From: Tubulanus polymorphus
Taxonomy: Eukaryota > Animalia > Nemertea
Assembly (NCBI RefSeq): GCF_964204645.1
Contig: NC_134036.1
Span: forward strand, 5,734,600 to 5,798,599
Length of the DNA: 64,000 nucleotides
Direction: 5' to 3'
Position numbers and translations under genes: made by a program
Part shown: in pieces, positions 1 to 64,000 of the stretch
How positions within the stretch are numbered: the stretch's first letter is position 1
Layout of the letters: every line of letters begins with the position of its first letter
The notes under the pieces: model-generated
Told to the model about the DNA's origin: nothing
The model's input: only the letters and a program-made list of their open reading frames with translations
Database searches by the model: none

Positions 1-1344
1 GGACAGACGAGGTCGGTGGATAGTTTATCGCATTTTTCGTTGACCCAGCCACGCTGTACGGCTGGGTTACCGTACACGAGCGCGTACGCTTTCACGTCCT
101 TGGTGACGACGGCGCCGGCTCCGATCATCGCGTACCGGCCGATGCGCACGCCGCACACGACCGTTGCGTTGGCGCCGATCGTCGCGCCGCGCTCTACGAC
201 TGTCGATTCGGGTTTCCAGTCTCTTTTTTCGGCACGGGGATGGCGATTATTGGTGAATGTGCACGACGGGCCGCAGAATACTCCGTCCGCTAGCGTCACG
301 TAGCGGCAGACGCTGACGTTATTCTGCAGTTTGCAACCGCGCCCGATTGTGACGCCCGCATCGATGTACACGTTCTGACCTAGTTGACAGTCGGGACCAA
401 TAACAGCGCCGGACCTTACTTGCGAATACAGCCAGATTTTTGTGCCCGATCCGATTTTACAGCCTGGTTCCAATACGGACGTCTCGTGCACGAAGTAATC
501 GTGTTTGCTTTCCATTCGTAAATCCTGGACTCGAACCCGATGACGGAAAACATCTCGTCTTTCATAACAAGTGACGTTATCGAAGTTACCTTCGTCGAAT
601 TGGGCCCGATTCAAATATTCGTCGATTAGGCGCCAAGAACCGTCCGATTCGAGAGACTCGTGCGCCAGTTCCAAGAGGCACAATACATCGATGCCGAGAT
701 CGTCCGGCGCACACGACTCCGTGCTTCCGTCGCCATAAGACACGATCGCCTTCGCGAAAGCGGAGTGCTCCGATTTCAAAGGCTCCTCTACGCAGCAGGG
801 GACGAAAAAACCACCATCGCTAGCGTCTGGAGTACCGGTCAACGAAAATCTCACAGCGTCTACGTCGGAGTCGGTCGGGTAGAATTTTAGTTTTTTGCTC
901 CAAGGCTGCCCGTCGTCAAACACAAACGCGCCTGCCTTACCGTTGACCACGATTTTGTGTCCCTTGACTGGATAATCCCAAATCATCGTCGACGTGGTTT
1001 TCAGGCCGGTGCCGTCGCCGAACTCCATACGAATATCGACCTCTTGCGAGAGGCCCCTTGTCGTTTGACCGACCGCTCTGAGTCGCAGGGGCATGCGACC
1101 GCCGGCTACGGCCAGTATGACGTCGATATCGTGCGGTTCCATACGCCAGTCAACACGATCGGTCGTGTCCGAGCGGTACCAGTAGGTTCGCACGGTCGTC
1201 ACGTCACCGATCGCGCCGCTCGAGATCGACCGCAACATCGCCTGTACGGCGTTGTGGTGTAGCATCTGATGCCCAGTCGTTACCAGCAGACGGCGTGAGT
1301 CGGCTCGACGCACCAGTCTCCTCGCTTGCGCGTACGACAGAGTC

Positions 1345-1376
<32 letters not shown>

Positions 1377-1622
1377 TCGTAACGCCTGTTCGGCCAGGTC
1401 GTAATGGCTGCGGTCAGGCGTGGCGATGACCACAGCGTCGACGGAATCATCGGCGAGCATCTCGTCCAGGCTGTAAACGGCGACGCCCGGGTGTGTTCGG
1501 CGAAATGACGCGACGGTCGCAACGTCCCCGTCGCATACGCCGGCCAGCGAGCCGCGCTCGATCAAAACCCGCACGTGGTTCTTACCACAGTAGCCGCAAC
1601 CTATCACTCCTATTCTCAACAT
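1..1622 (-). CDS. Trifunctional WbpB/WbpD/(WbpE)-like fusion, copy 1 (divergent paralogue; runs off the window edge)
   Basis: ATG at 1622 (MLRIGVIGCGYCGKNH). No stop was found in the stretches I translated. The segment is collinear with copy 2 apart from a 6-nt in-frame deletion. It contains the Rossmann GCGYCG, EKP and PHDID motifs, hexapeptide repeats, GPSCTFTN and GNPA. It is presumably absent from the ORF track because no stop codon lies inside the window. Putative 5'UTR intron 1961(GTAAGT)-1636(TTTCAG). Confidence 0.85.
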
Positions 1623-3375
1623 TTCGCTTCTTTGCCTGAAATAGTACGATGATGAAATATACAATATCCGCATGTCATGGATTTTCCTCGTAGAATTAAA
1701 ACGGGCTCATTATCTAGTGAGTGGGATACGGCGCCGACGACGTTCTTTTCGCGCGCAGTGCTGAGCGACGAACAAAGTTCGCACGAATCGAGTTGGCCGC
1801 TAACGCTGCGCGGGTAACACTCCAAATCCCGTCTTGAGATTGAGCGAACTCGCAGTTAGGCTGGGTATCGACGATGCGAAAGACATAAAGCGAAATGAAA
1901 CGGGATGTTACAAATTAGCCTGAAATGTACCCCTGTTTTTACTATTTCGACGTTTACTTACATATCCTCGAACTAGACGATCAATGCCTGTGTACGATGC
2001 GCGTATTGTGGCTGCGCTTATATTCACTATGAAAATGAATATATGCACAGCCGCATTATGCGATTCGAGTTAAAAACGAATAAATCATGAGGTTTTACTA
2101 TCGCTCTCGGCTGCGTCTAAATCATCGTTTTAGGTCAATCGAGCAATTCGGATACGAAATTACTAGCAATTCTATAGCATGATTTTATTTCCCGACGACG
2201 AAACGAAGGCCTTGTGATGACGGTAATTGATAGATATGATATGGTATGATATGATTCGTTTCCGAGTAAAATTTTACAGAATCAATGAATAAGCAAATAC
2301 GTTGAAAATGTTATAATATCAAAAGAAGGTCTGCTTTGAGCAACAGTTAGCTTATACAAGAAAACAGCCCTAGAAAAGAGTGAGAAAAATATATAATTAC
2401 GGATCATTATATAACGTATCGACATACATCCGAGGAATTTCGGTAGGTAGCCGCGCATGCGCAATGGTTTCAACCGCATCGATACGGTCAGACGAGAAGG
2501 CGTTTCATCCAATGCTATTTTCATAGCGTAAGGCGTCGCGACCGCCTGATACTGATCTTTAACCACCGATCATTTATCGAACATTATAGCGGATAAATAA
2601 AAAAATATCCACACGAGGTCAGCGGTATTTACGCGACATTTTGAATTCAGTTCATATATAGCGCCATTCTCGCGCGAGATTATCAACCACCGGGAAATGA
2701 AATCCAAGCCAGTTTACAAGCCCCTTGCGATATAAGAAACCACCCAAACCACCAATTAGACTTTGTCTGGCGGAACTCGATTATCCGGCTCCGTTCAGGC
2801 CTGAAAGTAAGTCACAAGTAAATCATAATTTTGTCACCAAGAAGATAGATTTGTATAAAAAGGCTCAAATTCTGCATGTTCTGCGGAGTAAGAACAAGCT
2901 CTCTGTCGAAAAAATACTGTTAGCTGCCGCGAAACGAAATAAATATAAAGATGCTGAAATTGTAAACGAAATTGATATATTCCAAATACTACTCGTCCAA
3001 CGACGTACTTTAACGGTTGAAACTGTAAGTACTTCTAAGGGAGTGATGTTATATCGTATTGGTGATCATGATCGACGCATCGATAGAATGGATGATCACG
3101 AGTGTACTAGATGTGGTTCTGGGTTCAGCTTGAGTGTATGGACTATACAACGCGCCGGGAAGCTAGATACACCGGTTTTTGTCTTTAGTTCCAACTAGTC
3201 GCGGATTTTACTTCAGTCCAGAAATGTTTCAATCAGAACCGTAACTAACGCCTAATCTGGGAGTCGATATAAATTCAGTAAAAATATGCCACAATATGTG
3301 AATATTGTGTATTTAAAGATATACTTCGGTGTGTAAATAAAGCTAAAAAATCGCTTCGCTTTTAATGATTTTGAT

Positions 3376-6300
3376 TTACTTTCGTAGGGATTCAACGAGG
3401 GCTCCGGCGACGCGTTCGACCTCGTCGCGGCGCAGGTAACCATGAACGGGCAGGCTGAGTATACGCGGTTGAATTGCGTCGCTGACCGTCAACTCCGGTC
3501 GCAAGTAGTCGGCGAAGGCGGGCAGTTCGTGCAGCGGTCCCGGCTCGTAGTAGACGTTCGTTTGTATCCGGTGCCGCCGATGAAGATCGTCAACGACGCG
3601 GCCGCGGTCGCAGTCGGCCGGTAAGACGACCGTGTACGCCGTCCACGAGGACGACACGCCGGCAGGTAGCGTCGGGGTCGCAACGCCGTGCGGCGATAGC
3701 AGCCCGCAATATCGCTCGGCGACGCGACGCCGCGATTCGATTTCGTCGGGGAATATTTTCAGTTTTTCTAGCAGTACGGCCGCTTGTACGGTATCTAAAC
3801 GACTGTTCATGCCGACTCGTTCGATGTGGTATTTGTGGCGCGGACTGCGGCCGTGAGCGCGCAGACTCCTGACCGCGGCCGCTAACTCGTCGCTGTTGGT
3901 GAATACGGCTCCGCCATCTCCGTAACATCCTAAATAGGAACAGAAATATCGGAATACGTTATTATCGAATGGGTTATACTGCAGTAATATAGAATCCCAC
4001 TTGTGGCAAGCGAGGATCCGCCAGGTTCGCTAGTAGTTATTCGGTCCTCCACGCTCATTTTGTTCTATATTTCAATAGGCCAAGACGAAAATAAAGAACC
4101 TTTCTCCAAGAAAATTAAGTTAACAACAAAAGAATCTTCCACTAATATCAATGAATTATATACGCCAAACCGACGAATAAGTAGAAAATAATTGTAATTA
4201 TATATTAGGCGGGTCCTTTGAAAATGCATGGATTCGGGAGAATGTTTGATGCAACTAATTTCTATAACGATTGTTGAAATTGAATGCTCGTAACGCCATC
4301 TGGCGGGATAGCTTGTGTGGCCGTCCCCCAAATCGGCTGAAATTAACACACGTCATACCTAGAGCTTTCGCCGGGTAGAAACTGGTCGTCGTTATTTCGC
4401 ACAGGTTTCCCACTTTCACGCCGTTGCGCTCGGCGCCGAAACTTTGCGCGGCGTCGGCCACGACCCACAGGTCGTTGACTCGAGCGACGGCGTCGATCGC
4501 GTCGTAGTCGGCCGGCTGGCCGTACAGGTCGACCGCCACGACGCCGGTAGGTCGCAGCCCGTTGCGTGTGGCCAACTCGATTGCTGAAACAAAAGAAAAG
4601 ATTTTAGATCTAGATGGAAATGTTGTATCAAATATGCCATATGAAATAAATGCGATGAATCAAAATAGCAGCCAATTATCTGTTAGTTTGAACAGGATTT
4701 TATTGCGAGTATCAAAACAGTTTTAAAAAGTGCTCAATTAGATAATAATTCGTTTTTTAAGGGACCTTTAAGTGCTGATAGTGTTTTTTTAGCGTTCATC
4801 TCCAAAGGTTCTTCACCGCTCTTTATTCCGAATACATGATTCATTTTCTAGCTGTTCGCTTGCATTTTATCCTCCTAAAAATAACGTCATTTACCTTTTA
4901 AGAGACTCTTCTCGTCCATGTTGAACGTGTCTCGATGAACGTCGACGAACACGGGCGTCGCGCCGGTCGTTACGACCGCTTCGACCGTGGCGCAGAACGT
5001 GTTCGCCGGCACGAACACCGCCTGGTGCGGTCGCGTGGCGCCCTTCGCCGTCAGAGCCAGGCGCAGCGCGTCGGTGCCGCTGGCGCAGGTCACCGCGTGT
5101 TTACAACCGCAGAATCGAGACAACTCGCCTTCCAGCAGAGCGACGTCCGGACCGAATACGAACTGACAGCTATCGATTACGGATATGACGCGTGATTTAA
5201 GGGATTTTTCGATCGCTTTCAGTTGCCGTTCCAAACCGGCGAACGTGATTGGAGCCGGTGAAATATCGCCATCGGCAGAAGCAGTCGGAGTTTCGAGCCG
5301 AGGGTTATGGCTGATTCGATTCGTATCTTCTTGGTTGAGCAGTGATTCGCAGTTGGTTTCCTTGTTACTTGAATCCTCGGAGAATCGAAACCCATCGCAT
5401 ATATCTATGACCCTAACAGTCTTGTTGGGTTCGGGGTGAATGGCGTTTTCCTTGTCGGTTGCTGCCGAAGACGGCTGAAAACTATCATCGAGTTGGTCCC
5501 CATCCGACGCCGCCAGATAGAGCCACGATTTGCGGTTGGTTTCCCCGTCGGTTGTCTCCGGCAAAAGTCGAAGCCTCTCGTCGACGTCACCGTCATCCTT
5601 TGCTCGTGGAAATCCCGGAGTTACTTCGACTCCGGCGACGCTTGCTGCCGGTACGAGCCGTCCGCTACCGTCCACGACGAATCGTTTACCGGTGCGAGGA
5701 CAGACGAGGTCAGCGGTTAGTTTATCGCGTTTGTCGTTGACCCAGCCGCGCTGTACGGCCGGGTTACCGTACACGAGCGCGAACGCTTTCACGTCCTTGG
5801 TGACGACGGCGCCGGCTCCGATCATCGCGTACCGGCCGATGCGCACGCCGCAGACGACCGTCGCGTTGGCACCGATCGTCGCACCGCACTCGACGACTGC
5901 CGATGCGGGTTTCCAGTTTTTCAGTTCGGCACGCGGGTGGCGGTCGTTGGTGAACGTACACGACGGGCCGCAGAATACGCCGTCCGCTAGCGTCACGTAG
6001 CGGCAGACGCTGATGTTATTCTGCAATTTGCAACCGCGCCCGATTGTGACGCCCGCATCGACGAACACGTTCAGACCTAGTTGGCAGTCGGGACCTATAA
6101 CGGCGTCGGGCATTACGTGCGAATAAAGCCAGATTTTTGTACCCGACCCGATTTTACAGCCCGGTTCCAACACGGACGTGTCGTGAACGAAGTAATCGTA
6201 TTTGCTTTTGATTCGTAAATCCGGGACTCGAACCCGGTGTCTGCCATTATTTCGTCTTTCGATTCCATTTACGCCATCGTCATTACCTTCATCCAATTGG

Positions 6301-7047
6301 TTGAAATCTAAATATTCGTCGACCAAGCGCCAGGAACCGTCCGATTCGAGAGACTCGTGCGCCAGTTCCAAGAGGCAAACGACATCGGCGCCGAGGTCGT
6401 CCGGCGCACACGACTCCGTGCTACCGTCGCCATAAGACGCGATCGCCTTCGCGAAAGCGGAGTGCTCCGATTTTAACGGCTCCTCTTCGCAGCACGGGAC
6501 GAAGAAGCCGCCGTCGCTAGCGTCTGGAGTCCCGGTCATGGAAAATCTGGCGGCACCCACGTCCGAGTCGGTCGGGTAGAATTTTAGTTTCTTGCTCCAA
6601 GGCTGACCGTCGTCAAAGACAAACGCGCCTGCCGTACCGTTGACGACGATTTTGTGTTCCTTGACCGGATAATCCCAAATCATCGTCGACGTGGTTTTCA
6701 GGCCGGTGCCGTCGCCGAACTCCATACGAATATCGACCTCTTGTGAGAGGCCCTTCGTCGCCTGGCCGATCGCTCTGAGTCGCCAGGGCATGCGACCACC
6801 GGCTACGGCCAGTATGACCGCGATGTCGTGCGGTCCTAGATCCCAGTGAACGTGACAGGTCGCGTACGAGCGGCCGCGATGCCGTCGAGTTCGTACGGTC
6901 GTCACGTCACCGATCGCGCCGCACGAGATCGACCGCAACATCGCCCGTACGGCGTTGTGGTGTTGCATCTGATGCCCGGTCGTTATCAGCAGACGGCATG
7001 CGTCGGCTAGACGCACCAATCTCCTCGCTTGCGCGTACGACTGGGTC

Positions 7048-7079
<32 letters not shown>

Positions 7080-7325
7080 TCGTAACGCCTGTTCGGCCAG
7101 GTCGTAATGGCTGGGTTCGGGCGTGGAGATGACCACAGCGTCGACGGATTCGTGGGCGAGCATCTCGTCCAGGCTGTAGACGGCGACGCCCGGGTGTGTC
7201 CGGCGAACTGACGCGACGGCCGCGGGATCCGCGTCGCATACGCCGGCCAGCGAGCCGCGCTCGATTAAAACCCGCACGTGGTTCTTACCCCAGTAGCCGC
7301 AACCTATCACTCCTATTCTCAACAT
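3376..7325 (-). CDS. Trifunctional fusion, copy 2: Gfo/Idh/MocA sugar 3-dehydrogenase + LbH N-acetyltransferase + DegT/DnrJ aminotransferase (WlbA-WlbB-WlbC / WbpB-WbpD-WbpE-like), 1069 aa
   Basis: Exons 7325-4895, 4583-4359, 3929-3376 (2431+225+554=3210 nt). Two phase-1 GT-AG introns of 311 and 429 bp. Splicing restores SLLK-A-IELATRNG and SFYPAKAL-G-CYGDGGAVF. Motifs: GCGYWG, EKP (K91), WDLGPHD (H166); LbH aa ~378-557 with GPSCTFTND, IGANATVVCG, GNPA, CPRTG; DegT aa ~693-1069 with SGTDAL, DAAQSFG, PLP Lys883, NSRLDTVQAA, LSLP. Confidence 0.93.
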
Positions 7326-7338
7326 TTCGCTTCTTTGC

Positions 7339-7635
7339 CTGAAATAATACGACGAAGAAATATCGGTTAATAACGTCCGCGTATTATATTATTTATCTCC
7401 CTCGTAGTATTAAAACGGGCTCATTATCTGGTGAGTGGGATACAGCGTCGATGATGTTCTATTCGCAAGCAGTGCTGAGTTCCAACGAATATAGTCGGCC
7501 ACTGATAATGTTCGGGCCACGTTTCGAATCCTTCATCTAAAGACGGAACCCAAAAATGGCGCCTGGAAACTGTTAAAAGGCTTATTACCATGAATTCTAT
7601 CGCTGGTTTTACTATTTCGACATTTACTTACTTAC
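7339..7635 (-). other. Putative 5'UTR intron of fusion gene copy 2
   Basis: Donor GGG|GTAAGT at 7635 and acceptor TATTTCAG|G at 7339, 13 nt upstream of the ATG. Equivalent sites are conserved in copy 1 (1961/1636) and copy 3 (13926/13676). Confidence 0.65.
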
Positions 7636-9707
7636 CCCGGAACTATAGACGAAAGGAATCTCCGTGTACGATGCGCGTATTAGTGATTATTCATTCGATC
7701 CACACATGTGGCAGGGTATACATTCGTTATGATTCTTTTAAACCCCTGCGTCGTTTATCATAATTATTAGGTCGAGCAGATCGGATACGTAATTATCAGC
7801 GTTTTTTTTTTGGTATAAACATTTTCCCGGTGACATACCGAAGTCCGTTCGATCTACGAGCAATTATCTCAATTGGTTCGACTAGGTTAATCGTTCGGAT
7901 AATAGATGAATACGATCGTTTTATTTAATGATGTCGAAATTCAAAATTTCGGGATCAAAAGTTCATACGATTTATATGTTTATATTTATCAGATACGCGT
8001 GACTGATCTGCGGCTGAAGTCTGACCTGAGAAAGTTCATTCAGTTTAGTGCCAGAAAACTAGAACAGAACCGAAGGAAAATGAAAAAATGGTCGTTGATG
8101 ATATCCGATATTGGCGTTCAGCCTTTCAATACGCGTGCATTTACAGAAACGCGCGCGCTCCGTCTTATGCACATCTGGGTACGATTAAAATTTAAAAAAT
8201 ACGTTCGGCGTCGCTGTTAAAAAGTGATTTAACCGAAAATCCCCGATCGGACCGGTGATAAAAACTGGAGTGATTAAGCGAATTGAATAGATTGTTGTGA
8301 GACAATCGATATTCGTATATATATATATATATCTTCGATGAAATATAATCGACGCATTGTGGGTGCTCGAAGAGCGGTGGTTGGTATGAGTCTATCGCTG
8401 AGTATGAGACTATCGCTCTCGGCTGCGTCTAAATCATCGTTTTAGGTCAATCGAGCAATTCGGATACGAAATTACTAGCAATTCTATGTTATGATTTTAT
8501 TTCCCGACGACGAAACGAAGGCCTTATGATGACGGTAATTGTTAGATAGATATGTTATGGTATGATATGATTCGTTACCGAGTAAAATTTTACAGAATTA
8601 ATGAATAAGCAAATACGTTGAAAATGTTATAATATCAAATGAAGGTCTGCTTTGAGCAACAGTTAGCTTATACAAGAAAACAGCCCTATAAAAAAAGAGT
8701 GAGAAAAATATATAATTACGGATCATTATATAACGTATCGACATACATCCGAGGAATTTCGGTAGGTAGCCGCGCATGCGCAATGGTTTCAACCGCATCG
8801 ATACGGTCAGACGAGAAGGCGTTTCATCCAATGCTATTTTCATAGCGTAAGGCGTCGCGACCGCCTGATACTGATCTTTAACCACCGATCGTTTATCGAA
8901 CATTATAGCGGATAAATAAAAAAATATCCACACGAGGTCAGCGGTATTTACGCGACATTTTGAATTCAGTTCATATATAGCGCCATTCTCGCGCGAGATT
9001 ATCAACCACCGGGAAATGAAATCCAAGCCAGTTTACAAGCCCCTTGCGATATAAGAAACCACCCAAACCACCAATTAGACTTTGTCTGGCGGAACTCGAT
9101 TATCCGGCTCCGTTCAGGCCTGAAAGTAAGTCACAAGTAAATCATAATTTTGTCACCAAGAAGATAGATTTGTATAAAAAGGCTCAAATTCTGCATGTTC
9201 TGCGGAGTAAGAACAAGCTCTCTGTCGAAAAAATACTGTTAGCTGCCGCGAAACGAAATAAATATAAAGATGCTGAAATTGTAAACGAAATTGATATAAT
9301 TCCAAATACTACTCGTCCAACGACGAACTTTAACGGTTGATACTGTAAGTGCTTCTAAGGGAGTGATGTTATATCGTATTGGTGATCATGATCGACGCAT
9401 CGATAGAATGGATGATCACGAGTGTACTAGATGTGGTTCTGGGTTCAGCTTGAGTGTATGGACTAAACAACGCGCCGGGAAGCTAGACACACCGGTTATT
9501 GTCTCGTTTTTGTCTTTTAGTTCCAACTAGTCGCGGATTTTAATTCAGTCCAGAAATGTTTCAATCAGAACCGTAACTAACGCCTAATCTGGGAGTCGAT
9601 ATAAATTCAGTAAAGATATGCCACAATATGTGAATATTGTGTATTTAAAGATATACTTCGGTGTGTAAATAAAGCTAAAAAATCGCTTCGCTTTTAATGT
9701 TTTTGAT

Positions 9708-12700
9708 TTACTTTCGTAGGGATTCGACAAGGGCTCCGGCGACCCGTTTGACCTCGTCGCGGCGCAGGTAACCATGAACGGGCAGGCTGAGTATACGCGG
9801 TTGAATCGCGTCGCTGACCGTCAACTCCGGTCGCAAGTAGTCGGCGAAGGCGGGCAGTTCGTGCAGCGGTCCCGGCTTGTAGTAGACGTTCGTTTGTATC
9901 CGGTGCCGCCGATGAAGATCGTCGACGACGCGGCCGCGGTCGCAGTCGGCCGGTAAGACGACCGTGTACGCCGTCCACGAGGACGACACGCCGGCAGGTA
10001 GCGTCGGGGTCGCAACGCCGTGCGGCGATAGCAGCTCGCAATATCGCTCGGCGACGCGACGCCGCGATTCGATTTCGCCGGGGAATATTTTCAGTTTTTC
10101 TAGCAGTACGGCCGCTTGTACGGTATCTAAACGACTGTTCATGCCGACTCGTTCGATGTGGTATTTGTGGCGAGGACTGCGGCCGTGAGCGCGGAGACTC
10201 CTGACCGCGGCCGCTAACTCGTCGCTGTTGGTGAATACGGCTCCGCCATCTCCGTAACATCCTAAATAGGAACAGAAATATCGGAATACGTTATTATCGA
10301 ATGGGTTATACTGCAGTAATATAGAATCCCACTTGTGGCAAGCGAGGATCCGCCAGGTTCGCTAGTAGTTATTCGGTCCTCCACGCTCAGCTCATTTTGT
10401 TCTATATTTCAATAGGCCAAGACGAAAATAAAGAACCTTTCTCCAAGAAAATTAAGTTAACAACAAAACAATCTTCCACTAATATCAATGAATTATATAC
10501 GCCAAACCGACGAATAAGTAGAAAATAATTGTAATTATATATTAGGCGGGTCCTTTGAAAATGCCTGGATTCGGGAGAATGTTTGATGCAACTAATTTCT
10601 ATAACGATTGTTGAAATTGAATGCTCGTAACGCCATCTGGCGGGATAGCTTGTGTGGCCGTCCCCCAAACCGGCTGAAATTAACACACGTCATACCTAGA
10701 GCTTTCGCCGGGTAGAAACTGGTCGTCGTTATTTCGCACAGGTTTCCCACTTTCACGCCGTTGCGCTCGGCGCCGAAACTTTGCGCGGCGTCGGCCACGA
10801 CCCACAGGTCGTTGACTCGAGCGAAGGCGTCGATCGCGTCGTAGTCGGCCGGCTGGCCGTACAGGTCGACCGCCACGACGCCGGTAGGTCGCAGCCCGTT
10901 GCGTGTGGCCAACTCGATTGCTGAAATAAAAGAAAAGATTTTAGATCTAGATGGAAATGTTGTATCAAATATGCCATATGAAATAAATGCGATGAATCAA
11001 AATAGCAGCCAATTATCTGTTAGTTTGAACAGGATTTTATTGCGAGTATCAAAACAGTTTTAAAAAGTGCTCAATTAGATAATAATTCGTTTTTTAAGGG
11101 ACCTTTAAGTGCTGATAGTGTTTTTTTAGCGTTCATCTCCAAAGGTTCTTCACCGCTCTTTATTCCGAATACATGATTCATTTTCTAGCTGTTCGCTTGC
11201 ATTTTATCCTCCTAAAAATAACGTCATTTACCTTTTAGGAGACTCGTCTCGTCCATGTTGAACGTGTCTCGATGCACGTCGACGAACACGGGCGTCGCGC
11301 CGGTCGTTACGACCGCTTCGACAGTGGCGCAGAACGTGTTCGCCGGCACGAACACCGCCTGGTGAGGTCGCGTGGCGCCCTTCGCCGTCAGAGCCAGGCG
11401 CAGCGCGTCGGTGCCGCTGGCGCAGGTCACCGCGTGTTTACAACCGCAGAATCGAGACAACTCGCCTTCCAGCAGAGCGACGTCCGGACCGAATATGAAC
11501 TGACAGTTATCGATTACTGACATGACGCGGGACTTAAGGGATTTTTCGATTGCTTTCAGTTGCCGGTCCAAACCGGCGAACGTGATTGGAGCCGGTGAAA
11601 TATCGCCATCGGCAGAAGCAGTCGGAGTTTCGAGCCGAGGGTTATGGCTGATTCGATTCGTATCTTCTTGGTTGAGCAGTGATTCGCAGTTGGTTTCCTT
11701 GTTACTTGAATCCTCGGAGAATCGAAACCCATCGCATATATCTATGACACTCACAGTCTTGTTGGGATCGGGGTTAATGGCGTTTTCCTTGTCGGTTGCA
11801 GCCGAAGACGGCTGAAAACTATCATCGAGTTGGTCCCCATCCGACGCCGCCAGATAGAGCCACGATTTGCGGTTGGTTTCCCCGTCGGTTGTCTCCGGCA
11901 AAAGTCGAAGCCTCTCGTCGACGTCACCGTCATCCTTTGCTCGTGGAAATCCCGGAGTTACTTCGACTCCGGCGACGCTTGCTGCCGGTACGAGCCGTCC
12001 GCTACCGTCCACGACGAATCGTTTACCGGTGCGAGGACAGACGAGGTCGGCGGTTAGTTTATCGCGTTTGTCGTTGACCCAGCCGCGCTGTACGGCCGGG
12101 TTACCGTACACGAGCGCGAACGCTTTCACGTCCTTGGTGACGACGGCGCCGGCTCCGATCATCGCGTACCGGCCGATGCGCACGCCGCAGACGACCGTCG
12201 CGTTGGCACCGATCGTCGCACCGAGCTCGACGACTGTCGATTCGGGTTTCCAGTTTTTCAGTTCGGCACGCGGGCGGCGGTCGTTGGTGAACGTACACGA
12301 CGGGCCGCAGAATACGCCGTCCGCTAGCGTCACGTAGCGGCAGATGCTGACGTTATTCTGCAATTTGCAACCGCGTCCGATTGTGACGCCCGCATCGACG
12401 AACACGTTCTGACCTAGTTGGCAGTCCGGACCTATAACGGCGTCGGGCATTACGTGCGAATAAAGCCAGATTTTTGTACCCGACCCGATTTTACAGCCCG
12501 GTTCCAACACGGACGTCTCGTGAACGAAGTAATCGTTTTCGCTTTTGATTCGTAAATCCGGGACTCGAACCCGGTGTCTGCCACTATCTCGTCTTTCGAT
12601 TCCATTTACGCCATCGTCATTACCTTCATCCAATTGGTTGAAATCTAAATATTCGTCGACCAAGCGCCAGGAACCGTCTGATTCGAGAGACTCGTGCACC

Positions 12701-13384
12701 AGTTCCAAGAGGCAAACGACATCGGCGCCGAGGTCGTCCGGCGCACACGACTCCACGCTACCGTCGCCATAAGACGCGATCGACTTCGCGAAAGCGGAGT
12801 GCTCCGATTTTAACGGTTCCTCTTCGCAGCACGGGATGAAGAAGCCGCCGTCGCTAGCGTCTGGAGTCCCGGTCAAGGAAAATCTGGCGGCGCCCACGTC
12901 CGAGTCGGTCGGGTAGAATTTTAGTTTCTTGCTCCAAGGCTGCCCGTCGTCAAAGACAAACGTGCCTGTCGTGCCGTTGACGACGATTTTGTGTTCCTTG
13001 ACTGGATAATCCCAAATCATCGTCGACGTTGTTTTCAGGCCGGCGCCGTCGCCGAACTCCATACGAATATCGACCTCTTGCGAGAGACCCTTCGTCGCTT
13101 GGCCGATCGCTCTGAGTCGCCGGGGCATACGACCACCGGCTACGGCCAGTATGACCGCGATGTCGTGTGGTCCTAGACACCAGTGAACGTGACTGGTCGC
13201 GTACGATCGGCCGCGATGCCGTCGAGTTCGTACGGTCGTCACGTCGCCGATCGCGCCGCTCGAGATCGACCGCAACATCGTCCGTACGGCGTTGTGGTGT
13301 ACCATCTGATGCCCGGTCGTTAAGAGCAGACGGCATGCGTCGGCTAGACGCACCAGTCTCCTCGCTTGCGCGTACGACTGGGTC

Positions 13385-13416
<32 letters not shown>

Positions 13417-13662
13417 TCGTAACGCCTGTTCGGCCAGGTCGTAATGGCTGGGCTCGGGCGTGGAGATGACCACAGCGTCGACGGATTCGTGGTCGAGCAT
13501 CTCGTCCAAGCTGTAAACGGCGACGCCCGGGTATGTCCGGCGAAATGAAGCGACGGCCGCGGGATCCGCGTCGCATACGCCGGCCAGCGAGCCGCGCTCG
13601 ATCAAAACCCGCACGTGGTTCTTACCCCAGTAGCCGCAACCTATCACTCCTATTCTCAACAT
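9708..13662 (-). CDS. Trifunctional fusion, copy 3 (dehydrogenase-acetyltransferase-aminotransferase), 1069 aa
   Basis: Exons 13662-11232, 10920-10696, 10261-9708, with the same phases and splice sites as copy 2. The likely start is the ATG at 13662, because the ORF-track start at 13692 lies in the 5'UTR intron. EKP, PH and the PLP Lys are intact; the motif reads WCLGPHD rather than WDLGPHD. Confidence 0.93.
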
Positions 13663-14611
13663 TTCGCTTCTTTGCCTGAAATAATACGACAAAGAAATAT
13701 CGGTTTACAACGTCCGCGTATTATATTATTTATCTCCCTCGTAGAATTAAAACGGGCTCATTATCTGGTGGGTGGGATACGGCGTCGATGATGTTCTATT
13801 CGCAAGCAGTGCTGAGCGACGATCAAGAGTTCCAACGAATATAGTTGGCCACTGACTGTGTTCGGGCCACGCTTCGAACCGTGAATTCTTTCGCTGGTTT
13901 TACTATTTCGACATTTACTTACTTACCCCAGAACTATAGACGAAAGGAATCTCCGTGTACGATGCGCGTATTAGTGATTATTCATTCGATCCACACATGT
14001 GGCAGGGTATACATTCGTTATAATTTTTTTAAACCCCTACGTCGTTTATCATTATTATTAGGTCGAGCAGATCGGATACGAATTTATCAGCGTTTTTAAT
14101 GGTATAAACATTTTCCCGGCGACATACCGAAGTCCGTTCGATCTACGAGCAATTATCTCAATTGGTTCGACTAGGTTAATCGTTCGGATAATAGATGAAT
14201 ATGATCGTTTTATTTAAAGATGTCGAAATTCAAAATTTCGGGATCAAAAGTTCAAAAGTTCATACGATTTAATTGTTTATATTTAACAGATACGCGTGAC
14301 TGATCTGCGGCTGAAGTCTGACCTCAGAAAGTTCATTCAGTTTAGTGCCAGAAAACTAGAACAGAACCGAACGAAAATGAAAAAATGGTCGTTGATGATA
14401 TCCGATAGTCGCGTTCAGCCTTTCAATACGCGTGCATTTACAGAAACGCGCGCGCTCCGTCTTATGCACATCTGGGTACGATTAAAATTTAAAAAATACG
14501 TTCGGCGTCGCTGTTAAAAGGTGATTTAACCGAAAATCCCCGATCGGACCGGTGATAAAAAGTGGAGTGATTAAGCGAATTGAATAGATTGTTGTGAGAC
14601 AATCGATATTC

Positions 14612-14781
<170 letters not shown>

Positions 14782-15446
14782 TCGATGAAATATAATCGAC
14801 GCATTGTGGGTGCTCGAAGAGCGGTGGTTGGTATGAGTCACGCCGGGTTGTTTAGTAGTAATTCGTCGACACCGTCGTTCAAACCTTAACTTCAGAACAA
14901 ATAAACGTGCCACAGAAATAGCTCGAATGAACCCGGTCTGAAGTGGCAGGGTTTCGCGCCGTGGCTGAGTAAAGCGATGCCATCAGGTTCGAATCCCTGC
15001 CGAGGGAGCATGTAAAATCGAAGCATCTTTCAAAATAGACTGGCCGTTCGCGCATGCGCGGGGTTGGTTGTAATTTACACGATGACATGATTGAAGATGG
15101 ATTATAGATTATCACGTGGGTTCAAGCGAACGCTTTAAAGCCCTTAGCTACGATTGGAACTATCCCAGCCGGACCATTTCGATCCAATTCAGTATCTATT
15201 TTTGAATTGCTTACTATCAGTTTCGTCGACTAACGATAATTTCAATGTAGGAAATGTATCCACACGTCGCAACATGCCATTTGGCATCAATTCATGCATT
15301 TAACTCTATGGTAGAAAAAAAAACGATAAAGCCGAAAACCCGTTATTTCAGTGTTGAGAATATTCTAAAGTGGATATATGTCAAACGTGTAACTGGAATC
15401 ATTGAAGCGGAGGTTTTGATCTTTTGCTTGTGAATAGTCCTAGTCA

Positions 15447-15530
15447 AGAGGCGCAGTGGCCAAGTGGTTTAAGCCCCCAGTCACTGTTGTCGTCGACCCA
15501 GGGTTTACGGGTTCAAACCCTAGTAGCGAC
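15447..15530 (+). mobile_element. tRNA-derived SINE head (degenerate)
   Basis: A-box-like TGGCCAAGTGG and B-box GGTTCAAACCC. No intact cloverleaf. Confidence 0.5.
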
Positions 15531-15921
15531 AGAGCTTCTTGGTCGAAGATTCTTCTCTGGTCTCTCCCCCATTGGGAAAAAAGAAACATCGAACCTACTG
15601 ATAATGGTGCGCGGCGTTCAGTGGGTGGAGGGAATCTAAAATTAAAGTCGAAGTCAAGAGTCGCTGCTCGTCGCCGTGAATGGAACGGGGCATTCTATTG
15701 ATCAGTTCGAAAATCGTCGCCGAAGAATCATCAACATTTAACAACCCGATCGCTGATTTATTTACTCGCAGTTTTATTGAATCGACGACTGAGTAACAAT
15801 TATAAATTCAATTCGAGCTTTTTCATAATATGTCAGTAACCTGACAGTGATTCAGTTTCATAATCGGATATTTCCCAAACCACCACAAGTATATCCCATT
15901 ATGAACATATATGACCAACGA

Positions 15922-16743
15922 TTAGGAACAGAAATGCTTATGACAGTTTTTGCTGCAACAATGACTATCAGAGCCACAAAAAATGCCCTTGGGATAGCAA
16001 AGTCCTATATGAAGAAAAAGAACATGAAATTAAAAACTTGATCAGTAAATTTTGTTCTTTAATCTAATTGTGAATATAATGGGACCCCTGCGCCAAGTTG
16101 TGAGACCGGCGATGCTCCAGACGATGAGGATGATCGATACCCCCCATTCACGTCGGTCATTCCGATAGAAATATACGCCGGAAACACGGATGTATAAGAA
16201 CAATAATTAGCACGCAATATTTTTGGTCAGAATAGAAGTATCTAAAATCATCTTTGAAATGCTATTAATTAAATGCTATTCATTAATTCCATCACTCGAA
16301 TAACTAGATAATTTATTACTATTGTTATGATCTTTATTGCTCGGTTTTAAATTGGGAGTTAACTACTTGGAGTTGATAAAGCTCATTTAGTTTCATCAGA
16401 AAAGTAGACAAATTACGCAGCTAGGACATGCCTTTTGAACTAACTAGCTGCGAGAGTTTTAAAGATTTGGGTCTTCATAAACATATTTAGCATCTACCAC
16501 AGAACCGCAACAGGCATTTTCATGAACTATCAGATCTAATCTATCGATTGATGTATGTTGCCAAACATTAACAAAAAATGCCGTTATATTTTTTTCTATA
16601 GGTCATTTACACGATTGGCAGGCCGACTATACAGTTAGACAGGTTTATCGTTGTCATTACCGTTACTTACCTTCTGCAAATGACGCGGCACTAGCCACAA
16701 TCACAACAACAGCACAAACGCGAGTCACTAAATAAGGCAGCAT
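15922..16743 (-). CDS. Secreted inhibitor-cystine-knot (ICK) toxin-like peptide 1, 51 aa: MLPYLVTRVCAVVVIVASAASFAE-GLCYPKGIFCGSDSHCCSKNCHKHFCS
   Basis: Exon 16743-16671 encodes the signal peptide (donor G|GTAAGT). Exon 16004-15922 has acceptor CATATAG, phase 1. Cys framework C-x6-C-x5-CC-x3-C-x4-C. AATAAA at 15778-15773 is conserved with the paralogue at 38.8 kb. Confidence 0.85.
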
Positions 16744-18397
16744 TTTCACTATCTTAAATTGGAATTGAATATATCAGCATGAATGTTACGAATATTAGCA
16801 ATTTGGTAAATTCCAAATTATGATTATTCGACAGTTTCAATAGGCTCTCAATGAATAAACCATTTTTCAGATAATGTACCAGGTTCGAAAATATACCACC
16901 TTCAGAAAAAAAAAAACAACCGCCGATAGACGTAGTTTCAAGCGACGAAAGCGACGTTTCTGCTGGTTAATTGAAATTAGTTACGCAAATAAATTTTGGT
17001 TATCAATTGTATGCAGCTTAAATAAAAATCTCCAACGGTTAAAATTTAGAAATATATAGAAAATATTGCCATGCTAGACGGTACCAACGATCAGTGACAC
17101 GTCGTCGAACGCCTGGCCATTACATGAATTCCAGCAGAAAAAATATCTAGTCACGTTTTGCAGCTTGGATTTCGGTGACTGAAATAACTGCTGTATGTGT
17201 TGAACATACCATACGGTGTAAATTTGAAATTAACAAAAACAATCCGATAACTTAAACGTGGCTGGAACCTCCGTTGCTCGATTTGAAAAAGAGATTTTTC
17301 ACGTTTTTCTTGTAATATGTTTGCATACAATACTTATAGGGATCATAGTCAAAAACTCAAAAAAATAATAGTGCAACACGTAGAATGAGGCGAATATTTT
17401 CAAATAAGTCATAGAATCAATTGGAAGGGAAATTCCCACTTGTTTACACCCTACTTTAACCTAAGCCTAAACACTAGCGAAATTGTAATGGCAAATTAGG
17501 ATTCCCTCTGTTTAAAACAAGCGTTCACTGAAATATCACTTGATATGATGAAATCCATTACATGATATTTTTTAATTCTATGGACTACGTATACTAACGT
17601 GTATTTTTGTTTTCGTGCGACACTCATCTTAATGGACATTTCGCCTAATTGTTTGAACAAATAACTCAAACTAGTCTCAATACGACCAGTGAAACTATGC
17701 AGTTTAGATAAATCATTTTTGCATTCATTTTACACCATACTGAAGCATTGCCTTAAAGTCTTCAGTTTTTGTGTTAAAATGGGAAAAGATAAGCAATTTT
17801 TTGGTGAAATTATAACACTGTGTGTCCCGTGTTTCTCGTGCCTACCAAGCACGACTTTTATGATTTGTAAATAATTTCAAATAATATGCGTGGAAATACC
17901 TTCTTGAAATTGATTTAGTTCATGAGACGGAGTCTTTTTTCCCTAATTAAAATGAGTTAGCAAACCTTTATATCAGTATGGAATGGATATAAAAACGACG
18001 ATTTTACGATGGATTTCACGCAATAATGGATGTTTCAACAATCGACGTTCGAAATAAATGATTTGGATCTGAATGAAATCGTCACTGAGCTTACCTCGAT
18101 TGCTTTTGGCGACGTTTTTTTTCGACTTTCGAAACGAAAATATCTCGTCTTCTCGAACCGGTAACTGTCGACGAATGGATAAGACACGTTTTATTTCATA
18201 CGTTTCATAAATAGATTGGAATGATTGCACAGCTTGATATTGATCGCAGTTTATGTCGATGTTTTGTTAAACAGAATCGATACGCGACCATCCTATACTC
18301 ATCACGGGGCGCGATTTTTAACTGATTTTGCCGCTTAGGCCAACACCAGCAGATATTAGTTGTCGAATAAACACTATACTCCGTGTAAACTGTAGAT

Positions 18398-18601
18398 AAA
18401 TGAAGAAATCCCACACTTCGAATTTAAAATTATACGATTAAATCTATTCTTACGAAACCACAACGTTTCGGCTGTTGACTAACAGCCATCATCAGGTGGA
18501 ATCATGATGATGGCTGTTAGTCAACAGCCGAAACGTTGTGGTTTCGTAAGAATAAATTTAATCGTATAATTTTAAATTCGAAGTGTGGGATTTCTTCATT
18601 T
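18398..18601. mobile_element. Palindromic (fold-back) Penelope-like remnant carrying a hammerhead ribozyme
   Basis: Near-perfect inverted arms of ~95 bp around a short spacer. The arms contain TGATGATGGCTGTTAGTCAACAGCCGAAACGTT. Confidence 0.7.
18458..18499 (-). ncRNA. Minimal type-I hammerhead ribozyme
   Basis: CCAC-CUGAUGA-U-GGCUGUU[AGUC]AACAGCC-GAAA-CGUU-GUGG. Stem I is CCAC/GUGG, stem II is 7 bp, stem III is the palindromic ACGU, and the cleavage triplet is GUU. Confidence 0.7.
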
Positions 18602-19385
18602 ACCGGCATATATACTGATCTAAGTCTGAAATCGCTCGACCCAGTGGGAATATTTCTTTTTGACTTTTGAACAAGTCCCCCAATTCGGTTTTGATTCGAC
18701 TGGTGCATCCGTACAATTTAAGTAGGACTATCGTTTTATATCCATTTTGCAATGAATTGAAGGGTTGCTAAAAACGACTTCGTTAACTCATTACTGTCTG
18801 TCACACATGCTCTTCGTGCGACGTTTTGGTCCGTAATTTCGTTAACAATCGGTTGATCTGTAAATACTATGCATCAATTTGTTCAGTAAGGAATTTGCAT
18901 TCAGAAATAAATCATGAACTGGCATAAATTTGTTTGTGTTTTCATCTATCAGCGATAGTTTACCTAGCATACGCTCGCGTAATGCTGAAAAACGGCTTTT
19001 ATGGCCCGTCACGTGGCGCCACCTACTGTATTTTGATATGCTAATGAGTAGGTGATGACGTCACTGTAACGTTTCCGGGCTCGAAACGAACGAAATTCGT
19101 GACGTCATTCGAATTGCCCAACAGCGGGGTTGCTAAGAACACTTTAGAGAACTTATACTATTTTCTTGCGAAATAAACGACGTTTTCTTTTTTACTGCGT
19201 AAAACGGACAGCGACATGGACAAAAAGAAGAACCTTCGGTTACATCGGGGGATTGTTATGAACTTGCCCGCATGTCGGAGGCCGACTGGAAACACGGTCG
19301 CTGATGCGACCGCGGAACGAAAGGCGCCTGGTGGTAAGCGTAGCCGACAAGTTTACACCAAACCAGGGTCCGCTTCCACATTTCT

Positions 19386-19517
19386 GGGGCCAGTTGCTCA
19401 AAGGTTGGTTTGAATTAACCAGTGGATAGTGTTGATATAGTGACAACTAAAAGTTCATTGTTACTATGGTATCTATCCACTGGTTATATTCAACCAACTT
19501 TTGAGCAACTGACCCCT
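19386..19517. mobile_element. MITE (~130 bp palindromic element)
   Basis: Inverted termini GGGGCCCAGTTGCTCAAAGGTTGG...CCAACTTTTGAGCAACTGACCCC. Related CAGTTGC-terminal elements occur at ~25970-26112 and ~27447-27598. Confidence 0.7.
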
Positions 19518-22500
19518 GAGTTAAGATTTTGATTTGAGTTAACTCATTGGAAATGTAGTAACTTAAACTCGGAGTTAACTCTAACTCACAACAGCGTTGA
19601 ACTGGATATACAACAGTTTCGATGTCTCCTAGTTTGTGTTCACCTTTGCCCGTATCGTCGGGATACCGTTTTTCGACACACATTTTACCCTAATCCCATT
19701 ACCCACATATCTATTATCAGCTATTTCCGAGCAGGGCCTAAATATACATATACACCATAATACTCGGGCACTGGAATATGCTCCCATATCATTTAAATGC
19801 AGGAGAAGTGACAAACACTGAATCTATCATCGACCAGGCGCGTTCAGAATATTGTTTCGTGTTGTTTTTCCAACCATAACCTATCATTACAATCATTACC
19901 TATCGAACCGAACGTTTCGCATTAAACCATCTGTTGCAATTAGGATTCGAGTTACTGAAATTTGCGCACGAAAAAATCATCATCATGAATGGGAAAGCGA
20001 ATATTAAGCATTTCGTCTCATCGTATTAGTTAGTTGAAGGGGCAGCTGACTTAACGACCAGCGATGACGATAGATCGAAACGGAAGCTCCGTATTGAACC
20101 ATCTGCTGCGGTTACGATTCGTATTACGAAAATTCGCGCCGGAAAAATCATTATCGTGGATAGAAAAGCAAATACCGTAAATTCTGAAATACTGTTCTAT
20201 GCGCTTCTACTATTCAAACCCACGCGCTACAAGCTGCAGCACTGCGGGATCGGATGCAAGGGGTTCGGGTTCCTCGTGTTAGTACCGACCCCTTTTGGTG
20301 CCCTTTTCCAAAATTGCCGCGGTAAGCAATAGCGAGCGGAAACTATAGGGGTAGCAATCCACTCGCTACCTGATTAAGCCTTTTCTGTATCCGCCCGTTG
20401 TTTTGTTTTGCCACTGAGTTTGAGTTTTTTAATCACTTTATTAAAGGGTCTTAGTCAATCAGTAACTAATCATAGTTGATTATCATGTCAAATAAAATAG
20501 TTACCCTACAAAAAAAAATTGTCTCGCGGAGTTAGATAATGAATCCAATATAATGTTCGGTGGGGTGTGGGATAATGTATTGAGACAGGGACTGGAAATT
20601 ACAAATCAAAAGTTCAAGGTGAATAACTTGACAACCGACGTAAGAATGTGTGCTCGTCACGCCATCTGGCGGAAATTCTATTTTCCATTTAGTTACAAAG
20701 GAGTTCAAAGCCCCCCCGTTGAAATTAATAGGCCTATAGATAAAGCGATTATCAACGAATTTAACATCGCAACAAAAAGTCGCACGGAGAGCATGTGTAA
20801 CAGAGATTGACGAGAAAAAAACTGCCAGCCTACCTTAGACCATATTTCTAATTTCTATAACCGGACATCGTTCCGAGGAGGTCGCTAATTACTGCTTAGC
20901 TAACGTTCGGGTGCACCTCAGATCTCCATCTGCGCCTACATAGTTGCGCCTATAATATCTCACCAGAACAAAAAAATTGATAATCCAGCAAACGCATCGT
21001 ACGGACTACGGCTGAAGCCGCGCCAGTTCAATAAGATGCGATTTGATTGTTCGTTCCGCGAAGAGTATTCACTTGTTCGTCGAACGACCTGCACGCATAT
21101 ATACTGAACCGATACCGTACAGGTATATGTACAGGTACACTGCAAGTGGCATCATGGTTATAATGTTTAATGGTAGCCCTTTAGTTTAGGCCCACATTGC
21201 AAAACTCAGCCCTAAAGTTATCGCAGTGGTTGGGAAACACGCTCTGGCGATTTCGCATCCGCGTTCCTTTAAGGAGTTATATTGATTTGAAGAATGTTTG
21301 TTGTTTGCTTTTCACAGCGCCCCTTTAAGGGCAGTTTCGAATCCCGATGTTTCAGCACGCGCGCCGAATTCCGGCGTGAATTCTAACTAACTTTCAGTCA
21401 ATCGTTCATTGATACGACATTTTTTTCGAGTGCCGACACGAGTTTATTCGATTAGAAAAAAAACTGAATTACGATGATTTATTATGTACGGTAACGTGAG
21501 GTCCTATCCACAGTGCGCGATAGTGTCTCCACATTTCCTCGAAACAGCTCAGCTGAGCGCGCATGTTTTGTCGTCCTTTACGCATTTAGCGCCACGAGAG
21601 GCCGAGTTAACAATTCTTCAACCAGATATTCGGATATGTATATATGGACAGCAGGATTACAATTTCTTAAGAACGGGAAACTGCTGAACTCTGACGCTGG
21701 CCTATATAATAGACCGTACCGTGAGTATAGAATATCGAGCCAGCTAAAAGTAAAAATCAATATTTGTACTACGCTATCGCGAAGAAATTGACCGCAATGT
21801 ATTAAGATACTCGCATTTTCGACAGCAACAAGACAGCAACTTTCAAAGCGACGAACACTTAAACTGAGGCACTACGGAACCTGAGGGGGTGTCTGCTGGG
21901 TGATATATACATTTTCTATCGGTATGCAGCTAGTTGACAACCGGGTCCAACGCATCGGTACCAGCCCTTCGATGAAGAGTGTGTGTCACTGTGTGTAGGC
22001 CTACGGCTGTTGACACTCTTTACACATAAGGGCTACCTTTCGGGCTACTTTGTCATGTAGGCCTATGGCAGGTGAGGGGTTCATAAAAAATGTAATGTTA
22101 AACTGCCGACTAAAATCTCTAATGATAGGAGCCTATACGGCATATCGTTTCTGGCCAACCACGATAATTTGTTTGGTAGTTGAGCATGGGGAGGGGGTCA
22201 TGACCCCTGACACCCCCTTCTGGATCCGCGCCTGGTCTAGGCCTACTAGGTTCACTCAAGGCAGTCCACATTTTCGTGAGCTAATTCCCTATATCCGGCC
22301 AATCCTGATAGGGTACGCGCAATTATTTCACACATGGTCATAATCATTTGTAGGCCGAATAGTTTTGCTTCCTGATGTCATGCGATAGCGTATAGTGGAC
22401 ACTGGATTTATCGTGTTAAGTCTTCGAAACGACAATCAAGTCAAGAAAATGAGAAAAAACGGAACCTGAGGCATCGAGAAAAAACGTCGTCAAAAGGAGA

Positions 22501-22658
22501 AAATGAGGTAGATTTTTATATTCGTGAGGATTCATGTACGACATTTCGAGGTCACTTATTTGTTGATTTAGACAGTAGGGCCGGGCGCTAAACATAAAAA
22601 ACGATGCGTCTCAACTCTTCTATGAAATTTGCAAAATAACTTTCTAAAACGAATATGT

Positions 22659-22945
22659 GGAGCGGTCAGCCGAGTGGTTAGAGCGTCCGACTCGGGGAAG
22701 CCAGGTCGTGGGTTCGAAACCCCGTACTTTAACGTAGTGCCTGCGGGCAAGACACTTATCCTCATCGCCTCTCTCCACCCCGTAGAAAACGGGTACCTGG
22801 CCTGATAGTTGACACCTGAGGCCGCTAGCCGCTCTATGTTACTTCTCCCTAGGGAGGGACGACTGATACATGTTGGAGTATTAAATGGCTGGGTTTATAA
22901 TACGGAAAAATGTTAAGCGCTCTGAGCAACTTCGCTGGACTTTAT
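22659..22945 (+). mobile_element. tRNA-derived SINE
   Basis: A box (AGCCGAGTGGTTAGAGCG), B box (GGTTCGAAACCC), body GGCAAGACACTT...CCTCTCTCCACCC...GGGTACC, and a tail AAGCGCTCTGAGC typical of LINE-mobilised SINEs. Confidence 0.7.
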
Positions 22946-25900
22946 GACTATATGGCGGCTAGCTTTTTAATTCAAGATGGACAGCTGACTGCTGTGTTAA
23001 TAGTTGAGGAGTTTTTGCCTTATGAAATAAATCGAAATATTGCGTTTTCGTGGAAATAAAACTATGCATTATAGTTAGTCCTCGGTCTCGAAATAAATCT
23101 TGCAATACCTGAATTTATGTCCTATCTATGCGTCAGTGCTGTAATCGTTGATTCGGGCCAAAGTCGCTCTGTACAGTTACAGAACTCGCGAGAAATATCA
23201 TTTTAAGTAGGGCATTTTCGGATTGATTTTCGACGCAAACATTTGAGAGAAGTTCGCTCCCTCCTCTCGGGCCCACTATGTTAAGAACCTTGTTTTTCGG
23301 TATGTCTCTCTTGTTTGTCCTGTCCACTTAATTGAAAACTGTCAATCCAATGGTGTACATGTTGAACATTAAGGATCAATAAAGTTATTTTGAATTTGGT
23401 ATGACGTAAAGGACGTACGTAAATGACTTAGAATTTGAAGAGACCGAAATTGACTAACGCTCATACAAACGGCACTCTATATTCTTGTGTCGGTATTTTG
23501 GAAAATAGAATTCTAAACGGCAAAAGTATAACCGATGATGAAAACGAAGGCCCCTGTCGAATATATAGCCCGACCTATCTCCAACCCGAACCTATCATCG
23601 CAGCCGAGTATTTTTCAGGGGCTTCGATAATGAAATTAGCAAAATCAGACGGACTCGTAATTCTATTTTCAGATGACGAGACACGAATTTCGAAGGATAG
23701 CTGGTGACCCGAAATCTATAAACGAGCGTTCGTTCGACTCTCCCGTGTCGTCTCGGGGTAAGTACATCTCATTAACAGATTTATTGTCGAGCGGGGACTT
23801 GGTTTTTGTCGGATTTCATACGCGCTCGATCGTATGGACAAAACTCTCGGGGTTCGATTAACCCTTTCTAAGGCGGGATCATTGTTTTTAGAAGTCGCTA
23901 AAACCACCAAAAGCCCTACCTGCATGTCGAAATATAAATTACGTAAAGGTTTTACGCAAACTGTCGTGGGTTGGGCGTTATTTTTGTTCACTCTTGTAAA
24001 GTGAGCTGATAAAAAATATATATATAATGTCTTGTGTTCGTAGTTCGTTTTCGATCAAACATGACGTGAAGGTGAAGCACTAAACACGAATGAAGTGTGG
24101 ATCAGTTTTCGAAAGCGTTCTGATAACATGTCTTAGGTCTGGTTTTCGTGCGTTAAAGCTCCGCGCATGGCTGCGCGCCCGGCCTAGTTAGGCGGGGGCT
24201 CGTGCTCGTACTGTAGCGATGCCATCATGTTCGAGGCCCTGATGGATGATCATTAAACCGCTGATTTTTTGACAAAGCGTGCGCACTAACCGTTATGATT
24301 TTTTTTTGCTCGTTTCTTCACTTGTTTTCTCGCGCGCAATCGTTCGCCGTTAGGGCGTTAATTACGAATGCTGCCCCGTGGTTTCAGAATCGAAACCCGA
24401 TTTCGATCTCGCGTTCGTCGACGCCAATCTATGAATTTTGCGTCGTAACAATGCATAAAATCGCTTTTTAAAGCATTAACCTTTTCAGGCCTTCTACACC
24501 GCAGTGCGGCGTAAGATCGGTCGTAGACCTTGCTGTCAATGTAATTAGTATTTTTTTTCTGATATCTGGTGAATGATGGCAGCACCTGTTAAACACCGTT
24601 AAGTATTTGCAGGTAACAATACACAGCACCGCCGTGTAGATGCAATATAACGGTATGACCGTTACTCAACGCACTGGGGTAGAATTTTCAGCAAAAAATT
24701 GTTTAAATCATCTCCAGCACTTAAGGATATTTATAAGTCATCGTTGAAAGGGTCATTAAGCAGTTTCCATTCGAATCGTGTGTTTTTTTTCAAACGGGGA
24801 CAATCATTGCGTTTCTTTGAGAACCGGATTCGTCTAGACGTCAAACAGAAACCGGTATTCATTCGGTACAAATCGAAGATCACGAGTGCTCTTTTCTATT
24901 TCTAAACCGACGGTCGAAGCAAAACAAACCTGAACATACTAATATTATCATAACGCAAAACGAGAATATAGTTGATTTGTGCACGTTTATTAGAGTCAAA
25001 CACCATTATAAGAAAATAACTTTTTATAAATAATTTTTTTAAATAATTTTTTATGTCTTAGGCCACGTTCCCCGTGACTTCGACGTCAATGACGAAAACT
25101 AACCGAAATATATCGTTTAAATCTCTTGTACTGCATTGGCCACTGTATTTGAAACTTTATACGTATATCATGTTCCACGCAAAACTATATAGTGAGAAAA
25201 AAGCGGATGCTTGAAATAGTGCAACAACAATAAAGATACTGCTTATTTTCAAATATTATTTCAAAGCGATTCTAAAGAATTATGTACCGCCAGACGACCT
25301 ATATACCCATGAAGGTTTTATCTTTAGAAAAACTATCACGGAATCCCGTTGAATTGGTAACAATGTCCTAAAATTACTTCTCGTTTTCTGATATCATGGC
25401 CGTTGACTTGCGTCATTTAACTTAAAATCGTTGCCGGGTCAACAATGTTATCGGAGGTGTTGATGATAACTTAAGGGCTTGCCGATAGAATTCGTGCGGA
25501 AATTCGTTTCGAAATAAAATCGTTACTGGTGACTTCTAACGATACACAGACAAAAAAAAACATTGTAGAATAAGAATACGACTCTAGAGTAAAGATTGAT
25601 TCGTGACGCGCGCTCGAGTATGCAATAAAACATAATATCGTGGTTTTACACTACATCATAAATCGGGTGTCGTTTTATTAAAAGTTTAAGTGAACCTCGG
25701 TACTTGGGCGTTTTTTTCTCAACGATAAATCTTCCATTAATTCGACGGGTTTTTCATAAGCGTGATACGAAACAACGACGGGTTATGAAACATCGTCGAG
25801 TATCGCATTGTACAAAATATCGAAAGCCGGGCAAATATCATCGCAACGCAACGGCCAAAACGCCTCCTAGCGGTTCTTCAACGTCGCCTCATAACCCTAG

Positions 25901-26591
25901 CGATCGATGTCGATAACGCTGCTGTCGCGCGACAGCCGGAGACTAATGCGGGTGTCCAGGTTCCGATCTAGGGGCCAGTGGGTCAATCATATGGCTTAGA
26001 TTTCAGACTAGTCTAAGGGCAACTCAGTTTTACAGCCAATCCTACATTCTAAAACCGGTCTTAATTTTTTTTTTAATGTGACCGTTTTCGGATGGCTGTG
26101 CAACTGGGCCCTGGGCTTGTTTTAGATAGCTGTGTGCGCATCCCGAAAGCAAACTTGAAATTCCCAGAGCATTCCCTACAGAAATACATCAATTTTGATT
26201 AATTGTCGGCAATACGAAAATGGGTACTCGACTAATTCGATGGACCTAGACAAGCCCCTCTACCCCCACCCCCTGTGTCTATTGGCCTGGTGTAGTCGGT
26301 TTTGGTTGCTGGACTTCAGCGCACTGTATTACTTTTGGACTGTCATATTCTCGCATTTGGTCACATTGCCCGGCTTTCATATCGCATGTTTGGCATGCCA
26401 CGAAGAGCTACGGATTCGTAGGCTTAATCAATACATTTTTCGCTATATATTGGTTAGATTTTGTGAATATCATTCTTTTTTCGTTGAGAAAAAATGCTCG
26501 AGTACAAAAAGCAAACGTGCTTCATTATAACATCTAAATCCTACTATATTTGAAAACGTTCAGTGCTATTTCCTTTGTCTTTGCCTTTTCC

Positions 26592-29500
26592 TTAGCCTCT
26601 GCCTCTGCCTCTACGTTTTCCTTTTCCATCACCCTTGCCATTACCCTTGCCTTTGCCATTTCCCTGACCTTCGTCGTCAGAATTGCCGGCGTTCGTTCCG
26701 CGGTTGCGGTTTCGTCGGTTAGCGAGCCGCGCCTCCCGCACTTTCTTGTAGTGTGCCTTCAAGCTGTTGCGCATTTCGTCACCTGCGTCGAACGATAAAA
26801 TTGAAAAGAGAAAAAGATGATAAATGCGCAAATGATTTTAACGAAATAAAACAAGCAAACAAATATTCGCGAACAAATATTCGCGATGCTGCGCCTCTGC
26901 ATTTGTGGAATAAGTTAAACTGAAATATCTAAAATGAAGTAACTCAAAAGTTCACTTTTAAAACGATATAACCCTGCGACGTAGGGGAACACACGGACGA
27001 TAGTTGTAGAGTATTGTGAATATTTTCCGCCTTCAGTGCCATGAGCGGCGGGCATTAACGCACGATACAGACGAAAATCAAGTTCCTAACGCATAACGGT
27101 TGGAATACCTGTCTCGAGGGTTCATTTGAAATTGTACGCAGCATTTGTTTACGAGCGTTTGTTTGCGCACATTTCAGGAAAAAATGTATTTCCAAAATCA
27201 TATATCGTCGTTTCCCCGCATCGTTAGCGTTTGACTGACTCGTAAATATATTTTAGGACTGGTTTATTGGTTTATGCACCAGGGTTAATCTCCGGTGAAA
27301 GATGGCAAATCCTATGAAAACTCTGTTAGATATAGTAACTAGCGATACACCGCACCTCCGTGTATTTACACCTGTCACTCGATACGCCGAGGTGGAATTT
27401 TCAAACCATCTCCAGCGACTAAGGGCATTTTATTGATAAGATAGCGCTGGACCCAGTTGCATAATCGCGGCTTAAACTTAAGACCAGTTAAGACCAAATT
27501 GGTTGTATTATATAGCCAATCTAACAACTCGAGACCAGTGTTAAGATTTGAGACCACTTTTATGGACTAGAGTCGCCACTGCGTGCAACTGGGCCCAGTG
27601 GATGAATGCAGCAGTGAACCGCGCACTCAGTTCGTGTATACTCACACGATCCTACGGTGACGTCATCGTCGCCTTCTTCGATGTCGCTTTCGGGGTCGTC
27701 GTTCAATTCGAGGTGGCAAGCTTCGACCTTGGCCGGCAACCTTCGAATTATCGATATAAACATGCCTCAATGATTAACTAGTTCCTTAGAGGAATACGTC
27801 CCGAGCGCTATAGATAAGGAAAGTACTTACTCGATGCAGAAAGATTGGCACGATTCCAAACTCGGGAAAATGTTGTCGTTTCGTTTCGGCCGTCCGCACC
27901 CTTTGTACTCGAACGATGAGCATGCGCCTGAGTCGGAGAAATATCTAGTGGCCGGTTTCGGCCTCTTGCACGAGTCGGTGCCTTCGAATCTATCTGCCTC
28001 ACATTTCCTAAAGATAGAATCAAGGCGAATAATTTCAACACTAAACATTGAGGTAAGCTGGATAAAACTGGGAACCGATCGTGCATGTTCTACTCGCTGG
28101 TCAGCATTGAGGATAGGGGTTCACCGAGATATAATTGCGTTTGTTCTCCTCGCTGCTGTTCTCCTGCTGTAGCTGTGTGGAGAGGGGTTCACCGAGAACC
28201 TACTGCGTCTGTTCTACTCGCCGCTCCCGCTACAGCTGTGAGGAGAGGGGGTTCACCGAGAACCTACTGCGTCTGTTCTACTCGCCGCTCCCGCTACAGC
28301 TGTGTGGAGAGGGGTTCACCGAGAACTTATTTCGACTGTTCTAGGAGTAGTCAAATGATTACTCCAAGGTCTGTTCTACTCGCTGCTCTCCCGATACAGC
28401 TGTGAGAAGAGGGGGTTCACCGAGAACCTATTGCGTCTGTTCCAATCACCGCTACAGCTGTGTGGAGTGGGGGTTCAACGAGAACCTATTGCGTCTGTTC
28501 CAATCACCGCTACAGCTGTGAGGAGTGGGGGTTCAACGAGAACCTATTGCGAGTGTTCAACTCACCGCTCTACGCCGAGAGATATAGGACACGGGGAATG
28601 TATATTTTTTTCAAAACTAACACATACGTTTTGATGAATCCGCGCAAGCCGTTGACGCGGTTCTTGCGACGCATTTCGGCGACCTTCTTGTAGTGCTCTT
28701 TCAAGCTTTGCTTCAGCTGTTCACCTGAAAACAGCATTAGACACTGAAGATGACACTTTCATCCCAGTGCCAGATCAAAGCCGAATGGAACAGATCGTCG
28801 AAAGATGGCGCTTTAATAACGACACAAAACTGAGATCCTTTTTTTCCAATTCCGTGAATTTCAATTGAAATTCGATGAATATCAACATCTTTTCGATAAG
28901 GAACGTTCAGATGGGATTAAGAACGCGCGCGTGTGTGCACTACGTCATAAAAAATGGGGCTATACCGGTTACCGGTCGGGTCGATTGATAGTTCTATACA
29001 TGATATTCGAATTCAAAAGTGCGGCTTATTTCATCCTCACTATACCATAGCGTTCGTGGTTATTCATTTTCGACAATATTAAGCAAGTATAAACATCATT
29101 TTTCAGCGCATCCCGAAACCTACCAAATCAATGCCATCACACGCCCAAAATATAAAGTAAAATAATAATAATAATAGTAACAATAATAATAAAACGAAAA
29201 TAGAAATGATAATAATGTTAAAGATGATAATCGTAATAGTTTTAACAAGCGCCGTTTTGATACTCACACGACCCGACTGTGACGTCATCGTTGTCCGCAT
29301 CTACGTCATCTTCGGTGTCGTCTGACAACTCAAGTTGGCAAGCTGCGATCTTAGCCGGCAATCTGCATTAAATCGAGATTTTAAATCAAAACAGGGGTTC
29401 ATATCATCGGGAAAGATGCATGCCCCACCCCCAAAGCAGAAACTTCGTTGAACCTCGCGGCATTGTGAGACTCTGCCATGTTCAAAACCTCGGCAGTGAT

Positions 29501-32500
29501 TCGAACCTGATGGCATCGCGAGACTCTGCCACGTTCCTCCCTTGCAGGGATTCGAACCCGATGGCATCTAGCGAGCGACTCCACTGCGTTCCTCACGAAA
29601 GATAAAAAATACTCTACTTACTCGATACAGAAAGACTGGCACAGTGCCAAACTTTGGAAAATATTGTCGCGCCGTTTCGGTTTACCGCATCCTTTGTATT
29701 CGAACGATGAGCATTCTCCGGATTGCTCCGAGTCGAAGTAGAATCTGGTGTCGGGTTTTGGATTTGGGCACGAGTCCAGACCTTCGAATTTGGCCGCCTT
29801 GCATCTCCTGAAATTTATCGACCATCAAAAAATCGTTATTGAAGATTTCTCATGGACCTATATCTGCCCGAACTATACGAGCGAATTGCTCATCGGCCTG
29901 ATGGAAATCTTTGCTTTCTTCTCACGAAAGACTTGAAGGAAAGGAAGGACCTCTTTGACCCAGCCGGTGGCAATGTCACGTTTGGCGTGACGAGGAAAAT
30001 CTTGAGGTAGCGGCAATGTCTCGAAATCCGTGACTGACCTACTAACTTATTGACCGCTAGATGGCGAAGGTGGCTGCTCTAACTGCACTATGGCATGCTC
30101 TAAAGCAGTCTTATTCGTTGAAAAGCCAAAACACTGATAGGTGGCGTTGCTTTTTTGGAAATACTTTTTCCAGAAAAATTGCAAAAAAAACCGTAAAATG
30201 TGAAGAAAATTATCTTTTTAATTCGCCACTAAAAGGGTTGAAGCAACAGTTAGTTTATGCACGAAATCAAAACTTGAAAATAGCGAAAAAGTAATATAGG
30301 AAACCCCTGACGTCTAGAATAGAAATCCCTGACGCCCGATACGTACTCTGAAATGAATCCGTGCATGCGCCCGAGACGTTCGAGTCGAACCTTTTCGCGA
30401 TGCGCCTTCAAACTGGCCTTCATCTCGTCACCTGTCGAAATAAACAAAAGGAACCCATTTACGGCGTTCATATCTGTATTCAAGTAATGAGTTTAATTCT
30501 TGAGAGCGTTTGCCCGGTTCTACAGTTAACCCCGACGTACTCGGCAAAACATTTGTTTCGCCGAGACAGAAAACACGTACTATTACAGAAAACGATTTTT
30601 CTCCTGAAAAACATTTTCAGTTCGGCTTTTTTGTTTTGCCTCCGCCGCACACGACGCATAACCAAAAAACATCGAAAAAGTTTTTTTCACGAGGATCAAA
30701 CGTTTTTCTTTCGGTGCCGTGTGCGTTGGGCTTAAGCTTTTACAAAACTATTTCAGCTGAGCTCACCGCCGGTGAGTGCAAGTATTTCGCGGTATCTTCC
30801 GTACTATAACAAATACTCACACGATCCGACTGTGACGTCATCTGTGCCTGTTTCTACGTCATCTTCGGTGTCGTCGGACATTTCGATTTTGCAAGCTTCG
30901 ATCTTTGCCGGCAATCTGTATGAATTGAAAGGAACATTTCGAACAGTACGTCAAGTGCGTTGAAAAACACATATGCTCGTTGGTTTCCATAGACAAGTGG
31001 CTGTCCAATATCAATAGTTGACAAAATCCCGCAATAAAAAGAAAAACTACCTGGTAGTTTGACGTTTCAACTCAAATCTATGAGCCATTTCCAAAAACAG
31101 TTTTTGAAAATGGCTCATAGATTTGAGTTGAAACTTCAAGCTACCAGATAGTTTTTCTTTTTATTGTGGGTTTTTGTCAAACTACATATGCTCGTATTCC
31201 GCAAAGAGTATAACTTATCAAGCTGCACCTGTTGGCGTCGCGGGGCTCTACACCACACTCCCCTCCCTCTCGTAGATATCTGAACCTTAATGCTTCGCGA
31301 GACCCTATACCACGTTCCTCCCTCGCATGGATCTGGACCTGATAACATCGTGAGAATCTGCCACGTTCATCCCTGACGGGGATTCGAACCTGATGGCATT
31401 GTGAGACCTAGCCACGTTCATCCCTCACAGGGATTCGAACCTGATGGCATTCTGATGGCATCTGCCACGTTCCCCCTCCATAGATATTTGAACATGATAG
31501 CATCACGAGATTCTGCCAAGTTCCTCCCTCGCAGGGATCTGGACCCGATAACATCGTGAGACTTAGCCACGTTCTTCCCTCACTGGGATTCGAACCTGAT
31601 GGCATTCTGATGGCATCTGCCACGTTCCCCCTCCATAGATATTTGAACATGATAGCATCACGAGATTCTGCCAAGTTCCTCCCTCGCAGGGATCTGGACC
31701 CGATAACATCGTGAGACTTAGCCACGTTCTTCCCTCACTGGGATTCGAACCTGATGGCATCGCGAGACTCTGCCACGTTCTTCCCTCTCGCAGGGTTTCA
31801 TCTCCACCAATTCCCGCCCCAGCTCGGGCCCTGTCCACACCCCGGATTAAGAATCTGATCTGACTCTACTCACTCGATACAGAGGGACTGGCACAATTCC
31901 AGACTGTGGAAAATGTTGTCGTTTCGTTTCGGTCGGCCACATCCTTTGTACTCGAACGGCAAGCACTCTTCGTTGTCAGAGTCGTAGTAATATTTGTCTG
32001 CCGGTCTCGGGTTCTTGCACGAGTCGGTACCTTCGAATTTAGCCGCCTCGCATTTCCTGAAATCATGCGATGCGTAATTGAGTAATTATAGAGAACAACT
32101 AAGGACTTGACCAAAAAAAACATGATATAAACGCCGTCGTATAGGGAAATATTTACGAATCGTAACTTTACCGGATGAAGTATCTAGATCGGCGCTATAA
32201 GCTTAGCGTGGCTAATCGAAATATTAAACCCGAATTTTTTTTTGTTTTCAAGATTTTGAAATTAAATGGCTGATAATAGAATCGAGTTGAAACGTCGGAC
32301 TATCTTTCAGTTTTTTTTTTGTTCCTCTTACTCTGGGTTTATCTTATGCATCGATTACTTTGGTAAGTGGTTTGCATCGGGACTGACGCTTTTCCTTATT
32401 GACCGGTGACGTGAACAACGTCTGCTTCGTCGCCTATGCTCATTGGTCGATTTCGTGCAAAGGCCGAATACAACATCGCCAGCCTACCAGTATTTCTTAG

Positions 32501-35500
32501 CGACAACCGACACCAACGCGGTTGTGTAAAGCCGGCAGCGAACGTTTCAAAAAGACGTCGATAATTCAACGATCGACAATGATAATACGTATGGAGAAAT
32601 TTCGCCATTTCACGATTTTGCGAAAGGCGTTAGAAAAACTAACCGTTTGATGAAGCCGTGAAGGCGCTTGACTTTACCGCCGCCCTTGTTATCCGATCCT
32701 CTCCTCGCCGCTGCGATGACCGCAAACAGCGCCACCTGTGTGCAAACAAAAAGAACACGTACCGGGTGATTGCCTGTCGTGATGGTAATTGTATACGGCG
32801 CAGGTATATTTCATTATCGTGACGATTATGCAGTTATAAAGGTATTCTTAACAAACCTACATCCATGAACAGGCTTAAATCATTAAAAAAAATGATTAGA
32901 TATACCCGATATGCTCGCAGGATTCCCGTCTTCGACGGGTTGGTTGATGGAGAGACATTTTAAATAACCAGTCCGCTTAAGCCAATTCTTAAAGGAGTTT
33001 TGTCACTACGGCTGCACTCAGTTATACTGTACTCTTTTCTGTGTGTTGAACCATGCTTACAGAAGTGCCTTAACATTCCCTCGTATCTAAGGCATCTACG
33101 AAATTTTTACGCCGCTCTCGTTTGAGGCACATATTGTTATCATCAATGCCGTTACGGTTAACATTGGCATTGTGGATTCCGCTCTTAATCTAATTAAGTA
33201 AACTACGACTCATTTGGAGCGAATTCGAATGACAAAAAAAATTTGTAAAAGAAACTGGTCCCGTCGAATTTGCGTATACCCATTTGTTTAGTTTTTTTCT
33301 TTATTCGTCTCGCTAACTTTGCTCGATAATTATTTCTATTTCGTCGCGCCGTGAATGAACGATTGCTTTCGAGCGAGCCGCCGAAAACGCCCCCTTTGTT
33401 TGTTTTTTCTTACCGACGCCACACTGCGTGACCCTCTCGACGCTAGAATAAGAATCGAATGTTTCGACTGTATAATTCGGTGTCTAACCGTGAGAAAATA
33501 AAAAACCGTACGCGTACGTGTCAATCACACGAGACCGATCATTATGTATTGTATCGTTCGAAAGATATGTGCGTTGATAGAATGTCTAGTGTTTGTAGGA
33601 CATTTCAACGACGAATGCCTCGATTCCTGACGCACGTGAAGTGCGAATGATCAGTTATTTCGATTGCTCTCAGGTCCGGTGTTTGTAGTTCGTTTTCGGT
33701 TGAAAATGTGTCTCAGGCGAAGCACCGAACACACCTGAATTGCGGACGATCAGTTCGTTTTTTAATTTCTAAAGTGTATTGGTCGAATTTTAGATGTCTA
33801 GCGTTCGTAGTTCGCTTTCAATGACAAATGCCTCAGTTCCGAACACACGTGAAGTGCGGACGATCAGTTTTTTTAAACTTAAAGTTTGATGATTAAGTGC
33901 CTAATATCCGGAGTTGAGTTTTTAATTAATTTGCAATGAAAATTGTCTAAGTTCCAAACACGCGTGAATTGCGCACGATCAGTTTTTTTTAACTAGTAAA
34001 AGTGTGTTGATAAAGTGTCCAATGTCCTAAGTTTTTGATTAATTTACTTTTAAAAATGTCTAAGTTCCAAACACGCGTGAACTGCGCACGATCAGTTTTT
34101 TAAACTAAAAATTTGATGATTAAGTGTCCAATGTTCAGAGGTTTTAAATCAATTTACTATTAGAAATTGTTAAGTTCCAAACACGCGTGAAGTGCGCACG
34201 ATCAGTTCTTTTTAAACTAAACTGCGATGATAAAATGCCTAATATCCGGTGTTTGTAGTTTACTTAGATTTACAGATAGTTTTAAGTAAACAAAAAAAAA
34301 ACAAAACTTCAAAAACAACTTCATACCAGCAGAATATATTCATAGCTTGGCGCGGTATTTCGACGATCGCGGTCAAGGGCTGTCCCGAGCGAGCCCTGCA
34401 ACAAATACTCACACAAATGTTTATAAGCCTATCGAATGTGACATGTTTGCAATACGCGAAAAATGGTACTTACCCTCTTAATATAGAATTAGGAAGGTAT
34501 AGAAGTTTGCCCCCAGCATTGCGTGTCTGTAGTATGTGTAATGAAAATGAAACAGAATCCGAACTACATTTTCTTTGTGAATGTAACGCATATCATGATT
34601 TAAGAAATGACCTATACCAAAAAATTGAAGTTGTACTAACTCTTGATATAACTTCCCTTTCGAGTACCGAGGTATTAATTCAAATTCTATCGAATTGCAA
34701 AATAATTAAAAAAGATTTTTACATGACTGAAAACTAGAGATTTATGCGGTTTGAATGTTGCTGAAACTGTCAAAATCCATCCATGGACAGATGAAATATG
34801 ATACAACACGCATCACGGATAGTTTTTAAAAAAGAGAAAAAAATGACCCAACAATACGGGACAAAAGTACCCTAACAAAATGGCGGCAAGCAACTGTAAA
34901 ATGGTTTATTGTATGAAAATTTGTGTCTTGTAAGCCTTTTATAGGTTGGCTTTACTTGTAAAGATGACACTTTAATTAATAAACTATATATGTATACCCG
35001 CGCCCGACCCTTGATCGGCGTCCCGCGCGCGTCTTTTCAACCACGTACGTTCACTTCATGGGACTCTCTTAGAAAAATATTTAGCTGCCCTCATAATAAT
35101 CAGAATCTTGAGTTGAGGCGCTGTTTTCAATGTCAAATTATATTCGTATTTGGTGCAAACTTCAGCAATAATTAACGATATCAGGCGAGCGGACCCGTTA
35201 CTTCATCGACGCGTATATATGCTGTTGATAAGATCCTATCCCACAATGTTCAATTATGTAAAAGGCTTTGATCTCATATGTTTTACCACGCGCTGTATGC
35301 GAATTGAAAAATAACGAAGATTAAACTCTCTGTATTGTGTTTAGCTTCCGCACAGGCGTTGAGGGTTTTGTCGGGGAAACCAAATCGAAATAAATACGAA
35401 CTTCCTTATAGTCAACTCGCGCAAGACCCAACAAAAATACCGACTATTCTTTAAACCCCGATGTCGGTGTAGTCTCCGTTACTGATTCATTCGTTTATTG

Positions 35501-36233
35501 GAAAAAAATAGTTCAATCGAAGTTCAAACCCAGGTTTGATTAGAACGGGAAAGAAATCGCACGCGGGAGACCGACTGTCTACTAGCGACACCTGTCGGAT
35601 CCTCGCTTGCCGTACGTGGAATCCTCGATTGCCACAGTACCGTTATTATCGTTCGCATCGTCTTGCAGTGTTGTTTTGTAAATATTTGTATATTACATTT
35701 GTGATAGTTTTCCTCCATATACCATGGAAATGGTTGGAGTGTAAATAAAATCGTAATAGTAATCGTAATCGTAGTCATAGATTTTCAAAGGGAATCGTCT
35801 ACAATACAGTGCGCACCAGAAAAATTGTTCCTCCGAAATGATTGAATACTTATAGTTCAATGTGTATTGATAAATAAATTTTTTTGTAGTTGATTAGTAA
35901 TCAGGATTTCTTGTCTCGGTTCATTTAGACCACGCCAGGCTGATTTTTAAAGATTTATTACGTAGCGACCTATTTTACTTCAAAACGAAACCCTAATTTG
36001 AAAAAAAACACGCCCTATCTAATGTACAAATCTACTTCGCACGAAAAACTTATGGATTTTGAATACATTTTTGTCAGTATGAACGCATTCGCGCATATTG
36101 TTCGACGGTTGCCGCCAGAAAAACGAGCGATTTCTTGTTTTCTGTTGCGCGCGAAACCGGCGAAATGAATGATAATCGTATAACATTATAATCGAATCGT
36201 ACTTACCGCGACGAATATGTGCGTGAATTTCAT
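26592..36233 (-). CDS. Secreted triple-Kunitz protein with acidic/basic linkers and Gly/Lys/Arg-rich tail, 440 aa
   Basis: 11 exons: 36233-36207, 32735-32644, 32056-31874 (K1), 30915-30821, 30431-30347, 29807-29622 (K2), 29362-29268, 28724-28628, 28007-27831 (K3), 27740-27646, 26782-26592. Total 1323 nt, all GT-AG with consistent phases. Signal MKFTHIFVAVALFAVIAAA. Each Kunitz domain has 6 Cys, FEYKGCG and NIF..L..CQS.C. Confidence 0.88.
28085..28580. repeat. ~63-66 bp minisatellite (GGGGTTCACCGAGAACCTATTGCGTCTGTTCTACTCGC...) in a Kunitz intron
   Basis: About 7 diverged tandem units. Same family at 49910-50450 and 55855-56165. Confidence 0.9.
31280..31795 (-). repeat. ~51-bp tandem repeat containing a Pol III B-box-like motif
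   Basis: Reverse complement of the CATCAGGTTCGAATCCCTGCGAGGGAGGAACGTGGCAGAG family. A short array also lies at ~29455-29570. Confidence 0.85.
33620..34260. repeat. ~120-bp degenerate tandem repeat (AACACGCGTGAAGTGCGCACGATCAGTTTT...)
   Basis: About 5-6 diverged units. Related fragments at ~24030-24150 and ~43430-43700. Confidence 0.75.
34455..34985 (+). mobile_element. 5'-truncated non-LTR retrotransposon (ORF2 C-terminal CCHC region)
   Basis: PLNIELGRY...RVCSMCNENETESELHFLCECNAYHDLRNDL is a typical LINE ORF2 C-terminus, and it ends in AATAAA. It is interrupted by another repeat (~34736-34900) that also occurs reversed at ~46065-46260. Confidence 0.75.
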
Positions 36234-36294
36234 TTTCGGTCGTTTGCTGCGTGCTCGTTATAGACACTTTGAGGCGTCGGCCGATTTTCGACCG

Positions 36295-36303
36295 CTTATA
36301 AAC
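36295..36303 (-). promoter_or_regulatory. Putative TATA-like box of the Kunitz gene
   Basis: TTTATAAG on the minus strand, ~65 nt upstream of the ATG at 36233. Confidence 0.35.
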
Positions 36304-36764
36304 AGCGAGGGGAAACAAAAACGTCACGCGCCGCGGCCGCGACTTGGCGCGCGGATCGAGACTACCCCGAGGGCGCGTTACAGAAATCGACCCGCCGCTC
36401 GCGTTACAGAAATCGACCCTAGCGATCACGGGACTCGAATTCGAAAAAAGCGAATACAATGAGACCGTGATTTTTTTTCTAATTGAGCGTCGTGATCGTA
36501 AAGCCCCCGAATCGCATGAAATAATCCGCTTTTCTTCAATGGGTTTCTCGATTTTCGTGTAGCGGTCATGGGACTGGTTATTCATAGTTCCAATTCCTAG
36601 TAATTCGAGCGCATATCTATTATGGTCACAACGCGCGCCGATTCACCAATAGTTTCTATTATGAGTAATTATCCCGTCGTCGTCGCGAACTTGTTTTTGC
36701 AAAGAAGTTTTCCGATATTTCAATCTTGTTGATTTCTAAATGAGGAACTTTTGTCGAGAGAAAT

Positions 36765-36975
36765 CCAACAGTGAATCAGTTAAGGATGAAAAATTCTTGA
36801 ATAGAAGTGATTTATTTTGAACAAAGTTTCGGCTAAACACTATTAGCCGTCACCAGGCTGTACATCATCATTATCATCATGTACGCCTGATGATGGCTAA
36901 TAGTTTTTAGCCAAAACTTTGCTCGAAATAAATCACTTCTATTCAATAATCTTTCATCTTTGACTGAATCATTGT
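36765..36975. mobile_element. Degenerate palindromic Penelope-like/hammerhead remnant
   Basis: Inverted arms with CTGATGATGGCTAATAGTTTTTAGCCAAAAC (GAAA core mutated). Confidence 0.55.
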
Positions 36976-37382
36976 TACTCTCGTCATAATATTACACCTG
37001 ACACGGATAGTGCGTATCACCTCGACTCGAGGCCTCTGTCCTTCGTACTCAAATAAACCGTTTTACAGTTGCTAGCCGCCATTTTGTTAGGGTAGTTTCG
37101 GGTACTCAACTTTAAAAGAGAAGATGATTGGATTCGTTATATTAAAATTAAGTTCCGGAAATCGAAAAAATTCCAGGACATTGAATTCTAGTGAGATGTT
37201 GCGTGTACGTATATCAAGGATGCCTTTTGATATAGGGGCCGGGCCATATCTGACTAAAATACAATGTCCTGGAATTTTCCCGATGTCCGGAACTTAGTTT
37301 GGGATTGAAAGGGACGTAGTCGCCAATAGTAGTAGCTTTCCCTACTGAAATAACTCGAATAACGTCGAATTTTAAACCGAGT

Positions 37383-37633
37383 TCAAGCGCACTGACAGTT
37401 GAATACTACGGCGATCGGGCTGCCAGGCTGCATTTCGTTGGTTTCACCGTCGACTGCCACGCCCTCGCTCAACTGCGTCATCGGACCCTTCTTGTCACCA
37501 GACCGCATTTCCACGCGCCCCAGTCGGCCTCGACGTCGCCGGTGCCCATCACGTTCTTTCTGAACGCCTGCTCGCAGTCGCCGTTCGCCGCGGTCGGGTT
37601 GGCGTCAACATACAAGAGAACGACTTTCACTTT
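37383..37633 (-). pseudogene. Orphan frameshifted copy of the CUB-like terminal exon
   Basis: Acceptor then KVKVVLLYVDANPTAANGDCEQAFRKNVMGTGDVEADWGAWKC. An 8-nt insertion shifts the frame, after which it reads DKKGPM...NEMQ...FNCQCA*. It is homologous to 41039-40758 with an internal deletion. No upstream exons were found. Confidence 0.8.
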
Positions 37634-38267
37634 CTATACTTAAAGATATGCAAATCATGATCGATACATTCGTGCTTACACACACTTATCTATCGGGGGT
37701 TTTATCACTATTAGGGGTGTTCACCGTAGCGAGGGTTATAGGTTACGATGCAACGTGGAGCGACATCTAGTATTTGAATTATGACTGAAATACACTTTCA
37801 ATTTTCGACAAGTTATCTCAGATTAAAGGGTATTTACTCCCGTGTTGGTTGTCGATTGTGATTGGACGTGTGTTTCATGATCGATCGCTACCTCGAGAAG
37901 AGAAAAATGATGACGATGATAACAATGCTCTTGCGAATAACAAAAGGTTTACTTCCAAAAGTGCTAGAACCCTAGCTTTTACAATAAATGGATTTATCAT
38001 TATTATTATTTGCTTTATTTCCTGTAAATCATAACAATATATGAATTTAAAGAGTTACAAAATGGAAATGACAAATCACATAATTTAAATATGTATTCAT
38101 AAGTTGTTATGATATAACAGGAAGCAACGCTTGTATCATATATCACCCTTGAATGTTACAAAACGAAAAGAAAAAAAAAGAAACCGGCAAGGGAATAGAA
38201 AACTAAACAAAAATCAAAATTATAATGAATTAAGTCGTCATAAACAGAACACGCATATTTCAGATGG

Positions 38268-38485
<218 letters not shown>

Positions 38486-38807
38486 AAATACATATTAATC
38501 AAGGCGTGCAACTGAAGTAATTGAATCGGAGTTTTTGTTAATACTTTTGCTGAGGAGTAGTCGATGTCAAGAGTCATACGCGGAACTGCGATCAACGAAT
38601 GACGTTCATATTGAACATCTTGAAAATATGCACAGACGAATCGGAAACAGTTAATAAACCCGATTGTTGATTTTTTCATACTCGCAGTTTTATTGAATCT
38701 AAATATACATCGAGATTCGACGTGTGAGTTACGAATATAAATTCAATTCGAGCTTTTTTTCTTGACGTACACACGACCTAGACGTACGGTCAGCAATCTG
38801 ACAACGA

Positions 38808-39360
38808 TTAGGAACAAACGCCGCCTTTGCACGTGCCGCTGCAACAGCCGCTAGTCCTGGCACAAAATCCATGCTTTCGCATGCAACCTACATTTCGAAA
38901 AAAAAATCATTCAATTGAAAATGGAGGAAAAAGGCAATCTGAAGTGAAACGTTTTTTTCTACGTAAATCGAACGAATAATTGAACCCTCGGCCCCGGGTG
39001 TAGGACAGGCGACTATCCCGACGATGATGCATGCCCCCTCTCTGATTCGCGATACGAACTTATCTAGAGGAGTGTAGGATGTTCGTGCAGATAAGAATAA
39101 TATAATTAATCACGTCAGTTAAGTTATTTTTTGTGAGGAGATAGGCAGGAAATATCATCTCTCAAACGCAATTCATCGAATCGATTGGTCAAATCGATGA
39201 ACACAAAATTTAACGATAATTTCGATTTCAATTATATTATTCATGAAATCCCATGATTATTGCTTATTATTTCCATTCGTTACTCACCTTCTACACATGA
39301 CGCGGCACTGACCACAATCACAACAATCGCACATGCGCGAGGTATCAAATATGCAAGCAT
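38808..39360 (-). CDS. Secreted ICK toxin-like peptide 2, 50 aa: MLAYLIPRACAIVVIVVSAASCVE-GCMRKHGFCARTSGCCSGTCKGGVCS
   Basis: Exon 39360-39288 (donor G|GTGAGT) and exon 38887-38808 (acceptor ATGTAG, phase 1). Same exon-1 length and Cys spacing as peptide 1. AATAAA at 38694-38689. Confidence 0.85.
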
Positions 39361-39756
39361 TTTTTGCGCCTAGAATTTGAATTAAATACATGAGGAATTT
39401 TCTATTTTCGGAAGTCCCGAATTGAGAGTATTTAATTGTCATCAAAAGGCTCTCAGGCAAAAAAACGCCTGTCAGACAATGGTACCAGGTTCAGAATCAT
39501 GCTGCTTCCGGGAAAAAGAATACGTAAAGTTCGAAGCACCGATAACGGGCTTTCTGCGTTAACTTTCTCCGACGGAATGGGGGCTGGTGGCGCAAAGTGT
39601 GGGGCGGCCACGTCGCCCGCATTTGTCATCATAGAAACTCGGAAACAAGTTACCGTCACTCGTTCCCGTTTTTGCTCATTAAATGTCTGTATAGACATTT
39701 ACTCACTGTTATTTTTTACTTGTTCACGTGAGTCAAACCATAACATACATATATAA

Positions 39757-40128
39757 CGGGTTCGAATCCAAGCCGGGGAGGAGTGCGCGCTGTCATCAGG
39801 TTCGAATCCCTGCAACGGAGGAACGTGGCAGGGACTCACGATGCAATCAGGTTCGAATCCCTGCGAGGGAGGAACGTGGCAGAGTCTCACAATGCCATCC
39901 GGGTTCGAATCCCTGCAACGGAGGAACGTGGCAGGGTCGAACGATGTCATCAGGTTCGAATCCCTGCGAGGGAGGAACGTGGCTGAGTCTCGCAATTCCA
40001 TCGGGTTCGAATCCCTGCGACGGAGGAACGTGGCAGAGTCTCACAATGCCATCCGGGTTCGAATCCCTGCAACGGAGGAACGTGGCAGGGTCGAACGATG
40101 TCATCAGGTTCGAATCCCTGCGAGGGAG
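39757..40128 (+). repeat. ~51-bp B-box-containing tandem repeat
   Basis: About 7 units of CATCAGGTTCGAATCCCTGC(GAG/AAC)GGAGGAACGTGGCAG. Confidence 0.9.
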
Positions 40129-40757
40129 CGCGCGCCAGTCTTTCCGACGCCTTCGATTCGAATTACGATTAAAGTTAGTCGATTAAACGGCATTGATTCG
40201 ATGAAACAAAAACGATAATCGTATTGCGAGGCTCAAAGATGAAAATGGTATTCTAGTATATTTCAATGAAAATTGTATTTCCGTTACACATCAAACTTGA
40301 GAAAATCAGGAATCAACCATTTAGTTGAATAGGTTGCCGGATGAGCGCAATATTGCAGATACTATATGAGTCGATGGCAACACTATAAGTCGATAAATGA
40401 GATAACGACCGAAATTGTGAAACTGGTATCAATTGAGCGTATTATCAGATATTTGAAATATATCTCATTTGTAAGCAAGATCATAACTGCGGTATTTATA
40501 AATGGGCATCCTCGCTTGCCAGGGTTATGTTTGCCGCCCGCTGAAGCTCACGCCAACAAGAACCCTAACCGCAGATCGTCGTAGGTTTGCGGTCAGGGTT
40601 TGCGTTTGAGCTTGAGAGCTTCAACGGGCGGCAATCAAAACCTGACAAGCGAGGACGATAAACGGGCTATATACATATAAAGTCCATATTATCGTTTCCC
40701 CCGATATCGAAACAGATCGAACGATGGTCGAATCGGGCCCGCCGTATTACACCGCGT

Positions 40758-43700
40758 TCAAGCGCACTGACAGTTGAAGGACATCGCGAAAATGTTGGTG
40801 GTTGCGGCGGCAGCGGCGGCGGTCGCTTTGAATTGCAGCTGCATCTCGTTGCTCTCGCCTTCGACCACCTCGCCGTTAGTGAGCCACGGAATGAACGGTC
40901 CCTTCTTGTCGCATTCCCACTCGCCCCAGTCGGCCTCGACGTCGCCGGTGCCCTTCACGTTCTTTCTTAATCCCGAGTCGCACTCGCCGTTCGCCGCCAG
41001 TGGGCTGGGCTCGATCGTTTCGAAAATTAATTTAACTTTCTACAATAGGAAAATGTGTAAATGCAATAATTGATATATCTTTTACGAGAGAAATTGCGTG
41101 AACATAATCGTTTATCCCCATGTGAAACATTATCATCGATAACCACACTCAAACGTGGTGAACGGATAATAAGATAAAAACCCACTATCTACAAATTAAA
41201 AGAAATTTAAAATCGAGAATTTATCTATTCAAAAAATCTAACATATAAAACACACGACGTTTTCACAAACCTGACGATGATCTATCTCTAGGGTGAGATC
41301 GAAACGTCGCGTATCTTATATCTCAGATATTTTGAATGAATAAATTCTCTTAAAATTTGAACATTTTTGAGCAGTTTTATACCTTGTTATCGTCATTGTT
41401 CTATGTTCCTTGCTGACTCAGTTCTTTTTTTTTAGGAAAGTTTAAGAAGTCGCTACATACCGCAACGGCTAGTAAATTTCCCTAACTTAAGAAAATCTAT
41501 CAGTCTTTTAACATCACAAGATCCAAACATCTTGAGGAAGCTAGCAGTATTTATAAAAAAGGCACATAACCTCATTTAGCCATCGCTGTGCACACACGTT
41601 TTAATTGCGTGTATAGTATTACTTTTAGAAGAAGAAACTGTCACCGTATATTATAAATGTAACTGGAGTAACCGTAATTGTATAACTGTAAATTGTTTAT
41701 TTTTTTGTATCCTGTGCTCGAAAAAATTTTTATAATTTCTGGAGCAATAAATTAAATCTGAATCTGAATCTGAATCTAATTAGTGTCAGTCTGCCTATAG
41801 ATATTGTTGTTTTTCCATTGGCTATACTCATTTTCCCGATGAAGCTTCTATACAATAGTAGCGACATCTCGTGCGTGAAATAAATAGCTAACTTATATAG
41901 TACTACCCCTCTAGTTATTTATGATCGTCATGTTGTATCTCTTGAAGAGCACCTCCGCCAACCCTCTGATTAGTGAACACCCGTCAAAGGTGAACATCTC
42001 GAACACCCGTAAGTCATTCGACGGTTCACTGCGAATCAGTCGGCGTTCGGCACCGAGCTGTCGTATACGTACCTTGTCCTCCGGGCAGAACAACTCGAAT
42101 GTCGTCGTTTTCAGCTTGGCTTCGGACCACATCAAAATCGTTTTGCTCTCGTCGTCGTTGGTCGAACAGTCTTCGGTTCGACCCGGCACGTGGCGCGCTA
42201 GAAACGACGAAATGTGATTAGAAAAAGTCAGGCGTATTCGATTAATCTTCGCCAACCTAAAGATTAACGACTTCTTATCGGCTTATATAATTTTTAATTA
42301 TTCCGTAACCCACGGAAGCGTCCTGGGGACGTATCTATTAGCAGACGAAAATTCGAGGTTTATTCCATTTTCTCAGTTAAATGTGATTTTGGAGGTTTAC
42401 TCCCAGTTGCAAACTCGGAATACTCCGAATTTCGTACTCGGAATAAACCGCCGAATATCGATTTTAACCGAGAAAACTCGTATATTCCAAGGTACAAACT
42501 CGGGATTAACCTCGAAATTTTTTTTAAATAGATACGTCCCCGGGACGCTTCCGTACGTATCATTCTAACGGTTTTTACTGCGTCTATTAAATACACTTAC
42601 GGCAGTTAGCGTTGGTCGCTGATGCGCAGCCCTGTGCGCTCGGGTATTGCATGCAGTACCAAGGCGCTGGCTTCTGATTCGGAGCTTGATAATGGTACAT
42701 CTGCTGCGGTCGGTACATGCCGTAGTTCGGATGCGGCGGTCGTTGCTGCGAAGGCGGTATTAGTTAAACTTATTGATTGTAATCTCATGGTTACGTTATT
42801 TCAATTTGTGGTAATAATTTTATAATGATGATTTATTGTTTTATGAAAAGCGCTATACTATGAGATAATCATAGCACTTTATGTGTATATAAAGGTGTAT
42901 TTAGCGGACTTACCGGGTACCATGTAGCGTAGTAATTAGCAGCTGAAATGATACAAGAATTAGTTCATGGGGTGTTTGGCGTCCTGATAAAAAGTCCAAT
43001 ATTTCGTGTGCGTAGTTCATTTTCAATTGAAATGTACGGAAGCGATAAGGGGCCTCGAGATGTCGCGTTCCAACGCGACAAGTCGTCATATTTATGTCGA
43101 TATATCGCGATATATCGCGTCAAGTCGACCTGAATATGTCGACATATCGCGACGTTTTGACGACATATTTCGTTTTCGCGACCATTTCCCTCGCAACCCA
43201 GTCGTCATATTAGTGGCGTCCTCATCTTACATTTAGACGTGTCTTCAAATGACGGCTTGTCCCGTGGAAAATGGGCGAAAAAGCGAAATTCGTCGTGAAA
43301 ACGTCACGATATGTCGACATATTCATGTCGAGTTGACGCGATATATCGCGATATGTTGACATAAATATGACGACTTGTCGAGTTGGAACGCGACATCTCG
43401 AGGCCCCTTATCGCTTCCGTAGAAATGTCCTGAACACACGTGAAGTGTGGCCTGTCCGTTTTTCTTTAAGTTTGCTGATCAAAATGTGCGAGGTTTGTTG
43501 TTCAATTTAAGTATATCCTGCGAAGCACTGAACACACGTGAAATTTGGACGGTCGGTTTCTGAAAGGGCGCCGATTATGAAATGTCTAACGTCTAGTATA
43601 TTTGCAGTTCATTTTCAATCACGAATATTTCGGGTGAACTACCGAACATAAGCGAAGTATAAAACGATCGCAATCGAAAAGCGTGCCGATAAAATGTCTA

Positions 43701-44326
43701 ACTTCTTGAGCTAGAGATCGAGGCAGCAAACATGATTTAGGTATAACTTACGCTTTCGATGCATCGGCTGATAAGGCGCGTACCCCCACGCCGCTGCAAA
43801 AAAAAACCGAAATGATATTAAAATAGGTGATAACGAACTCCGTCATAGGAATTTATACCGAACCCTTTCAGTGCTGACTAATTAATACCCTATAGTGCTG
43901 GAGAAAATTTGAAAATTCTCAAAAATTCCACCCTAGTGTGTTGAACAATGGGAATACCACTATAGTGCGTCTACACCGCAGTGCGGTGTATCGTTAGTTA
44001 CTATTATTTCACTATGTTTGACACTTGCTGCCATTTTTCAATAGAGATAATTACAAATTACTAATTACATCAATACACCGCAGTGCGGTGTACTGGCAAA
44101 ATCCATCACTGATTTATACACCGCACTGCGGTGTAGACGCACTGAAAGGGTTGACCTAATGAAGCTTCTATTCATGAGTAGCGAAAGCTCGCGCGTCAAA
44201 TAAATAGTCAACCAATACTATCGTCTCGTTAGGAATATATACGGAGATCATTTTTTTCGAGCGCTCATACTTACAAACGCCGCTGACTGCGGATAATAAA
44301 ACTATCGTCGCGTGTACAGCGTTCAT
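40758..44326 (-). CDS. Secreted Pro/Tyr/Gln-rich + CUB-like domain protein A, 210 aa
   Basis: Exons 44326-44275 (signal MNAVHATIVLLSAVSGV), 42942-42914, 42745-42601, 42197-42073, 41039-40758; 633 nt, phases consistent. The C-terminus KVKLIFETIE...ECD...WECDK...ESNEMQLQFKAT...FAMSFNCQCA resembles a CUB fold. Confidence 0.82.
41436..41777 (+). mobile_element. LINE 3' end fragment with (TGAATC)n tail
   Basis: Reads SLRSRYIPQRLVNFPNLRKSISLLTSQDPNILRKLAVFIKKA, followed by AATAAA and TCTGAA repeats. Confidence 0.6.
42311..42555. mobile_element. MITE with (T/C)ACGGAAG termini
   Basis: TIR CACGGAAGCGTCCTGGGGACGTATCTA / TAGATACGTCCCCGGGACGCTTCCGTA. Confidence 0.75.
43035..43421. mobile_element. MITE with TACGGAAG termini and 6-bp TSD (IS3EU-like)
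   Basis: Long TIRs (~115 bp). GAAATG is duplicated at 43029-43034 and 43422-43427. Confidence 0.85.
43861..44152. mobile_element. MITE with AACCCTTTCAGTGC TIRs (piggyBac-like termini)
   Basis: AACCCTTTCAGTGC...GCACTGAAAGGGTT, with internal palindromic TACACCGCAGTGCGGTGTA repeats. Confidence 0.65.
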
Positions 44327-45264
44327 ATCGATATCTTGATCGCCGAATCGAATTATCGCTATTATTTGATCTTCGAAATTCTGTAAACAAACAACAACAA
44401 AAAACTAAAATCTATTGACGCATTAGAAAGCAGCGCGCGTGTTAGTAAATCCTATTCGTAATCGATTCGCGCCCGTTTTGAAACAAAATAATCCGTAACC
44501 GGAATGATATGAGTAAAAACGCCTCACCTCGAATTGCGGTCTTGTCTTCTCGGGCGTCTTTCGTCGAAATACGTGTCCGCCTTTGTGTCTCGCGATGTTT
44601 ACATATCGTGTTACAATAACGCGTCAACGTCCACAAGAAGGCGTTTTGTAAATGCGTTCTGTCGTGAACAGGTGGCCGTTTTACCGGCTACGGTTTAGAA
44701 TCTTTCGGCGTCATCGCGTTAATTGCGACAATTCGTCATCGGTAAAGATGTCGATAATGTTCGATGGGAATGATATTCGCTCGGTTTTTCACACGTCAGC
44801 TCGACTTTATTGGTTTCCCGTCGGTAACCGATTCGTTTCGCTGTTTTTTTTTAAAGTTATCGTCTGGGATGTGTAATGCGTGATGTATAGTGAATTGTTT
44901 GTGTAGTTATTTTCGAATTGAAAATGTATCGGGTATATAAAGTATGGACGATCCTCCGCATTGGAAGCGCGCTGATGTGTTTTCATTGTAACTATACATG
45001 TAACGTTAGAACTAAAATCGACTTGATTTGGTGACTGCGTCGACAGGGCCCTCGTCAGTCACAAACCGCCAGGGGGCACTGTCTAATGTCACGCGATTGG
45101 CAGTATATTTCCAACTGGAAATGTTTCAGCTGAACTCCTGACCAAATGTGTCGACGATCTGTTTTTGAACGTACGTTGAAAAAAAATATCAAATGAACTC
45201 CTGGAAACGAATGAAGTGTGGTCGAGCACTTCGTCATCTCTTGTCGATCTTTCGGATCGAACGT

Positions 45265-45590
45265 GCCATCATGTTCGAATCCCTGCCTGGGAGGAACGTG
45301 GCAGAACTCGCGATGTCATCATGTTCGAATCCCTGCCTGGGAGGAACGTGGCAGGACTCGCGATGTCATCATGTTCGAATCCCTGCGAGGGAGGAACGTG
45401 GCAGAGACTCGCGATGTCATCATGTTCGAATCCCTGCGAGGGAGGAACGTGGCAGAGACTCGCGATGTCATCATGTTCGAATCCCTGCGAGGGAGGAACG
45501 TGACAGAGACTCGCTATGTAATCATGTTCGAATCCCTGCGAGGGAGGAACGAGGCAGAGTTTCGCAATAGCCATCAGGTTCGATGCTTAC
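45265..45590 (+). repeat. ~50-51-bp B-box-like tandem repeat
   Basis: About 6 units of CATCATGTTCGAATCCCTGCGAGGGAGGAACGTGGCAGAGACTCGCGATGT. Confidence 0.9.
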
Positions 45591-45801
45591 AAGGGATGAA
45601 TAGGGCAGTCTAACGACGACATCAGGTCCCAATTCCCGCGCCGGCGACCATTCTGGCCATTCTGCCGCTGTCAATTCGAACTAACAGTTGTCAAACAAAT
45701 CGTATCCATTCGATGAAACAAAAACTATAATTGCATTAACGAGAGAAATCCCTCAATAAATTCAGCCAAAAAGAGAAACTTGAGTAGAAAAGTATATATT
45801 T

Positions 45802-45845
45802 GCGCAACGTTTCGGCTAAAGACTATTAGTCATCATCAGGCGTAC
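45802..45845 (-). ncRNA. Minimal hammerhead ribozyme (slightly degenerate)
   Basis: CGC-CUGAUGA-U-GACUAA..UUAGCC-GAAA-CGUU-GCG. One mismatch in stem II. Confidence 0.5.
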
Positions 45846-46515
45846 TGAGAACAGGGGAATATTACAAGATATTTATGCAAGACAAAAACAATAGAAAACA
45901 GAGTGAAAAACCGAACAAAAATGCCAACAACGCCCCGGCTGTTTTCGACGCGCAGAACGTTATAATATAGACAGGTACATCAATATTACTGTTATAACTA
46001 TAACATTATTATACATGTACAACAATATTCGAATTAATGTATTCGTATCTGATAAACAATTTAACAGTTGCTAGCCGCCATTTTGTTAGGGTACTTTTTG
46101 TCCTGTATCGTTGCGTCGTGTTTTCTATTTTTTAAAAACTGCGATGCGTGTATTATCATATTTCACTCGTACCCAGGTTGGTTTTGACCGTTTTAGCAAC
46201 ATTTAAACCGTATGAAACTCCAGTTTTCGTTCGTGAAATCATATATAATTGCGTTAAAACTAGATAAACTAGGTCAGAACGCCCGCAGCTGTTTGACCCA
46301 GTTCAGAAAATGTGCTATGATCTGCTAGATGATTGGACTAAGAAAACGCGCACCCAAACCGAGTATACCGAAATGTGCCATTGTGCCGAGGTCTAGGTGC
46401 TGGTAGGGGAATGGCGTGCGACGTTGCGAAGTCCAGTTCCACACAGTTCGGAGTTAAAATTTGACTCCATTGAAAATGAAGTAACTTTAATTCTAACTCT
46501 CAACAACGGTGGAAC

Positions 46516-46789
46516 TACGGAAGCCCCTAGGTGACATATGAGATATTTTTTTTCATAATTTTGACATAATAAGTCGAATTTCGTGTTAATTAAGTCGAAT
46601 TTCGACTTAATAAGTCGAAATTCGACATGAAAATAAAACTCGAAATTCGACTTAATTAACACGAAATTCAACTTATTATGTCGAAATTCGACTTAATTAA
46701 CACGAAATTCGACTTATTGCATCGAAATTCGACTTAATAAGTAAAATTTGTGAAAAAATTTTCTCGTATGTCACCTAGGGGCTTCCGTA
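46516..46789. mobile_element. MITE with TACGGAAG termini and 7-bp TSD
   Basis: TIR TACGGAAGCCCCTAGGTGACAT. GTGGAAC is duplicated at 46509-46515 and 46790-46796. Internal AAATTCGACTTA repeats. Confidence 0.85.
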
Positions 46790-47196
46790 GTGGAACTGTG
46801 TTTCCAGTCGTTGAAACCTTATCGCATCGACGTGCGAGCATTCGCGTTCGGAAAGTTTAGTCTTCATTCTCGCAAATACGTAAAACACACGCGCGCTTGC
46901 GCATAAAAATATATTTTGAGGACAGGACATCTCGAGGTAGACAGCTGTGTCACCAGCGGGTGCCAAAAATTGCCTCGAATGACGTATCGAAACGTTGATG
47001 TCCCGTGTTTTGTTTTTGTTTTTCATTATCAATTAGAAGAGTTTATCGGTTAAGTACGGGCGATCAGTTTTTGAAATGACGCTGATAAAAGACGACCTCG
47101 TGGCTTGGTTTTTAGTGGGCGCGCTGGATAGACGTGGAAATACATACAATTTGTACTATTGAGCTCTTTGTTTCGATAATTCCCATATACGTAGCC

Positions 47197-48665
47197 GATA
47201 ACTCTGGGTAGTCGGTGGAGATTTAACCGTTACCTAGAGTTATCAGCTTCGGACATGTATGAATTACTGTAAAGAATATCGTGTCCTTCAAACGTTCCGT
47301 TTCTCGGCAAGGTGCTCTTGAAAGCGTCGACTATTATAAGTTAATATCGTCGGGTTTGTTTTGAAACGTGTTTAATATCGGAATCAATGTTTCTCGTAAA
47401 CGCACCCTATACCACCGGGAAACGCTCATGCGCGTTTTCTACAAATCATCGTAACACATCGATATATCCGATGCTTTTGGTTCGTTTTTGATCACGATTA
47501 AAAAATCTCCCATCTCGGCTTCTACGTGCAAAAATTTCGTGAAAAACCTCACCTATACGAATTATGTACTCTTTCGGTTGTTTCAACCTGGACGTATCGG
47601 CCCCACTCCGCGCGGTGGCGCCACCGCGCGGGATTTACGCGAAGCAGCAAACACAAACACGGCCACTCTCTCAATTTTCAATGATAGAAATCGTGTGTGC
47701 ATTTCAATTATTTCGGCTGTTAGGGTTTTAAGGCACAATATAAGTTGATGATGTGATATGGCGATGTTAATTAATGATAATTCCGCGGTGAAGCTAGTCA
47801 CGAACGGTGCCGATTGAGTGTACAGCTGCCAAAAACACTGAAATGTGCATAGTTGCGCAACTATTTGCAGTGAATTGCAGACGAAACATGAAGCCTTAAC
47901 GGCCGTTTAAAAAAGAATTATACCAATTGCAATTGTAAAATAAAAATGAGGTAGAACCTAAGTTAAAAATTCTGGCCATTTCTAAAATGTTATTACTAAT
48001 TTTTAGTCAGTGCGGAACGTTTAGTTTTCCAACAATAATGAGGGGTGGTAGGTAGTCATGCAATTCAAGTCATCATTTATTACACGTTACTTCCGTGTTG
48101 TTGAAAATCTCGCGAGTCACTGACCAAACCCCAATGAACAATGTGATCTGTGTGCTGGCCACAAATGTACACAGATCACACTACACTACCCATTACACAC
48201 TCCAGTACCCACAGCTTTCATATATCCATCCAAATATTTAGAGTGTCTTTATTCCTGGGTAACGGTCAAATCTCCCCCGACGATTCGTCGGGGGAGATTT
48301 GACCGTTACCCAGAGTTATCAGCTTCGGACATGTATGAAATACTGTAAAGAATATCGTGTCCTTCAAACGTTCCGTTTCTCGGCAAGGTGCTCTTGAAAG
48401 CGTCGACTATTATAAGTTAATATCGTCGGGTTTGTATTGAAACGTGTTTAATCTCGGAATCAATGTTTCTCGTAAACGCACCCTATACCACCGGGAAACG
48501 CTCATGCGCGTTTTCTATAAATCATCGTAACACATCGATATATCCGATGCTTTTGGTTCGTTTTCGATCACGATTAAAAAATCTCCCATCTCGGCTTCTA
48601 CGTGCAAAGATTTCGTGAAAAACCTCACCGAAACGAATTAAGCACTCTTTCGGTTGTATCAACAT
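47197..48665. repeat. Direct ~370-bp duplicate (~47218-47590 and ~48294-48665) with a perfect 29-bp-arm hairpin at 48255-48313
   Basis: Near-identical blocks starting GAGATTT(A/G)ACCGTTACC(T/C)AGAGTTATCAGCTTCGG. Confidence 0.85.
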
Positions 48666-49599
48666 GGATTTTATTACGATATACCGTTATGCGAAAATAA
48701 CCCGAACCAATGGTACGATAACCGCACTCAAACGCGGTGAACAGATGATAAGATAAAAACCCACTATATTAAAAATTAACAGAAATCTAAAATCGAGAAT
48801 TTATTCATTGAAACAATCTAAAATATAAGAACACGACGTTTCGATCTCACACTAGAGATCATCGTGAGGTGGATGTCGTGTTCTTTTATTTTAGATTGTT
48901 TCAATGAATAAATTCTCGATTTTAGATTTCTTTTAATTTTCAAATAGTGGGTTTTGTATCTTATAACCCGAACCAAATAGCTCCACCGGAACGCCACGAC
49001 GATACAATTGCATTCTATAATCGGCTACAATATCACGCAAAATCGAGCTTCATTCGGCGAATAGTAATTCTTTTTTCTCGATATTCACGAGTATTTGGTA
49101 TTATTTCGCTTGGACGTGTTGCGTCTATAATCAGACGACGGTGTTTTAAGAAGGCGGGGCCGGTTGCTGAAACGTTGTTCCCGCCCGGAACAACTGTTCA
49201 GTCACACGCGAATGGACCCATACCTTTTAAGTCTGACTTTGGTTCGACTTAAAACGTATGATAATGTCGGGCCAGACCCGAGCCATGTTTTCGCCAGGGA
49301 CAACTAATTGCGAGCGAATTGTAACTGGTTTCGGCAACGACTCATTTCGCTTTGTTTTAGCATTTTTCAGTATCGAGTGAGTGGTTTACGCGCTCTTTAA
49401 ATAAGGCACGGGCTCAATTCGACTCGGGTCCGATCCGTACCAATGAAAGAGACGCCATTTTTCTTCGGCGCCATTTTGAAGCTCGTTTCTCACGACGTTG
49501 TCGATCCGATGTAGTCGATAGATGGCAGCACTAATTCTATATCCAAATCGTTTCCATGCGGTGGCAGCTAGATCTCGATTCAATCGCGTTCTGTCCGAT

Positions 49600-52500
49600 T
49601 TAGTCGCACTGACATGTGAACTTCAACGCCTCTTGCGCAACTCCTTGCATATTTGTCGTTTCCTTGAACTGAAGGAACATGACGTCACCCTCGCCTTGGA
49701 CTCCCGGGATTGGTGTGGTCTGTTGGCCGCATTGCCACTGGCTCCAGTCAGCCGGGTCATTGGTTTCTTTCACTTTATGTCGGAATCCTTCGCTACAGCC
49801 GCCGCGGCCCGCAAAGTTAGCATTGATGGCCGTAAACTCGCTCTTCACTTTCTGCAACAGAATACATTTTAATAGATTATGTGATTTCATTAAGAACCTA
49901 TTGTATTTTAACTACTCGCTGCGCGCACGCTATGGTTCACCTAGAACCTATTGCGTATGTTCTACTCGCTGCTCTCCCGCTACGGCTGTGAGGACTTGGT
50001 TCACTGAGAACCTATTGTGTATGTTCTACTCGCTGCTCTCCCGCTACAGCTGTGAGGAGAGGGGTTCACCGAGAACCTATTGCGTCTGTTTTATTCGCTG
50101 CTCTCCCGCTACAGCTGTGAGGAGAGGGGTTCATCGAGAATCTATTGTGTCTATTTTACTAGCTGCTCTCCCGCTACAGCTGTGAGAAGAGGGGTTCACC
50201 GAGAACCTATTGCGTCCGTTCTACTCGTCGCCCCCCGCTACAGCTGTGAGAAGAGGGCTTCACCGTGAACCTATTGCGTATGTTCTACTCGCTGTTCTCC
50301 CGCTACAGCTGAGTGGCGACGGGTTCACCGAGAACCAATTGCGTATGCTCTACTCGCTGTTCTCCCGCTACAGCTGAGTGGCGACGGGTTCACCGAGAAC
50401 CTATTGCGTCCGTTCTACTCGTCGCCCCCCCCCCCGCCTGCAGCTGTGAGATAACACAGTTCCTGTATCGCGTGGATACGTATGAATTTAAAACGGAATT
50501 ATCCTCACCTGATCCTGTTTGGGACAAATCAACGTGAACGTCGTAGTTTTTCCCGCGGCATCGCTCCACAAAAGAACGTGGTCACCTGACATGGTTCCTT
50601 CGGGACATTCTAGCACTCGTCCCGGTAGTGGATGCACTGCATTGAAAATACATATATAGGCACTAAGGAAATTAATGCTCTGATAATTACTACGACATTA
50701 TTGGAAGATAAGAAGTATCAGATCGCCGCGTAGTAGTATCAACGTATTATTGGTCGAACTGGTCCCAATTATCGTACGGTAACCGATAGAACAAGGCTTC
50801 TAAACGTCGGTGAGACGGTAAGTCCAGATTGTTCATATTCTACTTACGACAGTCGTGCGCCTGCACCGGTTCGCATTCCGGGGTTTTCGGGTACTTTTGG
50901 CAGACGTACGGCGACGGTTTGAGTCGAGTAGACGGGTACGCCGCTGGTGGGTAGTGGTGTCCGCTTCCCGGCGGGTAGTACGGTCTCATTCCCGGTAGGT
51001 AGTGCGGTCCCGGTCCTGGTGGATAGTTCGATATCTTTGATAGAATTGAATAGCGAAGGTAAAATGAATGTTTATTGAACAAACTAAAAAGTCGAACGAA
51101 TGTACAGCGTTAGCGTAATTGGCTACACGGGTGAACTATATTTTTGACTTGTGACATTCACGGGTTCTGTTCATCAGTGTCGCGTGATATGCGTACGTAC
51201 GTCAAAAAATGTTCCTACTTAATCGAACTTCCCTGCGCGTCTGCTAGGTGGGGCGAAATAGCGGCTAACAGTGATTCTAAAAATCGCTCCTTTTTTTGAA
51301 AGATTTATTAGGCATTTTTACCTTTTCACAGAAATGTATTTATCAAGGTCAGAGATACCATTAGAAATAAGTTGTTTTTTTACTTTACTACAGTTCCGCT
51401 CTGATAAGATGTTTTACTTGTATTGGAAAGATTGCGTTCATTGGTATTTTTGGCAACTTTTAGTTCGGCTCGAATCAGCTAACTTCTGACAATAAGACAA
51501 TGATCAAAATATCTGAAATCTGATACGACGCAAAAGAACAAAAACGGCCATACTTACCGGTTGCCACTGGAAATAGCCTGGGCTCGATGCTACAGGACCC
51601 GCTGAGAAAAAAAAAACTATGATTACAATGTTGTGTAGAATCTAATGATCGAGCGTATTCGTGTATTTGTGGGCGGTAATAATCTGCAACCAGGACCTAC
51701 CCTAGTATGGGATCTTCCCTAAAATCACGTTCCCTTCAGTTTTCGCATTTCGCTTAGATCTTTTGATTGAAAATGAACTACGAACCCCAGATATCAGACG
51801 TTTAGCGCACTTTCAAAAGCTGTTCGTCTATGCTTCGCGTGTGTTAACGTCTCTAAACCTGAGACGTGTTGTTGAAAATGGACTAGACACCACAAACATT
51901 ATGAATTTTATCAGTTCATGTTCAAATACTGATACTTCACATCCGTGCAGTGTTTATCCTTGGTTCCGATTGAAAATAAACTAGGAATATTAGGAATTTC
52001 ACCAGTAAAATTCCAAAAAAATGATCGTCAAGTACAATGTGGTTTATCGCGCGGTTAATTCATGACTATGGGTATTGAATTTTGCATTGCGAATCCATAT
52101 TCGAATCTCAGGTTCGAGTTTGCTTAGTCGCATTCGAAAACTGCGTCGCGAAACGCATTGATTTTCATAGATTTGGTAAAGCGCGGATTGCATCGAGTTA
52201 AGCGCGCTATGAAATGCGTTTTGTCGACGACGTCTAATTTGAAACGACCATTTTCAACTTACGATCGGCCGAAGCCGGGGCGGCTCCGTCGTTCGAGAGT
52301 TTGTACGGTGGTCCGTACGGTTGGCGAATTGAACTCGATCCCCACGCTACAAATAGACAGAAATTCCATCAACAAAAAACGTCGTAAAGATTTTACAGCG
52401 GAAAGTCAACGAGAAAAAGCAATTGAATGACATCGAGCGTTTTCTCTCGGCTTCCAAAATAGAAAAATATCTAAACCATTAGATGAAGTTGGACTTTGAG

Positions 52501-52951
52501 AACTGAAACTTTGTTAGCGCGCATTATCGCCACGAATCTTATATCCCTGTTCCTCAAATTTGCGCATTTCAAGACCAATTCCGAAATGATGGGTCAGCTA
52601 TTATTCATCGAAATCGTATAGCTTGTCATAATACGGCATTTCAAGTGAGTTCGAATCAAATTTCCTAACACTTGTCGGCGTATACTTACGACTTCCAACA
52701 CTCATGAAATCTGAAAATATAAATGCGGGAATATTTTTTTTTTTTTTTAGTAAGTGCAGCGTCTTTTTTTCACGGTATTTTAAATGTTGCGCGAATCCAA
52801 GTGCAAAATTCGAATTGAAGCGCCGAACATTTTCGAAAATGCTATGCTCATGATATGCAAATATACAAATTCGTCACGCTTTCAAAATAAACCTGTACTT
52901 ACACGCTTGAGCGCTAGCCAACGCTAGGATAACAGCGACGACGACCTTCAT
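49600..52951 (-). CDS. Secreted Pro/Tyr/Gly/His-rich + CUB-like domain protein B, 254 aa
   Basis: Exons 52951-52903 (MKVVVAVILALASAQA), 52710-52690, 52346-52263, 51601-51558, 51034-50848, 50636-50509, 49851-49600; 765 nt, phases consistent. Probable 5'UTR exon donor at ~53485. Confidence 0.85.
49910..50450. repeat. ~65-bp minisatellite in the last intron of gene B
   Basis: About 8 units, same family as 28085-28580. Confidence 0.9.
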
Positions 52952-53346
52952 CTGCGCTCGTCGTGAAAATGAAGGCAAAGAAAAGAAAATTGAGACAACA
53001 CATACTTTTGTCTAATGTCTTTAATTTGCGTTGTATATTTGAATGCAGAGAGCCTACGATGAGAAGTATGAAAATTAAAACGAGCTTTAGGCCCCCAATG
53101 CGCTGCACAATCCGCGGAATATTCTCCCAGAGAAAACTCGTGGGCTTAATGAGTGCGATTCCTTTTTTTCTTAAATCGCGCGTGTATAAACTATCGATGA
53201 TTAAGCATAGATTCGCGTATCTACTTTTTCAAATTGAAAATCTCTTCAGTCACTATAGTTCTTCAACCAAGGGTTTCGTATCATAATAGCGTGTCTTCAG
53301 AATGTTGCAGAAAGTAGCAATATACAAATTAAACAGGTTTAATCAT

Positions 53347-53348
<2 letters not shown>

Positions 53349-53404
<56 letters not shown>
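53349..53404. repeat. (TA)n microsatellite
   Basis: Direct inspection. Confidence 0.95.
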
Positions 53405-53406
<2 letters not shown>

Positions 53407-53749
53407 TATTATAATTGATATGATAATGGTTAATTTTGTAAATCTAGATATTTTAAAAAAAGTAAGTCAGGGATATAGAACTCACCTCAGGCTGATTTGT
53501 TTACCCGATTATCTCGGCGATTCGGCGCGACTGCCGTGCGAAGTCTGGAGCAGCGAGATTTAATGCTGAACGAGAATCTGTTCGGCAGGTGTTACGCCGA
53601 AAATTGCGTTGCGTAAACAAAATATCGACGATTGAAACCGTCTCGAACACGCGGTCCCAGCGCGCGCGATGACTTATGGCCCTAGTGCCTTGGGACGGAA
53701 CTGCGGAGAGATGACTGAGACACAGTTAGTGGTACGTGTATTGAAACCT

Positions 53750-54160
53750 ATGTCGCTTCTCAACACGGAGACGACTGATACACAGTTACGGATATAGGCC
53801 AGGGGTAATAATACCGATGTCACTTATCTCCAGGGAGAAACGACTGATACACAGTTACAGATATAGGCTAGGGGTAATAATACCAATGTCACTTCTCTCC
53901 AGGGAGAAACGACTGATACATAGTTACAGATATAGGCCAGGGGTCACTTCTCTACAGATGTCACTTCTCTCCAGGGAGAAACGTCTGATACAAAGTTACA
54001 GATGTAGACTAGGGGTAATACCAATATCGCTTCTCTCCAAGGAGAGATGACTGATACACAGTTACAGATATAGGCTAGGGGTTATGATACCAATATCGCT
54101 TCTCACCAAGAAGAAATGACTGATACAAAGATGCATATAAAACGACTGATACACAGTCAG
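53750..54160. repeat. ~69-70-bp tandem repeat related to a SINE body
   Basis: Units CTTCTCTCCAGGGAGAAACGACTGATACACAGTTACAGATATAGGCTAGGGG, similar to 22841-22875. Confidence 0.85.
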
Positions 54161-55549
54161 ATGAAGGGTTTATGATGCCACTGTCACAATTCGAGAGAAG
54201 TATTTTTTTTTCAAATTCACAGTTATCTTATAGCTAATTGACTACATGTACAGTTCAATCACCATATATCAAAAGGGGTTGGGCCATTTACGGGTCCAAA
54301 ATTGGCCTAGGCCATCGAATCCTTTTTGATCAACTTATATATAACTCAAATGGTTGTAAAAGGTTGGACTTATACATTGGGAAAGTTAGGGGGTGGGGGC
54401 TGATTGTGTATTCCAGAATTGATTTAGCAAAATTTCACCAGGTCCGAATTAACATCTTGGCTTGAAAAATGATATATTCATTTGTTTACTATCTGTTTTA
54501 GGTGGCGACTATTGTCAGGCGTGAAACTCTATGTATAGCGAAAGAGCACTGTAATCTTTACATCATCGCTTGAACGCCCAATGCCATTGAGAACAAATGT
54601 ATTTCTCTTGATATGGGTAACAGGGTAACGCCATCTATTAGTCTTTCGGCAATTTAACGACTTAAAAAAGCTATACTGATGCCAGTGCGGTTTGAGGATC
54701 CACCGACTAGTTCGCCATCTAGCGGATAATTAGTTTCGTAGGTCAGTCAGCCGACTGCGCCAGGTTCTAAAGATTCCGTTGAAACTCCCACCTGACGATA
54801 TCGACGAATGAGTAAAATTGCTGTGTCATTGTTAAACATCGTAGAATATCTTCCAGTAAATGGGTCGCCTTTTTTTCGACACGGGCGTTTTTTGACAGTT
54901 CGGTTTCGATTAGAAATGTCCCTAGTTAAGCCCTGAACCCAGGTGAGGTGTAGATGATCAGTTTTGGAAATGTCGTCGCTGTTTGAACGTTAAATGTCCG
55001 TTGTTTTATGGGCATTTCCAATCATAGATCGTTCACCGCGCGGTTTCTACGGGGAAAAACGTCGGGAAACGAAGAAACCACTTATCCCGTGCATTCGTCT
55101 TCTTTGCGCCCACGTGGGACGTGGATGGACAAGTTTTTGAAAGCCGGCGCTTATAGAATGGCTTACGTCGTGATTCTATTCCCGATCACGAATGTCTCAT
55201 CGCGCTTTCTACGGGCAAAACGGGCTGCGAAGACCATACATAAACGAACCAACTACCTTTTTTTCAGTGATTTTAACCTGAATTTTATTCGGATATACCT
55301 TACGAAAACCCGAAGTGAACTCTTCCACCATATGGCCATGACGATACAAGTCGTTCAATGATAATGATTAGTGTTAGATATCTCGCAATCGAGATACATT
55401 TATTTGAATATTCATTATTTTGCTTAGAGATCCAAAAGTATTTCGTATAATTTCGCGCGTACATCTTGTATCTATGAACAGATGGCGTCGTTTATACTGC
55501 TTCTCTTGTATGTGAATGTAGATCTCGACTGGTTCGCGTTCTGTCCCGT

Positions 55550-58500
55550 TTAGTCGCATTGACAAGTGAACGCCAGCGCCTCTGGCGGTCCGGACAACGC
55601 GGTGGTACCCTTGAATTGAAGGAACATGACGTCACCCTCGCCTTCGACTCCCGGGATTGGTGTGGTCTGTTGGCCGCATTCCCACTGGCTCCAGTCGGCC
55701 GGGTCATTGGTCTCTTTCACCTTATGTCGGAATCCCTCATCACAGCTTCCGGCGGAAGCTTCATTGTTAGCATTGATGGCTGTAAACTCGGCCTTTACCT
55801 TCTGCAAGAAAATAGAATCAGTGGACGGGCGATGAGTTAGAGATACTTAATGTCAGAGGTTCAGAGAACCCTATGTGTCTGTTCTGCTCGCTGCTCTCCC
55901 GCTACAGCTTTGAGGAGAGGGGGTTCACCGAGAACCAATTGCGACTGTTCAACTCGCTGCTCTCCCGCTAAAGCTGTGAGGAGAGGGTGTTCACCGAGAA
56001 CCTATTGAGTCTGCTCTACTCGCTGCCCTTCCGCTGCATGTGAGGAGAGGTGGTACACCGTGAACCCATTGCGTCTGTTTTGCTGGCTGCTCTTCCGCTA
56101 AAGCTGCCGGATAGAGGGGTTCATAGAGAACTTTTTACGTCTGTTCTACTCGCTACTCATCCACTAATGCTGCCACGAGATGATCGATTTCTTGCTATGG
56201 ATAGCTATGCGTTCATGACGTAACAATAATCCTTACCTGGTCTTCTTTGGGACAAACCAATGTGAACGTCGTGGTTGTACCCGCGGCTTCCGACCACATG
56301 AGATTGTTGGTACCTGACATGGTTCCTTCTGGACATTCTAGCACTAGTCCCGGTAGTGGATGAGCTGGATTAGATTGAATATACAGATATTTGTTTCGGC
56401 AATCATCCTGTGGCAATATTGGGGGAAATAGAAAATCACCGAGTTGAATTATCAGATTTTTGATCGAACCGATCTAGTTTTAACGTATCCTCCAGGCAGC
56501 CGTTACGGCATGGGCTCGATCCTAAACCCGGTGTATCGATCATAAGTTACGTCATTAGTTTTCATTTGGCAGCTTTACATATTTTGACGTCGTAAAAAAG
56601 CGTCGAAAACAATATTTCCATACATCGAAAAAAACTATTACGCATTAGAACGATAACCACACTCAAACGTGGTGAACGGATAATAAGATAAAAACCCACT
56701 ATCTATAGATCACCTGACGATGATCTCTAGGGTGAGATCGAAACGTCGTGTATTCTATATATTTTAGATTGAATGAATAAATTCTTGTTTTTAAATTCTG
56801 TAGATCGTGGGTTTGTTATCTTACTATTACGCGTTATTCTATGGGTCCTATGTAAATGGATGACGCGTTCTACATCATCGAATCGGCGGCTTTATAAAAA
56901 AAGCGATGAGAATTTTGGAAATCCTCGTTTATTTTGTAATTGATTGAATTTTACCACTATAGGCTATAGGCTTTCCTTTTCCAGAGAAGCCGTGTGAATT
57001 TTCATTAATGGTTAACCGTTGATTCTACCGAGTTGTGGACGTTGCTGACTTTAGGTAAGTAGAGATTGTTCGTATATTCTACTTACGGCAGTGCGCGTGC
57101 GGCGGTTCACATCCCGGGGTTTTCGGGTACTTTTTACAAACGTACGGCGATGGTTTGTACGGGCGTGGCGGGTACGGTCCCGGCATCGGCGGGTACATCG
57201 GTCCCGGTCCTGGTGGGTAGTGCGGTCCTGGTCCCGGTGCCGGTCCTGGTGGATAGTGCGGTCCTGGTCCCGGTGCCGGTCCTGGTGGATAGTTCGGTTT
57301 CTGTGATATAAACGAATCACGGTTGAAAATCTATGTTTTTTTTAAATTTTTATTATCAACATTAGTTTGATTTTCGTTATCAAAACGTTTACAGGAGGTA
57401 AGTAATCCAATTGACTTATCGGTGACACGTAGTGTACAAAATAAGGTTCATAGCAGCGCAAAACTAGTGATAGGAACCACGATTCTAAAAACGTAAATCC
57501 GTATCTTCTTTGTCAGCGCTTGATCTGCCTCGATTTTGTGTCGATTGTTTCATAGAACTTTTCAAACAGAAGAGACAATTAGGAAGAACGGTTTCACGAC
57601 GCTCAATGATGCGTTCTTTGGAAAAATTAAGTCATACTTACTGGTTGCCAAGGGAAGTAGCCCGGGCCCGGTGCTGCAGGACCCGCTGAAAAAATAATAA
57701 TGATAATTTTCTAATTGTGAGGCTATAGCCGTTTCTGTTTTTGTCGTAGCTGGTTTCCAGTATCTGAGACACTTTAAATCAAATACAAACACCGTGAATG
57801 AGAGATATTTTCAGTTGTGAAGACTCAAAAGGCTACGAGATGGTATTGTAAAGATCTAGGCTACATATACTGATACTGGCATTTTGGGGTGTTTACAGCA
57901 AATTAGCAATCCGTTTCAAATTTCTACTTCGTCCTACAGTAATTGCGGTTGCTTAATGCCATTCGAACAGGGCTTCGCGCAACGTATAGATTTCTATAAC
58001 GTCAGTTAAGCGCAGTTTGCATTGATTTAAGCGCTATATCAAATGATCTTTCATCACGAACAAAAACGATAGTATTCAACTTACGATTGGCCGGAGCCGG
58101 TGCAGGTGCCGGTCCGTACGACGGTTTGTACGGTCCTCCGAACGGTTGGTGAATGGGACCCATTCCCCACGCTACAAATGTACAGTAAGTCTATTAATAG
58201 AAAATCGTTGAAAATAACATGGCTAAGTCAACACAACTTCACGAAAGCGAATGCATATATTCATCAATCTCGTAGTTCGTCCTCACAGAATTTTCGAGTA
58301 GGTTCGAATTCTATAAAAGTCGTGTGCTTTCGAATACAGTTTCGAAGCATTGGTAAATATGTTATTTCTATAGGCCCTATTTCTATTCGGTCAAATGGTA
58401 TCGATTATTTATAGTATCTAATCTATCACTAAGTAAAGCAGTAAGCAAAACATCCGCCAGTGTATCACAAGCTTCGTTCGGGGTATCTTTCGTTTTCGTT

Positions 58501-58796
58501 AGGAATTATTTTCGAAATTCTAGAAGAACAATTTTTCTAGTGTATACTCACGACTGCCGCCCATGAAATCTGAAAAGTATACAAATACGGAAATGAATTT
58601 TTTTACCGCGGCGCTTGAAGTAGCGTACGAATAATGCGCATATGCAAAGCCCGTCGAACTTTTTGTCATTTTCGATGACGATGATATGCAAATCATATGC
58701 AAATATGTATGAAAATTATTCGCGCTTTAAATCGACAGGGTACTTACACGCTTGAGCGCTAGCCAACGCTAGGATTACAGCTATAACGACCTTCAT
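55550..58796 (-). CDS. Secreted Pro/Tyr/Gly/His-rich + CUB-like domain protein C, 263 aa
   Basis: Exons 58796-58748 (MKVVIAVILALASAQA), 58569-58552, 58171-58085, 57685-57642, 57300-57087 (YPPGPAPGPGPH repeats), 56364-56237, 55801-55550; 792 nt. Same exon architecture as gene B. Probable 5'UTR exon donor at ~59121. Confidence 0.85.
55855..56165. repeat. ~65-bp minisatellite in the last intron of gene C
   Basis: About 5 diverged units. Confidence 0.85.
56711..56750 (+). ncRNA. Minimal type-I hammerhead ribozyme within a palindromic repeat (~56650-56825)
   Basis: CAC-CUGACGA-U-GAUCUC[UAGGGU]GAGAUC-GAAA-CGUC-GUG has a complete core and a GUC cleavage triplet. Related copies lie at ~41271-41312 (+) and 48831-48872 (-, core mutated). 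Confidence 0.75.
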
Positions 58797-59604
58797 CTGC
58801 GGCAATTTAGTAAAACAAGAGACATATGATGCTTTATAATACGGTTCGCATATCTATATATTATTGAACGAAGAAAGCCCGCAATCATAGGTAGAAGCAA
58901 TTTAAGTGTGGTAGCAGCGTCGATACTCAAACGCTTCTAGCTATTACCATTAGAATTATTATCATTTTCGTTATTTTTTATCAATTTTTTTTCTCCATTA
59001 TTTCTATTGATGTCTGGGTAAAGAAAATAATAGTAATGATAATAGCAATGATTACGATGATATAAATAATGATATAAAATCTGATAACAATGATAGTAAT
59101 AATCTGGGATGATTCACTCACCTCGAGATGATTTTCCTCGCTCGATCAAACGGTTCTATCTCTCCGGTTCGGCGAGATACTAATCCTGTGCGACGGCGCG
59201 AGGTCGCGTTTTTATGGAGGTCGGACCCGTTCGCCAGGTGGCACATAATTTCATCAATGACACTTCCGAAACGACATGAATCGCTGGTTTATCGGCCATT
59301 AAAACCGTCTCGGACACCCGCTACCCGCGCGCGCACGCAAGCTCCGATGACTTATGACCCGCGCGCTCCGGTTGCGAATAGAACTAAGAAAACGTTGATC
59401 AAGCGGTTTATTTTTCTAGTGCAAAAGACATAAAAATCGGCCGCAGCACCAGCTGTGGCTATTGTTAAAATCGCTGCAAAGTTTCGTTTCAATGAAATAT
59501 GCACATAAATCTGTGGTTGAATTACGTTAATGAAACTCTCAGCAATCACTTGAATCCTTCCAAACGTTAATGTAGTTTAAATAGCAATTTCGATATTGAG
59601 GGAT

Positions 59605-60085
59605 ACAAGGGGTCAGTTACTGAAAGGTTGTTTATTGTAAACCAGTGTTTAAATACCGCGGTACAGAGGTCAGTTGCTGAAAGGTTGTTTATTGTAAACC
59701 AGTGTTTGAATACCGCGGTACAGGGGTCAGTTGCTGAAAGGTTGTTTATTGTAAACCAGTGTTTGAATACCGCGGTACAGGGGTCAGTTACTGAAAGGTT
59801 GTTTATTATAAACCAGTGTTTAAATACCGCGGTACATGGGGCAGTTACTGAAAGGTTGTTTATTGTAAACCAGTATTTAGATACCGCGGTACAGGGGTCA
59901 GTTACTGGAAGGTTGTTCAATGTAAACCAGGGGTTAGATACCACAGTACAGGGGTCAGTTACTGAAAGGTTGTTTATTGTAAACCAGTGTTTAAATTCCG
60001 CGGTACAGGGACCAGTTACTGGAAGGTTGTTCAATGTAAACCAGTGGTTAAATACCACAGTACAGGGGTCAGTTACTGAAAGTTT
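59605..60085. repeat. 57-bp minisatellite (~8.5 units)
   Basis: Unit TACAGGGGTCAGTTACTGAAAGGTTGTTTATTGTAAACCAGTGTTTAAATACCGCGG. Confidence 0.95.
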
Positions 60086-60721
60086 GTTTGTGTAAATGAT
60101 ATATACGTGAAATGTGGGTTATAGTATTTATTTTTTTACCTTTTTCTTTGAAAAAAGGTGTGCTGATAAAAAGTCTAACACCTGACATGATAATAATTCC
60201 GTTGACATGTGTTACTGCGACCTTGATAAACCTTTCAGTTTTCGGCCGCCTATTCCATAAATTACTATTTTAATGCCAGGTCAGCAAGAAGTTTTCGCAT
60301 TTATTCCAGATGCTACCGGTGGCGATTATGGCTTTCTCGGCAAACTGCATCAATCAGATTGTTCTCGGAGAAAAGTCGAGTACACGGTTTCGCAGTACCC
60401 ATAAAGGGACGCTTTGGTTTGGTATACGCTCGCGTTACGCGACAGTTCCGAGAACGGCTTCGTTAGGAGGAGAGTGCCCGTTACGTGGCGGATGGAAGAC
60501 AGGGCATGCAGAGTAAAGCCCCGTAAATACCCAGCTGAATAGATGAAACTATATCCGGAGAAAAGCGATTCTTCATTTTACCGCCGACATCCAATCCTTC
60601 CACTGGTGGTGGAAAACCCGGGCACGTCGCGGACGAAGTTAAACAAGTAAGTCGTACAACGAAACCGGACAATCGAAACGAATGTTCACCGGAGTGGGGC
60701 AAGGCGCTTACGTGCCGGTAC

Positions 60722-61100
60722 TGGTATCATCGGAGCCTGGTATTCCCATCCTCCCTCTGCAGGGACTCGAACCTGATGGCATCGCTACACTCAGCCACGG
60801 CACGAACCCCTGCATCAGTAGACCGGGTGCGCAGGTACATGCGCAGCTATCCGAACGAAAACTGGCGGCACCAATCAGATTGCTCGTTGTATAATCGTTG
60901 AGGCAAATTTCAAGGAAGAACTATAAATGGGAAAACCCGGGCTAAAATAAAACGGGATTTCTGATTGGCTAAAAATCACATCATATGAACTGCGCATGTA
61001 TCTGCGCACTCGGTCGATTATGGCAGGGTTTCGTGCCGTGGCTATCTCGATGCCATCAGGTTCGAATCCCTGCCGGGGGAGGATGGGTATTCCCGATGCC
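60722..61100. mobile_element. MITE-like element with ~110-bp inverted arms containing the B-box repeat monomer
   Basis: 60741-60846 is the imperfect reverse complement of 60990-61092. The centre carries CCAATCAG/CTGATTGG. Confidence 0.65.
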
Positions 61101-64000
61101 CGCACTAAGTTGCGGCTAACGTTGCTGATGAACGCGAATTGCCTCGCCTGGAACGGACACTCCCGGAAAGTCAACGTTGAAATCAGATCAAAAAAAGTTT
61201 CGAGGTATTCGGATGAGGAGGTGAACAATTTCTATAAGATATCGAAACTGGTCGCGATTTCGCCGGACGGGATAAGTCTAAGGGCGTAGCGGCTTTTGCA
61301 ATGCGCTCAACCACTAGACCAAGTACAGCGTAATTGCATTGCATTGATGCAAGCAATGGCGAAAAAGGCAATCCCATTATCTTAATTTTAGAAAATGATT
61401 TTAAGCTTTTTTAAAGAAATGCTCGGGGGTAAATACACGGAATGGGTCTCGCAATCCGAGTTGTTACGTATTTCACAGACATTTATGAAGTGGAATCATA
61501 AGAGTCCTACATTTGCGAGTGGTTGACGTGGCCACTAGGACGGGGCGGATGATTTACAACGTTTTGAATCATAGTTTCCCGCCCAACTGAGGCAATTGTG
61601 CTAGGGAAATGTTCAAATAGGCCTAGCCGATGAATTTAGGCTGAAGAAACTAAAATCGGCTTATGACTCCGATGCAGTTTTATAAACCATGGCCACCAAA
61701 TAACCGAATCACCAAATGACTAACCGGTTTTTAGAAAGCATGTCAAAGGTCAATCGTGCAGGAGTGAAAGTTCGAAATCTTTTCCTCGACCTTGAGAGTA
61801 AATGTAGAATGTCAGTAACGGAATGAACGACTGCCTAATGTACGAATACTACCGATCAAGATATTTCTAGTGAGATATTAGCACGTTCATCAAATTTGGA
61901 TTGACATGGAAGGGGTAGGGGCAATCGAATGGAGAAAGCGCTACTACCTTACTGGCGTCTGTTGTCAGTATAGTTCCTGCAACATAAAAAAAAAAAAACA
62001 ATAATGGCCATTTTGCAGATGTTGTAATAGACAGTAGTGTTATGATTATGGATAATCAGATTTATCACGAGTCCCCGGATATCCTAATAATGAAGGTAGT
62101 TAAAGTGAAATTTGCTCATTGAACCTTTAAAGTACTAATTGTATCGTTATATTTTGGAATTGAAATTTATTTTCATTGAAATGTTGCATTATCGGACGAT
62201 ATAACAAATACAGGCAAACGAAGAAAAATGTAACAGGATATAGGGGCTATTTGTTCTACACCAGGTTAACGCGGCTGCTCTACGAATCTTCTCAATATCG
62301 CGTTTAGTCGTATTGCTTTTATCCGTATTGGTCATATTTTCTAAGAATGAAGTTGCCTTGTTTGTCTTTACCTGTGTATCATTCATTACTGAGGGTAATA
62401 AGTAGGCCTACGTATATAAAGAGTGGTGGCTCAATTTAGAAAACGATTACATAGCATTCTAGTTTGCTGTAATGTATGAATTTAAATGTATATATTATAG
62501 TTTGGGGGTAATTCGGCAGTCGATTGAAACTACGTCCGAGTTTCAGTCGCTCTGTTCGTTATCCTCCGACTGTTGATTATTTCACCGACGCGCGTTCATT
62601 TGACTCTCTTTCTCGGGGCGACGGCCGCGACTGCTTCGGGGATATTTCGTCGTCGCTGTACCGAATTTCGGTCGCAAAACTTCATCCATCCGACCAGCGT
62701 CGATGGCACCATTTCGCGCCGACCACTGGAAGCTCGTTACTACCCGGAGCAGTTGTCTGACGCAAGGCTAATCGTCGCGATGCGCGATCAACTGCTGGGT
62801 GTCGATAGTCGACCGCGAACATCAACTAAATAACCAGTCCCAAATAATCGAGCTACGTCATCGGCCGGCTCAAGAACTAATGATCGAACGCGCTTTAGTT
62901 CGGTCGTAACGCAGTTCGCGGTGTCGGCCATCTTGGAACTAGGCCCGAACCACGGCGACCGCGCTCTATCCCGTGGTCGGCCATTTCCGGGCCATAGTTC
63001 CGACTAATATTGACAATCGGTTTCGTTCGGTTCGACTGTAGTCGACTAACTCCAATAACCGAAGTTCGCGCTTGCGTAACACCAGGTTACCGACAGTCGG
63101 TTCGCTCGCTGCGCGCGTTTGAAGTGCGCACTTCGGCGATCTGTTTAAGCGGCGATGTAACGTTAGCACTGCTATACGTCGTGTTAAAGCCGTGCCTCGT
63201 TACAAAATCTAATCGTCACGTCAGAATGCAAATCTTCATAGATACCTAGTCGTCGCGGTTACTTCGCTGGAGCATCTCGAAATGTCGATACGTGTGTCAA
63301 TAAGAACGACTGTCTAGTTCTTTCCTGCCCCCTGTCCACCCCTTGATAAGACACATAAGACACCGTTCCGCGAGTTAATCTAATTGAGACAACAATCATA
63401 ATTTTGAGATGCTCCCTCAACATTTCACCGCGTCGTGCCGAGTCGTTTGCTGTTTTGTAACAAATTTCAATCGTTACAGTTCTCGTCCTCGCTTGCCAGG
63501 GTTTGGTTGCCAGCCCGGCCGCAGAATTTTACGCCGCCGCGATTTTTTTTTTCACAAGAGAGTTTCCGCCATCTTGTTAGCAGTGCGCATGCTCCCCATT
63601 CTATTTGTAAACACGATCCACACGTGTGCACAGTGCGTTCGCGGCTATTTACCTACAACCAAAACCGCGTCAAATACCCGCAAACCCGGGCACCTTTTCT
63701 ACGATTTTACATGATGAAGTAAATTTTTGAAGTTGACTCTTTTTGTCACGACGGGGTTTGCGTTGGCGAGGGCTTCAACAGTAAGCAATCGAACCCTGGC
63801 AAGCGGGGAAGACCTATTCTGCGCGTCGTCTATGCATCGTCTTTTGGGCGGGATTCGTTCTCGAGACCCGTGTCGGATAGAACCTCGTTTAGTGGTTATC
63901 GCAGTTTCCTCGAGTTTATTTCGGTGGTGGGCGAATTGCAGATGTGGTTGTCCGGCGGCGAAATGACTCCTTACATCCGACCCTATATGAACTCAATTAT

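Follow-up and report, generated by a model that had tools for sequence, protein, structure and literature searches.

The closest described systems are the WlbA-WlbB-WlbC enzymes of Bordetella and the WbpB-WbpD-WbpE enzymes of Pseudomonas aeruginosa, which perform steps 2-4 of UDP-ManNAc3NAcA synthesis (PMC10622841). Here we analyzed a gene of the nemertean Tubulanus polymorphus, called copy B, inside a window of 64,000 nucleotides (the whole stretch of DNA under analysis), and the same three enzyme classes were found in it, a dehydrogenase (G), an acetyltransferase (L) and an aminotransferase (D), in the order wlbA-wlbB-wlbC. In contrast to the Bordetella and P. aeruginosa systems, copy B is a single polypeptide with long linkers and two introns in an animal host, and neither WbpA nor WbpI was found in the Tubulanus genome. 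Its L and D domains match WlbB and WbpE each over the whole length (E 6e-48 and 9e-78), whereas its dehydrogenase resembles WlbA only remotely, in the N-terminal 144 residues (E 6e-17). The closest sequence relatives are bacterial loci, mostly of Alphaproteobacteria (Microvirga rosea L013, a Rickettsiaceae MAG L017, L096), in which a G-L di-fusion is followed by a DegT gene; their gene order equals the domain order of copy B and the identity is 37-40% for G-L and up to 53% for D, but the aminotransferase gene is separate and the operons often hold a WbpA-like dehydrogenase. The identical G-L-D order and a similar size (~890-980 aa) are seen in the triple fusions HEX2052751.1 (Actinomycetota MAG), WP_014812053.1 (Desulfomonile tiedjei) and CAG9948839.1 (Clonostachys spp.), which differ from copy B by short linkers and, in the bacterial ones, by the absence of introns. 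We read copy B as a functional nuclear gene of T. polymorphus which descends from a bacterial gene set of the wlbA/wlbB/wlbC type (wbpB/wbpD/wbpE type), with a rough probability of 0.72.

Copy B lies on the minus strand and has three exons (7325-4895, 4583-4359 and 3929-3376), whose 2431+225+551 nt make 1069 codons with the stop extra; the open frame of the first exon runs over 812 aa (7325-4887). Intron 1 (4584-4894; 311 nt, GC 31.5%) has the donor AAAAG/GTAAAT after 4895 and the acceptor TTTCAG before 4583, and it stands at the same position in a paralogue on chromosome 3. Intron 2 (3930-4358; 429 nt, GC 38%) has the donor CTAG/GTATGA after 4359 and the acceptor ATTTAG before 3929, and splits codon 886, three residues past the PLP lysine K883. 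Both introns are GT-AG and of phase 1. The start ATG is at 7325-7323, the stop at 3376-3378, and an ATTAAA signal (3361-3366) follows exon 3 at 10 nt downstream. RefSeq XP_074661587.1 (P0143, LOC141914219, "uncharacterized", 1069 aa) has the same sequence as this model, and the exon translations are exact substrings of this protein (residues 1-810, 812-885 and 887-1069). The whole-length searches and the fold prediction were run on the RefSeq protein, and the exons were otherwise handled singly. The protein is without a signal peptide.

Residues 1-345 (6291-7325, minus strand, as for all segments of this gene) form a GFO/IDH/MocA NAD-dependent sugar dehydrogenase, matched by GFO_IDH_MocA (PF01408; residues 2-115, E 8.5e-27) and by PF22725. 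In the PDB search of this domain the best match was 7BVJ (E 5.6e-20, residues 2-213), which we take to be GnnA, a UDP-GlcNAc 3-dehydrogenase, and WlbA (3Q2K) stood fifth (5.6e-17, residues 2-144 only). The best NCBIfam model was NF040723 (UDP-GlcNAc 3-dehydrogenase), which scored 100 bits where the cut-off is 450, and none of the three domains reached an NCBIfam equivalog cut-off. After a short low-confidence linker (residues 346-375; 6201-6290; pLDDT below 50), residues 376-565 (5631-6200) make a WlbB/WbpD-like left-handed beta-helix N-acetyltransferase, with Hexapep at residues 379-510, Hexapep_2, and about 50% identity to WlbB (PDB 3MQG/3MQH; E 6.3e-48; domain residues 21-198 on chain residues 6-191 of 192). 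A long acidic low-complexity linker of ~125 aa then occupies residues 566-688 (5262-5630); it is predicted to be disordered (pLDDT 22-30), query residues 558-690 are left unmatched by the G-L-D fusions in BLAST, and the linkers of the bacterial fusions, at ~10-25 aa, include none equivalent to it.

The DegT/WbpE-like PLP aminotransferase is spread over all three exons. Its N-terminal part closes exon 1 (residues 689-810 and the first base of codon 811; 4895-5261; Pfam match at residues 705-807), its core with D854 and K883 is exon 2 (part of residues 811-886; 4359-4583), and its C-terminal part is exon 3 (residues 886-1069 and the stop; 3376-3929). Each exon matches DegT_DnrJ_EryC1 (PF01041) on its own, with E 4e-26, 8e-18 and 2e-21 (1.6e-21 for exon 3) at profile positions 3-104, 114-177 and 218-359. 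The best PDB match was 4QGR (E 4e-84), and WbpE 3NU7 gave 9e-78 (3NU7/3NYU ~1e-77, domain residues 14-385). AlphaFold2 returned three confident domains with low-confidence linkers between them, the Rossmann part of G having pLDDT ~85-95. In an alignment of copy B with 17 full-length G-L-D fusions there are 153 invariant columns, all of which copy B keeps by construction, and they include G8/G10/G13, E90-K91-P92 (K91 at 7053-7055), H166-D167, D854 and K883. The sequence-only reading had proposed one spliced polypeptide of 1069 aa with a dehydrogenase, an LbH acetyltransferase and a DegT aminotransferase in the order of wlbA-wlbB-wlbC and with recognisable catalytic motifs in each; the RefSeq model, the Pfam matches, the succession of G, WlbB-like L and WbpE-like D, and the invariance of the Rossmann glycines, the EKP lysine, H166/D167 and the PLP lysine agree with it on every one of these points, the motifs being intact in each domain.

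The relatives of copy B are bacterial and mostly alphaproteobacterial. Among ~15 billion proteins searched, identity outside Tubulanus reached ~53% at most, and in 1.84 billion representative proteins no relative closer than the 50-53% ones was found. These closest aminotransferases are stand-alone bacterial genes, each with G or G-L genes ahead of it. The exhaustive search gave as the best full-length match outside Tubulanus a G-L-D fusion (P0263) of 44% identity. The trees were made as quick searches with SH-aLRT support, and that of the aminotransferase places Tubulanus within a mostly alphaproteobacterial clade (support 96). Vertical inheritance was rejected, as the gene is nested among bacterial sequences and no animal other than Tubulanus was matched in the ~15 billion proteins or the 1.84 billion representatives; a literature search on nemertean horizontal transfer, eukaryotic diacetamido sugars and metazoan DegT proteins did not turn up any description of it. 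Transfer of a gene from bacteria into an animal is clear in this case. Bacterial descent, a spliced gene in an animal genome and the lack of a described animal example had all been put forward from the sequence alone, and all were borne out, by the bacterial kinship, by the two GT-AG introns on an 11.5 Mb scaffold, and by the protein and literature searches. The stem branches of Tubulanus are very long (~3.3 changes per site for G-L and 1.0 for D), so the trees fix neither the donor nor the fusion history; in the concatenated tree the placement of Tubulanus shifted after four rows were removed, and for this reason no donor is named.

The same first reading held that an operon had been merged into one gene in the animal, that is, that three separate operon genes were transferred and joined there, and here its two junctions fare differently. 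The G-L fusion of ~525 aa is the common bacterial form (~90 among the best 120 matches), so that there is no need to place the origin of the G-L junction in the animal. The L-D junction may be animal-made: the ~125-aa disordered linker without a bacterial counterpart fits such an origin, the nearest aminotransferases are stand-alone genes, and the aminotransferase tree puts Tubulanus beside unfused Rhodospirillales genes, with weak support (85). Against a merger in the animal, full G-L-D fusions are present in genuine bacterial operons, in Desulfomonile tiedjei, in Clonostachys fungi and in one eukaryotic-looking contig, and the concatenated trees give G-L-D fusions as the nearest neighbours of Tubulanus. 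A pre-fused gene would also be the easier route, since an operon would not be expressible as such in an animal. The joining of three transferred genes inside the worm is thus the doubtful course of events; the worm could have made the L-D junction at most, and the trees do not decide on it. In the bacterial G-L loci the aminotransferase gene comes directly after, and the stop and start often overlap, so that the loss of one stop codon gives the fusion. G-L-D fusions arose several times (at least 3 to 5 separate clades), and no such clade is reliably sister to Tubulanus.

We propose that the bacterial gene set very probably entered the animal with the dehydrogenase and the acetyltransferase, at the least, already fused. 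After transfer it gained the two spliceosomal introns and the long disordered linker, and was duplicated into the present array on chromosome 12 and the copy on chromosome 3, the latter subsequently losing the acetyltransferase and the catalytic lysine of the dehydrogenase. The case also shows how multi-step pathways may cross into eukaryotes as bacterial genes that are already fused; the same fusion is seen in Clonostachys and in the eukaryotic-looking contig.

The family has four genes, namely a tandem array of A (G-L only), B and C (both G-L-D) on chromosome 12 and a G-D paralogue on chromosome 3. Copy C (9708-13662, minus strand; exon 1 11232-13662, exon 2 10696-10920, exon 3 9708-10261) is 95-98% identical to B in protein, uses the same splice sites and retains every invariant column within its coverage; the NCBI annotation divides it between the models P0142 (354 aa) and P0002 (665 aa). 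Copy A (1-1622, minus strand, extending beyond the window start) has a 637-aa model (P0001) that is 84% identical over residues 1-619, and no aminotransferase exons were found after it; exon 3 homologues in the genome are only three, in B, C and the chromosome 3 copy. In the latter L is deleted, the two intron positions are those of B, and the catalytic lysine of the dehydrogenase is replaced (K91T), with other invariant dehydrogenase positions also changed.

The array sits on the 11.5 Mb scaffold and the paralogue on one of 27.8 Mb (assembly of 268 Mb in 77 contigs). The exons have a bacterial-like composition (GC3 of 0.675, against 0.415 in the exons of host UGDH), as would be expected if the stretch had come from a bacterium, fungus or symbiont by contamination or misassembly and not from the worm. 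This origin was rejected and is scarcely credible: the GT-AG introns are of host-like composition (AT-rich, 31-38% GC, against 58-64% in the exons), the three tandem copies lie in surroundings of 42% GC, a paralogue with the same introns is on another chromosome, and DNA contigs from two samples run contiguously across exons, introns and their borders.

It may also be supposed that the copies are left over from a transfer and are decaying or evolving neutrally, without function. No transcripts were obtained: four public sequencing runs contain copy B sequence and are all DNA, as judged from contigs which continue through both introns, and one 2015 run of T. polymorphus, which is RNA by guess only, has almost none of the sequence words of copy B. 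The missing aminotransferase of copy A, the loss of L and the altered dehydrogenase of the chromosome 3 copy, and a GC3 still unshifted toward the host value point the same way. On the other side, the frames are open in all four copies (637-1069 codons), splice sites are conserved between the copies, B and C keep the invariant catalytic columns, and selective constraint is evident in a dN/dS of 0.25-0.39 for all paralogue pairs, even where dS is 0.6 (dS of 0.06 for B-C, 0.24 for B-A and 0.34-0.62 for B and the chromosome 3 copy). The pseudogene reading was rejected on these grounds and is improbable.

The gene structure, the family of copies, the bacterial kinship and the selective constraint are shown by these data, while the reactions catalysed, the substrate and what becomes of the sugar are inferred. 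The 1069-aa protein would be cytosolic and work in three steps, beginning with the oxidation of C-3'' of a UDP-N-acetylhexosamine (UDP-GlcNAcA or UDP-GlcNAc) by the NAD-dependent GFO-family domain at its N terminus. The C-terminal PLP aminotransferase would convert the labile 3-keto sugar to a 3-amino sugar with glutamate as donor, and the central WlbB-like beta-helix domain would N-acetylate the 3-amino sugar with acetyl-CoA, giving a UDP-2,3-diacetamido-2,3-dideoxy-hexose or its uronate.

Between the two substrates, UDP-GlcNAc, with the non-uronic diacetamido sugar UDP-GlcNAc3NAc as product, appears somewhat the less probable, though a serious candidate. A genome search with PF03721 gave a single multi-exon locus, on C5, which reads as animal UGDH; a bacterial WbpA-like query found no UDP-GlcNAc 6-dehydrogenase of its kind in the genome, and the best NCBIfam model (far below its cut-off) and the best solved structure of the G domain, 7BVJ, likewise lean to UDP-GlcNAc. 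The uronate is favoured by the likeness of L to WlbB, an enzyme which acts on it, and by the bacterial neighbourhoods: 20 of 84 related loci have a WbpA-like gene within 4 kb, and in Microvirga, a Rickettsiaceae MAG and others it is immediately next to the G-L and D genes or separates them. The bacterial G-L-D operons also have Asn-synthase-like amidotransferases, as is typical where uronamides are formed. No match to a WbpI-like 2-epimerase (Epimerase_2, PF02350) was found in the genome, while control genomes were matched; with neither a WbpA-like nor a WbpI-like gene found, the classical five-step route is incomplete. No glycosyltransferase or transporter using the product was identified.

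It is accepted that animals have received bacterial genes, mostly for single hydrolases or toxins. In this case an entire three-step nucleotide-sugar module has reached an animal, gained introns, been amplified and stayed under selection. Other sources of the diacetamido sugar block are, to our knowledge, bacterial O-antigens and archaeal glycans. If the enzyme is active, the worm has this block, with possible effects on the chemistry of its mucus or tube, on its interactions with microbes or on immune mimicry. We suggest, tentatively and as an unlikely rather than a favoured outcome, that the worm may make a bacterial-type 2,3-diacetamido sugar nucleotide by this transferred single-gene pathway for its own mucus, tube or surface glycans, and that the paralogues may divide the work as full G-L-D enzymes, a G-L enzyme and a chromosome 3 protein in which only the aminotransferase works beside a dead dehydrogenase. 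In that event the worm would be the first known animal producer of such a sugar.

Among the ten longest ORFs of the flanks, Pfam matched only a Mos1 HTH, and weakly; a one-exon Kunitz pattern had no match there. A short, highly repeated element is present within intron 2 of copy B at ~4002-4046, where a spike of read depth and loose ends (3997-4046) were observed.

The gene under study, copy B, was found to be a three-exon gene on the minus strand at 3376-7325 of the window. Exon 1 (7325-4895) stays open for 810 codons, up to the consensus donor AAAAG/GTAAAT, exon 2 (4583-4359) lies between the acceptor TTTCAG and the donor CTAG/GTATGA, and exon 3 (3929-3376) follows the acceptor ATTTAG and ends with a TAA stop, 10 nt past which there is an ATTAAA signal. 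Both introns are in phase 1 and the exons total 1069 codons. Each exon translation is an exact substring of the public 1069-aa protein XP_074661587.1 (P0143), so the spliced model proposed by the sequence-only reading and the NCBI automatic model are identical exon by exon; intron 2 lies where that reading had put it, in codon 886, three residues past the PLP lysine. P0143 was used as the reference for all whole-length analyses. An acceptor-like site, TTATTTCAG (7326-7345), is present 13 nt 5′ of the start ATG; it points to an untranslated 5′ exon lying further upstream, or possibly to a trans-splice acceptor.

Pfam matches were obtained for a GFO/IDH/MocA dehydrogenase (G; residues 2-115, with its C-terminal domain to 235), for the hexapeptide repeats of an acetyltransferase (L; residues 379-510) and for a DegT_DnrJ_EryC1 aminotransferase (D), the last match being split across all three exons. 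Among solved structures, the middle domain resembles Bordetella WlbB along its whole length (3MQG, E 6e-48) and the last domain resembles WbpE (3NU7, E 9e-78) and a Brucella DegT protein (4QGR, E 4e-84). The first domain is similar to many GFO dehydrogenases, with 7BVJ as top structure (E 6e-20) and WlbA (3Q2K, E 6e-17) matching in the N-terminal half only; no NCBIfam equivalog cut-off was reached by copy B. Alignment with 17 full-length relatives gave 153 invariant columns, including the EKP lysine K91, H166/D167, D854 and the PLP lysine K883. AlphaFold2, run on this alignment, predicted three confident domains, with low confidence for the linkers between them (residues 346-375 and 566-688).

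On chromosome 12, copy B lies between the other two units of a tandem array that repeats about every 6.3 kb. Copy C (9708-13662) encodes a protein 95-98% identical to that of copy B and has splice sites in common with it; its nucleotides are 96-99.7% identical through exons, introns and downstream spacer, which makes it a recent segmental duplicate. Copy C is split by NCBI into two models, P0142 (354 aa, named 'UDP-N-acetylglucosamine 3-dehydrogenase-like') and P0002 (665 aa), although the frame of its exon 1 (11232-13662) is as unbroken as that of copy B. The upstream spacers of B (7326-8408) and C (13663-14720) share just 82% identity and align with 141 gap columns, and the regulation of the two copies may differ. 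Copy A (1-1622, extending beyond the window) is 84% identical to copy B, ends within the second linker and is without the aminotransferase exons; only three copies of an exon 3 homologue are present in the genome.

A paralogue on chromosome 3 (C3:21951718-21955922, LOC141901581, with three RefSeq isoforms) is 66-82% identical to copy B and has both introns at the same position and phase; the introns are older than the duplication between chromosomes 12 and 3. Its acetyltransferase is absent except for a remnant matching residues 510-559, and this G-D form was derived from G-L-D by deletion. In its dehydrogenase the EKP lysine is replaced by Thr (K91T; VLVETP vs VLVEKP), with seven more substitutions at invariant positions, among them H118Y, H123Q and D238N, while its aminotransferase retains all invariant positions but one; these residues suggest that the dehydrogenase part is a pseudo-dehydrogenase scaffold. 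The frames of all four family members are open. The dN/dS values were 0.39 and 0.25 for B-C (whole codons of exons 2 and 3 were pooled, for counting only), 0.38 for B-A and 0.23-0.36 for B-chr3, with dS of 0.06, 0.24 and 0.34-0.62, respectively.

The window corresponds to C12:5734600-5798599 in an assembly of this palaeonemertean that comprises 268 Mb in 77 contigs. Contamination was considered and is not a serious option, because one scaffold of 11.5 Mb carries three tandem copies and another chromosome carries a paralogue with the same introns. Contigs from four public DNA runs (two samples, one study) cross exon-intron borders, e.g. at 4411-5158 and 4010-4438. The exons of copy B have 58-64% GC (GC3 0.675) and its introns 31-38%, the remainder of the window has 42%, and the exons of one host gene, UGDH, have a GC3 of 0.415. 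A hint of transcript support is given by the RefSeq models and, for the chromosome 3 gene, by its three isoforms. Depth in the DNA runs rises 50-100-fold, with many loose ends, at about 3997-4046 and 7508-7668, and short, highly repeated elements lie within intron 2 and the upstream spacer. An ORF at 45218-45613 with a weak Mos1 transposase HTH match (PF17906, E 7e-5, just under the cut-off) is probably a mariner remnant.

The donor is placed on the bacterial side by the domain searches and trees which the sequence-only reading had proposed. In the D tree (116 rows) the Tubulanus aminotransferase falls, with support 96, within a clade of 67 rows consisting mostly of Alphaproteobacteria and fused forms, and no animal besides Tubulanus was matched in either the word-indexed or the exhaustive HMMER search. 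Against 5.8 billion clusters, the word-indexed search gave no match outside Tubulanus above 41% identity for exon 1 or above about 57% for the aminotransferase (50-53% over full length); HMMER against 1.84 billion representatives gave nothing closer, the top match outside Tubulanus, a G-L-D fusion, being 44% identical. Tubulanus has a very long stem branch, with about 1.0 changes per site in D and 3.3 in G-L, and the exact neighbour is thus unstable: stand-alone Rhodospirillales genes in the D tree (support 85), a fungal-type G-L-D clade in the concatenated tree (92) and, once that clade is removed, P0004 (a fusion described below), a Rickettsiaceae MAG and an uncultured alphaproteobacterium (97). 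The donor is therefore named no further than bacterial and probably alphaproteobacterial.

Sequence databases already contain both the enzyme classes and the fused architecture, and copy B is itself an existing, unnamed RefSeq model; a literature search returned no report of the Tubulanus gene. The new elements are the host and the history: the gene is in an animal, where it has introns and a long linker, has been amplified in tandem and has given rise to derived paralogues.

A G-L fusion of about 525 aa is the usual bacterial form and accounts for the majority of the 120 best matches to exon 1. It directly adjoins an aminotransferase gene in 12 of 80 named genomes (G-L upstream in nine); at one locus (L096) the stop of one gene overlaps the start of the next, and on the contig encoding P0146 the two genes are 30 nt apart. 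Same-order G-L-D fusions occur in compact bacterial polysaccharide operons (Actinomycetota MAG, ERZ1758171), in Desulfomonile tiedjei, in six Clonostachys species and on a gene-poor 33 kb contig of eukaryotic look, and their presence in several separate clades indicates that the fusion arose repeatedly; L-D and G-D fusions were also found by the exhaustive HMMER search. Since bacterial G-L and G-L-D fusions exist, the collapse of three operon genes within the animal, as first proposed, is not needed; what survives of that proposal is at most an L-D junction formed inside the animal, for which the unusually long, disordered L-D linker speaks. Transfer of a gene already fused as G-L-D is the other explanation, and it is favoured because fused forms recur in eukaryotes.

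The 33 kb contig, ctg342054 (ENA ERZ26165376, 32.9 kb, 34% GC), carries P0004, a 907-aa intronless G-L-D fusion, twice and inverted (L006/L007), with no Pfam-bearing neighbours; its host may be a further eukaryote that received the module. A 370-aa ORF beside P0004 looks similar to GT-D-like glycosyltransferases, with an Atlas score of 0.91; one cluster further down the ranking of look-alikes comes mainly from Rotifera. The Clonostachys fusions are 976-982 aa long (P0009, P0121-P0127), and a related fusion, P0014 (L009), adjoins NACHT-ankyrin, caspase-like and CHAT genes of the types that characterise filamentous fungi; together they look like an independent entry of the fused gene into fungi.

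By homology, the copy B protein would perform 3-oxidation, 3-transamination and N-acetylation of a UDP-N-acetylhexosamine, and it probably carries out these three steps, which are steps 2-4 of the UDP-ManNAc3NAcA pathway (PMC10622841). The fusion would plausibly help hand over the labile keto sugar, and, if NADH is recycled by the dehydrogenase with 2-oxoglutarate as it is in P. aeruginosa, would also couple the two enzymes. Neither a transferase nor a transporter acting downstream on the product was identified. The substrate might be UDP-GlcNAc and not the uronate, a tentative reading that we hold to be somewhat doubtful. Against the uronate, the worm genome has only an ordinary multi-exon UGDH, gave no match to a bacterial query resembling WbpA (UDP-GlcNAc 6-dehydrogenase) and lacks Epimerase_2 (WbpI), and the dehydrogenase domain is not specifically WlbA-like. 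In favour of the uronate, the L domain is close to WlbB, and 20 of 84 related bacterial loci have a WbpA-like gene no more than 4 kb away; at several loci this gene directly adjoins, or sits between, the G-L and D genes.
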